From positions 1 through 49,976 of IMG/VR virus record IMGVR_UViG_3300032212_000016: a stretch of 49,976 nucleotides of DNA, one strand, 5' to 3'. Position 1 is the first letter of the stretch. Every line of letters begins with the position of its first letter. This DNA is from a virus (lineage: Duplodnaviria; Caudoviricetes). This document shows, piece after piece, positions 1 through 49,976 of the stretch. A model generated the notes under the pieces. The model did not search any database, had not been told where the DNA came from, and saw nothing but the letters and a program-made list of their open reading frames with translations. A program made the translations under genes and the position numbers.

Positions 1-253
1 ATAGATGTCATAAAGAAGGTGAAAATGTTAGAATGAATATAGCAGGAATCTTAGCTTCTCTTAAGAAGGAATACCCAGATTCAGTATCAGAAGTTATTAT
101 AGAAGAGGCAATTAGTGGAGTATTAGAGGGGGTATGTTTAAATGCGTTTAGTATTTGATATGGAAAGTAATAATCTCCTAGATAATGTAGAACATTGTTG
201 GTGTATAGTGGCTAAGGACATAGATACTGATAAGATGTATTACTTTAAACCAG
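1..253. repeat. Terminal overlap of circular assembly (copy 1)
   Basis: Identical to 49724-49976 except G126 versus T49849. Confidence 0.95.
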
Positions 254-606
254 AAGATATACAACATGGTCTTCTATTCTTACAGAGTTCAGACACACTA
301 ATAGGACATAATATAATTAAATTTGACCTACCTGTGTTCAAAAAGTTGCATAATTTTGAGTACACTGGGGAACTTATTGACACTCTTGTTGTCTCAAGAT
401 TATTAAATCCTGATAGGCCTAAACCAGAAGGATATATAGGAAAAGCCCCTCATTCTGTAGAGGCATGGGGTGTACGATTCGGACATAAGAAACCAGAACA
501 TGAGGATTGGTCTAAGTTTACAGAGGAGATGTTATATAGATGTGAACAGGATGTACTTATTACAGAGAAGATCTTCTATGCATTAGAAGAGGAGAAGAAT
601 AAATGA
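142..606 (+). CDS. 3'-5' proofreading exonuclease domain of family A DNA polymerase, encoded as a separate ORF
   Basis: ExoI VFDME, ExoII GHNIIKFD, DTLVVSRL and ExoIII YRCEQDV motifs, as in the T7 gp5 N-terminus. Confidence 0.9.
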   Translation: MRLVFDMESNNLLDNVEHCWCIVAKDIDTDKMYYFKPEDIQHGLLFLQSSDTLIGHNIIKFDLPVFKKLHNFEYTGELIDTLVVSRLLNPDRPKPEGYIGKAPHSVEAWGVRFGHKKPEHEDWSKFTEEMLYRCEQDVLITEKIFYALEEEKNK

Positions 607-661
607 TATATTACGCAGTATATGTAGTTATTTTACCACTAGAACCAGTCGTGGAGATTAT

Positions 662-829
662 ATGGGTATGAAAAGTAAACAAGAAAAAGCCTTAGAATTA
701 CGTGATTTAGTAACAAAATATAATGAAATTAGGGATGAATTAGAGGAGGATGGTTGTAAAGTTACTATAAAAAGTGGAAATTCTGGTAAGTTATTTAATT
801 TAAAAGTATCTAAGACAGTGATATTATAA
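662..829 (+). CDS. Small hypothetical protein (55 aa) between the two polymerase halves
   Basis: Read manually: GGAG RBS, ATG at 662, MGMKSKQEKALELRDLV...SKTVIL, TAA at 827-829. Confidence 0.6.
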   Translation: MGMKSKQEKALELRDLVTKYNEIRDELEEDGCKVTIKSGNSGKLFNLKVSKTVIL

Positions 830-838
830 TGGATAATT

Positions 839-2203
839 ATGAGGATTGACTGGACCGAATCAACGTATATAGAGATGAGGGTAGCTGAGATTATCAGCCA
901 ACAAGAACAGAACGGATGGTTATTTGATATTGAAAGGGCAAAAGAACATGTAGCTACACTCGATAATATAACTGAGGAATTATATGACAAGATTACACAA
1001 GGATTCGGACCTGTTAGAGACACCAAGAAAAGAACCTGTGCAAGACCTTTCTCAGTTGAGGGAGGATACTCTAAAAAGGTTGATAAACTTCTCCAAGGTG
1101 ATGAACTCCCTATCGGAGGCCCTTTCACGTACATCAAAGGTAGATTAAGTGAGAAGAGTTGGGTAGTAGAGAATTTACTAGATAGGGGGTGGAAACCTAC
1201 CCAATTCACTGAGAAGACTGGACAACCTATGTTAACTGATGATGGAGACCCAGTACCTACATTACTAGCTATGGAGGATTCAATAGGTACTGATTTATCT
1301 AATTGGATGACATATGAGAAGAGAAGGGCTTCAATTCTTAATAGAAATAACCCTACAAAAGGATGGTTAAACAATGTCAGAGATGATGGGAGAATACCTG
1401 CCTTGGCTAATAGTTGTGGTACTAATACTGGGCGTATGCGGCACAGTCTCGTTGTTAATGTCCCTAAAAGCGATCCCAAGGTCCTGTTCGGGAAAGAAAT
1501 GCGGGAATTGTTTACAGTGCCGGAGGGAAAGGTACTTATTGGACACGATGCATCAGGATTAGAGGCAAGGGTCACAGGACACTACCTAAATGATGAGGGT
1601 TTAGTTTATGAGTTGATACATGGTGATTTCCATACTAAGGTATGGGAGCCTATTAAAGACTTCGTAGATAGCCGTAGTAATGCCAAGAATATAGAGTATG
1701 CCCTAATATATGGTGCTAGTGATAAGAAGCTTGGTACAATGTCTCAGATGAGACCTAAGGGGTGGAGTGACACTAAAGTAGGTAAGGCTATACGTGAGTT
1801 GATTATGAGAGGCCTACCAGCCCTAGGAGATTTGACAGATAGGGTTAAGAAAGCATCTGAGAGGGGATATCTGATAGGATTAGATGGTAGAAAGTTGTAT
1901 ACTCGTTCTTCTCATAGTGCCTTAAATGTCCTATTTCAGGGTGCAGGTTCTATAATTATGAAGAAATCAATGGTTTTATTAGATGATTGGATTAAGGAGG
2001 AAGGTTGGGGATTAAATGAGTATATGAAACTAATAGATCAACATGATGAGTCCCAAGCAGAGATATTAGATGATGAATATATTAAGACTAAATACTCTGA
2101 ATTAGCTGTACGTTCTATTAGAGAGGCTGGAGAACATTTTAATCTTAGATGTCCTTTAGATGCCGAAGCAAAAATAGGCAGGAATTGGTCTCAAACTCAT
2201 TGA
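839..2203 (+). CDS. DNA polymerase family A, polymerase domain (T7 gp5-like)
   Basis: TGRM, motif A DASGLEAR, motif B AKNIEYALIYG, motif C HDE. Confidence 0.95.
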   Translation: MRIDWTESTYIEMRVAEIISQQEQNGWLFDIERAKEHVATLDNITEELYDKITQGFGPVRDTKKRTCARPFSVEGGYSKKVDKLLQGDELPIGGPFTYIKGRLSEKSWVVENLLDRGWKPTQFTEKTGQPMLTDDGDPVPTLLAMEDSIGTDLSNWMTYEKRRASILNRNNPTKGWLNNVRDDGRIPALANSCGTNTGRMRHSLVVNVPKSDPKVLFGKEMRELFTVPEGKVLIGHDASGLEARVTGHYLNDEGLVYELIHGDFHTKVWEPIKDFVDSRSNAKNIEYALIYGASDKKLGTMSQMRPKGWSDTKVGKAIRELIMRGLPALGDLTDRVKKASERGYLIGLDGRKLYTRSSHSALNVLFQGAGSIIMKKSMVLLDDWIKEEGWGLNEYMKLIDQHDESQAEILDDEYIKTKYSELAVRSIREAGEHFNLRCPLDAEAKIGRNWSQTH

Positions 2204-2228
2204 ACTTTTTTAAGAAAGGATTGTCTAA
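2202..2228 (+). promoter_or_regulatory. sigmaE (RpoE/AlgU)-type promoter
   Basis: GAACTT-N16-TCTAA immediately after the polymerase gene. Confidence 0.7.
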
Positions 2229-2233
2229 CCACT

Positions 2234-2650
2234 ATGGAGATTAAATTAAAACAAATAGAAACCGGATGTATAATTCCTACATCTCACAAATTAAATCACG
2301 ATGGTTACTTTCGTAAATACGATGGTAAAAGATTAGTAATGTATCACAGAACTGTTTGGGAGGCAGAGAATGGAGAAATTCCTGATGGATATTAAATAGA
2401 TCATATATGTAAAAATAGAGCGTGTTGTAATATAGAACATTTACAGATGTTAACACGACAAGAACATTTAGCAAAAGATAATCATGAAAGATATAAGCCT
2501 AGAAAACAGAAGGCTTTTTATTATTGGTTCAACAATCCTACTATATCTGGATCACAATTAGGTAGAGATTTCGGAGTAGCCGAAAGTACAGGTTGTGAAT
2601 GGATAAGAGGTTGGAGAAAAGATGGACATCGTCCAGAAATATTTAAATAG
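2234..2650 (+). pseudogene. HNH homing endonuclease with C-terminal HTH, interrupted by an in-frame TAA (2393-2395)
   Basis: MEIKLK...YHRTVWEAENGEIPDGY*IDHICKNRACCNIEHLQML reads in frame into ORF 2447-2650. Confidence 0.8.
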
Positions 2651-2665
2651 AGAGGTAATAAACAG

Positions 2666-3115
2666 ATGGTAATACAAGGTAAAGCAATGTGGTGTTCAGT
2701 ACAAGCACCTAACGATAAATTTCCACCACCAGTATATTGTACTGATTTAATCATTGACGAAGCTAATGCAGAGACATTACGTGCATTAGGTGTTAAGGTT
2801 AAAGATACAGATGGTGTACTTAGTGTTAAAGCAAAGAGAAAACAATTCCGTAAGGATGGTACATTAAATACTAAACCTAATTGTGTAGATGCAAATAAGA
2901 AACCTTTTGAGGACTTAATTGGTAATGGTAGTCTTGTAAATCTACAAGTAAATGTATTTGATTGGGAATTTGCAGGTAACACTGGTAAATCATTAGATTT
3001 CGTAGGTATTCAGGTTCTGGAACTTGTACCTTTTGCAGGTAATGAGGATGAGTTTGAAGCAGCATCTACTGATACTCCTGATGTAGCTGATGATGAGTTC
3101 GATGAAGAATTCTAA
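2666..3115 (+). CDS. Single-stranded DNA-binding protein (T7 gp2.5-like)
   Basis: IGNGS motif and acidic C-terminal tail ending in F; lies in the replication module. Confidence 0.85.
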   Translation: MVIQGKAMWCSVQAPNDKFPPPVYCTDLIIDEANAETLRALGVKVKDTDGVLSVKAKRKQFRKDGTLNTKPNCVDANKKPFEDLIGNGSLVNLQVNVFDWEFAGNTGKSLDFVGIQVLELVPFAGNEDEFEAASTDTPDVADDEFDEEF

Positions 3116-3380
3116 TCATACGTTAAGTATTGAGGAGATACCTCCTCATGACAATAGGATAGACCCTCTAACTCTCTCTACTGTACGTAGGCAGGTTGGG
3201 GGTTCACATTATCAATTAGCTATTGAACCTATAGATTATATTGTAAAGAATAATCTAGGTTATAGGGAGGGGAATGTAATTAAATATGTCTCCAGACATA
3301 AGAATAAGAATGGAGCTGAGGATATTAAGAAGGCTATCCATTACCTAGAAATGATATTAGAGGAGTATGAAAATGTTTAG
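3090..3380 (+). CDS. DUF3310 / T7 gp1.7-like nucleotide kinase domain protein
   Basis: QVGGSHY...GNVIKYVSRHKNKNGAEDIKKAIHYL signature. Confidence 0.85.
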   Translation: MMSSMKNSNHTLSIEEIPPHDNRIDPLTLSTVRRQVGGSHYQLAIEPIDYIVKNNLGYREGNVIKYVSRHKNKNGAEDIKKAIHYLEMILEEYENV

Positions 3381-3579
3381 AAAAGATTTAAATAGCATCT
3401 TATCTGGAGTTAATAAGATTAAAAATGATTTAATAGTATTTGTAGAAGAATCTTATGATACCCTTAATAAAAATAAGGAAAAAATGACTTCCTTACAAGG
3501 AACTCAAGAGGAACTTAAAAAAGGTATAGATAAGGCTAATAAAATACAAGTAAATATTAATGAATTTTTAGGAGAGTAA
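3367..3579 (+). CDS. Hypothetical coiled-coil protein
   Basis: ORF with GGAG RBS, overlapping its upstream neighbour. Confidence 0.6.
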   Translation: MKMFRKDLNSILSGVNKIKNDLIVFVEESYDTLNKNKEKMTSLQGTQEELKKGIDKANKIQVNINEFLGE

Positions 3580-3582
3580 TGT

Positions 3583-3846
3583 ATGGAAGTAGTACATGAT
3601 ACAGAGAATTATCAGGTAGAGCTACATACTGATGATGGAGATGGTTTATGTTATTGGATTGTTAATAAAGAACACGGTGTAGTAGAATCTAAGGAGAGTC
3701 TTAAACCCCAAGCATTAGTTTATTGTGAACAATTCAATATCTTATTACAAGAAGGTACACACCTAACCATAGCAGAAAATATGGTTAGAGGAATGTCAGA
3801 AATGGCGTTAGAGGGTTATGCTTTTGATGCATTCCCAGAACAATAA
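3583..3846 (+). CDS. Hypothetical protein (paralog of the next ORF)
   Basis: RBS present; shares Y.V.N..HGV.E pattern with 3861-4118. Confidence 0.7.
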   Translation: MEVVHDTENYQVELHTDDGDGLCYWIVNKEHGVVESKESLKPQALVYCEQFNILLQEGTHLTIAENMVRGMSEMALEGYAFDAFPEQ

Positions 3847-3860
3847 AGAGAGGATTATAA

Positions 3861-4118
3861 ATGAGTAATAAAGAAGAGAAAGAAGTTATTTACACTAATG
3901 ATTCATACCGAGTAGAGAAGATTGGTATTAAAGTAGATAGTGATATTCATTATACTTATGCTGTATATAATAATGCACATGGCGTAATGGAAGTAGAAAC
4001 ATCTATTCTAGCAAAAGCACTTAATACTGCTGATGAATTAGAAACTGCTGTTAATACCTTCTTCCAGAGTAAAGCTTTTGAAAACATTATCCCTGATTCG
4101 GTAATTGAAACAAGCTAA
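3861..4118 (+). CDS. Hypothetical protein (paralog of the previous ORF)
   Basis: GAGGA RBS; similar to 3583-3846. Confidence 0.7.
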   Translation: MSNKEEKEVIYTNDSYRVEKIGIKVDSDIHYTYAVYNNAHGVMEVETSILAKALNTADELETAVNTFFQSKAFENIIPDSVIETS

Positions 4119-4170
4119 TGTTATATCCTAGAACATCCAGACGTAAGGAAGGACATAGGAGGAAGCAGTC

Positions 4171-5067
4171 ATCAAAGCTTTAATAGATGGAGATATTATT
4201 GTTTACTCTTGTGGATTTAGTGCTGAGAAATCCATTTGGAGAGTAGTAGTTAATGGGGAGGAAACCCCCCAAGCTACTTTTCGTTATAAGAAGGAATTGA
4301 TTGAATGGTGTGAAGGTATAGGTTTGGGGGAAGATGATTATGAGGCAGTTAAAGATGTAGAGATAGGACCTATATCACATGCATTGAGCAATGCTAGAGA
4401 GTTAATACATAAGATTCTTTTAAGAACTGGTGCTGATGAATACCAAATATATCTTACTGGGAAAGGTAACTATAGGGAAGAAATTGCTACTATAAAACCT
4501 TACAAGGGTAATAGGGATTCTACCCATAAACCCTACCATTATAATTACCTAATACGTTATCTTACTGAGAATTGGGGTGCTATAACTGTTGAAGGTATAG
4601 AGGCAGATGATATAATATCAATCAATCAATATGAGGAATATATCAAGTTTGATCCTGACAGAAGATATAGAGATCAACCTAAATTTAATAATAATACCTG
4701 TATTGCGTCGATAGATAAAGACTTAAATATGATTCCCGGTTGGCATTATAACTGGAATAAAGATGAGAAGTATTTCATAGATGAGGATACAGCTATAACT
4801 TGGTTTTATTGTCAATTAATTATGGGAGATTCCACTGATAATATAGTGGGGGTTCCCGGACAAGGTAAAACTAAAGCCAAACAAGTCTTGATGAACTGTG
4901 AAAATGAAGAGGATATGTATTGGGAAGTACTTAATTTATATCAAGCCTATTATAGTACTTTAGGCATTAAACCTATGGATGCTCTAATAGAAAACGCTCG
5001 TTTGTTATATATGTTACGTGAACCATTGAAAGATGATTGGAGTAATCTATGGAAACCACCCTGTTAG
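4171..5067 (+). CDS. 5'-3' exonuclease (T7 gp6/FEN-like), probable ATC start
   Basis: N-terminal ALIDGDIIVY lies upstream of the track start; YKGNR, EADD, SIDKDL and GDSTDNIVGVPGQG motifs; AGGAGG 8 nt before ATC. Confidence 0.85.
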   Translation: MKALIDGDIIVYSCGFSAEKSIWRVVVNGEETPQATFRYKKELIEWCEGIGLGEDDYEAVKDVEIGPISHALSNARELIHKILLRTGADEYQIYLTGKGNYREEIATIKPYKGNRDSTHKPYHYNYLIRYLTENWGAITVEGIEADDIISINQYEEYIKFDPDRRYRDQPKFNNNTCIASIDKDLNMIPGWHYNWNKDEKYFIDEDTAITWFYCQLIMGDSTDNIVGVPGQGKTKAKQVLMNCENEEDMYWEVLNLYQAYYSTLGIKPMDALIENARLLYMLREPLKDDWSNLWKPPC

Positions 5068-5510
5068 ATATATTAGATAATTATATTGAAGATAAGAATG
5101 GATGTCATATATGGCAAGGAAGCTTTTTTAAAAGCGGGTATCCTTCTATCTATTATAACGGTAAAAATTTTAGGGGAAATAGGTTAGTATATGATACGTA
5201 TGTTGGGCCAATACCTGTAGAATATTGTGTTTTACATGATTGTGACAATCCTGCATGTATTAATCCTAACCATCTAACTTTGGGAACACATCAAGATAAT
5301 ATGTCTGACAAAGTATCTAAGGGAAGACAGTATAAATCTACTAGAGATAATCACCCTAATACTAAGTTGACTGATAATGATTGTTCTTTTATTTATAGAA
5401 AGTTCCAAGGTGATTATGGAGAAATAAAAGCATTATCTAAGTTGTGGGGAGTTAATAGAAATACTATTACTCAAGCACTTAAAAGAGGTAAACAACTTGC
5501 CAAAACGTAA
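5049..5510 (+). CDS. HNH homing endonuclease
   Basis: CHIWQG...VLHDCDNPACINPNHLTLGTHQDNMSD...KGR, followed by an HTH. Confidence 0.92.
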   Translation: METTLLDILDNYIEDKNGCHIWQGSFFKSGYPSIYYNGKNFRGNRLVYDTYVGPIPVEYCVLHDCDNPACINPNHLTLGTHQDNMSDKVSKGRQYKSTRDNHPNTKLTDNDCSFIYRKFQGDYGEIKALSKLWGVNRNTITQALKRGKQLAKT

Positions 5511-5856
5511 ATTGGAACCCTCCCGTATAAATATTAAACCTCTATCAGTAAATAGGTGTTGGCAAGGTCGTAGATTTAAAACATCAGAGTATAAGAGTTA
5601 TGAGACTGATATAGTAGGCTTATTACCCTCTGAGATAGATATACCTGAGGGTCTATTACAAATAAATATAGTATGGGGTTTCTCTACTACATTATCTGAT
5701 ATAGATAATCCAATAAAACCATTCCAAGATATACTACAGATGTATTATAAGTTCAACGATAGAGATGTGTATAAATTGGTCATTGAAAAGAAAATAGTAA
5801 AAAAAGGAGAGGAATATATTGAATTCCTAATCGAAGATTATGATACAACTCACTAA
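5497..5856 (+). CDS. RusA-like Holliday junction resolvase
   Basis: KPLSVN, SDIDNPIKPFQD and FNDRDV motifs. Confidence 0.85.
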   Translation: MPKRKLEPSRINIKPLSVNRCWQGRRFKTSEYKSYETDIVGLLPSEIDIPEGLLQINIVWGFSTTLSDIDNPIKPFQDILQMYYKFNDRDVYKLVIEKKIVKKGEEYIEFLIEDYDTTH

Positions 5857-6061
5857 GACAGAAGCATTATTTATAGAGGAGGTATTACAAGAGATGCTAT
5901 CTACAATAGATAATGAGGAGATTCCAGAAAGTAAACAAGACCTTGAGGAGGCATTAAATATTATTCGTTCTTGTAATGAATATAGTGAAGAGGAAATGAT
6001 TACATTAGAGGAGGGATATACTAAGGACGTAATCCTAGAGGAGGGTATGTTTGATGAGTGA
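5840..6061 (+). CDS. Hypothetical acidic protein
   Basis: Overlapping ORF in the operon. Confidence 0.6.
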   Translation: MIQLTKTEALFIEEVLQEMLSTIDNEEIPESKQDLEEALNIIRSCNEYSEEEMITLEEGYTKDVILEEGMFDE

Positions 6062-6356
6062 AAAAATATATCTATCAGATAGGAAATGGTTAAATCCTAA
6101 GAACAGTTATGATTCAGGGGCAATACAATATAGTGTAAGCTCTGATTTTGGGTATGTAGAGGCTACTTTAGATATTTGGGATTGTTCTAAAAAGATAGGA
6201 TTGACTTTTTCTTTTGAAAATGAAGATAGTGCTAAACTCAGATTAGAAAAGATTAATATCTTACTATCATCATTAGAAGATATGAAAAAGGCAATGGGTG
6301 AAGCATATCCCGATATATTTGATAAGGATGTTTCAGAGGTAACAGAATATGAATAA
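6051..6356 (+). CDS. Hypothetical protein
   Basis: Overlapping ORF in the operon. Confidence 0.65.
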   Translation: MMSEKIYLSDRKWLNPKNSYDSGAIQYSVSSDFGYVEATLDIWDCSKKIGLTFSFENEDSAKLRLEKINILLSSLEDMKKAMGEAYPDIFDKDVSEVTEYE

Positions 6357-7050
6357 TTGTTTAATAATTTCTGATACTCATTTTCCATACCAACATCCAG
6401 ATACTTTTGATTTTTTAGATGCATTATCATATGCCTATGATATCAAAGAGGTAAAACATACAGGGGATATGGTAGATAATCATAATAGTTCATATCATGA
6501 GATTGAATATGGGACACTTTCTGCCAAAGAAGAACATGAAAAGGCAAAAGAGTGTGTTCAACAACTATATAAAATGTTTCCAGATATGAATGTTATAATT
6601 GGAAACCATGGTAGTATGACTTATCGTAAAGCTAAAACAGCAGGTATTCCTGAAGATCATCTTAAATCATATAATGATATGTATGGTGTTGACTGGAATT
6701 GGATGGATAAGGATTATTTTAAAGTAGATAAATATGGATCTTGTTTATTAGTACATACTATGGGAGCTAATACTCTCAGTAATGCTAGGAATCATTCACA
6801 CCATTCAATACAAGGACATCATCATGGTAGATTTGGTATTGAATACTTTGGAGATACAGAAGTATTACGCTGGTCAATGACTGTTGGTTGTTTAATAGAC
6901 CCACACCATCCTGCATTTAATTATGGTGCTAAAGCTACACTAAATAGACCCATTATAGGTTGTGGTGGTATTATTTCGGATGAACCCCAATTGTTTAAAA
7001 TGCAACTGAATTCAAGAGGTCGTTGGAATGGGAGAGTTCCGGGATGCTAA
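6349..7050 (+). CDS. Calcineurin-like metallophosphoesterase
   Basis: SDTH, GDMVD, GNH and GHHH metal-binding motifs. Confidence 0.9.
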   Translation: MNNCLIISDTHFPYQHPDTFDFLDALSYAYDIKEVKHTGDMVDNHNSSYHEIEYGTLSAKEEHEKAKECVQQLYKMFPDMNVIIGNHGSMTYRKAKTAGIPEDHLKSYNDMYGVDWNWMDKDYFKVDKYGSCLLVHTMGANTLSNARNHSHHSIQGHHHGRFGIEYFGDTEVLRWSMTVGCLIDPHHPAFNYGAKATLNRPIIGCGGIISDEPQLFKMQLNSRGRWNGRVPGC

Positions 7051-7153
7051 ATAAACGAGTTAAATTTCAAGGAGCAAAAGATTCTTATAATTTCCCTTGT
7101 TGCGTTGTAGTATATGGACAAAGTAATCACATGATAGAGACTGATTATATCCT

Positions 7154-7372
7154 ATGGGGGTGGTAATGACAGCAGAAATAATTGATTTTGAGTCTAAGAA
7201 ATATACTAAATTAGCAATAGAATTTGTTAGGTTAAGGGATATTAATGCTAGTGATGCAGCAGCATTCGCTAGAGCTAATGTTAGACCAAAAGAGTATAAA
7301 ATATTGAATAAGTATATTCAAGCAGAGATATCAAGACAGAGAGGCAGCGAGCCTTATACGGGAGATAAATAA
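7154..7372 (+). CDS. Hypothetical protein
   Basis: ORF coupled to the RNR start (TAATG). Confidence 0.55.
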   Translation: MGVVMTAEIIDFESKKYTKLAIEFVRLRDINASDAAAFARANVRPKEYKILNKYIQAEISRQRGSEPYTGDK

Positions 7373-9372
7373 TGGGATTTGAAAATACATCAAACCCTAT
7401 GTATAGTCAATACATACATACAAGTAGATATGCTAGATGGTTGCCAATAGAAGGGAGGAGGGAATCTTGGGAAGAGACTGTAGATAGGTATGGACAGTTC
7501 TTTTTTAATAGATTACCAGAGAGTGTTAATGATATTGAGATTAATACTCAATTTGGTGAAGCAATTCAATCCATTAAAGATTTAGAAGTAATGCCCAGTA
7601 TGAGAACATTAATGACAGCAGGTGTAGCATTAGAGAGGGATAATGTAGCAGGTTATAATTGTGCATATCTAGCAGTAGATAATTTAAAGGCATTTGATGA
7701 GGCTATGTATGTACTTATGTGTGGTACAGGTGTAGGTTTCTCAGTAGAACGTCAATTCATAAATCAACTACCAGAACTAGCAGAGGAATTCCATGAAACG
7801 GATACGACCATCACTGTTGCTGATTCAAAGATTGGATGGGCAAAAGCATACAGAGAGATGTTATCAATGTTGGTCAATGGACAAATACCAAAGTGGGATG
7901 TCTCAAGAGTCCGAGAAGCCGGAGAACCTCTTAAGACGTTTGGAGGAAGAGCATCTGGACCAGAACCATTAGTAGATTTATTTAACTTTAGTATAGAGGT
8001 ATTTAAAAATGCAAGGGGGAGAAAACTCACTTCAATGGAATGTCATGACCTCATGTGTAAAGTTGCTGATATTGTTGTGGTTGGGGGTGTTCGCCGTTCT
8101 GCCCTTATATCTCTTAGTAATCTTACTGATGAGCGTATGCGGGTAGCCAAAAGTGGTGCTTGGTGGGAAGATAATCCACAAAGAGCATTATCTAATAATA
8201 GTATCTGTTACACAGAAAAACCAGATGTAGGTATCTTCTTAAAAGAATGGACGGCATTATATGAAAGTAAAAGTGGAGAACGTGGTATCTTTAACCGAGA
8301 AGCGGCTAGAAAAGCAGCAGAAAAAAGTGGAAGAAGAGAGACCGATAATCACGAATTTGGAACTAACCCATGCTCTGAGATCATTCTTCGATCAAAACAG
8401 TTCTGTAATTTGTCAGAAGTTGTTGTCAGAACCAGTGACACTTTCAACGACCTTAAACGAAAAGTACGTATTGCGACTATCCTTGGAACTCTACAAAGCA
8501 CCTTAACAAACTTCAGATATTTAAGTAGTGTTTGGAAAAGGAATACAGAAGAAGAAAGGTTACTCGGTGTATCTTTAACTGGTATTATGGATCATCCAAT
8601 ATTAAGTGGTCAAGTTAAAAGATGCACAGAAGAGATGATGGACTTTGGCGGAGAATCTGTTTGGAAGGAAGACGGACAAGGTTTATATTGTGATCTTACA
8701 TTAGAAGAAATATTAATTAATCTTAAGGAGGTAGCAATTGAAACTAATAAAGAATGGTCTGCTAAGTTGGGAGTCCCTGAGTCCACAGCAATCACTTGTG
8801 TTAAGCCTAGTGGCACTGTGTCTCAGCTTGTTGATTCATCCAGTGGTATTCATCCTAGGTATAGTAATTATTATGTCCGTACTGTCCGACAAGATAAGAA
8901 AGACCCTCTTGCAGAGTTACTTATCAGTCAAGGAGTCCCTTATGAAGATGATGTGACTAAGCCAGAGAGCACTTATGTATTCTCATTTCCTATGAAGCCT
9001 CCTAAAGATTCTGTAATGAGGAATGATAGGACTGCTATTGAACAACTAGAGTTGTGGAAGGTATATCAGGAGGAATGGTCGGAGCACAAACCTTCTATAA
9101 CCGTATATGTAAAAGAAGAGGAATGGATGGAAGTAGGTTCATGGGTATACAATAACTTTGATAGCATAAGCGGTGTTAGTTTTTTACCACATACAGAGCA
9201 TAGCTATAAACAAGCACCCTATCAAGAAATAAGTAAAGAGGAATATGAAGCTATGGTTGAGAAAATGCCAAAGGAGATTGACTTTACCAAGCTTGTAGAT
9301 ATTGAGGAAGAGGATACTACTACCAGTACTAAAGAATATGCATGCACATCGGGAGGTTGCGAAATTTTATAA
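7372..9372 (+). CDS. nrdJ: Class II (adenosylcobalamin-dependent) ribonucleotide reductase
   Basis: YNCAY, GGVRRSA, GTNPCSEI, TCVKPSGTVS and C-terminal C..G.CEI; no beta subunit gene seen. Confidence 0.92.
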   Translation: MGFENTSNPMYSQYIHTSRYARWLPIEGRRESWEETVDRYGQFFFNRLPESVNDIEINTQFGEAIQSIKDLEVMPSMRTLMTAGVALERDNVAGYNCAYLAVDNLKAFDEAMYVLMCGTGVGFSVERQFINQLPELAEEFHETDTTITVADSKIGWAKAYREMLSMLVNGQIPKWDVSRVREAGEPLKTFGGRASGPEPLVDLFNFSIEVFKNARGRKLTSMECHDLMCKVADIVVVGGVRRSALISLSNLTDERMRVAKSGAWWEDNPQRALSNNSICYTEKPDVGIFLKEWTALYESKSGERGIFNREAARKAAEKSGRRETDNHEFGTNPCSEIILRSKQFCNLSEVVVRTSDTFNDLKRKVRIATILGTLQSTLTNFRYLSSVWKRNTEEERLLGVSLTGIMDHPILSGQVKRCTEEMMDFGGESVWKEDGQGLYCDLTLEEILINLKEVAIETNKEWSAKLGVPESTAITCVKPSGTVSQLVDSSSGIHPRYSNYYVRTVRQDKKDPLAELLISQGVPYEDDVTKPESTYVFSFPMKPPKDSVMRNDRTAIEQLELWKVYQEEWSEHKPSITVYVKEEEWMEVGSWVYNNFDSISGVSFLPHTEHSYKQAPYQEISKEEYEAMVEKMPKEIDFTKLVDIEEEDTTTSTKEYACTSGGCEIL

Positions 9373-9938
9373 TGAAATACTTTAAAGAGATATATCTATC
9401 AGTACTAACATTGGGATTAATTGTTTCAGTCTCATACAATCTAAAATTATCTAGTGATAAGCAAGAGTTAGAAAATATTGTTGTAGCACAACAAATTGTA
9501 TTAAAGGAGGCTAATAAGTACATATCTTATCTAGAAAAGAAGAAATCTTCTGTAATTACATGTGCTAATAACCAAGAAGATTATATTAATGCTCTAATTA
9601 ATATGGAGAATAAGTATAATATGCCTAAGGGGATATTGCAGAATATAGCATACCATGAAAGTAGGTATAATCCTAATGCTGTATCTCATGCTGGTGCTGT
9701 AGGGATTATGCAGATACACCCTAAATGGCATAAAACAGTAAATCCTTATAATCCATATGAATCTATCAAGTATGGTGCTAAGTATCTAGACAGCCTTTAT
9801 AAGAGATTTGGTAGTTGGGATATGGCATTAGCCGCTTGGAACTGGGGTCAGGGTAATTTATCTAAGTATACCTACCACAAGGCTCCATTGGAAACAAGAA
9901 ACTTTGTTAAGAATGTTATGACAGGAGTAGTTGTATGA
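9372..9938 (+). CDS. Lytic transglycosylase (SLT domain) with N-terminal membrane anchor
   Basis: HESRYNPNAVSHAGAVGIMQ and ALAAWNWG; hydrophobic N-terminus; probable start at ATG 9372 (TAATG coupling). Confidence 0.9.
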   Translation: MKYFKEIYLSVLTLGLIVSVSYNLKLSSDKQELENIVVAQQIVLKEANKYISYLEKKKSSVITCANNQEDYINALINMENKYNMPKGILQNIAYHESRYNPNAVSHAGAVGIMQIHPKWHKTVNPYNPYESIKYGAKYLDSLYKRFGSWDMALAAWNWGQGNLSKYTYHKAPLETRNFVKNVMTGVVV

Positions 9939-10231
9939 GTTTAGGAGATCAACAAAGGGAATTCTCCCTAAAAATAGCCCAACTGATTGTATGGGCTTAT
10001 GAAAATGGTTATGAAATAACAGTAGGGGACTTCTGGGCAAAGGAAGGACATGTAAAAGGGTCTTTCCATTATAAAAGATTGGCAGCAGACCTTAACCTGT
10101 TTATTGATGGAGAATATCAAACTACAACAGAATCCCATCGACCATTAGGAGAACAATGGAAGAAGATGGGTGGTTCATGGGGAGGAGATTTCCCCCGTAA
10201 AGATGGAAACCATTACTCATGGGGGGAATAA
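9935..10231 (+). CDS. Peptidase M15 family endolysin (compact)
   Basis: SFHYKRLAADL, WGGDF and DGNHYS motifs. Confidence 0.88.
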   Translation: MSLGDQQREFSLKIAQLIVWAYENGYEITVGDFWAKEGHVKGSFHYKRLAADLNLFIDGEYQTTTESHRPLGEQWKKMGGSWGGDFPRKDGNHYSWGE

Positions 10232-10234
10232 TAT

Positions 10235-10600
10235 ATGTTAGGATTTATAACAAGTCTGTTTAGTTCAGGAGCTATGAGTTCTATAGAGAGAATTGCAAGT
10301 GAGGCAATTGAAACTGATAAAGAATCAGCAGAAGCTAAGTCTTTATTTGTAAAAACATTAGATCCTAACGGTAAAATGAGGAGGGATTTATCACAGTTTG
10401 CTAGTGCAGCTTATGGGTTTTACTTATTAAGTACTACTATATTAATATTTATGCATGCATTTAATATAGGAGATGCCAATGGTTCTAAGGAAGCAATGTC
10501 TGCTATGAAGGAATTATTCTTACCTATAACAGCAGCTTGGGGTTCTATAGTTACAGCTAGTTTTGGTGTAAATGGGGTTAACTCATTTAAAAAACAATAG
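10235..10600 (+). CDS. Putative holin
   Basis: Hydrophobic segments; follows the endolysin. Confidence 0.6.
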   Translation: MLGFITSLFSSGAMSSIERIASEAIETDKESAEAKSLFVKTLDPNGKMRRDLSQFASAAYGFYLLSTTILIFMHAFNIGDANGSKEAMSAMKELFLPITAAWGSIVTASFGVNGVNSFKKQ

Positions 10601-10603
10601 GTA

Positions 10604-10635
10604 ATAAAAAAGCCCCTTATTGGGGCTTTATTTTT
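10604..10635. terminator. Bidirectional rho-independent terminator between converging genome arms
   Basis: AAAGCCCC-TTATT-GGGGCTTT flanked by A and T tracts. Confidence 0.9.
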
Positions 10636-10651
10636 GGATTAGTTTTATTTA

Positions 10652-10837
10652 CTAATCTTTCCATTTACCAGTACGTATTCTATTAGATAGAATTATCCAT
10701 ATCCTTAAACCAGTCCATGCAATAGTAAATGCAGCAGCTATAGGGGGAAGTAACTCAATTATAGCCCCCACTGTTACAAATCCAGCAACACCATCAGCAC
10801 TATGCTTAATAACTTCATTAACATGATTACTACTCAT
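10652..10837 (-). CDS. Small membrane protein, holin-like
   Basis: Hydrophobic core with basic C-terminus. Confidence 0.55.
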   Translation of the reverse strand: MSSNHVNEVIKHSADGVAGFVTVGAIIELLPPIAAAFTIAWTGLRIWIILSNRIRTGKWKD

Positions 10838-13779
10838 TATTTATTCTCCATATCTAGTAAGTAATACAAACCCTTACCATAAGGAGGTACGTGTTTGAGT
10901 GAATTGAAACTTTCTCCGAAGTTCATTAAATCTTTTACTGCATCATCAAATATACCTACAGGGGGCATAGCTAAAGTAGTCATAGCTACCAATGGGTCTC
11001 CTCTCCCAATCTGATCTAAAACATATTTAGATAATCCATAGTTTCTATACATCTGGGCTATAACCATATCTTCAAATTCTACATCTTCTCCCCTTATCCA
11101 TGCTTTGCTTTGTTCAACAGTAGCATTAGATAATCCTAAGATACCTGTCCATTTAGCTAGATTAGATAACCCAGTGACAGGATCACCTCCTCTTATTTTT
11201 TGATATGCCTCTCTACGGACTAAATCTAATTGTTTTAGTGTAAAGGTTTTAAGCATATAGAAAATTCTAGCATTAGGATGTCTTAAGTATGATACAGGCA
11301 TCTCAGATAAAGATACAGGTTGTATACGTGTTAATTCATGCCATAACATATACTTAACATCAGGAGTAGTCCTACCTATTTTTAAATCATTAAGTAAGTT
11401 ACTCATTTGTTCAGGTGTATAAGCATCCTTATATTTATCTATAAGTTTATTTCTACCTTTCTTAGTTTTAGCCATTTTACCAAACTTGTGTAAAGATGCA
11501 TTAATTACAGTCTCTTTACCAAGCCTATCAATAGCTTTGAACCCCGACCAACCTAATGATTTATCTAATATCTTAGCAGTAGTCCCTAGATGCTCAAACT
11601 CTTGAACTATATTATTAAGCCCAAAGTCTTCCATAGTAAGAGATACTTTTCTACCAATAACTAAAGGTACAGTACGTACTGTTTCCATTACACCAGTAAT
11701 ATATGCACTATTACCAACATCACCTAATTGGGTCATAGCAGATAATGGATTACCTAAAGTAGCAGAATAAAGAATATTCTTAAGGCCCGATATGGCTTTA
11801 TGTGGTGCTCTTGTACCCTCTACAAATCTAGCTGTTAATAATTCTTCTAAACGTGGGATATCATCAGCAATTATTTCTCCATTATCAAATAATCTTTTAA
11901 CCATACCCCCAATAGAATTAGATATAAATCCTGAATGGGGAACAGTAGATCCTTTCTTTCCACCAAAGAACATAGTTTCCATTATCCTTGGTTCTATAGA
12001 AGTAACATAGTTAGCAAAAGATTCAATAGGATCTCTATAGAAATCTATATTTTCCCTATTATATTCACCAATAACCCTACTTTTCATATGGGTTGTGGTT
12101 CTACCGCCGCCTTTATATGGGGTAGATAATGCCTTATTTAATGCTTCTGAAATTTCATCCCTATTTAAATATTTAGAAGCTTCTTTCATAGTAACATGAC
12201 TCTTAACCTTATTAGGTCCTGAGAGTTTAAATTTACTATTAATAGTATTTGATAAGACCTCATCAATATATCTGGCTTCAAACCCCATATACCTAGCATA
12301 CTTAGCATAATCTTTTACTTCCATAGGGAAATAATTATCTAATTTCTTAAGACCCATTCCCGCTACTTCGGAACGATTATAAACATCAGTAAAGTAATCA
12401 TAGATCTTATTCTCTATATTAGCCTTAGCCTCTGGAGATGCATTACTTTTTCCAATTAACTCCCTTACAATTCCTTTATTCCCATTACCTAATGCAATGT
12501 TAAAATCAATCTTAGTACTATCATCAAGACCATCATATACTTTCTTTAAGCTATCTTTAACGTCAAGACCATGTTTCATAGCTATAGCTGTGTCCATGTC
12601 AAGACGCTTAATAGTATGTCTTAGATTACTATGAATAAGTCCTATCTCAGTAGATAGATTACCAAATACATCCTGAGTAAACTTATGGGCTTTAGATAAA
12701 CCAGAATACATCTTACCTTTAATAGAATCAGCATCTTTAGTGATTTTATCATACTTTACCTTAATAGCATCATCACTAAGGTTAATATCTCTTATCCAAT
12801 CATGTCTCTTAGCTAATTCTTTACGTACCTTGTTTGGTATATAAGACTCATTAATAGCTCTTTTTACTGCTTGTTCATCATCCGCTAGCCCCTTAGCTTT
12901 AAATTCTTGGGCCTTAACTTCTATTTTACCAATAGATTTTTTAAATTGTCTATTAAAGTTAGCAGCACCTAATTCTTTTGTACCCCATTTAGCAGCTTTA
13001 AAACCACCAATAAGTATAGGGGCAGCAATAGCTCCAATCTTAGCGGACGTAACCACTTCATCTGGATTAACCTTTCCCTTCTCCGATAACTGTCTGGATA
13101 AATTATCCGCAGCAGCTATTCCTCCTCCCAAGGCAGCCGAACCTCCCACACCAGCAGTTACTTTTGAAATCTCCTGTACTTTATTAGATGCACCTATCCC
13201 CTTAGCAGCAACCCCAGCTTTAGCAGCAGCATACTCCCAACCAATAGGAGTAAGTAATAGTTCTGGATCAGCCATAAAGGTATTAGCCACCTCCGCTAAC
13301 ATACCAGAAGGATCCTCAGATACAGCCTCTTTAAAACCTTCCCAAGAGAAACCGCTCTCTAATTCACCAGCATCATAAGCCTTTTCCATCTTCTGATACA
13401 TAGTACCATAGGCATCAATTAATTTGTTATGTTCGTCCTCTAAATCCTTAGTATACCCATCTTGTCCTGATATCCATTCAATCTCATCAAGTCTTTCATT
13501 CATAGAGTCCAAAATAGGGATACTCTTAATGAATTCATCCTTCTCTATTCTTTCTTTCTTACGGTATGTACTTTCTGGAGTAGTTAACCAATTAATTAGA
13601 TGAGCAGGAATACTCTCTTCCTTAATTAATTCTATAGGCGATCGTAATCTCTCAAAACCTTTTATAGGCTTCATCTCACCTTTAGGTTCATCATTATAAT
13701 CTGTAGGTATTTCTGAAGGTACATTTTCCCAACCTCCTTCAGATACAGTGGGTCCTGATACATTCTCCCATTCAGCCAT
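10837..13779 (-). CDS. Large internal virion / DNA ejection protein
   Basis: 980 aa, last of three ejection-type genes, with Ala/Gly-rich segments; positional inference. Confidence 0.65.
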   Translation of the reverse strand: MAEWENVSGPTVSEGGWENVPSEIPTDYNDEPKGEMKPIKGFERLRSPIELIKEESIPAHLINWLTTPESTYRKKERIEKDEFIKSIPILDSMNERLDEIEWISGQDGYTKDLEDEHNKLIDAYGTMYQKMEKAYDAGELESGFSWEGFKEAVSEDPSGMLAEVANTFMADPELLLTPIGWEYAAAKAGVAAKGIGASNKVQEISKVTAGVGGSAALGGGIAAADNLSRQLSEKGKVNPDEVVTSAKIGAIAAPILIGGFKAAKWGTKELGAANFNRQFKKSIGKIEVKAQEFKAKGLADDEQAVKRAINESYIPNKVRKELAKRHDWIRDINLSDDAIKVKYDKITKDADSIKGKMYSGLSKAHKFTQDVFGNLSTEIGLIHSNLRHTIKRLDMDTAIAMKHGLDVKDSLKKVYDGLDDSTKIDFNIALGNGNKGIVRELIGKSNASPEAKANIENKIYDYFTDVYNRSEVAGMGLKKLDNYFPMEVKDYAKYARYMGFEARYIDEVLSNTINSKFKLSGPNKVKSHVTMKEASKYLNRDEISEALNKALSTPYKGGGRTTTHMKSRVIGEYNRENIDFYRDPIESFANYVTSIEPRIMETMFFGGKKGSTVPHSGFISNSIGGMVKRLFDNGEIIADDIPRLEELLTARFVEGTRAPHKAISGLKNILYSATLGNPLSAMTQLGDVGNSAYITGVMETVRTVPLVIGRKVSLTMEDFGLNNIVQEFEHLGTTAKILDKSLGWSGFKAIDRLGKETVINASLHKFGKMAKTKKGRNKLIDKYKDAYTPEQMSNLLNDLKIGRTTPDVKYMLWHELTRIQPVSLSEMPVSYLRHPNARIFYMLKTFTLKQLDLVRREAYQKIRGGDPVTGLSNLAKWTGILGLSNATVEQSKAWIRGEDVEFEDMVIAQMYRNYGLSKYVLDQIGRGDPLVAMTTLAMPPVGIFDDAVKDLMNFGESFNSLKHVPPYGKGLYYLLDMENK

Positions 13780-14669
13780 TATATTTTCCTACGCTGTACG
13801 GTACCATCTGGTAACTTACGGTATTCATAACCATCTTCTGTCCAAGTCTCGATACCTCCCTCATCTCTATCAACACCAAAGTAATCTAATAATACTTTAC
13901 TCATTCCGGGATTAAATTTTATATTTTCTTCTTTTAGTTTTTTACCAGAACCAAATAAAGTTTCTTCATAAATAGTACTTCCTAACGCTTCAATCTCTTG
14001 GGCAGCTAAATCCATAGCCTCTTCATCACTAATAGACTGATTTAATTGTTTAGCATCAACTATTAGTTTTTGTGCTCTGGAAGCAATAGTACGTCCTAAA
14101 ACTCTATTATCCTTTGAACTAAATCCAAATCCCCAACCCTCTTCTCCAAAAGATTCACTTTGTTTTACCCAATCAGTAGCAGTTTCAATCTGCTCTTTAC
14201 TAGGTCTAGAAGGCTTAGTTACTTTAGTTAGTGATTCCTTCCCTGTTATAGATTTTAATGTCTTGAAATTATGGAGTTGCCCTTTCTCATCTTTCTGAGC
14301 ATAACCAATCATTTGACCATTAGAATAAATAGGTTTCATATTGCCATATTTTTTATCTTTCTTAGGTATTTGTTTAAGTGCTAATTGCTCCATCTCCATA
14401 GCAGTCTTATATTCACCTAATCCCATAGCAATCTCAGAAGATTTACGAGTTTCTTCAGGAGTACTAAATCCAGAACCCTCTAGAGATGCTCTTAATCTAG
14501 TCTTACGATCCCTCTCAGTTAACCAGTCCTCCATCTTAAGAGCTTTCATCTGTAACTCTTGTTGGACATTCTGCTCTGATAAATAGTCTCTTCTCCCTTT
14601 ACCTTCGGCCTGAGCTATATCAAGGGGGGAGACTTTAGTACCTCTGGCGATCTCTTCTAAAATTCCCAT
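13779..14669 (-). CDS. Putative internal virion / ejection protein
   Basis: Position between two ejection-type genes. Confidence 0.55.
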   Translation of the reverse strand: MGILEEIARGTKVSPLDIAQAEGKGRRDYLSEQNVQQELQMKALKMEDWLTERDRKTRLRASLEGSGFSTPEETRKSSEIAMGLGEYKTAMEMEQLALKQIPKKDKKYGNMKPIYSNGQMIGYAQKDEKGQLHNFKTLKSITGKESLTKVTKPSRPSKEQIETATDWVKQSESFGEEGWGFGFSSKDNRVLGRTIASRAQKLIVDAKQLNQSISDEEAMDLAAQEIEALGSTIYEETLFGSGKKLKEENIKFNPGMSKVLLDYFGVDRDEGGIETWTEDGYEYRKLPDGTVQRRKI

Positions 14670-15532
14670 TAGTTAAATCCTGCATTTTGTTCAACCAACA
14701 TACCTGCTTGGGTAGCCCCTGTATCTCCTATCCAAGTTGATTGGTAGGGGGAACCATATCCACCAAAAGCAGGCTGTTGGTAGCCTCTCCCGTATTGATA
14801 CGCAGCTAATCCACTAGTTAAAGTATTCGCTATTCCTAGTGTACCAGCAGCCCTTGCTTTACCTATATCAGATTGATATCCTGCGATCCCCCTATTAATA
14901 TCACTTACAGAACCAGCATATTGAGCACCTAAATTAGATGCAGCACCTGCTGCTTGTTGTCCAGTAGAAGCAAGATTAGAGTATTGTCCAAGACGGAATA
15001 TACCCTCCCCCCTTCTCAATTGATAGTCTTGTAATGATCTACCACGAGCAGCTTGAAATTCTTGGGCTGCCATACGTTGACCATAATCCTGTAAACCTAT
15101 CCCTAATTTACCAGAGAACCTTTCACCCCCACGAGCAGCCATACGCTCTAGTCCTTGGTATCCTTGACTTAGACGGAACTGATATCCCGGATCTTCTCTG
15201 TATTGATCTAGCCCAAAACCACCCCATTTAGGTAGCTGATCCTGAGCAAGCATCTGTTCATATGTTTCAAGACCTCTTTGCCCTGCTTCACGATAGGGGG
15301 CAAGATTAGCCTGACCTATATCATATTGTCTTTTCTGCTCTTCTAATGATCTTTGTTGTTGTGATAGACCAGCAGCCTGTCCAGCAGCAGCTTGCTTAGA
15401 GGCTTTCCTAGAAGAAACAAGACCAAGCCCGACTGAAAATGCAGTAGACAAACTTAAAGTACTAGAGTCAATAAAACCTTTAATAACTTTAAGAGGATTT
15501 ATAAAGTTCAATATATCATTAATTTTAATCAT
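14669..15532 (-). CDS. DNA ejection protein (P22 gp7-like)
   Basis: Q/A/G-rich, with NLAPYREAG and DPGYQFRL.QG motifs. Confidence 0.75.
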   Translation of the reverse strand: MIKINDILNFINPLKVIKGFIDSSTLSLSTAFSVGLGLVSSRKASKQAAAGQAAGLSQQQRSLEEQKRQYDIGQANLAPYREAGQRGLETYEQMLAQDQLPKWGGFGLDQYREDPGYQFRLSQGYQGLERMAARGGERFSGKLGIGLQDYGQRMAAQEFQAARGRSLQDYQLRRGEGIFRLGQYSNLASTGQQAAGAASNLGAQYAGSVSDINRGIAGYQSDIGKARAAGTLGIANTLTSGLAAYQYGRGYQQPAFGGYGSPYQSTWIGDTGATQAGMLVEQNAGFN

Positions 15533-15969
15533 TTTATACTCTTAGTATAGTTAGCTTCAATATGGGAATACCCTAGTTTTTTAAACATTTTTTCATTGTC
15601 TATATGAATCTTTCTAGACATAAACACTCTCTTAACTTTTTTGTCTTTATACAATTTTTCTGCGTATTCAAACATCCCTGTTCCATTACCATTACCTCTA
15701 TTTTCAGGTAATAGATAATAGAATAAAACTGCACAAGTTAATAAGTTTTTATAAAATATATCATACTGTATAAAAGATACATGAAAACCTACTAACTCAC
15801 CGTTTTCTCTAGCTGTGATTACCTGTAAGTCTTCAATACTCGATAATAATTCATGATTAAAATCTGGAATTTGTTTATCAGGATATATATCTACTTCCTC
15901 AGCAAATTTTGGAATTAGTTTATCCATCTCCCTGATAATATGTTTATAGTTTTCTTCTTTATATTCCAT
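15529..15969 (-). CDS. GNAT family acetyltransferase
   Basis: YLLPENRGNGNG acetyl-CoA binding motif; typical position before ejection genes. Confidence 0.8.
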   Translation of the reverse strand: MEYKEENYKHIIREMDKLIPKFAEEVDIYPDKQIPDFNHELLSSIEDLQVITARENGELVGFHVSFIQYDIFYKNLLTCAVLFYYLLPENRGNGNGTGMFEYAEKLYKDKKVKRVFMSRKIHIDNEKMFKKLGYSHIEANYTKSIK

Positions 15970-16021
15970 AATATTTATAGTATTAAATACTACGAATTCT
16001 CCCTACAAGTATTTAGTTTTA

Positions 16022-16297
16022 TTATTCATCATTAATCAGTAATATATCTTTATTTAATAACAAATTATTCTGATCTACCATATTGTTTCTAAATGATTCA
16101 ACTGCTGCTCCAGTCTGTCGTTGCATTTGGGAATTTTCAATTAATAAAATATTATTCCACAAAATAGCGCAATCATATTCATCCACTGGTTCACCTGATT
16201 GTGGATCTGCACCCCTCAGTTTCTGGAAAAATTTACATTTAAACTCGATGCAATCTTTTTTAATTAAAGGACAATATGTTCCATCACTTTTACGCAT
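16022..16297 (-). CDS. Cys-rich tail-associated protein
   Basis: CPL..DC..KC...CA and QTGAAVESFRN; follows a fibre gene. Confidence 0.65.
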   Translation of the reverse strand: MRKSDGTYCPLIKKDCIEFKCKFFQKLRGADPQSGEPVDEYDCAILWNNILLIENSQMQRQTGAAVESFRNNMVDQNNLLLNKDILLINDE

Positions 16298-16878
16298 TAG
16301 TCTTTGCTCGCTATAATTAAATCAACATATTGTAAATCAAAATTAGTTAATCCATGAGAATGGCCACCACCGCCACCGAACGATGCGTGAGTATGATTGC
16401 CACCTGCGTTCGTTGTTGGTGTTTCATTATTTGAGTTGGAGGTAGTGCTAATCTCTCCCGATGATGAGCCACTACCAACCTTATAATGGGATATATCATG
16501 TGTATGCGTTCCAGACGCGCCATGAGTATGTGAGGGTATGTGTGCCTCAAGAAGTGTAAAGCTATCTGTTGATTTTCCGCTACCAAACGTAGTGGTAAAC
16601 GCACCTGTGCCTCCACTCCCTACTGTTCCACTCACTACTCTCAAAGCTTTATCGTTATGGGTAGTTTGTTTCGTCCATCCTGTAGGGGCTGCGGTTTGCT
16701 GGAATAGCATTAATGTACCAGATGGAAATGGTAAAAGACCATTTGGGTCTGAAATACTTCCAGTAAATGTCGCTCCACTTAATTCAGCTTTGTCATTATT
16801 CAGATTAGTAAAGTTAGCATCCATCTCTGTATGAGATAGAGCACTTCCCTTTCCACTTCTTGTAACTATTGTTGCCAT
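16297..16878 (-). CDS. Short tail fibre-like protein
   Basis: KGSALSHTEMDANF N-terminus, APTGW collar-like motif, HxH repeats. Confidence 0.75.
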   Translation of the reverse strand: MATIVTRSGKGSALSHTEMDANFTNLNNDKAELSGATFTGSISDPNGLLPFPSGTLMLFQQTAAPTGWTKQTTHNDKALRVVSGTVGSGGTGAFTTTFGSGKSTDSFTLLEAHIPSHTHGASGTHTHDISHYKVGSGSSSGEISTTSNSNNETPTTNAGGNHTHASFGGGGGHSHGLTNFDLQYVDLIIASKD

Positions 16879-16889
16879 ATTTTAAATTC

Positions 16890-17162
16890 CTAAGCTATAA
16901 TTGCTCTATCTTGAACCCTACGCCAGTTTGTACCATCGGTAAACGCTAATGTAGAACCACCCGTCTCATCTGAAACATAAATTATTGAACTAAAATCTGT
17001 ACCATCTGAGTACATATTAGCATCAGGGACTGTAGCAACGGTATACCCTTTAATCATGAAAGGCCCATTACCTATACGTTCAAATATATTATTCAACCAT
17101 GTACGCCATACACTATCAAACTCTAATGTATATGGTGGGGGACTAATTCTTATATGACTCAT
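16890..17162 (-). CDS. Hypothetical virion protein
   Basis: AFTDGTNWRRV motif common in tail proteins. Confidence 0.6.
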   Translation of the reverse strand: MSHIRISPPPYTLEFDSVWRTWLNNIFERIGNGPFMIKGYTVATVPDANMYSDGTDFSSIIYVSDETGGSTLAFTDGTNWRRVQDRAIIA

Positions 17163-18691
17163 GAAGAACCCCCAGAGACATCGTAGTTTAAAGCCTCTAT
17201 CCTGAATACTTCATCCCCGCTATATTCTAATTGATATGTCCTACGGCCATATTTACCAATACGGCTTAATTTCTCCCTTTTAGAAGTATCAACTGTTCTA
17301 GTAGAAGTAAAAGTAGAGTGATCAGTATCAGACCATTTAATTGTTAAGGTTTGAGGATTCGATGTATAATCCCCAACATACTCTAATGTACGTCCAAACT
17401 TACCCTTATTACTGTTAGAATCAATATGTCCAACCCTTAATATAAAATTAATATTAGAACCTACTAGTGATCCAAAGGGGGCTATATAATCAGTAACAAC
17501 ATAATCATCTTCATTTTCTATATAATATTTTATATCAAACTGGTCTATAGGTGAAAAAGTATCTTTCAGTGTTATTAAATCACCATTAGTAAGGATACCT
17601 GTTCCAAATCTAGATGCAGATGAAGTAGTCCAATCTATAACAGGAAAACCACTAATAGAGGATAATTCTGACATAGAAGAATTCCATACACCCCATAAAC
17701 CAGTAGTTTTATCATATACAAATGTAATAACAGGGCTAATAGCATCTGGTGTAGTATGTAATGTTACCGCTATAAAAGTATGACCTCTCGCAGCAAAACC
17801 AGAAACTAATGGAAAAAATGAACCATCTGCATAAGTATTAGTTAAAAATGAGTTAAATTCTGGATCACTAATTTGTTGTAATTTAAAATTAGATATATGG
17901 TATACCCCATAGTCACCTCGTTGGGTTCTACCTATAAAATATAAATCATCCCCATCTTCCCAGATACCATCCTCATAAGGACACCCTATATTATAGAAGA
18001 TGTCTTGCCTACGGGATATTACAGAACCTACAGGATTGGCAGCATTATAAAAGAATTCAATAGTTGATCTACCACATACTACAATATGGTCATGATGTCT
18101 TCCTAAATATACACCGTCATCGGATTCTCTTTCAGCCTCTACAAAATTAGTAGAGGTCCAAGATGTAGCATCGTCTAAATCACTATGGTAAATAATCCCT
18201 GAATCATCTATTAAGAACAAATAGCCGTCTAAAGTAGTTCCTCCCCCAGCTATAGTAGAAGGTAGATCTACATCAGTTACCTGAGCCAATACTCCCGCTG
18301 TTGTTATTGTCCATACTTCATTATTTTCTGGATCCACAACAACTAGTACTGAACCAACTTCATGAAAAGAACATTTACCAGTACCAGATGTTATTGTTCC
18401 AATAACAGTATCATAGTTTACTTTATAAATTGTATCATCATTAATAAAATAATCAGAAGTTGCAGCGTCCCAGTAATAGATTCCCCTTCCTTTATCCTTT
18501 ACTACGGTATCAGAAGCATCATACAACATATTAATAGAAGGTCTCTGAGTAGCTACTATTCTTTCTCCAGTATCAGATTCTACTTTACTAACTATAGCAT
18601 TCTCCATATAAGAGGAATAATCAGTAACAGTACCCCCTGAGAAAGAGGAAATCTTCATATTTCTAGCTACAGGTAATCTAAACTCAGCCAT
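17159..18691 (-). CDS. Tail nozzle / packaged DNA stabilization protein (P22 gp10-like)
   Basis: LDGYF, AE.ESD, STIEFF and TFVYD..T.LW patterns; beta-propeller character. Confidence 0.8.
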   Translation of the reverse strand: MAEFRLPVARNMKISSFSGGTVTDYSSYMENAIVSKVESDTGERIVATQRPSINMLYDASDTVVKDKGRGIYYWDAATSDYFINDDTIYKVNYDTVIGTITSGTGKCSFHEVGSVLVVVDPENNEVWTITTAGVLAQVTDVDLPSTIAGGGTTLDGYLFLIDDSGIIYHSDLDDATSWTSTNFVEAERESDDGVYLGRHHDHIVVCGRSTIEFFYNAANPVGSVISRRQDIFYNIGCPYEDGIWEDGDDLYFIGRTQRGDYGVYHISNFKLQQISDPEFNSFLTNTYADGSFFPLVSGFAARGHTFIAVTLHTTPDAISPVITFVYDKTTGLWGVWNSSMSELSSISGFPVIDWTTSSASRFGTGILTNGDLITLKDTFSPIDQFDIKYYIENEDDYVVTDYIAPFGSLVGSNINFILRVGHIDSNSNKGKFGRTLEYVGDYTSNPQTLTIKWSDTDHSTFTSTRTVDTSKREKLSRIGKYGRRTYQLEYSGDEVFRIEALNYDVSGGSS

Positions 18692-19631
18692 AAGGATTAT
18701 TCTCAGGCTGTAATTGGAAACCGTCTTCTATATCAAAAGACCTAGCTAAATCTAAATACATCATAGCCATTTCTCTGATATAAGATCTCTCAAATCTAGG
18801 TACACCATATTTAGTACAAGATAAGGCAGCTAGATTAAATGATAATGTTAGATACCATTCTTGGGGAAAATCAGCATCATCATTTGCCGCATCAAAATCC
18901 TCTAGAGTACGCTGTACCCATAAGGTTAAATATTTATCTACACTATCCGTTTCGGGCCATACAAACAATTTTCCTGTTCCTACCTGAGGATCATAATATA
19001 TTTGATTGGTAGACCCATCATTAGTCTTGTTTGGTAACTCAATATATTCCTGTCTACTCATCGTCCATATAGGAGTATCATTATTATCTATACTATTAGT
19101 AATCATAGAATTACTAATCTTCATAGGACGATTAGCTTTAGATGTATAAAAATATACTGTTACTCCACTAGAAACGTCATCAGTTAAGGCATCTGTAAGA
19201 GTTACAGTAGATCCTGATGGAGTACCATTAATAGTAGTCCATTGCATAGTTCCATCATCTAGTTTGATGCCTATATAATCCCCTGACACCATATTACTAA
19301 TAGATGTAACTGTTATTGTAGTATCAGTACTTGATGATACAGCCGAGGTTGTAGTTCTATTGTACTCAGAAGAAAAATGATCTGTGGTTGTACTGCTTAA
19401 ACTATATTCATTTTTATTCTTCTCCAAATATACATATAATTTTTGCAAGGCAAACAGATTCAACCCATCACCTTGAAGGGCCTTAACTAACATATTTAGT
19501 GTACGTGACATTGATGTTAATTGGTCAGAGGAAGGAGATTGTCCCTCAGCTAAAACACCCATTTGCTCTAAGGCTTCTGTTATAATATCATCCCTAGATA
19601 CAGAGAAATCAATACTTCCCGAAGTTGCCAT
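18684..19631 (-). CDS. Head-tail adaptor protein
   Basis: DIITEAL, SRQEY..LPNK, WP and FPQEW...L..NLA patterns; precedes the nozzle gene. Confidence 0.75.
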   Translation of the reverse strand: MATSGSIDFSVSRDDIITEALEQMGVLAEGQSPSSDQLTSMSRTLNMLVKALQGDGLNLFALQKLYVYLEKNKNEYSLSSTTTDHFSSEYNRTTTSAVSSSTDTTITVTSISNMVSGDYIGIKLDDGTMQWTTINGTPSGSTVTLTDALTDDVSSGVTVYFYTSKANRPMKISNSMITNSIDNNDTPIWTMSRQEYIELPNKTNDGSTNQIYYDPQVGTGKLFVWPETDSVDKYLTLWVQRTLEDFDAANDDADFPQEWYLTLSFNLAALSCTKYGVPRFERSYIREMAMMYLDLARSFDIEDGFQLQPENNPYG

Positions 19632-19978
19632 TATATATGTCCCGGATCTGAAAAATTTAATATTCTCTGCATTAATCTAGCAAAAGACTTTTTAACCCCA
19701 TCCATCTTAATCCACCTTTTTAATCTATTTGATACAGTCTCATCCCACACAGAGGGTAATTCAAATGAGTATAGAGACATAACCCAATTATACATAATAT
19801 CAAGTACAAAGAATATTGCTGCAAAAGCTTTAAAAGGCCATTCAGTAATATTCCATAAAATAATTTTAAATTTTGTATCTTGTTCTATGACCCAATTATA
19901 ATACTTCATCATTATGGTAAAAATTATCACCATACGTATAACGAAAGATACATTTAAATATATAAATGTACTAATCAT
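19631..19978 (-). CDS. Hypothetical membrane protein
   Basis: Hydrophobic segments; ETVS.RL...DPGH. Confidence 0.65.
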   Translation of the reverse strand: MISTFIYLNVSFVIRMVIIFTIMMKYYNWVIEQDTKFKIILWNITEWPFKAFAAIFFVLDIMYNWVMSLYSFELPSVWDETVSNRLKRWIKMDGVKKSFARLMQRILNFSDPGHI

Positions 19979-20280
19979 AGCGTGTTCTCATTAAATGTTC
20001 CTGTAGGAATAGTAGTATCAGCACCTTGGTCAGATACTGTTGGGCTTACATCAGTTCCTTCTGATGAAGGATTAACTATTGTAGCAGATATTTTATCTTT
20101 ACGTGATCTAACAAAATCTTGTGGGTGTCTAACTTCATAGTCTTCAGAACATACTAGCATTCCATCCCATCTACGTTTAATATCAGACGCATAAATGTCC
20201 ATACCACAAACATCACATTCTACCCAATTATCACCTTCTTTATATCCGGGATTAAATATATGTTTACCATGAGAACTCAT
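19975..20280 (-). CDS. Zn-binding hypothetical protein
   Basis: CDVCG...WDGMLVC...HPQDF. Confidence 0.7.
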   Translation of the reverse strand: MSSHGKHIFNPGYKEGDNWVECDVCGMDIYASDIKRRWDGMLVCSEDYEVRHPQDFVRSRKDKISATIVNPSSEGTDVSPTVSDQGADTTIPTGTFNENTL

Positions 20281-20450
20281 TATCTTCCCCTACCTCTATA
20301 CATAGAACGTCTTACATGTTGTGCAGCAAGCATACTATTAATTTTAACAGCACCATCAATAGTAATAGTAGGTGATGTTATGTGTGTTCCTATATTACCA
20401 ATACCGATAAATATTTGTGGATTATTCCGAGTATTCCAATGAATTATCAT
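20280..20450 (-). CDS. Small hypothetical protein (56 aa)
   Basis: Read manually: MIIHWNTRNNPQ...YRGRGR*; fills the gap with ATGA/TAATG coupling on both sides. Confidence 0.6.
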   Translation of the reverse strand: MIIHWNTRNNPQIFIGIGNIGTHITSPTITIDGAVKINSMLAAQHVRRSMYRGRGR

Positions 20451-21769
20451 GCCCTTGTTTTAACAGTTACAAAAGTATCTGCTGCTCCTGTAGCACTAAA
20501 TCTATAAGTAATTACATCACCATTAGTGTCTGCTGCTGTTAAGTCTATTTGATATATCCCATTAGAAACTTCTGATATTGTTCCATTAACGGATACAAAG
20601 GATGCACCATCAATACTCATCTGTCCTGTTACAGTTAATCCAACCTCAGGTGTAGAATAATCTGTTGCATCAACCATCAAGAACTCTAAATTATTGAAAG
20701 CAGTATTTTTAGTTATCCCTATTGAGGATGTATCTTCCAATATAGCGGCTAGTTGAGTGCTATTTGAGTCAATTTCTGCTCTAATCTGTGTTACTGGGTG
20801 GACATGGGTGGATTTAATAAATATTCCATCGGTAGCAGATAAGGCTGAAGTCCATGGCTCATCAACGGTTACAGTTCTCGTAGAGCCTACATAATCTGTT
20901 ATTGTTCTGGCTTGTCCAGCTAATGCTCCGCTAGTTGGGATAATTATCATGTCATTATAGAAGTCATCTACAGCAGAACCCGAGGTGAGATCGACTGTTG
21001 TGGTCGTGGGCGTTCCTGCGGCAGTTGTCTCTGATAATATTGTTGAGCTTAGTGTTTGAGATCGCCCCGTAGTACCAAGTGTTTGATGACCACTAATAGG
21101 TTCATCCCATATAAGGTCTACACCGGCTGAACCCAGAACAACACCGTCTGAGTCTGTAATAATATCAAGGTCTGCTTGAGCAGTTGCAATTAAAGCAGGA
21201 ATATCTGTTGTGGTGTCTGCCGCTATAATATCAAGAATTAAGTCCAAACGACCGCCATTTATCCAGTCGGTTAATGCACCCATTCTTGCGACTGTTATCT
21301 CATTTGTATTAGCAAGCTTAGTGTCCAAATCTAGTCCACCCGCATCACTAATCGGTAAACCTCCCGCGGCATCGGCGGCAGCATTAGGCAATGCGGTGAG
21401 TCCTAATCGTGTGGCGTCAAAAGGGTCATAATCGACTAACTGGATAACACACGGGATAACAATCATACCGGTTACTGTACCGTGAATCACAACTTTATCA
21501 ACGCCCGAAGCGACTGCGGCATCGGGAAGATCAAAACGATAAACCCCGTTTCCAATATGTAAGAATCCACCATCTGTGTGTGCGGTGGTTAATGAGGCTA
21601 AGGTAGCCTCTGTAATAGCGGTAGAAACTGCACCATCTCGCCGGTATTGGAGGTCTATTCCGGCGGTATTCCAGACTACGCCCGTTTCAGGTGTGCCTGC
21701 TGTTGAATCGATAATCTCCAGCTCAATAGAGACATCTGTTGATCCTTTTTTGATTACGTAAGTGTGCAT
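20447..21769 (-). CDS. Virion structural protein with duplicated terminal domain
   Basis: T/D/A-rich; N- and C-terminal ~90 aa similar to each other (IGNGVYRFDL versus VSNGIYQIDL). Confidence 0.65.
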   Translation of the reverse strand: MHTYVIKKGSTDVSIELEIIDSTAGTPETGVVWNTAGIDLQYRRDGAVSTAITEATLASLTTAHTDGGFLHIGNGVYRFDLPDAAVASGVDKVVIHGTVTGMIVIPCVIQLVDYDPFDATRLGLTALPNAAADAAGGLPISDAGGLDLDTKLANTNEITVARMGALTDWINGGRLDLILDIIAADTTTDIPALIATAQADLDIITDSDGVVLGSAGVDLIWDEPISGHQTLGTTGRSQTLSSTILSETTAAGTPTTTTVDLTSGSAVDDFYNDMIIIPTSGALAGQARTITDYVGSTRTVTVDEPWTSALSATDGIFIKSTHVHPVTQIRAEIDSNSTQLAAILEDTSSIGITKNTAFNNLEFLMVDATDYSTPEVGLTVTGQMSIDGASFVSVNGTISEVSNGIYQIDLTAADTNGDVITYRFSATGAADTFVTVKTRA

Positions 21770-21770
21770 A

Positions 21771-22793
21771 TTAGTATCTCATTCTAAAAGGTAAGGCGGT
21801 TGCGCCTGATGACACGAATTCATCTGCGCCAATATCAGGTGCAGTAGCGTGTCGCGTGTCTCCATCTGCGTCTATTGTAACAGGATAGTAGGTATCTGCG
21901 TCTAAGTCTGCTCCTGCGCCTGCGGCATCTGTTGTGTCATTGGCTAAATGAAAATCCCATGATCCTGCTGTGGTACTAGTAAATGTGACTGATCCACTCG
22001 TGACTGAATTTGCGCCATCGGCTGAAGCGTCTGTTGACAGATTATAATCATGCCAATCTCCAGTAGCTTCGACAAAATCAGTCCCGTTATTAGCACCAAT
22101 ATTGTTTCGACTCCTAGCCGTAGTATTTTCAAAATGAAAGCCCGTTTCGTTGTCGTTAGCTGTATTAGAATATATTTTATAAGAATCAGCCTCTGTTGTA
22201 TAAAGTGCTGGTGTATGTAACCCCTCATAAAACCTGACCATGACACAGTTACTTACATAAATAGGGGTGCTTCCCCACTGTAAATTAATTCCGTGGCTAT
22301 TTGCATCTGTATAACGTGTTCCAGAATTGTTATAGACTCCGAAATTCTCTATATAAATACCCGCCAAGCTCCCGTCAACAAATATTCCGTTTATATCTGT
22401 ATAGACTCCTTGTGCGCCTGTATGCACCTGACCACCTGACATTGTTATATATTCATCACGAATCCAAACCCCGTACTGATAACTTCCATTAGGCGTAAAT
22501 GCAATATGATATTTATCAGTATCATTAAAGACTAGAGCATTATTATCGCCTTTAAACTGAACATCGTAGGCGGCGCTTGTTGTCCAGCCATCGATAATAA
22601 AGCGCCCATCTGCCGTTCCAGAGGGACACGAAGCATTAACAACATGATTATCTGTGGCTGTTACTAGATCATCTTGCTCATTAGATTCCCATGAAGCAGC
22701 AGAAGCATAAGCCGCAGTTGCGCCAGAAGTATTATTAGTAGTTCCGTCACCGCCTGATGAATCAGTATTAATGTAGCGCGTTACCTCAGCCAT
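21771..22793 (-). CDS. Beta-helix-like virion / receptor-binding protein
   Basis: N/G-rich repeats, DFHL and DADGDTR...PDIGADE C-terminal signature. Confidence 0.65.
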   Translation of the reverse strand: MAEVTRYINTDSSGGDGTTNNTSGATAAYASAASWESNEQDDLVTATDNHVVNASCPSGTADGRFIIDGWTTSAAYDVQFKGDNNALVFNDTDKYHIAFTPNGSYQYGVWIRDEYITMSGGQVHTGAQGVYTDINGIFVDGSLAGIYIENFGVYNNSGTRYTDANSHGINLQWGSTPIYVSNCVMVRFYEGLHTPALYTTEADSYKIYSNTANDNETGFHFENTTARSRNNIGANNGTDFVEATGDWHDYNLSTDASADGANSVTSGSVTFTSTTAGSWDFHLANDTTDAAGAGADLDADTYYPVTIDADGDTRHATAPDIGADEFVSSGATALPFRMRY

Positions 22794-23244
22794 TTGCTAA
22801 GTCCTGCAATTCATCCAACAAACGATTATACCGCTTATTCCAGATATAAGGCTTTGCATTTGCGTAAGATACGGTAGCATAACGGTTATCACGCATTTGT
22901 ATTCTAAACGCATTAGGTACTTGGTCTATTGTAAAGTTACGCTTTCTCAATAACCTTCCCGTGTTATCCGTCCATCCATTAACAAATATTTTACGAAGAA
23001 ATTCTAAAGTGATGTTGCCAATAGCGGGAATATTATCAGGTACATCACGAATAAAAACCCAGCCAGTACGCGGCATACCTACGGGGTTGTTCGGTGTATA
23101 GATATTTCCAGAACGTACGCCCATTTGTTCAGCGGGGTAGATTTCTACAATATCACCTCTCGCCCATCGTGCCGCGTCTTTTTCGGGGTCAGCTATAGTG
23201 TGAGTGGAGGGTGATATTACGACCTCAAAACAATAATCAGCCAT
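22786..23244 (-). CDS. Hypothetical protein
   Basis: ORF in a GC-richer block, coupled to the next gene. Confidence 0.65.
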   Translation of the reverse strand: MADYCFEVVISPSTHTIADPEKDAARWARGDIVEIYPAEQMGVRSGNIYTPNNPVGMPRTGWVFIRDVPDNIPAIGNITLEFLRKIFVNGWTDNTGRLLRKRNFTIDQVPNAFRIQMRDNRYATVSYANAKPYIWNKRYNRLLDELQDLANG

Positions 23245-23286
23245 TATTGATCCAATTAATAAATATTATAAATAAAAAAATAAGAA

Positions 23287-23793
23287 TTATCCTAATGTGT
23301 TTAGGAATTTATCCTTAGCTTCCTTCATCTGTTTTTCAACTTTAGATAGAGATTTTAGAGCAGACTCTTTAGCTACATTAGCTTTATGAGCATCATCCTT
23401 GGCTTTTTCAATATCAGATTGAATATTATTTAATTCATTTCTAGCTTCAGATAGAATCTTATCTACTTGATTAGTAGCTCTACTTTTAATACCCTCAGCA
23501 TCTATACGGGCTTTGTTAAGTATATCTAGTTTTTCCTCTAAAGCATCTTTAGCTTCTTTTTCAGCTTTTTGTTGTTTTAAATAAGACTCATCACATTTAT
23601 CATCTAAAGATTTTAATTCTTTATTCAAAATTGAGATACGTATAGAAGCTGCCTTTTCTTCTCTCTCAAAATTAGCTAGAATATCAGCAGCTTCTGAGGC
23701 GTGTTTAAATACCTCATATAAACGAGCACTCTTACGTAACTCACCAGAGATAGCAGAATAGCTAACTTTAGTTTTTTCATCTTTATCAGTCAT
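23287..23793 (-). CDS. Coiled-coil hypothetical protein
   Basis: K/E/A-rich heptads. Confidence 0.7.
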   Translation of the reverse strand: MTDKDEKTKVSYSAISGELRKSARLYEVFKHASEAADILANFEREEKAASIRISILNKELKSLDDKCDESYLKQQKAEKEAKDALEEKLDILNKARIDAEGIKSRATNQVDKILSEARNELNNIQSDIEKAKDDAHKANVAKESALKSLSKVEKQMKEAKDKFLNTLG

Positions 23794-23804
23794 AATTTAA
23801 CCTA

Positions 23805-24203
23805 TTAATTTTTAAGAGTGCAATGTAATATAAATGAATATGTATCACCAGCAGCTCCACCAGAAGTTGTTAATTGTATATCACCTTCTGTATCTGTAGT
23901 TGGATCCCCTGCCATACTCTTACCTCCGAAAGGTCTATAATCCATATATCCCTGTCCTTGGAAATATTCAATTACTTCATCAGTAGCGTCATCCCAATCT
24001 AATAGTACATAATCAAACCCGACACCTACTGCCCAAGTAACTTCATCTACTCGGATACGACCCGGAATATTAACTCCATCCGGGCCGGTAAGAGAGGAAC
24101 GATCAATAACTACTACATTAGATTCATCAGAAACACTGAAAGCACCTGTTATATTCACAACTAGCTTTCTATTTCCAGAAACCATTGTTTTAACTGTAGC
24201 CAT
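23805..24203 (-). CDS. Virion structural protein
   Basis: GDIQLTT.G...GD.Y motif; head gene cluster. Confidence 0.65.
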   Translation of the reverse strand: MATVKTMVSGNRKLVVNITGAFSVSDESNVVVIDRSSLTGPDGVNIPGRIRVDEVTWAVGVGFDYVLLDWDDATDEVIEYFQGQGYMDYRPFGGKSMAGDPTTDTEGDIQLTTSGGAAGDTYSFILHCTLKN

Positions 24204-24217
24204 TATTAATCCCCTTA

Positions 24218-24532
24218 TTATGTAGCAATAATGCCATGAGTACGTAATTTAGCCAGTAGTGCATTAAGTTTATTCTCGATAGCTGTAACTTCTGTTACCA
24301 GTGTGGCTAAAGCAGCGGCAGTAGTATCTAAATCTGTAGCAGCATTAGATGTTACAGCAGTTGCTCCACTGGCATGTGCAGAATACGCAGTAGGTGCAGA
24401 AACATCAGCCTCAGCAGCAGATTGTGCTCCTAATACTTGAGTGCCTGCTACTTTAATAGCACCTCCACCATTTGCAGTACCTATATCAATATTTGAAAAA
24501 TGTGTTGCTTTCGTACTTTCATTCGCAGCCAT
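24218..24532 (-). CDS. Putative head fibre / decoration protein
   Basis: Ala/Thr-rich, C-terminal NALLAKLRTHGIIA. Confidence 0.65.
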   Translation of the reverse strand: MAANESTKATHFSNIDIGTANGGGAIKVAGTQVLGAQSAAEADVSAPTAYSAHASGATAVTSNAATDLDTTAAALATLVTEVTAIENKLNALLAKLRTHGIIAT

Positions 24533-24593
24533 ATTATTTCTCCTAGCCTTGGCATAAGGCAGTCAACTCCCATATCTCAGGGATCTATAGTTT

Positions 24594-24622
24594 AATAAAT
24601 AAGGATGGGGCTTTTCACCCCA
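24594..24622 (-). terminator. Putative terminator after the capsid/endonuclease genes
   Basis: Minus strand TGGGG-TGAAAAG-CCCCA followed by a T-rich tail. Confidence 0.5.
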
Positions 24623-24659
24623 ATTGTTAGGTAGAACCTAATATTCCCTATCGGGGGTA

Positions 24660-25187
24660 TTACTTGAGGTATTTAATCGCATTCTGTAGTATTTCAACAG
24701 AATCTTTCATAAAACCCAACGCTCTATTACAATTAGAACAAAGAAGGCCACGCACTTTTCCAGTCTTATGACAATGATCAACTGCTAAAGAATTATTATA
24801 AGGCTCTATCTCTCCACATATTTTACATACGTGGTTTTGATTGAGACTTAAAGTATGGTATTCTTCTAGAGTTAATCCATACATTCTGTTTAGTTCATTA
24901 TTCTTAGCTTTATCAGGATTAGTTTTACGCCACTTCTTCTGATACTCTGCTTTGGAATTAGATTTAATAATCTTTTTCCATTCACAATTATCAATAGAAA
25001 ATCCTTTTGAAGAATCTATACGATTCAGTCTATGTTGTTTAGAAGGTCTTTCTCCTATTTGATCTACAAACAAATAGAAATCATTATACCATTCATCACA
25101 AACATTAAACTTTGTATGCATTCTTCTCATCCAAGCCCATGAATTATATAGTGGATGTCTTTCTTTCTTTGTTTTAAGTTTTGCCAT
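24660..25187 (-). CDS. Endonuclease VII-family homing endonuclease with degenerate N-terminal HNH-like domain
   Basis: CKICG...LAVDHCHKTGKVRGLLCSNCNRALG; N-terminal VCDEW..F..F...GERP...LNRID...DNCEW. Confidence 0.85.
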   Translation of the reverse strand: MAKLKTKKERHPLYNSWAWMRRMHTKFNVCDEWYNDFYLFVDQIGERPSKQHRLNRIDSSKGFSIDNCEWKKIIKSNSKAEYQKKWRKTNPDKAKNNELNRMYGLTLEEYHTLSLNQNHVCKICGEIEPYNNSLAVDHCHKTGKVRGLLCSNCNRALGFMKDSVEILQNAIKYLK

Positions 25188-25228
25188 GTTGTCCTCCTTA
25201 TAGGTCAGGTATATGGCTAGTTAATAGA

Positions 25229-26137
25229 TCAGGCCCCCGGAGATCCGAATATTGCACGAGGATCAGTCCAACCAAAGCTGTAACGCTCTGTAGCTTTGAA
25301 CTTAGCATTTTCAGTATCAAAATCGTTATCAAGAGCAAAGCTCATTGGACGACGATTAAAACACTTCATACCATCCTGTACATTAGTACGGATAAACCAA
25401 GCATCGGCATCTGTTAGATAATGATTAACTTTAACACCACCGGGGAATTTACCCATTTGTTTTAAAGCGTTTACATCATTATCAGCAGTACCTACACGGT
25501 ATGGAGATTGAAGAATACGTTCTGCTTCAAATACCAAATCAGAAGGAATAATTAATGATTGGGGCATAACAGAAATCTTTAGACCACGATCATTAGTAAA
25601 CTTCATGATATCAATACATGCTTGCTCTAGAGAAGCTTCAGATAAATCAGCAGCGGTTGCCAATTCATTAGCCCATGTACCACCTGAATGATTCAAATGA
25701 GCTGTAGAACACATCTCTAAACCGTCACCACCAGCATAAGTACTGTTGAATGCACGATTGTAAACATTAGCACCGACGGTTTCTTTTGTTTGACGCATAG
25801 AGAATGCCAATGCACGAGAGCGTCTATCACCCACTACACCATATTGGTCATCTTCTACCATTTCACGAGTAATCACAAAACCTAAACCATATACAATATG
25901 ATTATAACGGGTTAAGAATGCTTGATTCTCTTCGTCATACGCGATACCGTTACCTTCACCCTTACGGGATGCAAGGCCGAAACTAGAAACACCTAAGTCT
26001 TCTTCATAAGCTTTACCTGATTTGAATTCATCAAATAGGTCGGTGTATTCTACGCTATGTTCAGCATATGCTTTACCATATATTGAATTAATACCGGGCC
26101 ATAATAACTTTGCAAAATTTGAACTAGTAATTGCCAT
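25229..26137 (-). CDS. Major capsid protein
   Basis: 302 aa; LWPG, ED..Y, HYLTDADAWF and ERYSFGWTDPR motifs of a widespread podovirus MCP family. Confidence 0.9.
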   Translation of the reverse strand: MAITSSNFAKLLWPGINSIYGKAYAEHSVEYTDLFDEFKSGKAYEEDLGVSSFGLASRKGEGNGIAYDEENQAFLTRYNHIVYGLGFVITREMVEDDQYGVVGDRRSRALAFSMRQTKETVGANVYNRAFNSTYAGGDGLEMCSTAHLNHSGGTWANELATAADLSEASLEQACIDIMKFTNDRGLKISVMPQSLIIPSDLVFEAERILQSPYRVGTADNDVNALKQMGKFPGGVKVNHYLTDADAWFIRTNVQDGMKCFNRRPMSFALDNDFDTENAKFKATERYSFGWTDPRAIFGSPGA

Positions 26138-26153
26138 TTTTCATAGCCTCCTA

Positions 26154-26723
26154 TTATACGTTATTAAACTGAGTATTGACGAACTTAACCCAATAGCGAC
26201 CAAACGCTAAAGTAGGATCATTTCCAACAATATCAGGGATTTCAACAACAACAACATCACCATCATTAGTCAATGCATCACCATTAATTTCATGATTAGA
26301 GATACCTGTAGTTGTATTACCAGCAGTTGCTAGGATATCTTGAGCTTCCCCAACAACCAATGTAGCAGCAGTATCATCAACCTGTGCTTCAAAAATTACA
26401 TCTTCAGCAGGAATATAATACACTACCCAATCAGTGTTTGTAGATGCACTGTCATCATAATAACGTGTAGTAAGAGCATCTGGATTGAAAGGGCCACCTG
26501 ATTTTTGTGACATTGTATCTTTCTTACCAAAGCCTACAGCAACACCTAGACATACACCTTCAACCGCAAGGGCTTGTGCAAGTCCAGAAGATAACTGTAA
26601 TGCATCTCCTACGAAAATGTCAGCGCCGTCCGCTACACCCACTGAACGAATCAATGAATTTACTGGAGCACCGCTAACAGTCTTTACAGCTCGAAAGCCA
26701 TTAGGACGATCAACATTAGCCAT
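26154..26723 (-). CDS. Capsid cement / minor capsid protein
   Basis: MANVDRPNGFR, IFVGD and FEAQ motifs; directly upstream of the MCP. Confidence 0.7.
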   Translation of the reverse strand: MANVDRPNGFRAVKTVSGAPVNSLIRSVGVADGADIFVGDALQLSSGLAQALAVEGVCLGVAVGFGKKDTMSQKSGGPFNPDALTTRYYDDSASTNTDWVVYYIPAEDVIFEAQVDDTAATLVVGEAQDILATAGNTTTGISNHEINGDALTNDGDVVVVEIPDIVGNDPTLAFGRYWVKFVNTQFNNV

Positions 26724-26783
26724 ATTTATAACTCCTTAATTATAAGTTTTTAAAATAGACAATGATTACGTCCTATATGGTTA

Positions 26784-27263
26784 CTAGTCTCTTGAGAGTT
26801 TAATATCACCATATTGTCCATTATCACTGTCAGTTTGTGTAATAGCTTGTTCTCTGTCAGTTATATCAGCTTGTTTTGCTTTCTGATCTTCCTCATAATA
26901 TTCTTTAGGAATACGCATAAGGTAATAGAACTTACCGCTACCAGCAGGTACTCGAATAATCGAGCCTACATTATCAGTTTGATAAACCATGTCCTGACCA
27001 ACAGTATGCTGTCCATCATCACTACGTACAAATTCCCACCAAGCTCGTTGGAACTTTTGGATACGTTGTCCACTTTCATCACCATCCAAGATCCAACGAT
27101 ATGAAAATGCTGGGTCTTTACCTTCTACAGTAAGGATGTCTCGATTACCAGAGACAGGTACGCGTTTAGCTGGACGACCTGAAACGTCTTCAGCACGGCT
27201 TACATCATCTTTACGAGGTCTTCCTCGTCCTCTCTTAACAGTTCCAACTTCTTGTTGTGTCAT
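26784..27263 (-). CDS. Conserved head-module protein with AT-hook-like N-terminus
   Basis: KRGRGRPRK, YRWI and LMRIP.E.YEED motifs. Confidence 0.7.
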   Translation of the reverse strand: MTQQEVGTVKRGRGRPRKDDVSRAEDVSGRPAKRVPVSGNRDILTVEGKDPAFSYRWILDGDESGQRIQKFQRAWWEFVRSDDGQHTVGQDMVYQTDNVGSIIRVPAGSGKFYYLMRIPKEYYEEDQKAKQADITDREQAITQTDSDNGQYGDIKLSRD

Positions 27264-27298
27264 ATTACTTTCTCCTAATTATAAGTTTTTATCTAATC

Positions 27299-28144
27299 TT
27301 AAAGCTCACCAGAATCTACAAGCTGATCAACATATTCTTGTACATTCTCAAAAGCTCCAGTATCTACAAACATTTTAGCGAATTGTCTTTGTTCATCACT
27401 TAAATCTTTTTCAGTATATTTAGATTTTTTAGGCCGTTTACCAGTACCTGTTTTTTCTGTAACAGTACCAGCACTTACCTGTCTTTCGTTACCGAAATTA
27501 TGAGGAAATTTCCTCTTCATTTCAGAAGTGACATATTTTAAAACATCTTCAATCGGAGCACCTTGATTTCTATCAGCATATTCCATACCAATAGCATCAG
27601 CAGCACCCCTCAATGATATATCATTATGGTACCAACTATTTTCACCAGCCCATTCAACAAATGCTGGATTAGGGGCTAACTCTGTATTATCAGCAGGGTG
27701 TTCTTCTTCTGACGGTAAAGAGTTTTCAGCAGCCTTCTTAGCTTCTTTTAGTTCATCCATCTTTTCATCAATTTCTACAACCGATGCATGATCATCATCT
27801 TCCAAGGCATCAATCTTTTCTTTTTTAAGAGCAGATAATGCCTTTTTGTATTCTTGTTCAGCAATCTTTTTATTATGTTCACCTAATGCTTTCATTGCAC
27901 TCTTTAAGTTATCAATCTCACTTGTATAAGAGTTTAATTGCTTAGATTGTTGTTGAATTCGTGACATAAATTCACCATTACGATTAAAGGTTTTAGCATC
28001 AACCCAATCATCAGGCTCTCCAGTCCACTCATCTTCTGGTCTCCACCCTGAAGCCATTGCCTTCTCTTCAGCAGGGGATAATTTTACTTCTTCTTCATTA
28101 ATTTCTTCTCTTTCTAAATCAAGATCTAAATTTTCTTCAGACAT
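27299..28144 (-). CDS. Putative scaffolding protein
   Basis: Acidic coiled-coil; GWRP...W.DA and NSWY; between portal and MCP. Confidence 0.65.
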   Translation of the reverse strand: MSEENLDLDLEREEINEEEVKLSPAEEKAMASGWRPEDEWTGEPDDWVDAKTFNRNGEFMSRIQQQSKQLNSYTSEIDNLKSAMKALGEHNKKIAEQEYKKALSALKKEKIDALEDDDHASVVEIDEKMDELKEAKKAAENSLPSEEEHPADNTELAPNPAFVEWAGENSWYHNDISLRGAADAIGMEYADRNQGAPIEDVLKYVTSEMKRKFPHNFGNERQVSAGTVTEKTGTGKRPKKSKYTEKDLSDEQRQFAKMFVDTGAFENVQEYVDQLVDSGEL

Positions 28145-28517
28145 ATTCTACACCTTCTCTATTGTTTAATTTCTCTTGTGTTTTATTAGACATATATTCA
28201 GGAATTTCTTCAGTGATTACCCCTAAGATATCTTCATCATTCATGATCATATACTCAGTTTCTGGGTCTGCCGGATCTTGTACAAACTTTCCAGCATATC
28301 TAGAAAAGTAAATATAATCACCTTTATTTGCCCAAGGTTTACCACTAAAATCAATACTGAATGCTTTCCAAGCCTGATCCCCATGATCTACTAGGAGACC
28401 TTTCTGTACCCCACCTTTCTCAAGTTTCTCATCTATTGATAAGATTATACCTGAAGCAGTAGTCTTTTCAACCTTATCCGGTTTAATAAGAACTCTATGT
28501 CCTGTTGGTTTAATCAT
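28137..28517 (-). CDS. GroES-like co-chaperonin
   Basis: IKPTGHRVLIKP..VEKTTASGIIL, GD...F.RYAG and MNDEDILG; likely start at ATG 28517. Confidence 0.9.
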   Translation of the reverse strand: MIKPTGHRVLIKPDKVEKTTASGIILSIDEKLEKGGVQKGLLVDHGDQAWKAFSIDFSGKPWANKGDYIYFSRYAGKFVQDPADPETEYMIMNDEDILGVITEEIPEYMSNKTQEKLNNREGVEYV

Positions 28518-28800
28518 ATAAATCTCCTGTCCCAGCATCTTCTATCCATACTAAGATTGACTCAATAGCAGCCACGCTACCTAAAGCCTTGGAGTTTTTT
28601 TGAGTTGTTTCATCCATTGATTTACCGGTGAATTCTCCATTCAACCATGAATCAAAATGCCCTACTATATCTCCTTGTAAGGATAATATTAAGGATTTTG
28701 TCACAGGATGTTTACACCAACTATTTACTTCAGCTTCTGGAATACTTTTAAAAGCATCTTCTGCCCTTTCGTATAATTCTGTTGTACTATTTCTTAGCAT
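28510..28800 (-). CDS. Hypothetical protein
   Basis: W..HPVT motif; follows the portal gene. Confidence 0.65.
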   Translation of the reverse strand: MLRNSTTELYERAEDAFKSIPEAEVNSWCKHPVTKSLILSLQGDIVGHFDSWLNGEFTGKSMDETTQKNSKALGSVAAIESILVWIEDAGTGDLYD

Positions 28801-28820
28801 CTAAACTACCTCTCTTTCTT

Positions 28821-30818
28821 CTATTTAGAACTTGTGTCTCCATTTGGAGTAGGTTTTTCTTCTGCCTGTTTCAAGCTAGTTATAGCTTGTAATCGTTGAG
28901 TTAAAATACCTTCTTGTTTTACTATACCATCAATAAGGGAATTTACTTGATCTATTTCAATTCCACTTTCTGTTGCAGAAGCTTTAGCAAGGTTAGCAAT
29001 TGCCGATGCATAATCTTTCATAGCTTCATATTGTGTATTGGCTACTTGTAATTCATGGGTAGCGGTCTCTAATCTAACCTGATGATCAAATTTTTCCATT
29101 TCTAATTGAGTTTCAAAATCAGGTTGAGGAGGTTGTACTTCCATTAATTGATCAATATTCTCATGACCTTCTGCTTCTAATACTTGACGTAATACTAATG
29201 ATGGATTTAATGGGAATCCTGCTGATAATTTCTCTACTAAGGATTGTGCCTTAGCCATAGCATGTGCTTCTGATAAGATACTTGGATCAGCTCCGGGGAT
29301 AATATCTAAATCATCCATATTAAAATCGCTTAATCTAATAGTTTGTAAACGTCCATCATCTAATACATTAAAGTATTTTTCTTTATCTAAATAATAACTA
29401 TTTAGACGATATATCTTTTTATATTCTTTACCCAATGATCTATAAATACGTTTGTATATAGATACAAATACTTTCATACCTTGTTCAAGTACAGCAACTG
29501 TAGTAGAATATGGTTGATTTTGACCGGGATTCTCTCCAACCATAATATCTTTAACAGATGCTAATCTTTCACCAGACTGAATTAACATATCCAATAATTG
29601 AAATAATACATTACTAGGATCACGGGTAGGCATTGGGTAGATACCTTTACGTAAATCATCTCCAGTAGATTGTACTGTTTTCCACTCACCCGGCTTATAA
29701 CGTAATGCACCACCCCTAACACGCACACCTTTTGCTAGAAAACCACCTTGCATATTACTCAGTGTACCAGCATCAGTTAATTGATTTAGGAGGGTATTGA
29801 TTGATGTATTAAGTGGTCCTAACAAAGAACCAAAACCCAACGAGTATATTTTACTTTCTGGATTAGGAATAAATGAGTATTGTGTAAAATACTCAGTAGG
29901 TGTTATCTTAAGAATTTCACCATCAAATCCAGTAACAATATTTTCTGAAGTGTATCTTGCTACAATACGTAATACTTTCTGACTGTCATGGTCTACAGTA
30001 ACAATATAGGGTTCTTTATAACCATCTTCATCTAAATCTAACCATGTATGACACTCTAAAATTTCATGGGGACTTTCATCACCTGATTGAGTGAGTCCAG
30101 TAATTTCATCACCAACACCATAATGACTACGCTTATCAGGATCTTGGAGATCAATATTTAAATAGATATCCAAGTTTTGATATTCTTTAACTTCGTTTTG
30201 ATCAAGCCATATTCTATGTGTTTTACGAGATTTTTCAAAATCTTCTGCATAATAATTAATGACTAGGTCTCTAGCTAATACTAACTCAGATACTGTATTT
30301 TTTTTACTTGGGCTATAATAAGTCTTTTTAAATGCAAGACCAGTTATAGGGAGGATATATAAAAGACGATCCATATCGTCTTGCCAATCTTCCATCTCAT
30401 GTAGTAATTGATATGACATGTAATCAGAAACACGATTACTTCGGTCTAATTTTAAACCCTGATCATCTCTTTTACCTAATATTTTAGTTTTAACTAATTT
30501 AGGATCATTTACTAGTGCTGGATATGCTCTAGCATGGAATTGTAATGCAGCAGTAGATAATAGGGGATATTTACTATTAGAAGCTCCCGGCCAAGGAAAA
30601 CTCTTATCTTCCATAACCTGAGTAGCTAATTTTAACCATTCCTCATGTTTATCTTCCCAATCACTTCTACTTTCTAAATCATCTTTATAATAATCAACAA
30701 TATCCTTACCTATTCCATCTAGAATATCTTGATCTAAACCCTCTGCAATATTAGAAGATTCTAGTGATTGGTTAACTTGTGTTAAATCTAAATTAGTATT
30801 TGGCATATATTGTCTCAA
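28821..30818 (-). CDS. Portal protein
   Basis: 665 aa directly after TerL; PWPGAS, G.AFKK.Y, DLDEDG..EPYIVT and NQL.DAGTL.N motifs. Confidence 0.9.
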   Translation of the reverse strand: MRQYMPNTNLDLTQVNQSLESSNIAEGLDQDILDGIGKDIVDYYKDDLESRSDWEDKHEEWLKLATQVMEDKSFPWPGASNSKYPLLSTAALQFHARAYPALVNDPKLVKTKILGKRDDQGLKLDRSNRVSDYMSYQLLHEMEDWQDDMDRLLYILPITGLAFKKTYYSPSKKNTVSELVLARDLVINYYAEDFEKSRKTHRIWLDQNEVKEYQNLDIYLNIDLQDPDKRSHYGVGDEITGLTQSGDESPHEILECHTWLDLDEDGYKEPYIVTVDHDSQKVLRIVARYTSENIVTGFDGEILKITPTEYFTQYSFIPNPESKIYSLGFGSLLGPLNTSINTLLNQLTDAGTLSNMQGGFLAKGVRVRGGALRYKPGEWKTVQSTGDDLRKGIYPMPTRDPSNVLFQLLDMLIQSGERLASVKDIMVGENPGQNQPYSTTVAVLEQGMKVFVSIYKRIYRSLGKEYKKIYRLNSYYLDKEKYFNVLDDGRLQTIRLSDFNMDDLDIIPGADPSILSEAHAMAKAQSLVEKLSAGFPLNPSLVLRQVLEAEGHENIDQLMEVQPPQPDFETQLEMEKFDHQVRLETATHELQVANTQYEAMKDYASAIANLAKASATESGIEIDQVNSLIDGIVKQEGILTQRLQAITSLKQAEEKPTPNGDTSSK

Positions 30819-32690
30819 TAACCAGTTATGGGATTAGCCCCAATATCCATTAAATATAAACTTTCTTCCTCTTCCCACCATTCTTCTTCTAACTCTTGAG
30901 CAGTAGGAGGATCAACCATTTTATCCAATGCTAACCCTATATGAGCTAAAGCATCAACCTGATCCTTATATTGTCCACGAGGGAATTGTGTCATCTCTGT
31001 ATACAAACTATGGTACCAATGGGCATCCATATCAAATTGTATCTGTCCAGCTCTAAGACGTGCTCTGATAGACTGTGCCCTCTTCATCTTATCTTGAGAA
31101 GGGGTAGGATCATCAATAGTTAGATATATCCCCCTTTTTTGCATTTCTTGATTAAGAAAGGGACCTATAGATCTAGCAATATTTTCTTTTTCAATTATAA
31201 AGAGTTCTGGTTCATATCTTTGTTGTAATATAAATAATTCATCAACAATCTCTAAAGAATCCCCACGAAACCTCCTGACATCCACTACCTTCAATTTTCC
31301 TTGAGAATTCATACCTGCTACCACCATAACAGTAAAAGCGGCCCTATCCTTCTCTGAGATAGCGAGATCACATCCTATATAATATTCTAGGTTCTCTTCT
31401 CTATCTTTAATTGGTAAGAAATCATCACCTTGGAAATAGGCATTCTCTTCATCAATTGGGTAATTTAAGTATTCTTGTGAATAACCCTCTGGAAAACCTT
31501 GTTGTACATAGTCAAGTCGTATATTTTTTAATCTTTTCTGAGAAAACTTCTCAGGCCATAACATTTGACTAAAATCGGGACTATGTGCTTGGTATCTTAT
31601 GGATAACCAAGGAGTATCCTCTCTTTCTCTATATTCCTCATCAAGCCAAAACTTAATACCATCTGTTTTAGTATGTTTACCCCCCCAAGGAGGCATTAGT
31701 CTTTCTAGAAGGGAATCCATATGTAAGATTGTTCCTACTATTCTTACCTTACAGTGATCTCCCCCTGCTGGTAAAAGGGCATTAAAGAACCATCTTCTAA
31801 ATTTATCCCTTCTTTCTTCATTTAAGACAATCTCATCATTCTCAAGATCATCTCCAACTATTAAATCTGGACGTGTATTACGCCATTTAGTACCACGTAA
31901 TTTTTGTTCACTACCCTTAGCATCTATACGGAATTGAGTACCATCTTCAAATTCAGCAATAACAACAGATTCTGTATCTTTAACTAACTTTCTCTTTAAT
32001 CCAAAGAGTTCAATTAGGTCATCATTCTCTATTAATTCTCTTTTAATATCACCAAGGAACTGTATTGCCTGTCCCTCTGTATCAGATACAACAAGAACAA
32101 AACGTGCCTTACGGAATAAGACAGATGCTAGAGTGTAGGAGTGGGTTATAGCAGTACTTTTTGCATGCAATATGTTCAAATAAGGTCGTTAATCTTATCT
32201 CGGAAATTATTCCAGCTATATGTTACCATATAGATCAGACTATATCTTCAATCTAATGAATTTAAGTATTGGACTTCTTTTTTCAATTTGTCTCTAAGTT
32301 CCAAGATTTCATTAGTAACTTTATTTGTAGTTCCCATTGTATCTTGTAACTCTAATACTTTCACTTAGATTGGCTCCCGTTTCCACCCACTTAGGTGTAC
32401 GTCTTTCGACTAGTCGTTGAACCTTCCTCTAATACGAGGCTTGGCTGCTGATTGTCCTATTTCAAGGAAGTTCCAGCAATTAGAGAGCTTACGAGGCCAT
32501 GCTGCCTATATTTATATTGCGCCTAGACCTTTAGTTAACCTCGTGGCGCAGCAATCGCTACTTTGGGATCTGGCCTACAGACTAATTCCCATAACTCCTT
32601 ATGGAACGAAGGTGTCGGCTTGGGATTATCAAAGCGAGATAACAATAAGGAGGTAGTAAAACCATATACTGTCTCTGCATTTAATTCCAT
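30815..32690 (-). CDS. terL: Terminase large subunit, spliced: join(32538..32690, 30815..32167), 501 aa
   Basis: Exon 1 ends AIAAPRG and exon 2 begins HAKST, restoring Walker A; also RPDLIVGDDLE, GCDLA and DQVDA motifs. Confidence 0.92.
32168..32537 (-). mobile_element. Group I self-splicing intron (370 nt)
   Basis: Exon 1 ends in U and the intron ends in G; P AATTGCTGGAA, Q AATCAGCAG, R TTCAACGACTA, S AAGATATAGTC; the guide GCATG-GCCTCGT pairs with both exons. Confidence 0.93.
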
Positions 32691-32708
32691 ATTCTACCTA
32701 TTCTAATT

Positions 32709-32751
32709 TGGTGGTTGATAAAGGAATCGAACCTAAAATGCCTTGCGGCTC
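32709..32751 (-). ncRNA. tRNA-like 3' half (pseudo-tRNA)
   Basis: GCC-GCAA-GGC hairpin, AGG-TTCGATT-CCT T-loop and ACCA end; no complementary 5' acceptor strand found. Confidence 0.45.
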
Positions 32752-32840
32752 TTTCTATAGTATCTCGACTGCACTACTAACAGTCCCAGTCTTCTTCAAT
32801 ATAAAACATGATTGAACTCCGTGTTTTCGTGTATGGAACT

Positions 32841-32869
32841 ATTATAGTACATATTGATAAAAACACCAA
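32841..32869 (-). promoter_or_regulatory. Possible sigma70 promoter upstream of terL
   Basis: TTGGTG-N17-TATAAT. Confidence 0.4.
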
Positions 32870-32928
32870 AATACCCCCGCTACTAAGTTTTGGGAACTAT
32901 GTTCCTCCCAGAGGATGAGTTAATAAAT

Positions 32929-33010
32929 TGGTGGAGATGATCAGAGTCGAACTGATGTCCAGAGTAATTCCTATGTAGGCTTTTTACCCTGTCGAAACCT
33001 TTCCATCCCC
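32929..33010 (-). ncRNA. Minimal tmRNA-like RNA (tRNA-like domain only, 82 nt)
   Basis: Starts GGGGATGGAAAGGTTTCGAC and ends GGACATCAGTTCGACTCTGATCATCTCCACCA; 7-bp acceptor stem with G3:U70; no D stem; P2a CAGGGTAA/TTACTCTG. Confidence 0.85.
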
Positions 33011-33121
33011 TTCTTTCTTCTTATCTTCTTTATTACCAAAGATACGATCCCATTCAGAATTAAAATGTTTCTCATTAACCTTCATAGGTCTTCGTACAGT
33101 ATTATTTTTGTTGTACTTCAT
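32984..33121 (-). CDS. Small hypothetical protein overlapping the 5' end of the mini-tmRNA
   Basis: MKYNKNN...EWDRIFG; likely start at ATG 33121. Confidence 0.5.
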   Translation of the reverse strand: MKYNKNNTVRRPMKVNEKHFNSEWDRIFGNKEDKKKEGDGKVSTG

Positions 33122-33204
33122 CTTTATTAGCCTTATTCTTTCTAGAAAGATACCTATCAAAAGAATTAACACCAAAAAATGACTAAAAGTGTTCTTTGTC
33201 TATT

Positions 33205-33471
33205 TTAGCTGGATTTATTCTTTTTTCCTGCTGTTTTTGTTCTTGCATAAGATCTATTCTTAGATTTTGATTTAACTTTTAGATTACTAGAAGAGTTATC
33301 ATTAGGGTTTCCATTAGAATGATCCACATCCTTACCATCCCCTTTACTTACCTTACCAGACTTTTCCATCTTCCTACGAGCTGCATTTCTTTTAGCTCTT
33401 CTCTTCTTCTGTGCTGGTTTACCTTGATATTTATCGTATTCTTCCCTATAATTACGTCTAGAACCACTCAT
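33205..33471 (-). CDS. Small basic HNH-like protein next to the terminase
   Basis: RAKRNAARR...GDGKDVDH...N...NL.V...KNRS. Confidence 0.75.
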   Translation of the reverse strand: MSGSRRNYREEYDKYQGKPAQKKRRAKRNAARRKMEKSGKVSKGDGKDVDHSNGNPNDNSSSNLKVKSKSKNRSYARTKTAGKKNKSS

Positions 33472-33671
33472 CGTTCCATAGCCTTTTTGATATCTTCCTT
33501 CCTTTTCCTTCTTTCCTTAGACATTTTACCTCCAATAGATTCACTCTCTACCAGTTTCTCTACTTTCCTTTTCCTTCTTTCTTTAGATTGTTCAGATTCT
33601 TCCCCTTTATAATTCCTAGCACCGGGAACATCATACTTACCACCTGATTTCTTAGATCTTGAACCACTCAT
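33468..33671 (-). CDS. Small highly charged hypothetical protein
   Basis: AGGAGG RBS; SKERRKRK repeated twice. Confidence 0.6.
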   Translation of the reverse strand: MSGSRSKKSGGKYDVPGARNYKGEESEQSKERRKRKVEKLVESESIGGKMSKERRKRKEDIKKAMER

Positions 33672-33675
33672 TGTA

Positions 33676-34350
33676 CTATGAATCCTCCTTTATTACCTCA
33701 TGGGTAGCATCAACAGTCTTAGATTCAAGTTGTCGTGCTATATCCTCAAATTTATTCTGGAGTAGGGCCATTGCATCCTTACCCTTATTATTCTCCACCC
33801 TAGATGTTGGATCACCTCTCAGTAAAGCTCGTTTATCATACAAAATACCAACGATGGTAGCTAAATCCTTACCACCAATCCCTAATCGTATTACAGAACC
33901 ATCTCTACCAATTTTCTCATCACCATTGATAATCCTATCATTTAATTGACCCATAGCAATATGTACAGTTTGAGAGAATTGAGCATCTAATTCATCTTGT
34001 TTCTTCTTTTTACACTCTGCAAATACAGAGGGCCACCAAGAAGAACGTGTCTTCCAATCCCTAATGATATCTGCTCTCACACCACAATATTTCTGAGCTT
34101 GTCTAGAGGTTCCAGTGATAAGATAAGCAGAGGCAGCAGCTATCTTTTGTTCTGGAGAATATTTACTATTTGGAGCATAGAGATCCTTTAAATCTATTTC
34201 CAAATAAGATTCAATATATTCTTCATGATCAATATCAATCAAAGGTACTGTATCAGGCATACCATAAACTACTTCACTTTTAGGCATATTAAGTTCTTTA
34301 TCCCAATTCTTTGAATTATCTTTACCCTTTTCATACAACACTTTTGACAT
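33676..34350 (-). CDS. Putative terminase small subunit
   Basis: HTH-like segment (AQKYCGVRADIIRDWK), GILYDKRALLRGDPT; first gene of the late arm. Confidence 0.7.
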   Translation of the reverse strand: MSKVLYEKGKDNSKNWDKELNMPKSEVVYGMPDTVPLIDIDHEEYIESYLEIDLKDLYAPNSKYSPEQKIAAASAYLITGTSRQAQKYCGVRADIIRDWKTRSSWWPSVFAECKKKKQDELDAQFSQTVHIAMGQLNDRIINGDEKIGRDGSVIRLGIGGKDLATIVGILYDKRALLRGDPTSRVENNKGKDAMALLQNKFEDIARQLESKTVDATHEVIKEDS

Positions 34351-34504
34351 TTATTTAACCTCTAGGTTTAGTTCTTAGTTTTCTTTTTATTTGTTTTTTA
34401 ACTGTTATTGAGTTATTAGGTGATATTTCTTTACCTTCTTTTCTCTTTTGTATACACTTTCCTGAATATTTGTATTATTATATACAAACAATAATTATAG
34501 TCTA

Positions 34505-34531
34505 TTAGACAACAAATTTTAAAGAAAGTTC
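34505..34531 (-). promoter_or_regulatory. sigmaE-type promoter heading the late arm
   Basis: Minus strand GAACTT-N16-TCTAA with an A/T-rich upstream tract. Confidence 0.72.
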
Positions 34532-34865
34532 AATAAAAAATAGAAAAAAAGTGAAAAAAACCATAAAAAAATAAAAAAAATAAGAAATTACCTTTATTTT
34601 GGTTATTTTGTGCTGTCTTGATAGATTGTTGTTGTAAACTAGGGCAAAGATAACAATATCAACCTTTTAAAGTATATAGGGTATTATTGTTTGTTTACTT
34701 ATGTCCCCATAGAGAGTTCCGCTATATTAGCATTTCCTTATATACTACCCTAATTCCCTTTTAAATTTGAAAAAACGACTAATTGTGGGTATTACACTAT
34801 ATGAGGGGATTTCAATATTTGGCCATGCCCCCCCTATTCCTTTTATAATAACAATCCTTTTTTAT

Positions 34866-34884
34866 TTGAATGATAATCATTCTC
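34866..34884. promoter_or_regulatory. Fur box
   Basis: ttgAATGATAATCATTcTC, 15/19 to GATAATGATAATCATTATC with a perfect 13-bp core. Confidence 0.6.
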
Positions 34885-35012
34885 ATCTGATATCCAGCTA
34901 TAACCCTACATTCTATGGGGTATATTTCTAAGTGAGACTAGTTCTAATTTTGGGAACCACCACAAATACCAATAGCCTTCTAAAATATGTAGTCTAGACT
35001 ACTTCTAAATAT

Positions 35013-35069
35013 TGACAATTATGATCACATTATGACAATTATGGTCACATTATGACAATTATGGTCACA
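35013..35069. repeat. Tandem 20-bp repeat TGACAATTATG(G/A)TCACATTA, about 3 copies
   Basis: Read directly; units carry dyad TGAC-N7-GTCA; flanked by two palindrome copies. Confidence 0.9.
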
Positions 35070-35104
35070 CAAGGATTTAATTGTAGTCTAGACTACTTGT
35101 TTAA

Positions 35105-35139
35105 AATCAATGACTTACAAACTTGGCACGTTATCTGCA
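35105..35139 (+). promoter_or_regulatory. IHF site plus sigma54 (-24/-12) promoter
   Basis: AATCAAtgacTTA (35105-35117) matches WATCAANNNNTTR; TTGGCACGttatcTGCA (35123-35139) has GG-N10-GC. Confidence 0.7.
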
Positions 35140-35192
35140 TGGTAACAGATTGTAAATAACTGCAATTAATTATTATTAGGAGTATTTATTAT

Positions 35193-35336
35193 ATGTATAT
35201 ATTAGAAGGTATTAATAAATTAGGTGAGTTACAATCTATTCGTTTTAGTAGATGGGATAAGTACACTACTGAGGTCACAGCGGATAAAGTAGCTAAACAG
35301 GCTGGTATCATATCTTATGTATGGTACAAGATTTAA
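35193..35336 (+). CDS. Small early protein (47 aa)
   Basis: Read manually: AGGAG RBS, MYILEGINKLGELQSIRF...WYKI*. Confidence 0.6.
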   Translation: MYILEGINKLGELQSIRFSRWDKYTTEVTADKVAKQAGIISYVWYKI

Positions 35337-35438
35337 AGTTATATAATACTTGTAGTCTAGACTACATTTTGTTAATATTTACACATCGGGCAATATCGCC
35401 CTTAATTGATAGCCCATACGGGCATAGGAGTTATAATC

Positions 35439-36107
35439 ATGGCTAAGAAAAACACAAAGTCTAAAGCTAAAGCAGGTTCATTATCTGGAGACAATTTCAC
35501 ACTTGAGCAAGTAGCTATTGAATGTATCCACTTTGAGACTGAGAACGAAGTAGTAAAACAGAGCAAAAATACTCTATCTGATCACTTCTTAAGTGCTGCA
35601 TCTATTTACATCAAAGACGTAAATACTACTGGAGAGGATATGGCTTCCGATCATCCTTTCCTAGTGGCTTGTGATGCTCAAGAAAAAATTAGTAAGTCTG
35701 AGCAGGCTGGAATCAATCAATGGGACAAAATCCCCCGCTCATGGTCACAGCTTAAGTCTAATGTAAAAGCCGCCTATAATATGGGGCTAGATATTAACTC
35801 TTATACTACTGAATCTAGTATGCGTAAGGATTTAAACGAAGCCCGTAAAGCTGCTAAAGAGGCTAATAAAACTCCTGAAGAGTTAGCTGCAGAACAGGTT
35901 GAAAGTGCCTTAGATGTTCTTACAGAGTCCGGAAATACTGCATTATCTCAAAGACTCTTTGCCATTACTGAGCAATGTAAAAATGTTACTGATTCTCAAG
36001 CTGATGATATTCTTAGAATATTAGACGAAGCATTAGAGAATATTATGGTTATGAAAGAATTAGCTGCGCAATTCAATGATGATATTCCTAACGAAGCAGT
36101 AGCTTAA
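35439..36107 (+). CDS. Early hypothetical protein, probably highly expressed
   Basis: AGGAG RBS before ATG 35439, two small 5' hairpins and its own terminator. Confidence 0.75.
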   Translation: MAKKNTKSKAKAGSLSGDNFTLEQVAIECIHFETENEVVKQSKNTLSDHFLSAASIYIKDVNTTGEDMASDHPFLVACDAQEKISKSEQAGINQWDKIPRSWSQLKSNVKAAYNMGLDINSYTTESSMRKDLNEARKAAKEANKTPEELAAEQVESALDVLTESGNTALSQRLFAITEQCKNVTDSQADDILRILDEALENIMVMKELAAQFNDDIPNEAVA

Positions 36108-36126
36108 AAAGAAAGCTAACGAATAA

Positions 36127-36156
36127 GGCTCCAGTCTGCAAAGGCTGGGGCTTTTT
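36127..36156 (+). terminator. Rho-independent terminator
   Basis: GGCTCCAGTCT-GCAA-AGGCTGGGGCT followed by TTTT. Confidence 0.85.
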
Positions 36157-36299
36157 CACGTCTATTACTTTTATAATATGTAGTCTAGACTACATTATAT
36201 TTTTTTAATTACTACTATCATCAATCAAGTGCGGTGTGTATATTTAGTTATCAACTACTATCATCAGTGGGTGGTGTATATTACAGAGTTATATTATAC

Positions 36300-36328
36300 T
36301 TGACTTTATAGTATAATTATGTCATAAT
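36300..36328 (+). promoter_or_regulatory. sigma70 promoter
   Basis: TTGACT-N17-CATAAT with extended TG. Confidence 0.7.
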
Positions 36329-36353
36329 GTACTTATAAATTAGAGGTTTAGCT

Positions 36354-36434
36354 ATGTTTTTAGGAACACTGGAAGTATTGATATTTTTTTGTATTATCCT
36401 TATTTTAATAGGGTTTTTAATTTTATTAGATTAA
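36354..36434 (+). CDS. 26-aa single-TM peptide
   Basis: GAGG RBS; MFLGTLEVLIFFCIILILIGFLILLD*. Confidence 0.45.
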   Translation: MFLGTLEVLIFFCIILILIGFLILLD

Positions 36435-36468
36435 ATGTAGTCTAGACTACATAAGGTAGGATACATAT

Positions 36469-36612
36469 ATGGCTATGACAAATACTCAGAGAATAATTGA
36501 TATGATGTACGATCCTAAAAGTATGGGTAAAAGAGCAAAGGATAATAGAAAGTTAGCAGCTCTCAAAGCTCATAAACAAAGATTATATTTATTAAATAAA
36601 TCAAAAGGATAA
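36469..36612 (+). CDS. Small basic early protein (47 aa)
   Basis: Read manually; RBS follows a palindrome copy. Confidence 0.55.
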   Translation: MAMTNTQRIIDMMYDPKSMGKRAKDNRKLAALKAHKQRLYLLNKSKG

Positions 36613-36618
36613 TGAAAT

Positions 36619-36894
36619 ATGACTAAATCAGAATTAGTTGAATTAATTGAATCATTATATTATCGTCATGATTTAGAGGGTACAGCCATTCACGCTACCT
36701 GTTTAGATGTACTAGGTGGAGAAAATAAAAAAGGTGCTGAATTTAAAGCTATAAATAATAGAGTGAATGAAGCATTTAATTGTATACGCCCTGAGTTACA
36801 AGAGGTATTTAACCAACAAGATATACGGGATACCACAACAAAACAGGCTTTACAGGCTGGTAAGAATAATATAATCAGTGGTTATTTCAGTTAG
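36619..36894 (+). CDS. Early hypothetical protein
   Basis: ORF whose stop TAG lies within the palindrome. Confidence 0.65.
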   Translation: MTKSELVELIESLYYRHDLEGTAIHATCLDVLGGENKKGAEFKAINNRVNEAFNCIRPELQEVFNQQDIRDTTTKQALQAGKNNIISGYFS

Positions 36895-36922
36895 TCTAGA
36901 CTACATTTGAGGTTCATCTATT

Positions 36923-37102
36923 ATGTTTATGGAATTAAATAGAAAGTATGACAATTTACAACAAACTAGTCCTAATCTTAGGTTTGTTATCTTCTTATTA
37001 ATATTATTTCCTGTATTATTAATGCCTATTAACTACCAAATATTTACAATGGTTATTCTTATTTGTTTAAGAGCATTGTACTTCTATAAATCAAGGAGTT
37101 AA
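36923..37102 (+). CDS. Small two-TM membrane protein (59 aa)
   Basis: Read manually: GAGG RBS, MFMELNRKYDN...FYKSRS*. Confidence 0.5.
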   Translation: MFMELNRKYDNLQQTSPNLRFVIFLLILFPVLLMPINYQIFTMVILICLRALYFYKSRS

Positions 37103-37106
37103 TATT

Positions 37107-37205
37107 ATGTTTACTGATCTTGATATTGAAATTATTAAATATTTAATTGGGTTTATATATCCTTTTTTAATACTTGCCCTTACTAAATATATTTTTGATA
37201 TGTAG
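37107..37205 (+). CDS. 32-aa hydrophobic peptide
   Basis: AAGGAG RBS; stop TAG lies within the palindrome. Confidence 0.45.
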   Translation: MFTDLDIEIIKYLIGFIYPFLILALTKYIFDM

Positions 37206-37241
37206 TCTAGACTACATTAACAACGTGGAGGTAATACACAT

Positions 37242-37415
37242 ATGAAGCGTCTATTTAAAGTTAGTCATAGGAATAAGAAAGTTCTTAAGAAAGCAGGTAT
37301 CCCTAGCTCTTTTCCCAATAAGCAGGAGGCTAAGAAGACTAGAGATGAGGCTGGTGGTATTAAGTCTGGATTCTTTGTTACTCTCGATGTAGATCATTGG
37401 AGATATAAATCATGA
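37242..37415 (+). CDS. Small basic early protein (57 aa)
   Basis: GGAGG RBS; ATGA overlap with the next gene. Confidence 0.6.
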   Translation: MKRLFKVSHRNKKVLKKAGIPSSFPNKQEAKKTRDEAGGIKSGFFVTLDVDHWRYKS

Positions 37416-38089
37416 AAGATTATATGTATTACTTCAGCAATTTAGATAAGAAGTTAAGGTATGGTGATGGACGAGTTATCCGTAAAGGATTAACCCATAA
37501 GGTAAAGGGAGATATTAAATTATGCAGTAATGGTTTACACGCCTCTAAAAAAATATTGGATGCATTACAGTACGCACCAGATTCTTACCTATGGTTAGTT
37601 AGTTTATCTGGTACTATTATACACGGTTATGATAAAAGTGTAGCATCTGAGAGGAAGTATTTGGTGGGTTTAGATTTATCTGATATTTTGTGGGAGTTTT
37701 CACGTAAACAAGCACTTATTAATATTGAAAAAATTAAACCACATACTGATCAATATGAAACTATAATTAAATACCTAAAGACTGGTTCAAGTCATTTAAG
37801 GTCTGCTGCTAGGTCTGCTGCTAGGTCTGCTGCTGAGTCTGCTGCTGAGTCTGCTGCTAGGTCTGCTAGGTCTGCTGAGTCTGCTGCTTGGTCTGCTGCT
37901 GAGTCTGCTGCTGAGTCTGCTGCTTGGTCTGCTAAGTATGCTGCTTGGTCTGCTGCTGAGTCTGCTGCTAGGTCTGCTGCTTGGTCTGCTGCTGAGTCTG
38001 CTGCTAGGTCTGCTGCTGAGTCTTCTGCTAATAAAATGTTAGAAGATATGGTAATAGAAGAGATGGAAAGAAGAGGAGTAAAATTATGA
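37412..38089 (+). CDS. Phage protein with C..GLHAS domain and SAA(R/E/W) repeat tract
   Basis: LCSNGLHAS...DALQYA; low-complexity C-terminal repeats. Confidence 0.75.
   Translation: MKDYMYYFSNLDKKLRYGDGRVIRKGLTHKVKGDIKLCSNGLHASKKILDALQYAPDSYLWLVSLSGTIIHGYDKSVASERKYLVGLDLSDILWEFSRKQALINIEKIKPHTDQYETIIKYLKTGSSHLRSAARSAARSAAESAAESAARSARSAESAAWSAAESAAESAAWSAKYAAWSAAESAARSAAWSAAESAARSAAESSANKMLEDMVIEEMERRGVKL
37799..38023 (+). repeat. Coding minisatellite, 12-bp unit TCTGCTGCT(AGG/GAG/TGG)
   Basis: Read directly. Confidence 0.9.
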
Positions 38090-38304
38090 CACCTAAGAGA
38101 ATCAAAAATAAAATAAGGCTAATGGATAAAACAAACCAGATGGTTATTCTTGGAGTAGGGGATAAATGGATGTATTCTACTATTAAACAGGTATGGAGAG
38201 AGAAGGGTACTGGACGTACTACTGGAAAATTGTTATCTACTAATTGTCCTGTTGAATTTGATCCGCACACTAACACATGGTCTGAGATTCAGAAAGCTGC
38301 ATAA
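38086..38304 (+). CDS. Hypothetical protein
   Basis: GAGGAG RBS; ATGA coupling. Confidence 0.65.
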   Translation: MTPKRIKNKIRLMDKTNQMVILGVGDKWMYSTIKQVWREKGTGRTTGKLLSTNCPVEFDPHTNTWSEIQKAA

Positions 38305-38330
38305 AATCTGTAGTCTAGACTACTATCATA

Positions 38331-38407
38331 AGCCCTATAGCTTAATTGGATAGAGCAACGGATTTCTACTCCGTAGGTTGGGGGTTCGACTCCCTCTAGG
38401 GCTACCA
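38331..38407 (+). tRNA. tRNA-Arg (anticodon TCT)
   Basis: Acceptor AGCCCTA/TAGGGCT, anticodon arm ACGGA-TTTCTAC-TCCGT, TTCGA loop, encoded CCA. Confidence 0.95.
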
Positions 38408-38437
38408 TTTTATTAATAGATATTAATTAGGTGAGTT

Positions 38438-39241
38438 ATGGCATATGTAAAATTTAAAGCTATTTCTAAAAAAGGTAAGGTATATTCTTCGGGATCCACC
38501 CCATGTTTTTCTGGATTACGTAACTTTAATTTGGGAGTTGGTATGCTAACTAAAGGAACATGGACTGATATTAACAAAGATCCTTTATATAAGATAAGAT
38601 ATAAACCCAATAACTCATCAGGATTAAGTGATAAAATACTTAACTTTTATTATGACTATCTTTATAACCATAATGGTTGGAGAGATTTAATCTATAATAA
38701 AAATATTTTAAGTATTGAAGAATCAGGAATTGATGCAAGGTGTGATGTTAACGGTTCTTTATTATTAGCTGTACTTTCTGCTTATAGGAATATAGACGAA
38801 TTACCAAAAATGGTTTCATCCTTCTATTATATGTGTAGTCTAGACTACGTTAATAATAAAGATATAGCCTTTTATATGTCTCATTTTGTTCATGTTACAA
38901 AAAATGGAACCATGTATCATTTACCATCTAGTGATAATTATAACACAAATCATCTTATGTTTAATTATTATAATCATTCTATATTAGATGGTATTAAATA
39001 TGCTTCTTCTTTTCCTTATACAGATAAAACAGAGTATCTTCCTAAATTTACAGAAGATTATGTATTTGGAGGTACGTATGAATACTTTAAATTCTCAGAA
39101 AGTGTAAAAGATTCTATTTATTATAAATTTAAGGGGATGTATAAATCTAATGATGATACTATTATCATTAAAAAGTTTAAAAAGTTAATTTTAAAAATGC
39201 AATTTGGAGTGGAGGATATTAAGAAATGTCAAAAAATCTAA
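38438..39241 (+). CDS. Hypothetical protein at the start of the amidoligase cluster
   Basis: 267-aa ORF with RBS. Confidence 0.7.
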   Translation: MAYVKFKAISKKGKVYSSGSTPCFSGLRNFNLGVGMLTKGTWTDINKDPLYKIRYKPNNSSGLSDKILNFYYDYLYNHNGWRDLIYNKNILSIEESGIDARCDVNGSLLLAVLSAYRNIDELPKMVSSFYYMCSLDYVNNKDIAFYMSHFVHVTKNGTMYHLPSSDNYNTNHLMFNYYNHSILDGIKYASSFPYTDKTEYLPKFTEDYVFGGTYEYFKFSESVKDSIYYKFKGMYKSNDDTIIIKKFKKLILKMQFGVEDIKKCQKI

Positions 39242-39906
39242 AGGGTAAAAAGGTAGTAAAAGATACTATTCTTATATTAGGGGCAGGTATATATGCACGT
39301 CCTTTTTATAAACACGGTAAGGTTATATTGGTTTCTGGTATTACCTCTCCTGATGAATATCCTTGGAATAAAATAAAAGGTGTGGTATTCACCGGAGGTG
39401 TGGATGTAGATCCTTCTTTATATAATGAGAAAATACATTCCAAAACACACTCTAATATACGTAGGGATAAATCTGAGAAACTTTTTTATAATAGATGTAA
39501 AGATTTAAAGATACCTACTGTTGGTATTTGTAGAGGTGCTCAGTTTTTAAATGTAATGAATGGTGGTAGGTTGATGCAGCATGTGTATAATCATGCTATA
39601 TCAGGAACACATACTATCATTACAGATAAGGATGAATCTGTTTTTGTTACAAGCACTCACCACCAGATGATGTATCCAAAAGGTAAATATCAATTATTAG
39701 CATGGGCTAATGGTTTATCCAATAAATATGAGACAGGAGGGGGGGTTATTTTTCCAAAATCAAACGGGGAAGTATTTAGAGAACCTGAGGTTGTTTATTT
39801 CCCTGATACAAAATCATTATCTGTTCAATTCCACCCCGAATATATGAAAGATGATTCTAGGGGATATTCTTATTTTCAAGATCTATTAAAGGAGTATTTT
39901 CTATGA
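39226..39906 (+). CDS. Class I glutamine amidotransferase / peptidase C26 (gamma-glutamyl hydrolase-like)
   Basis: FTGG.DVDP..Y, GICRGAQ, STHHQ and QFHPE motifs. Confidence 0.92.
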   Translation: MSKNLKGKKVVKDTILILGAGIYARPFYKHGKVILVSGITSPDEYPWNKIKGVVFTGGVDVDPSLYNEKIHSKTHSNIRRDKSEKLFYNRCKDLKIPTVGICRGAQFLNVMNGGRLMQHVYNHAISGTHTIITDKDESVFVTSTHHQMMYPKGKYQLLAWANGLSNKYETGGGVIFPKSNGEVFREPEVVYFPDTKSLSVQFHPEYMKDDSRGYSYFQDLLKEYFL

Positions 39907-40097
39907 GTATTTTTTTTATTTTAGTACAGGAACCTGTTGGAGTATCTCTAAAGGTGGGTGATACCAATCTTGTTGGTTCCATTACGACTGTTCTTACTTT
40001 TACAAAAGATGGGACAATAATAAGGAGACGTATGCCAGATAATGTTGATTATGGTTTAATCTTAGATGAAAATAGGAGGATTATAATTAATGATTAA
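39903..40097 (+). CDS. Hypothetical protein
   Basis: Coupled small ORF. Confidence 0.55.
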   Translation: MSIFFILVQEPVGVSLKVGDTNLVGSITTVLTFTKDGTIIRRRMPDNVDYGLILDENRRIIIND

Positions 40098-40275
40098 TGA
40101 AAAATTAAGATTGATTGATTATATGGGTGATATCTGTATCCGTTCTAAATCTGATAAAGATACTGATTATTGGTTATTAAAAATAACCCCTGAGGGAGAA
40201 CTTTATCTTTTCGACGGGTTAATACAGGAAAACACTAATTTTTTAATTGAAAATGAATGTATAGTTGTACTTTAG
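40090..40275 (+). CDS. Hypothetical protein
   Basis: Coupled small ORF. Confidence 0.55.
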   Translation: MINEKLRLIDYMGDICIRSKSDKDTDYWLLKITPEGELYLFDGLIQENTNFLIENECIVVL

Positions 40276-40299
40276 TCCAATCTTAATAGGAGAAAGAAC

Positions 40300-41091
40300 A
40301 TGACAAAATATGAAGATATAACAGTTGGTACAGACCCTGAAGTATTCCTTGAATCCAAAAAGTCTGGTATAATTAGTGCTATTGGGTTAGTTGGTGGTAC
40401 GAAAGAAAACCCAATTCCAGTAACTAAGGGTGCATTACAGGAAGATAATGTATTAGCAGAATTTAATATTGATCCAGCCCACTCTCCTAAAGAGTTTATT
40501 ACTAATATTAAAACTGTAATGTCTCAATTAGAAAATAAAGTAAATCCCCATAAACTAAGGGTACTATCATCACATAGGTTTACCCAATCAATGTTAGAAT
40601 CATTGGGTGAGAAAGCATTAACTTTTGGATGTGATCCAGATATAAACGCTTGGGATGGTGAAACTAATGAGAGTCCTTCAGCCTATACAACACTACGTAC
40701 AGCAGGAGGTCATGTACACGTAGGTTTTAAAGTTGATAAAGAAGATTCACAGACTAGATTTAATGTTATTAAACTAATGGATATATATTTGGGTATACCC
40801 TCTGTTTTATTGGATGGTGATACAGAGCGTAGGAGTATGTATGGTAAGGCTGGAGCATGTCGTATTAAGGAATATGGGGTTGAATATAGAACCTTATCTA
40901 ATTTTTGGTTGCAGTCTGAGAAACATATGAAGTGGGTATACTCTCAGAGTATTCGTGCTGTAAAGAATAAAGATTATGTAGATGAAATTATTGATCGTTA
41001 TAGTTCGGATGAAATACAGAATACTATTAATAATAGTGATGTTGAAAAGGCAGAAAGTATTGTATCTGACTTACAACTAGAATTAGTCTAG
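40300..41091 (+). CDS. phiEco32-like COOH-NH2 ligase type 2
   Basis: GTDPEVF, EDNVLAEFN, GCDPD, GGHVH, YGKAG and EYRTLSNFW motifs. Confidence 0.92.
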   Translation: MTKYEDITVGTDPEVFLESKKSGIISAIGLVGGTKENPIPVTKGALQEDNVLAEFNIDPAHSPKEFITNIKTVMSQLENKVNPHKLRVLSSHRFTQSMLESLGEKALTFGCDPDINAWDGETNESPSAYTTLRTAGGHVHVGFKVDKEDSQTRFNVIKLMDIYLGIPSVLLDGDTERRSMYGKAGACRIKEYGVEYRTLSNFWLQSEKHMKWVYSQSIRAVKNKDYVDEIIDRYSSDEIQNTINNSDVEKAESIVSDLQLELV

Positions 41092-41118
41092 ACTACTTTT
41101 ACATAGGAGAAGTTACTA

Positions 41119-41754
41119 ATGGTGGATCAAGTAAGATTCCTTAATCAAAGATTTAAGGATGTAATAATAGCTATTAAAAGAAAATCTAATATCGGAAAAG
41201 TTATACCTATACGTGTTCATAAGTTTTTAAATGATGATGAAGATGGTACTATTATTATACGTTATAATAATATAGGGAGTGATAACATTGTTGAAACTAC
41301 ATTTTATGAAGATGATTATATTTTAGATTGCCCAAAAGTAGGAATGGTTGGAATTGGTAAAAAAACTATGTACCTAAGACGTATTCCTGAAAGGCAATGG
41401 AAAAGGGGGTATAATTCATCAATTATACGTGGAGAAACTTTATGTAATAAGGAAAACATAGAGATGGGTCTTAATAGAGTTAATATTATGAATAATTCTA
41501 TTGTTGATGCTATATATAATCCAGACTACCCTAATTTTAATGAAGCATTAAACGATATGATTAAGGGTAAATTATTATCATTCCCTATCTCTCGTAAATT
41601 TGCTGTAGGGTTAAATTATGATGCTGCCTTTCCTGTTATTTATTATAAGGAATGGGTAGTTGGTTGGGTAGATGAAGGTACTATCATGCTCCCAGAGAAG
41701 ACACATCATTTATATGAAGAATTATCACAATATACTGAATGTCGGAGGGTATAA
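41119..41754 (+). CDS. Hypothetical protein of the amidoligase cluster
   Basis: R.PERQWKRG motif; AGGAG RBS. Confidence 0.7.
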   Translation: MVDQVRFLNQRFKDVIIAIKRKSNIGKVIPIRVHKFLNDDEDGTIIIRYNNIGSDNIVETTFYEDDYILDCPKVGMVGIGKKTMYLRRIPERQWKRGYNSSIIRGETLCNKENIEMGLNRVNIMNNSIVDAIYNPDYPNFNEALNDMIKGKLLSFPISRKFAVGLNYDAAFPVIYYKEWVVGWVDEGTIMLPEKTHHLYEELSQYTECRRV

Positions 41755-42866
41755 TGCGTAAAAATAACAAACGAATACATAGTTTAATGGGTGTACCAGC
41801 AGATCCTTGTGAGTATAAAGAAAGCCCCAAGTTAATTAGTAATACTCTAATAGGAATTGAGGTAGAATTAGAAAATGTTAGAGGTTTGGATTTTAATAAT
41901 GAATCGTTTAGAAAATACTGGAATATAGTAGAAGATGGTTCTTTAAGGGATGGTGGATTAGAGTTCGTATTATCTCGCCCTTTTGCAGGATCTGATTTAA
42001 TTAAAGCACTAAAGGAGTTTGATAAAACCATCTCTAAATATAAAGATCGGATTATTTTATCTGAACGTACCAGTGTACATGTTCATATTGATGTACGTAG
42101 TCTAGACTACAGCCAGTTACTTAAATTTGTATCATTGTATACAATATTTGAAGAGCCTTTGTTTAGATTAGCAGGTGGGGAAGATAGAAAGAATGGAATA
42201 TTTGCTACATCACTATCTAATGCAGAGGGATATATAAATCATTTAGGGTCAGAAGGAGACTCTCCTAGTGAGAGAAATGCTAAGGATATTATTTCAAACT
42301 TTTCTAAATACTCAGCATGTAATTTAGCAGCAGTAAGACAATATGGTTCTCTAGAGTTCCGTAATCATGAAGGAACATATGATACTGAACGTATCTTAAA
42401 GTGGGTAAATGTATTATTATTGCTTCGTAAAAATGCCATTGAAAATGAATTACCAATTCAAGAAATATTAGGAAATATATCAATTAATGGTGCTGAGAAA
42501 GTATTTAAAGATATTTTCTTAGAATATTCAGATGAAATGATGTATCCAGATTTAGAATTTGATATGTTTAATGGGTTACGTCTAGCACAAGATATTATCT
42601 ATTCTTCAAACCTCTATTCAGGTATTGATGTACCAAAAGCTAAATATCTTAAAGATACTTTATTTTCTAAATTTTATAAATCCCATAATAGGAAACGGTT
42701 TAAAGAGCGTTTTGAAAGATTTATAAAACATAATAACATTGAGGGTTCTAAACCTATACCCGATGATTTATTAGATTTAGATAGATTACATCGTATTCTT
42801 GAAGAACACAATCGTAATATTACGATTGAAGTAGATGATGATTTTGATAATCAAGTTATTCGTTAA
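41739..42866 (+). CDS. Putative amidoligase
   Basis: GIEVELE, DGSLR, EF, TSVHVHID, KY...NL and GSLEFR motifs. Confidence 0.9.
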   Translation: MSEGIMRKNNKRIHSLMGVPADPCEYKESPKLISNTLIGIEVELENVRGLDFNNESFRKYWNIVEDGSLRDGGLEFVLSRPFAGSDLIKALKEFDKTISKYKDRIILSERTSVHVHIDVRSLDYSQLLKFVSLYTIFEEPLFRLAGGEDRKNGIFATSLSNAEGYINHLGSEGDSPSERNAKDIISNFSKYSACNLAAVRQYGSLEFRNHEGTYDTERILKWVNVLLLLRKNAIENELPIQEILGNISINGAEKVFKDIFLEYSDEMMYPDLEFDMFNGLRLAQDIIYSSNLYSGIDVPKAKYLKDTLFSKFYKSHNRKRFKERFERFIKHNNIEGSKPIPDDLLDLDRLHRILEEHNRNITIEVDDDFDNQVIR

Positions 42867-42909
42867 TTAACTGGTAAAACTTACAAAACGTAAGTGAGGA
42901 GATGAGAAA

Positions 42910-44580
42910 ATTTGTGGAATAGTTGGTATGATAATTGATCAAAACACAAGAGATACTAAAAAATTCATATGGCAAGGTTTATATTTAGACGCTCTTCGTG
43001 GATTTGATGCTACTGGGTTGGCGACTGTAGATGTGAAAGGTGCTATAACTATTAATAAAAAAGCTATGCCATCTAATGATTTTTTACAATTAACCCCTGT
43101 TGATGATCAAATTGAGGGATGGAATAATCGTGTATTTATTGGGCATAATAGATTAGCGACTAAAGGTGCTGTGAATAATATTAATAGTCACCCTTTCCAA
43201 CATGACCATATAACAATGGTTCACAATGGATCATTAACCCACCTTAATAAACTTCCTGAGAATCATAGGTTTGATGTAGATAGTGATAACCTAGCACATA
43301 TGTTATCTACTATAGGAGTATATGAAACTCTAAAGATTATTCAGGGTGCCTTTGCCTTAGTTTGGTATGATGAGTTAGAGGAAAAAGTATTTATGGTACG
43401 TAATAATCAACGTCCTTTACATTATGCTACTGTTAAAGATAAAAATATTGTTATGTATGCCAGTGAAAAAATAATGTTAGAGTTCTTAATGAAACGTAAT
43501 GGTTTTACCCCAGAAGAGGTAAACCTGTTACCTGTTGGGAAGCTACTATCATTCGATCCAAAAAGTAAAGATATTAGTAAATACATATCAGAGGATGTTG
43601 AATTATATAAAGAACCAAATCAGTCAAATAACTGTTATGGAGGTACAAAGCGTAATAACGCTAATAGCTTTCAACAGGGAGGTTACGAAAAAGGAAAGGA
43701 AAATAGCTCGTCGAAAAAGAAGGAAGGAAAAGGAAAAGAGAAAACTAGCGGAGAAACTAGGATTGCTAACATAAACCGTATGTTTGAAGACGCTGGAATT
43801 AAAAAGGGAGATCGACTTAGTTGTTGTATGTATTCATTTACTAATTACAAAACTGGTAATACTGATCGTGGTATTTGGGAAGGAAGTACTATTGAAGAGC
43901 CTTATCTTACTGTTATGGCTTATGGGGCTACTGAGGCTGATTTTGAGGTAGGTGAAGTATACTCTATGGAGGCTTTAAGTATGCAGGTTACTAGAGTATC
44001 TAACTCTCCAATAGTTATTAAAGAAGAACGTGTTATTGTAGATGAACAATCTAAAATATTAGAAAATTATGAAAATGAATCTTCTGATAATAATAACTCT
44101 GAGGAATATGCAGAAACTTCTATTATTTTAGCGGGGGAAACAGAACACCCTACATTAGCAGAAGAAGTGGCGGCTTATAAAGAAGGTATTAGTCTTGTAG
44201 GTAAAACTCGTTCTGAGATAAAACGATCTATACAGGAAAGACGTGAAAAAAAGCCTATAATTGCACTTCCTTATAGTAATAAAGCTGATACAGGTAGTGA
44301 GGATCTAATATATCCTAACCCAGAAAATGATATATTAGATGAAACGGAGACTGGTAATGTTGACTTCGTTTATTTAGTAGGTCCTCGTGGTACAACCATC
44401 CCTAAACATGAGTTTGACTCTTTAACAAAACATGGGTGTTCTTCTTGTACTGGAAATATATTTCCAGAAGATGCAGAGTCTATGGAATGGTGGGGAAGTG
44501 ATAATACAAACCCTATATGCCCTTCATGTGTAGAAGAATTCTATAAACTAGCTGAACAAGATAAAGGACGGAGACATTAA
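42910..44580 (+). CDS. Class II (Ntn) glutamine amidotransferase with long C-terminal extension and Zn finger; probable ATT start
   Basis: (M)CGIVG from ATT 42910; RG.D.TG, GHNR.AT, NSHPF, HNG and DSD motifs; C-terminal CSSC...CPSC. Confidence 0.9.
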   Translation: MCGIVGMIIDQNTRDTKKFIWQGLYLDALRGFDATGLATVDVKGAITINKKAMPSNDFLQLTPVDDQIEGWNNRVFIGHNRLATKGAVNNINSHPFQHDHITMVHNGSLTHLNKLPENHRFDVDSDNLAHMLSTIGVYETLKIIQGAFALVWYDELEEKVFMVRNNQRPLHYATVKDKNIVMYASEKIMLEFLMKRNGFTPEEVNLLPVGKLLSFDPKSKDISKYISEDVELYKEPNQSNNCYGGTKRNNANSFQQGGYEKGKENSSSKKKEGKGKEKTSGETRIANINRMFEDAGIKKGDRLSCCMYSFTNYKTGNTDRGIWEGSTIEEPYLTVMAYGATEADFEVGEVYSMEALSMQVTRVSNSPIVIKEERVIVDEQSKILENYENESSDNNNSEEYAETSIILAGETEHPTLAEEVAAYKEGISLVGKTRSEIKRSIQERREKKPIIALPYSNKADTGSEDLIYPNPENDILDETETGNVDFVYLVGPRGTTIPKHEFDSLTKHGCSSCTGNIFPEDAESMEWWGSDNTNPICPSCVEEFYKLAEQDKGRRH

Positions 44581-44581
44581 T

Positions 44582-45433
44582 ATGGTACAAAAACAATATA
44601 GAATATTCCCTTATAAAATGGGGAGTAAAGGTGCGGGTAGATTAGCTGAAGGTTTACGTAATGAGGGGGAGAGGTGTTTTAAAGTATTCTCTGATAGGAA
44701 TTATAGACCTAGACAAACCCATAAAATCATTAATTGGGGGAATAGTTCTACTCCTCAATGGTTAATCGAATATGGTAATCGCTTTCCATTTTCTCAATTG
44801 GATGTGTTAAATTGGCCACAATATATTGCTAATGCAAGTAATAAGTTAATGGCATTCAATATTATGAGGGATGCAGGAGTCTCTATTCCTGAATTTACTA
44901 CTGATGAATCTATAGCACAACGATGGTATTTAGAAGGTATTAAAGTTGTAGGTCGATCAAAATTAAAAGGTCATAGTGGTGATGGTATCTATATTACTGA
45001 TGATTTAGATTACCCTCAAGGTGAGGGGGGTATGGATGTAATTATGATGAGAGAAGTGGTAGGTCATCAATTACCCTTATATGTTAAATATATTAAGAAG
45101 AGTGATGAATATCGTGTACATATAGTAAAGGGTACTATCATAGATGTTCAACAGAAAAAGAAACGTCAGGAGATTCCTAATGAAGAGGTTAACTACCAAG
45201 TACGTAATCACTCTAATGGGTGGGTTTACTGCCGAGATGGTGTGTTACCTCCTGAGAGTGTTTCTAGTGATGCTTTATCTGCTATGGATGCTCTTGGTCT
45301 TGATTTTGGAGCTGTTGATATTATTTGGAACAATCACTACAAGAAATCTTATGTTCTGGAGATAAATACAGCTCCGGGATTAACAGGCACAACATTAAAT
45401 AAATATATACATGCTTTTAAACAAGTAGTCTAG
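44582..45433 (+). CDS. ATP-grasp peptide ligase
   Basis: NWG, NK, GHSG.GI, EYRVH, LDFGAVD and LEINTAPG motifs. Confidence 0.9.
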   Translation: MVQKQYRIFPYKMGSKGAGRLAEGLRNEGERCFKVFSDRNYRPRQTHKIINWGNSSTPQWLIEYGNRFPFSQLDVLNWPQYIANASNKLMAFNIMRDAGVSIPEFTTDESIAQRWYLEGIKVVGRSKLKGHSGDGIYITDDLDYPQGEGGMDVIMMREVVGHQLPLYVKYIKKSDEYRVHIVKGTIIDVQQKKKRQEIPNEEVNYQVRNHSNGWVYCRDGVLPPESVSSDALSAMDALGLDFGAVDIIWNNHYKKSYVLEINTAPGLTGTTLNKYIHAFKQVV

Positions 45434-45463
45434 ACTACATTAATTATATAGGAGATTATCAGA

Positions 45464-45910
45464 ATGTCAGAATATCGTATTAAAACACCCTATGGTAATA
45501 TTAAATTCAGATGTGAACGGAATATGGGAAATTGTGGTATTTCAATTATTAAAGGAGTTAAATTCCATTTGGATATGGGACAAACTAAAGACGATTTATA
45601 TAAATATTTCCATGATGAAATTTTATTTGGTGATAAAGATATAAATAGTGACCCTAATATTGATGGGTGGAATTATACAAATATCCGTCGTAATAATGGG
45701 GATTGGGTAGTACATAAATTTATTTTATCAGACCGAACAAATCGTAATAGAGAAAAAACTAGTATATATGATTTTTGTAAACATGTAGAAGCATTAGAAG
45801 GAACTGTAGTGTTTAACCCTAATAGTGGCAACAATATTCAAGTATTTGAATTAGATAGACCACTAACACAAAAAGAAAAAGAAAGTATTGAACCTAGAGG
45901 AGTATATTAA
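45464..45910 (+). CDS. Hypothetical protein (paralog of 46020-46448)
   Basis: GNCGI, SD, IY..C and NPNSGN motifs. Confidence 0.7.
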   Translation: MSEYRIKTPYGNIKFRCERNMGNCGISIIKGVKFHLDMGQTKDDLYKYFHDEILFGDKDINSDPNIDGWNYTNIRRNNGDWVVHKFILSDRTNRNREKTSIYDFCKHVEALEGTVVFNPNSGNNIQVFELDRPLTQKEKESIEPRGVY

Positions 45911-45929
45911 ATACTTATTTATGTATATA

Positions 45930-45990
45930 AATCAATAACTTATAAATAATTGAATTATTTATTGAACTATTTATAAAAGCTGGTGTCAAA
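45930..45990 (+). promoter_or_regulatory. IHF-like site plus sigmaE-type promoter
   Basis: AATCAAtaacTTA (45930-45942); GAACTA-N16-TCAAA (45964-45990). Confidence 0.6.
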
Positions 45991-46019
45991 TATCCTATTA
46001 AATTTACAAGGAGATTAAT

Positions 46020-46448
46020 ATGCCTAGAACTAAATCTGAAACCCCCCAATTAAATGAAGGAGATAATTGGTCATTTAAAACTAAACATGGAGCTGTCAAA
46101 TACCTTAGTAGGGGATTATCAGGGTGTTGTGGTATAGGTGTAGTATTTAATGTAATATTTGGTAGATTATCCGATGATCATTCGGTGTTCTATAAAGAGT
46201 TTGAAAACCATCTAAAGACTATAGAGGATGATATTTTAAACCGAGGTGCTATAATGATGAGTGATGCTGTTGGAGGTGAGGAAGACAGAGAGTATCGGGG
46301 TATCCCCTGTATATACTCTATGTGTGAAACATTAGACTGGGATAAGAGTGAACCGGTATATAATCCACGTTCAGGTAATAATGTTGTTACGTTCATCATG
46401 GAGCGTAATGTATATGGTCTTGCTAATGAGTATCCATTAGAAGATTAA
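46020..46448 (+). CDS. Hypothetical protein (paralog of 45464-45910)
   Basis: GCCGI, SD, IY..C and NPRSGN motifs. Confidence 0.7.
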   Translation: MPRTKSETPQLNEGDNWSFKTKHGAVKYLSRGLSGCCGIGVVFNVIFGRLSDDHSVFYKEFENHLKTIEDDILNRGAIMMSDAVGGEEDREYRGIPCIYSMCETLDWDKSEPVYNPRSGNNVVTFIMERNVYGLANEYPLED

Positions 46449-46469
46449 TAATAGGAATAATAAAAAATA

Positions 46470-46823
46470 ATGAAAGATAAAATTAAAGTAATGGTTTATG
46501 GTTCCCTTAAGAGAGGGTTTGGTAATCATTCTTACCATTTAGGAAATAGTGAATATTTGGGAAAAGTAGAAACTCTCCCACAATATACTATGTTCTCTCT
46601 TGGTGGGTTTCCCGGTGTTATACCCAATGGTAAAACGTCTATACAAGGAGAGTTATATAATGTAACTGAAAGAGAACTACGTACCCTTGATCGTTTAGAG
46701 GGTAATGGGAGTTTTTATACTCGTGAGGTAATTGAGACTAGCGAGGGTGAAGCTTGGATATATTTACTACCAGAAGATAAATATAATCATTATGAAGCAA
46801 TTGAAGATGGGGTATGGGTATAG
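46470..46823 (+). CDS. Gamma-glutamylcyclotransferase (AIG2-like)
   Basis: VYGSLKRGF.NH, GELY, LDRLEG and AWIY motifs. Confidence 0.92.
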   Translation: MKDKIKVMVYGSLKRGFGNHSYHLGNSEYLGKVETLPQYTMFSLGGFPGVIPNGKTSIQGELYNVTERELRTLDRLEGNGSFYTREVIETSEGEAWIYLLPEDKYNHYEAIEDGVWV

Positions 46824-46897
46824 AATTTATTAAGAGAAATATAAAGTAGTCTAGACTACATTAATTATAAGGTACTATCATAGGAGTATAAAAATAT

Positions 46898-47071
46898 ATG
46901 AGTACGGATAATACATACACAATATACTGTGAAGTATGTGAAAGAGATGTAGAACATAATACTGATACTGGTGAACCATCAGAGACAGAAGATTGTTCTA
47001 CTTTTGAATGTCCCATTATTGGTTGTTGTAGAGATGGGGGTGATCCTGAAGAGTTAGATTTCTCAGTTTAA
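46898..47071 (+). CDS. Small acidic Cys-rich protein (57 aa)
   Basis: Read manually: AGGAG RBS, CEVC...C...CP..GCC. Confidence 0.6.
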   Translation: MSTDNTYTIYCEVCERDVEHNTDTGEPSETEDCSTFECPIIGCCRDGGDPEELDFSV

Positions 47072-47200
47072 TATAAAAAAGAAAATAGAATATAGAGGTT
47101 AGTGAAATGAGCGGATATTACAAACGAGTGAGGTATACGAAGCAAAACAACTTACGCAATGTATAAAGATCTGTTAGCACAGAATAAGGAGTAATGAATA

Positions 47201-47302
47201 ATGAATAAAGAATTTGAAGAGTGGGAATATAAAAAGACTAAAGGTACAGTAGCATTTGTAGGTTTATTTGCTGTAATATTGATAACATTGTTGGAGGGAT
47301 AA
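47201..47302 (+). CDS. 33-aa peptide with C-terminal hydrophobic segment
   Basis: AAGGAG RBS; abuts the primase ATG. Confidence 0.4.
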   Translation: MNKEFEEWEYKKTKGTVAFVGLFAVILITLLEG

Positions 47303-48973
47303 ATGAATGAAGATAAATATGAAGAAGGTGGGGAATTACTATATCATACAGCTTGTATAAACCCTAAGTGTGGGAGTAGTGATGCTCTAGCGATATATGA
47401 GAAAGAGGGTGGTAAAGTAGATGGTTGGTGTTGGTCTTGTAATTCATATTTTAAATACCCATTAAAACATATTGGAGATACAGTGGATAATTCAAAGGCT
47501 AATCCTAGTGAAGTCTCATATGAGGAAACTGAGGATGTAAAAAAGTACCCTATCAGGGCATTGGAAAGTAGGGGTATTAGTAAGGCAGCGGCAGATAAGT
47601 ATGGTGTACGCTGTACAGTTAGTACAGAGAATGGGGAAATAGATGCACATTTTTATCCCGTATATAAGAATGGGGTATTATCTGGGTATAAAAAGAGAGG
47701 ATTGCCAAAAAGTTTTCATTCTATAGGAGACACTAAAAATAGTGAATTATTTGGACAACATATTTGTGGTAATGGGGGTAAATTATTAGTAATTACTGAA
47801 GGGGAGATTGATGCTTTATCTGCGTATGATATGTTCAGAAGTAAAGGAAAAAATTATAGAGTGGTCGGTTTACCTACTGGTGCAAATACAAAGGCTATTA
47901 AAAATAATTTAGAATGGATTGAGAAATTTGATACTATCATACTCGCATTAGATCAGGATGATATAGGTAATGAAACATCACAGAATATTGCTGATGTGAT
48001 TAGTAACGGTAAGGTTAAGATAGCCTCTTTCTCTGAGAAAGACCCTAATGATATGTTAATTAAGGGTAAGTCTAATGAGTTCTTTGAGAGTATAATGAAT
48101 TCTCAAGAGTTTAGACCTGATGGTATAGTTTCTATTGATGATATATTTGAAGATGCAGTAAAACCTGTTGAATGGGGATCTAGTTGGCCTTGGCCTAAAT
48201 TAACAGAATTAACATATGGTAGACGTAGGAAGGAGATGTATGGGTTAGGAGCGGGTACTGGGACTGGTAAAACTGAGTTATTTAAGGAAGTAATAGACCA
48301 TATCTTAGATACAGAAGACAGTCCTGTAGGTATCCTATTCTTAGAGGAAGAACCTGCCATGACAGCTAAGATATTAGCTGGTAAGTCAGTTAACAAAACA
48401 TTCCATATACCAGATTCAGGATGGACTGGTGATGAATTAATAGATTCCTTAACTAAAATGAAGGATCGTGTATTCTTCTATGATCATTGGGGAAGTAAGG
48501 ACTTTGAGAGTCTTCGTAGTAAAATAAGATATATGGTAGTTACATTGGGTATAAAAGATATCTTCTTAGACCACCTCACAGCCCTTGTAGCAGAAGAAAG
48601 TGATGAGAATAAGGCATTAGGTAGGATTATGTCTCAATTAGCTGCTATGACTCAGGAACTAGACTTTACATTATACTATATATCCCATTTAGCTACCCCT
48701 AGTGGTATTCCTCATGAGGAGGGAGGTAGAGTTACCAGTAGTCAGTTTAGGGGGAGCCGTTCTATCGCTTTCTGGTCACATTATCTATTTGGCCTAGAGA
48801 GGAATCAACAGGCTGATGATATAGAAGAGAGGCATACCACTACATTCCGTGTGTTAAAAGATAGATACACAGGAAGAGCAACAGGTGAAGTGTTTTATAT
48901 GGGATATAACCAATTAGAGGGAAGATTCTATGAGAAGGCTGACCCACCAATTATAGAGGAGGATGAATTCTAA
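47303..48973 (+). CDS. DNA primase-helicase (T7 gp4-like)
   Basis: Zn finger C...KCGSSD...CWSC, TOPRIM TEGEID/LDQD/KDPND, Walker A GTGTGKT, LDH, ISHL and FRGS motifs. Confidence 0.95.
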   Translation: MNEDKYEEGGELLYHTACINPKCGSSDALAIYEKEGGKVDGWCWSCNSYFKYPLKHIGDTVDNSKANPSEVSYEETEDVKKYPIRALESRGISKAAADKYGVRCTVSTENGEIDAHFYPVYKNGVLSGYKKRGLPKSFHSIGDTKNSELFGQHICGNGGKLLVITEGEIDALSAYDMFRSKGKNYRVVGLPTGANTKAIKNNLEWIEKFDTIILALDQDDIGNETSQNIADVISNGKVKIASFSEKDPNDMLIKGKSNEFFESIMNSQEFRPDGIVSIDDIFEDAVKPVEWGSSWPWPKLTELTYGRRRKEMYGLGAGTGTGKTELFKEVIDHILDTEDSPVGILFLEEEPAMTAKILAGKSVNKTFHIPDSGWTGDELIDSLTKMKDRVFFYDHWGSKDFESLRSKIRYMVVTLGIKDIFLDHLTALVAEESDENKALGRIMSQLAAMTQELDFTLYYISHLATPSGIPHEEGGRVTSSQFRGSRSIAFWSHYLFGLERNQQADDIEERHTTTFRVLKDRYTGRATGEVFYMGYNQLEGRFYEKADPPIIEEDEF

Positions 48974-49512
48974 TGGGAGATAGAGTATATTTTACAAGTG
49001 ATTTACATTTTGACCATCATAATATGAGAAATTTTCGTAAAGAAGTACATAATGTAGATTTCATTAGTACTAAAGATATGAATGAGTGGATTGTTGAAAA
49101 TCACAATAAGGTAGTTCGTAAGAAGAATGATATTGTTTGGGTACTTGGTGATGTTAGCTGGAGTTAACATGGATTAGAGTACTTAAAATTAATGAATGGT
49201 AGAAAAAGATTAATCTTAGGGAATCATGATACAGAAGGAAGAGGGTTAAGTATTAATAAGTTTTTACCTTACTTTGAGAGTATACACGGCGTATTAAAGA
49301 AATATGGTGTTGTAATGACACATGTTCCTATTCATGAGCAAGAATTAGTATATAGATGGACACATAATATACACGGACATATTCATCATAAGGAGAAAAT
49401 GATTGAGGATAAAAGGTATATTAATGTTAATATAGACGTTAATAAGGGGTACCCAACTTCTTTAGAATATATTAGAAAAATAATTGAAGATGAATTAAAA
49501 TATAGAGGTTAA
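48973..49512 (+). pseudogene. Metallophosphoesterase interrupted by an in-frame TAA (49165-49167)
   Basis: SDLH and LGD motifs in the first ORF; GNHD, THVP and HGHIH in the second, same frame. Confidence 0.8.
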
Positions 49513-49524
49513 TAAGGAGGGAGT

Positions 49525-49851
49525 ATGAAATATCAACCTGATAATTGGATAATACTAAAGATTAAACAAAAAAATAATGATAAAGAAGGGTATTACTTTA
49601 AGGTTTTGGGGGGATGGAGTGGTGGTTATCTTGATAGTGATTCTTGGAGGATGAATAGTGGTATTAAAGAAATAATTGATAATGGAGATTATTGGGATAT
49701 TATAGGTTCTAGTGGTTCTACATATAGATGTCATAAAGAAGGTGAAAATGTTAGAATGAATATAGCAGGAATCTTAGCTTCTCTTAAGAAGGAATACCCA
49801 GATTCAGTATCAGAAGTTATTATAGAAGAGGCAATTAGTGGAGTATTATAG
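49525..49851 (+). CDS. Conserved phage hypothetical protein
   Basis: PDNW, GWSGGYL.SDSWR.NSG and G.SGS.Y.C motifs. Confidence 0.75.
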   Translation: MKYQPDNWIILKIKQKNNDKEGYYFKVLGGWSGGYLDSDSWRMNSGIKEIIDNGDYWDIIGSSGSTYRCHKEGENVRMNIAGILASLKKEYPDSVSEVIIEEAISGVL

Positions 49852-49976
49852 GGGGTATGTTTAAATGCGTTTAGTATTTGATATGGAAAGTAATAATCTC
49901 CTAGATAATGTAGAACATTGTTGGTGTATAGTGGCTAAGGACATAGATACTGATAAGATGTATTACTTTAAACCAG
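49724..49976. repeat. Terminal overlap of circular assembly (copy 2)
   Basis: Matches 1-253 with one mismatch. Confidence 0.95.

Follow-up and report, generated by a model that had tools for sequence, protein, structure and literature searches.

The window analysed here is the whole of virus record IMGVR_UViG_3300032212_000016, a linear genome of 49,976 bp with a CheckV estimate of 100%. PHROGs comparisons identify terminase, portal, GroES, capsid, family A polymerase and primase/helicase genes. On the minus strand, between an HNH gene and the large terminase gene, lie a mini-tmRNA gene of which only the tRNA-like domain (TLD) is left, a 45-aa open reading frame and a decayed tRNA-like piece, all on one strand (Table 1). 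Among cultured phages, Alcaligenes phage vB_Af_QDWS535 comes closest, with a capsid protein that is 64% identical and a similar gene set, which makes a proteobacterial host plausible for the source phage. Elsewhere on the plus strand, the genome carries a single tRNA-Arg(TCT) at 38331-38407 and, at 39226-46823, a run of genes for glutamine amidotransferases, a COOH-NH2 ligase, an amidoligase, a RimK-like ligase and a gamma-glutamyl cyclotransferase.

Table 1. Features of the mini-tmRNA and its locus; positions are those of the 49,976-bp window.
Feature	Position	Strand	Basis or remark
Mini-tmRNA gene, TLD only, 82 nt, encoded CCA	32929..33010	-	Rfam RF00023
Acceptor 5' strand GGGGATG, with G3	33004..33010	-	Sequence
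Stemless D-loop, 12 nt, unpaired, ends GGTTTCGA	32992..33003	-	Sequence
P2a 5' strand CAGGGTAA	32984..32991	-	Fold
Cap: AAAG strand, CCT-ACAT-AGG hairpin, AA strand	32968..32983	-	Fold
P2a 3' strand TTACTCTG	32960..32967	-	Fold
GAC linker and T arm ATCAG-TTCGACT-CTGAT	32940..32959	-	Rfam alignment
Acceptor 3' strand CATCTCC (U70), discriminator A73, CCA	32929..32939	-	Sequence
45-aa basic ORF, 'WDRIFG' type	32984..33121	-	Overlaps mini-tmRNA 5' end by 27 nt
Free-standing HNH endonuclease, upstream	33205..33471	-	Pfam HNH_3 27 bits (cut-off 24.8); PHROGs
224-aa ORF, small-terminase position	33676..34350	-	Inferred from position only
Large terminase, downstream, intron-split	30815..32690	-	PHROGs terminase large subunit; exon reading
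Group I intron in large terminase	about 32168-32537	-	Rfam Intron_gpI 98.1 bits
Decayed tRNA-like 3' half	32709-32749	-	Between mini-tmRNA and terminase

The mini-tmRNA matches the Rfam tmRNA model RF00023 at 69.3 bits (gathering threshold 47; E = 5.4e-25), spanning model positions 1-374 while replacing 304 of them with 12 nt. Both ends of the model are intact, and the pseudoknots and tag frame are missing. This agrees with an earlier note, made from the sequence alone, which had described a TLD-only tmRNA and expected an Rfam search to match both ends around a large internal deletion. The minus-strand sequence quoted there from 33010 to 32929, with its acceptor G3.U70, discriminator A and CCA, is reproduced exactly. 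All seven acceptor pairs form, G3.U70 included; P2a has eight base pairs, one of them G.U, and the five-pair T stem closes the loop TTCGACT. G3.U70 and A73 are the keys recognized by alanyl-tRNA synthetase (AlaRS), and a stemless D-loop defines the TLD (PMC3968760). Read in three frames, the RNA encodes no tag, and a search of the whole genome for tag-like frames with [LYFMV]AA at their end found none. An anchored pattern is found once in the 49,976 bp and in none of 200 shuffles, and our own model R1, of which the sequence is itself a part, scores it at 76.1 bits.

A canonical tRNA identity was considered and rejected. The RNA lacks a D stem and an anticodon arm, ARAGORN calls neither a tRNA nor a tmRNA at these positions, and tmRNA is the best Rfam match at E ≤ 10, two weaker overlapping matches of the same clan having been dropped by the tool. 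The cloverleaf with an anticodon that the earlier note had named as the competing fit is thus the poorer description. The 16-nt stretch between the P2a strands does replace the pseudoknots and tag ORF, as that note had proposed, but it is a structured cap rather than a plain loop: AAAG on one strand faces AA on the other in an asymmetric, A-rich 4x2 internal loop that leads into a 3-bp hairpin, and the cap fold of -10.5 kcal/mol (z -3.64) is equalled in 0 of 200 shuffles. Minimum-free-energy folding of the whole RNA (z -2.49) recovers the acceptor, P2a and the cap and mis-pairs the D and T loops.

Around the mini-tmRNA, the packaging region holds several further elements. The 224-aa ORF in the small-terminase position has no match in PHROGs or Pfam. 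The intron interrupts the large terminase between ...PRG and HAKST..., a junction that resembles the Walker A region, and contains no same-strand ORF of at least 40 aa wholly inside it. The tRNA-like piece has a hairpin (GCC-GCAA-GGC), a T-loop (GGTTCGATTCC) and a terminal ACCA, and lacks a 5' strand to match; neither Rfam nor ARAGORN calls it, and its fold z is -1.47. No promoter-like site lies directly upstream of the mini-tmRNA, the nearest on the minus strand being at 33550-33523, and promoter counts in the genome are at chance level. The final nine codons of the 45-aa ORF, stop counted, fall within the mini-tmRNA, so that 5' processing of the RNA would leave a non-stop mRNA. This ORF has no match in Pfam or PHROGs and no homologue by word search and tblastn, and comparison with the Atlas returns hypothetical clusters only, below 0.9. 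The WDRIFG motif itself is present in at least 81 distinct ORFs, and the protein type is widespread among viral contigs.

In vB_Af_QDWS535, the HNH gene abuts the large terminase gene with nothing between them, and a scan of that whole genome with model R1 finds no mini-tmRNA. Judged from this gene order, the mini-tmRNA is an accessory insertion within the packaging region, and its absence from the closest cultured relative indicates that it is dispensable in this phage group. A search for close relatives sharing the locus found none, and blastn of the 82-nt element against GenBank phages gave no full-length match. A separate assembly of run X1, the one run found to contain this DNA and possibly the source sample, covers 32200-34400 in one contig with zero differences and zero joints; because it is identical over 2.2 kb, the internal deletion is not peculiar to one assembly.

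The source-phage RNA belongs to the type known from Mycobacterium phage DS6A, an under-catalogued kind. The DS6A tmRNA is listed as 'TLD only' (PMC4131195), a published precedent that supports the earlier suggestion that such an RNA may not be unprecedented. It is entered in the tmRNA Website as tmID 11587 (Phage__Mycobacterium.9, JN698994 28478-28560), scores 60.7 bits with model R1, of which it forms part, and has no RNA annotation in the DS6A GenBank record. The two RNAs are alike in length (83 and 82 nt), order of parts, G3.U70 with A73, and lack of a tag frame, and in both P2a ends in an A-rich internal loop topped by a CC..GG hairpin. They differ in that DS6A has GTCGAC, GCAC and CTA where the source-phage copy has TTCGAC, GGAC and an encoded CCA. 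The source-phage copy further differs from the DS6A gene in its setting, the packaging region of a phage that is podovirus-like, and in its overlap with a small ORF. A molecule similar to the DS6A form is reported to inhibit tmRNA whether or not it can be charged, perhaps through SmpB titration (Mao 2009, in PMC4131195), and the DS6A form is described as inhibiting E. coli tmRNA (PMC11915505).

Other known tmRNAs share parts of this architecture. Standard ssrA (RF00023) has the whole tRNA-like domain with stemless D-loop and P2a, whereas the source-phage copy is without pseudoknots, resume codon, tag and stop codon. The CDS-less organellar tmRNAs of jakobid and oomycete mitochondria and Mallomonadaceae plastids likewise combine a TLD with the lack of a tag frame (PMC11915505, PMC3985003). 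These are, however, the only tmRNA of their cell and mostly permuted, whereas the phage copy would meet a full host tmRNA. The permuted two-piece tmRNA (RF04321) has the T arm and the 3' end of the acceptor in common with the phage RNA and gives a weak match (17.4 bits, E 0.98), but the source-phage copy has its acceptor strands in standard order, joined by P2a. As described in PMC11915505, a curated database of 97,179 entries contains 72 permuted and nine standard no-CDS forms, and 79 phage tmRNAs. Organellar and full-length phage tmRNAs are covered in print (PMC3985003, PMC9004378, PMC12656738), as is tmRNA helix 2 on the ribosome (PMC10944890). A literature search with most subscription journals outside its scope found no paper on a widespread mini-tmRNA family or on the cap.

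Mini-tmRNAs are common in phages and mostly unannotated, and are published for one other phage. The view that such RNAs are noted only rarely therefore holds for print but not for nature, where at least 153 distinct mini cores are found in the union of viral, metagenome and genome scans, compared with the nine standard no-CDS genes of the curated database. The viral set comes from a relaxed pattern run on IMG/VR, whose matches to at least 120 stretches reduce to 102 distinct cores including the source-phage copy; among the matches listed, 97 cores with at least six of seven acceptor pairs are counted as viral minis. The metagenome set comes from a pattern with the acceptor left free and part of the cap fixed, whose 77 matches reduce to 60 distinct copies once the source record is removed. 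Because model R1 places the acceptor one column off for sequences such as the source-phage copy, acceptor pairs were counted with anchored scripts. Identity to that copy reaches 77% at best, with a median of 63%, among the relatives listed.

Several features point to constraint on these RNAs. Firstly, the alanine signal is invariant: G1:C72, G2:C71, G3.U70 and A73 are present in 60/60 metagenome copies, 59 of which form all seven acceptor pairs, and G3.U70 is present in 97/97 viral minis among the matches listed, where the pattern fixed U70 but not G3, so that A3:U70 would also have passed. The last eight nucleotides of the D-loop are GGTTTCGA in 62 of these 97 listed minis, TTCGA having been fixed by the pattern. 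Secondly, the helices P2a and T stem, neither of them used to filter this count, are kept. P2a pairs 2-7 are paired in 81-95 of the 97 listed minis against 38.5-47.6 after shuffling, and every T-stem pair forms in all 97, with four-way change at pairs 1-2. The covariation score is 0.667, compared with 0.148 for shuffled and 0.08-0.14 for slid partners, in an alignment that was fitted to the model and leans that way. Finally, length varies little: of the 90 copies that passed filtering, 77 measure 80-83 nt. Forms with 47-77-nt inserts number 12 in all viral contigs, six of them with a full acceptor, whereas short forms matched with equal strictness number at least 74. Six such longer records (L543-L547 and L553), tag-less and 98-123 nt in length, have full acceptor stems, and several of them keep AAAG-(T)CC in a longer helix 2. 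In bacterial chromosomes, 11 of 119 scored matches (from 120 genome loci) pass as minis, and 68 of the 120 loci are full tmRNAs whose 3' end matched by chance. One contig of a Saccharibacteria metagenome-assembled genome (L184) has a 73-nt TLD-only gene without a cap at 3324-3396.

The cap recurs across the family. In 68 of 84 copies P2a ends in a GC-rich hairpin of 3 bp or more, where shuffling of the loop letters would give 23.9, and both cap sequence anchors are present in 64 of the 97 minis among the matches listed, compared with 3/57 full-length bacterial tmRNAs, which are chance matches and not a random sample. The free third cap pair shows four-way covariation. It is paired in 56 of 64 listed viral copies (30 shuffled, maximum 41) and in 58 of 60 metagenome copies (33 shuffled, maximum 45), contrasts that kinship among the sequences inflates. 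Because the cap is frequent in minis but seldom seen in full tmRNAs, it is a trait of the mini form rather than something passively carried over from various host genes, and it likely provides an extra contact, to the ribosome or a protein, or stability. The breadth of the family, its cap and its invariant charging signal go beyond what the papers searched describe.

Cultured phages carry the RNA as well. Model R1 scores Streptomyces phages BRock, GiJojo and Wofford at 78.7, 75.8 and 46.3 bits and Pontimonas phage phiPsal1 at 78.6 bits, all of them without RNA annotation for the mini, and 41 GenBank phage records are covered to at least 80% with L123 as query. Wofford (L253) has a somewhat divergent mini at 15001-15079 and a full tmRNA at 27737-28016 with tag ANSNVASAYALAA; many Karimacvirus-like records match at the position of the Wofford mini. 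Among 25 other whole carrier records, one has two minis and two also encode a full-length tmRNA (Wofford and G004, the tag call of the latter being uncertain). SmpB is encoded neither in the source phage nor in the 25 other carriers (0/26), so the mini-tmRNA must use host SmpB. Pth is found in 0/26 carriers, Pth2 in 1/26 and a GGQ release-factor-like protein in 2/26, the source phage not among the latter. The two GGQ proteins are short and ArfB-like (L538 275-643 and L539 about 300-640), and one of these records has Pth2 too.

These data bear on whether the element is a non-functional relic, a remnant of an attachment site or an assembly artefact. Integration at ssrA is common, and tmRNAs of MAGs that show large internal deletions are dismissed by curators as artefacts (both PMC11915505); the mini is also missing from the closest relatives. 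Such an origin nevertheless seems highly improbable. Both ends are present and carry compensatory changes, lengths are sharply peaked, minis lie in cultured phage genomes, and the second assembly of the source locus is identical. An ssrA attachment-site fragment in particular was rejected, as both ends are present and pair with each other and a search of the source phage for tyrosine integrase PF00589 gave no match; across the carriers, a tyrosine integrase exceeds the cut-off in only 2/26.

The neighbourhood of the minis is diverse. A search for a dedicated partner protein found no neighbour family common to more than nine of 63 loci. The nearest large ORF is a head/packaging gene in 17 of 62 loci, many of them related and not independent, a tRNA lies within 1 kb in 14 of 58, and positions vary widely to include replication, lysis and tRNA regions. 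Several associations seen at the source locus were rejected on this wider view. A WDRIFG gene stands beside two of the 102 listed minis (those of the source phage and L018), yet a mini occurs at 0/80 loci out of at least 120 WDRIFG loci; the link to HNH genes likewise fails (0/80 loci). A role as a sensor of non-stop mRNA was rejected as a family trait because overlap by an upstream ORF is not enriched: an ORF of at least 60 codons, a cut below which the 45-aa ORF of the source phage falls, overlaps the 5' end of 7/60 minis, 6/44 full tmRNAs and 8/175 tRNAs. With a 35-codon cut, the counts are 17/85 minis and 11/139 tRNAs, many of these frames being likely spurious. The control of arfA offers an analogy for an RNase P cut that leaves a non-stop mRNA. 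At four loci from three lineages (L007, L016, L046 and L159), the upstream TAG stop shares only its G with G1 of the mini.

Proximity to head and packaging genes might suggest a role outside trans-translation, either in punctuating late transcripts for RNase P/RNase E or as an anticodon-less tRNA decoy for defence enzymes of the host. The phiPsal1 copy lies between protease and capsid genes, the source-phage copy lies just upstream of the large terminase, and the RNA has no anticodon to cut. We consider either role very unlikely. Any tRNA could punctuate a transcript, neither role would call for the tmRNA-type stemless D-loop, for P2a or for alanine identity, and the spread of positions and of neighbours noted above does not favour a late-transcript function.

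An intact TLD is processed by RNase P and charged by AlaRS, and with SmpB it can accept a nascent chain. On this basis we propose that the mini-tmRNA is probably alanylated and probably reaches stalled ribosomes in complex with host SmpB, and that it would there rival host tmRNA and lower SsrA tagging; we hold this reading with moderate confidence, at about an even chance. The RNA would be co-transcribed with the packaging genes and excised by RNase P and 3' trimming, after which AlaRS would charge it through G3.U70/A73. The resulting Ala-RNA.SmpB.EF-Tu complex would enter ribosomes with an empty A site and take over the nascent chain. Since the mini-tmRNA offers no message on which translation could resume, the chain would gain a single alanine or a few in place of the SsrA tag, and release would fall to ArfB/ArfA-type factors or to a later host tmRNA. 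At late-gene levels, the mini-tmRNA would leave less SmpB and fewer stalled ribosomes to host tmRNA, and SsrA tagging would fall during infection.

Because the alanine identity is invariant even though inhibition is reported without charging, selection seems to maintain the ability to be charged and, probably, to enter the ribosome. The reported inhibition, which works whether the molecule is chargeable or not, needs no charging, ribosome entry or alanine addition. This leaves room for a pure SmpB sponge, in which the RNA merely withholds SmpB and alanylation only protects the 3' end or is incidental, and no carrier encodes an SmpB of its own. Titration had been offered in the earlier note and agrees with inhibition that is independent of charging, but in its pure form it leaves the invariant alanine identity unexplained (60/60 metagenome and 97/97 listed viral copies). 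Crystals of SmpB were obtained with a TLD ending in a plain UUCG loop (PMC3929946), and yet the cap is conserved; in addition, the two carriers with a full tmRNA encode an RNA that is itself SmpB-dependent. We therefore regard sequestration of SmpB as the sole function as rather unlikely.

Competition with host tmRNA through a charged, ribosome-entering RNA also has points against it. A full tmRNA in 2/25 carriers is a poor fit to tagging shut-off as the sole purpose, and these carriers with both forms, together with the dispensability of the mini in relatives, keep our confidence moderate. Alanine tails can themselves be degrons (PMC8012679), and a release-factor-like GGQ gene accompanies the mini in only 2/26 carriers and is missing from the source phage. 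As for the earlier idea that the RNA enters stalled ribosomes without adding a degron, the absence of a degron is not assured: TLD and SmpB alone enter ribosomes and make poly-alanine in vitro (PMC2481249 and PMC3929946, citing Shimizu and Ueda 2006), and in B. subtilis ClpXP reads C-terminal alanine tails as a signal (PMC8012679, which also covers release by ArfA/ArfB).

The same observations allow the opposite role, in which an abundant and cheap rescue RNA helps to clear ribosomes that have stalled on broken mRNA and expels the message, a template-free alanine tail serving as degradation mark, much as with RqcH but on 70S ribosomes, or the chain being handed over to full tmRNA. Synthesis of poly-alanine by TLD and SmpB and the reading of alanine tails by ClpXP both fit, as do natural two-residue Ala-Ala tags (PMC11915505) and the CDS-less organellar tmRNAs (PMC11915505, PMC3985003). 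A full tmRNA (2/25) or GGQ protein (2/26) coexists with the mini in some carriers, and 14/58 loci have a nearby tRNA. Yet inhibition is the only in vivo result reported in these sources (PMC4131195, PMC11915505), an RNA without a stop codon cannot itself release the chain, and the release-factor count is uncontrolled, both carriers being large, tRNA-rich phages. Assistance to rescue is accordingly an unlikely main role.

A broader formulation joins the competition reading to the family as a whole. Mini-tmRNAs, that of DS6A among them, would be a widespread phage RNA family with a capped helix 2, present in phages of very different hosts, that with host SmpB adds alanine tails without a template at stalled 70S ribosomes, as an RNA counterpart of RqcH, and so diverts rescue from SsrA tagging during infection. 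We put this forward tentatively, as possible but doubtful. The source-phage copy is one more clean example and not a new principle. Mitochondria, some plastids and one phage all pose the question of what a message-less tmRNA does, and the unannotated copies in Streptomyces phages BRock, GiJojo, Wofford and their kin, and in phiPsal1, make that question directly testable. If these RNAs are common and work as proposed, phages would routinely tamper with host ribosome rescue and tagging by means of an 80-nt RNA that ARAGORN misses.
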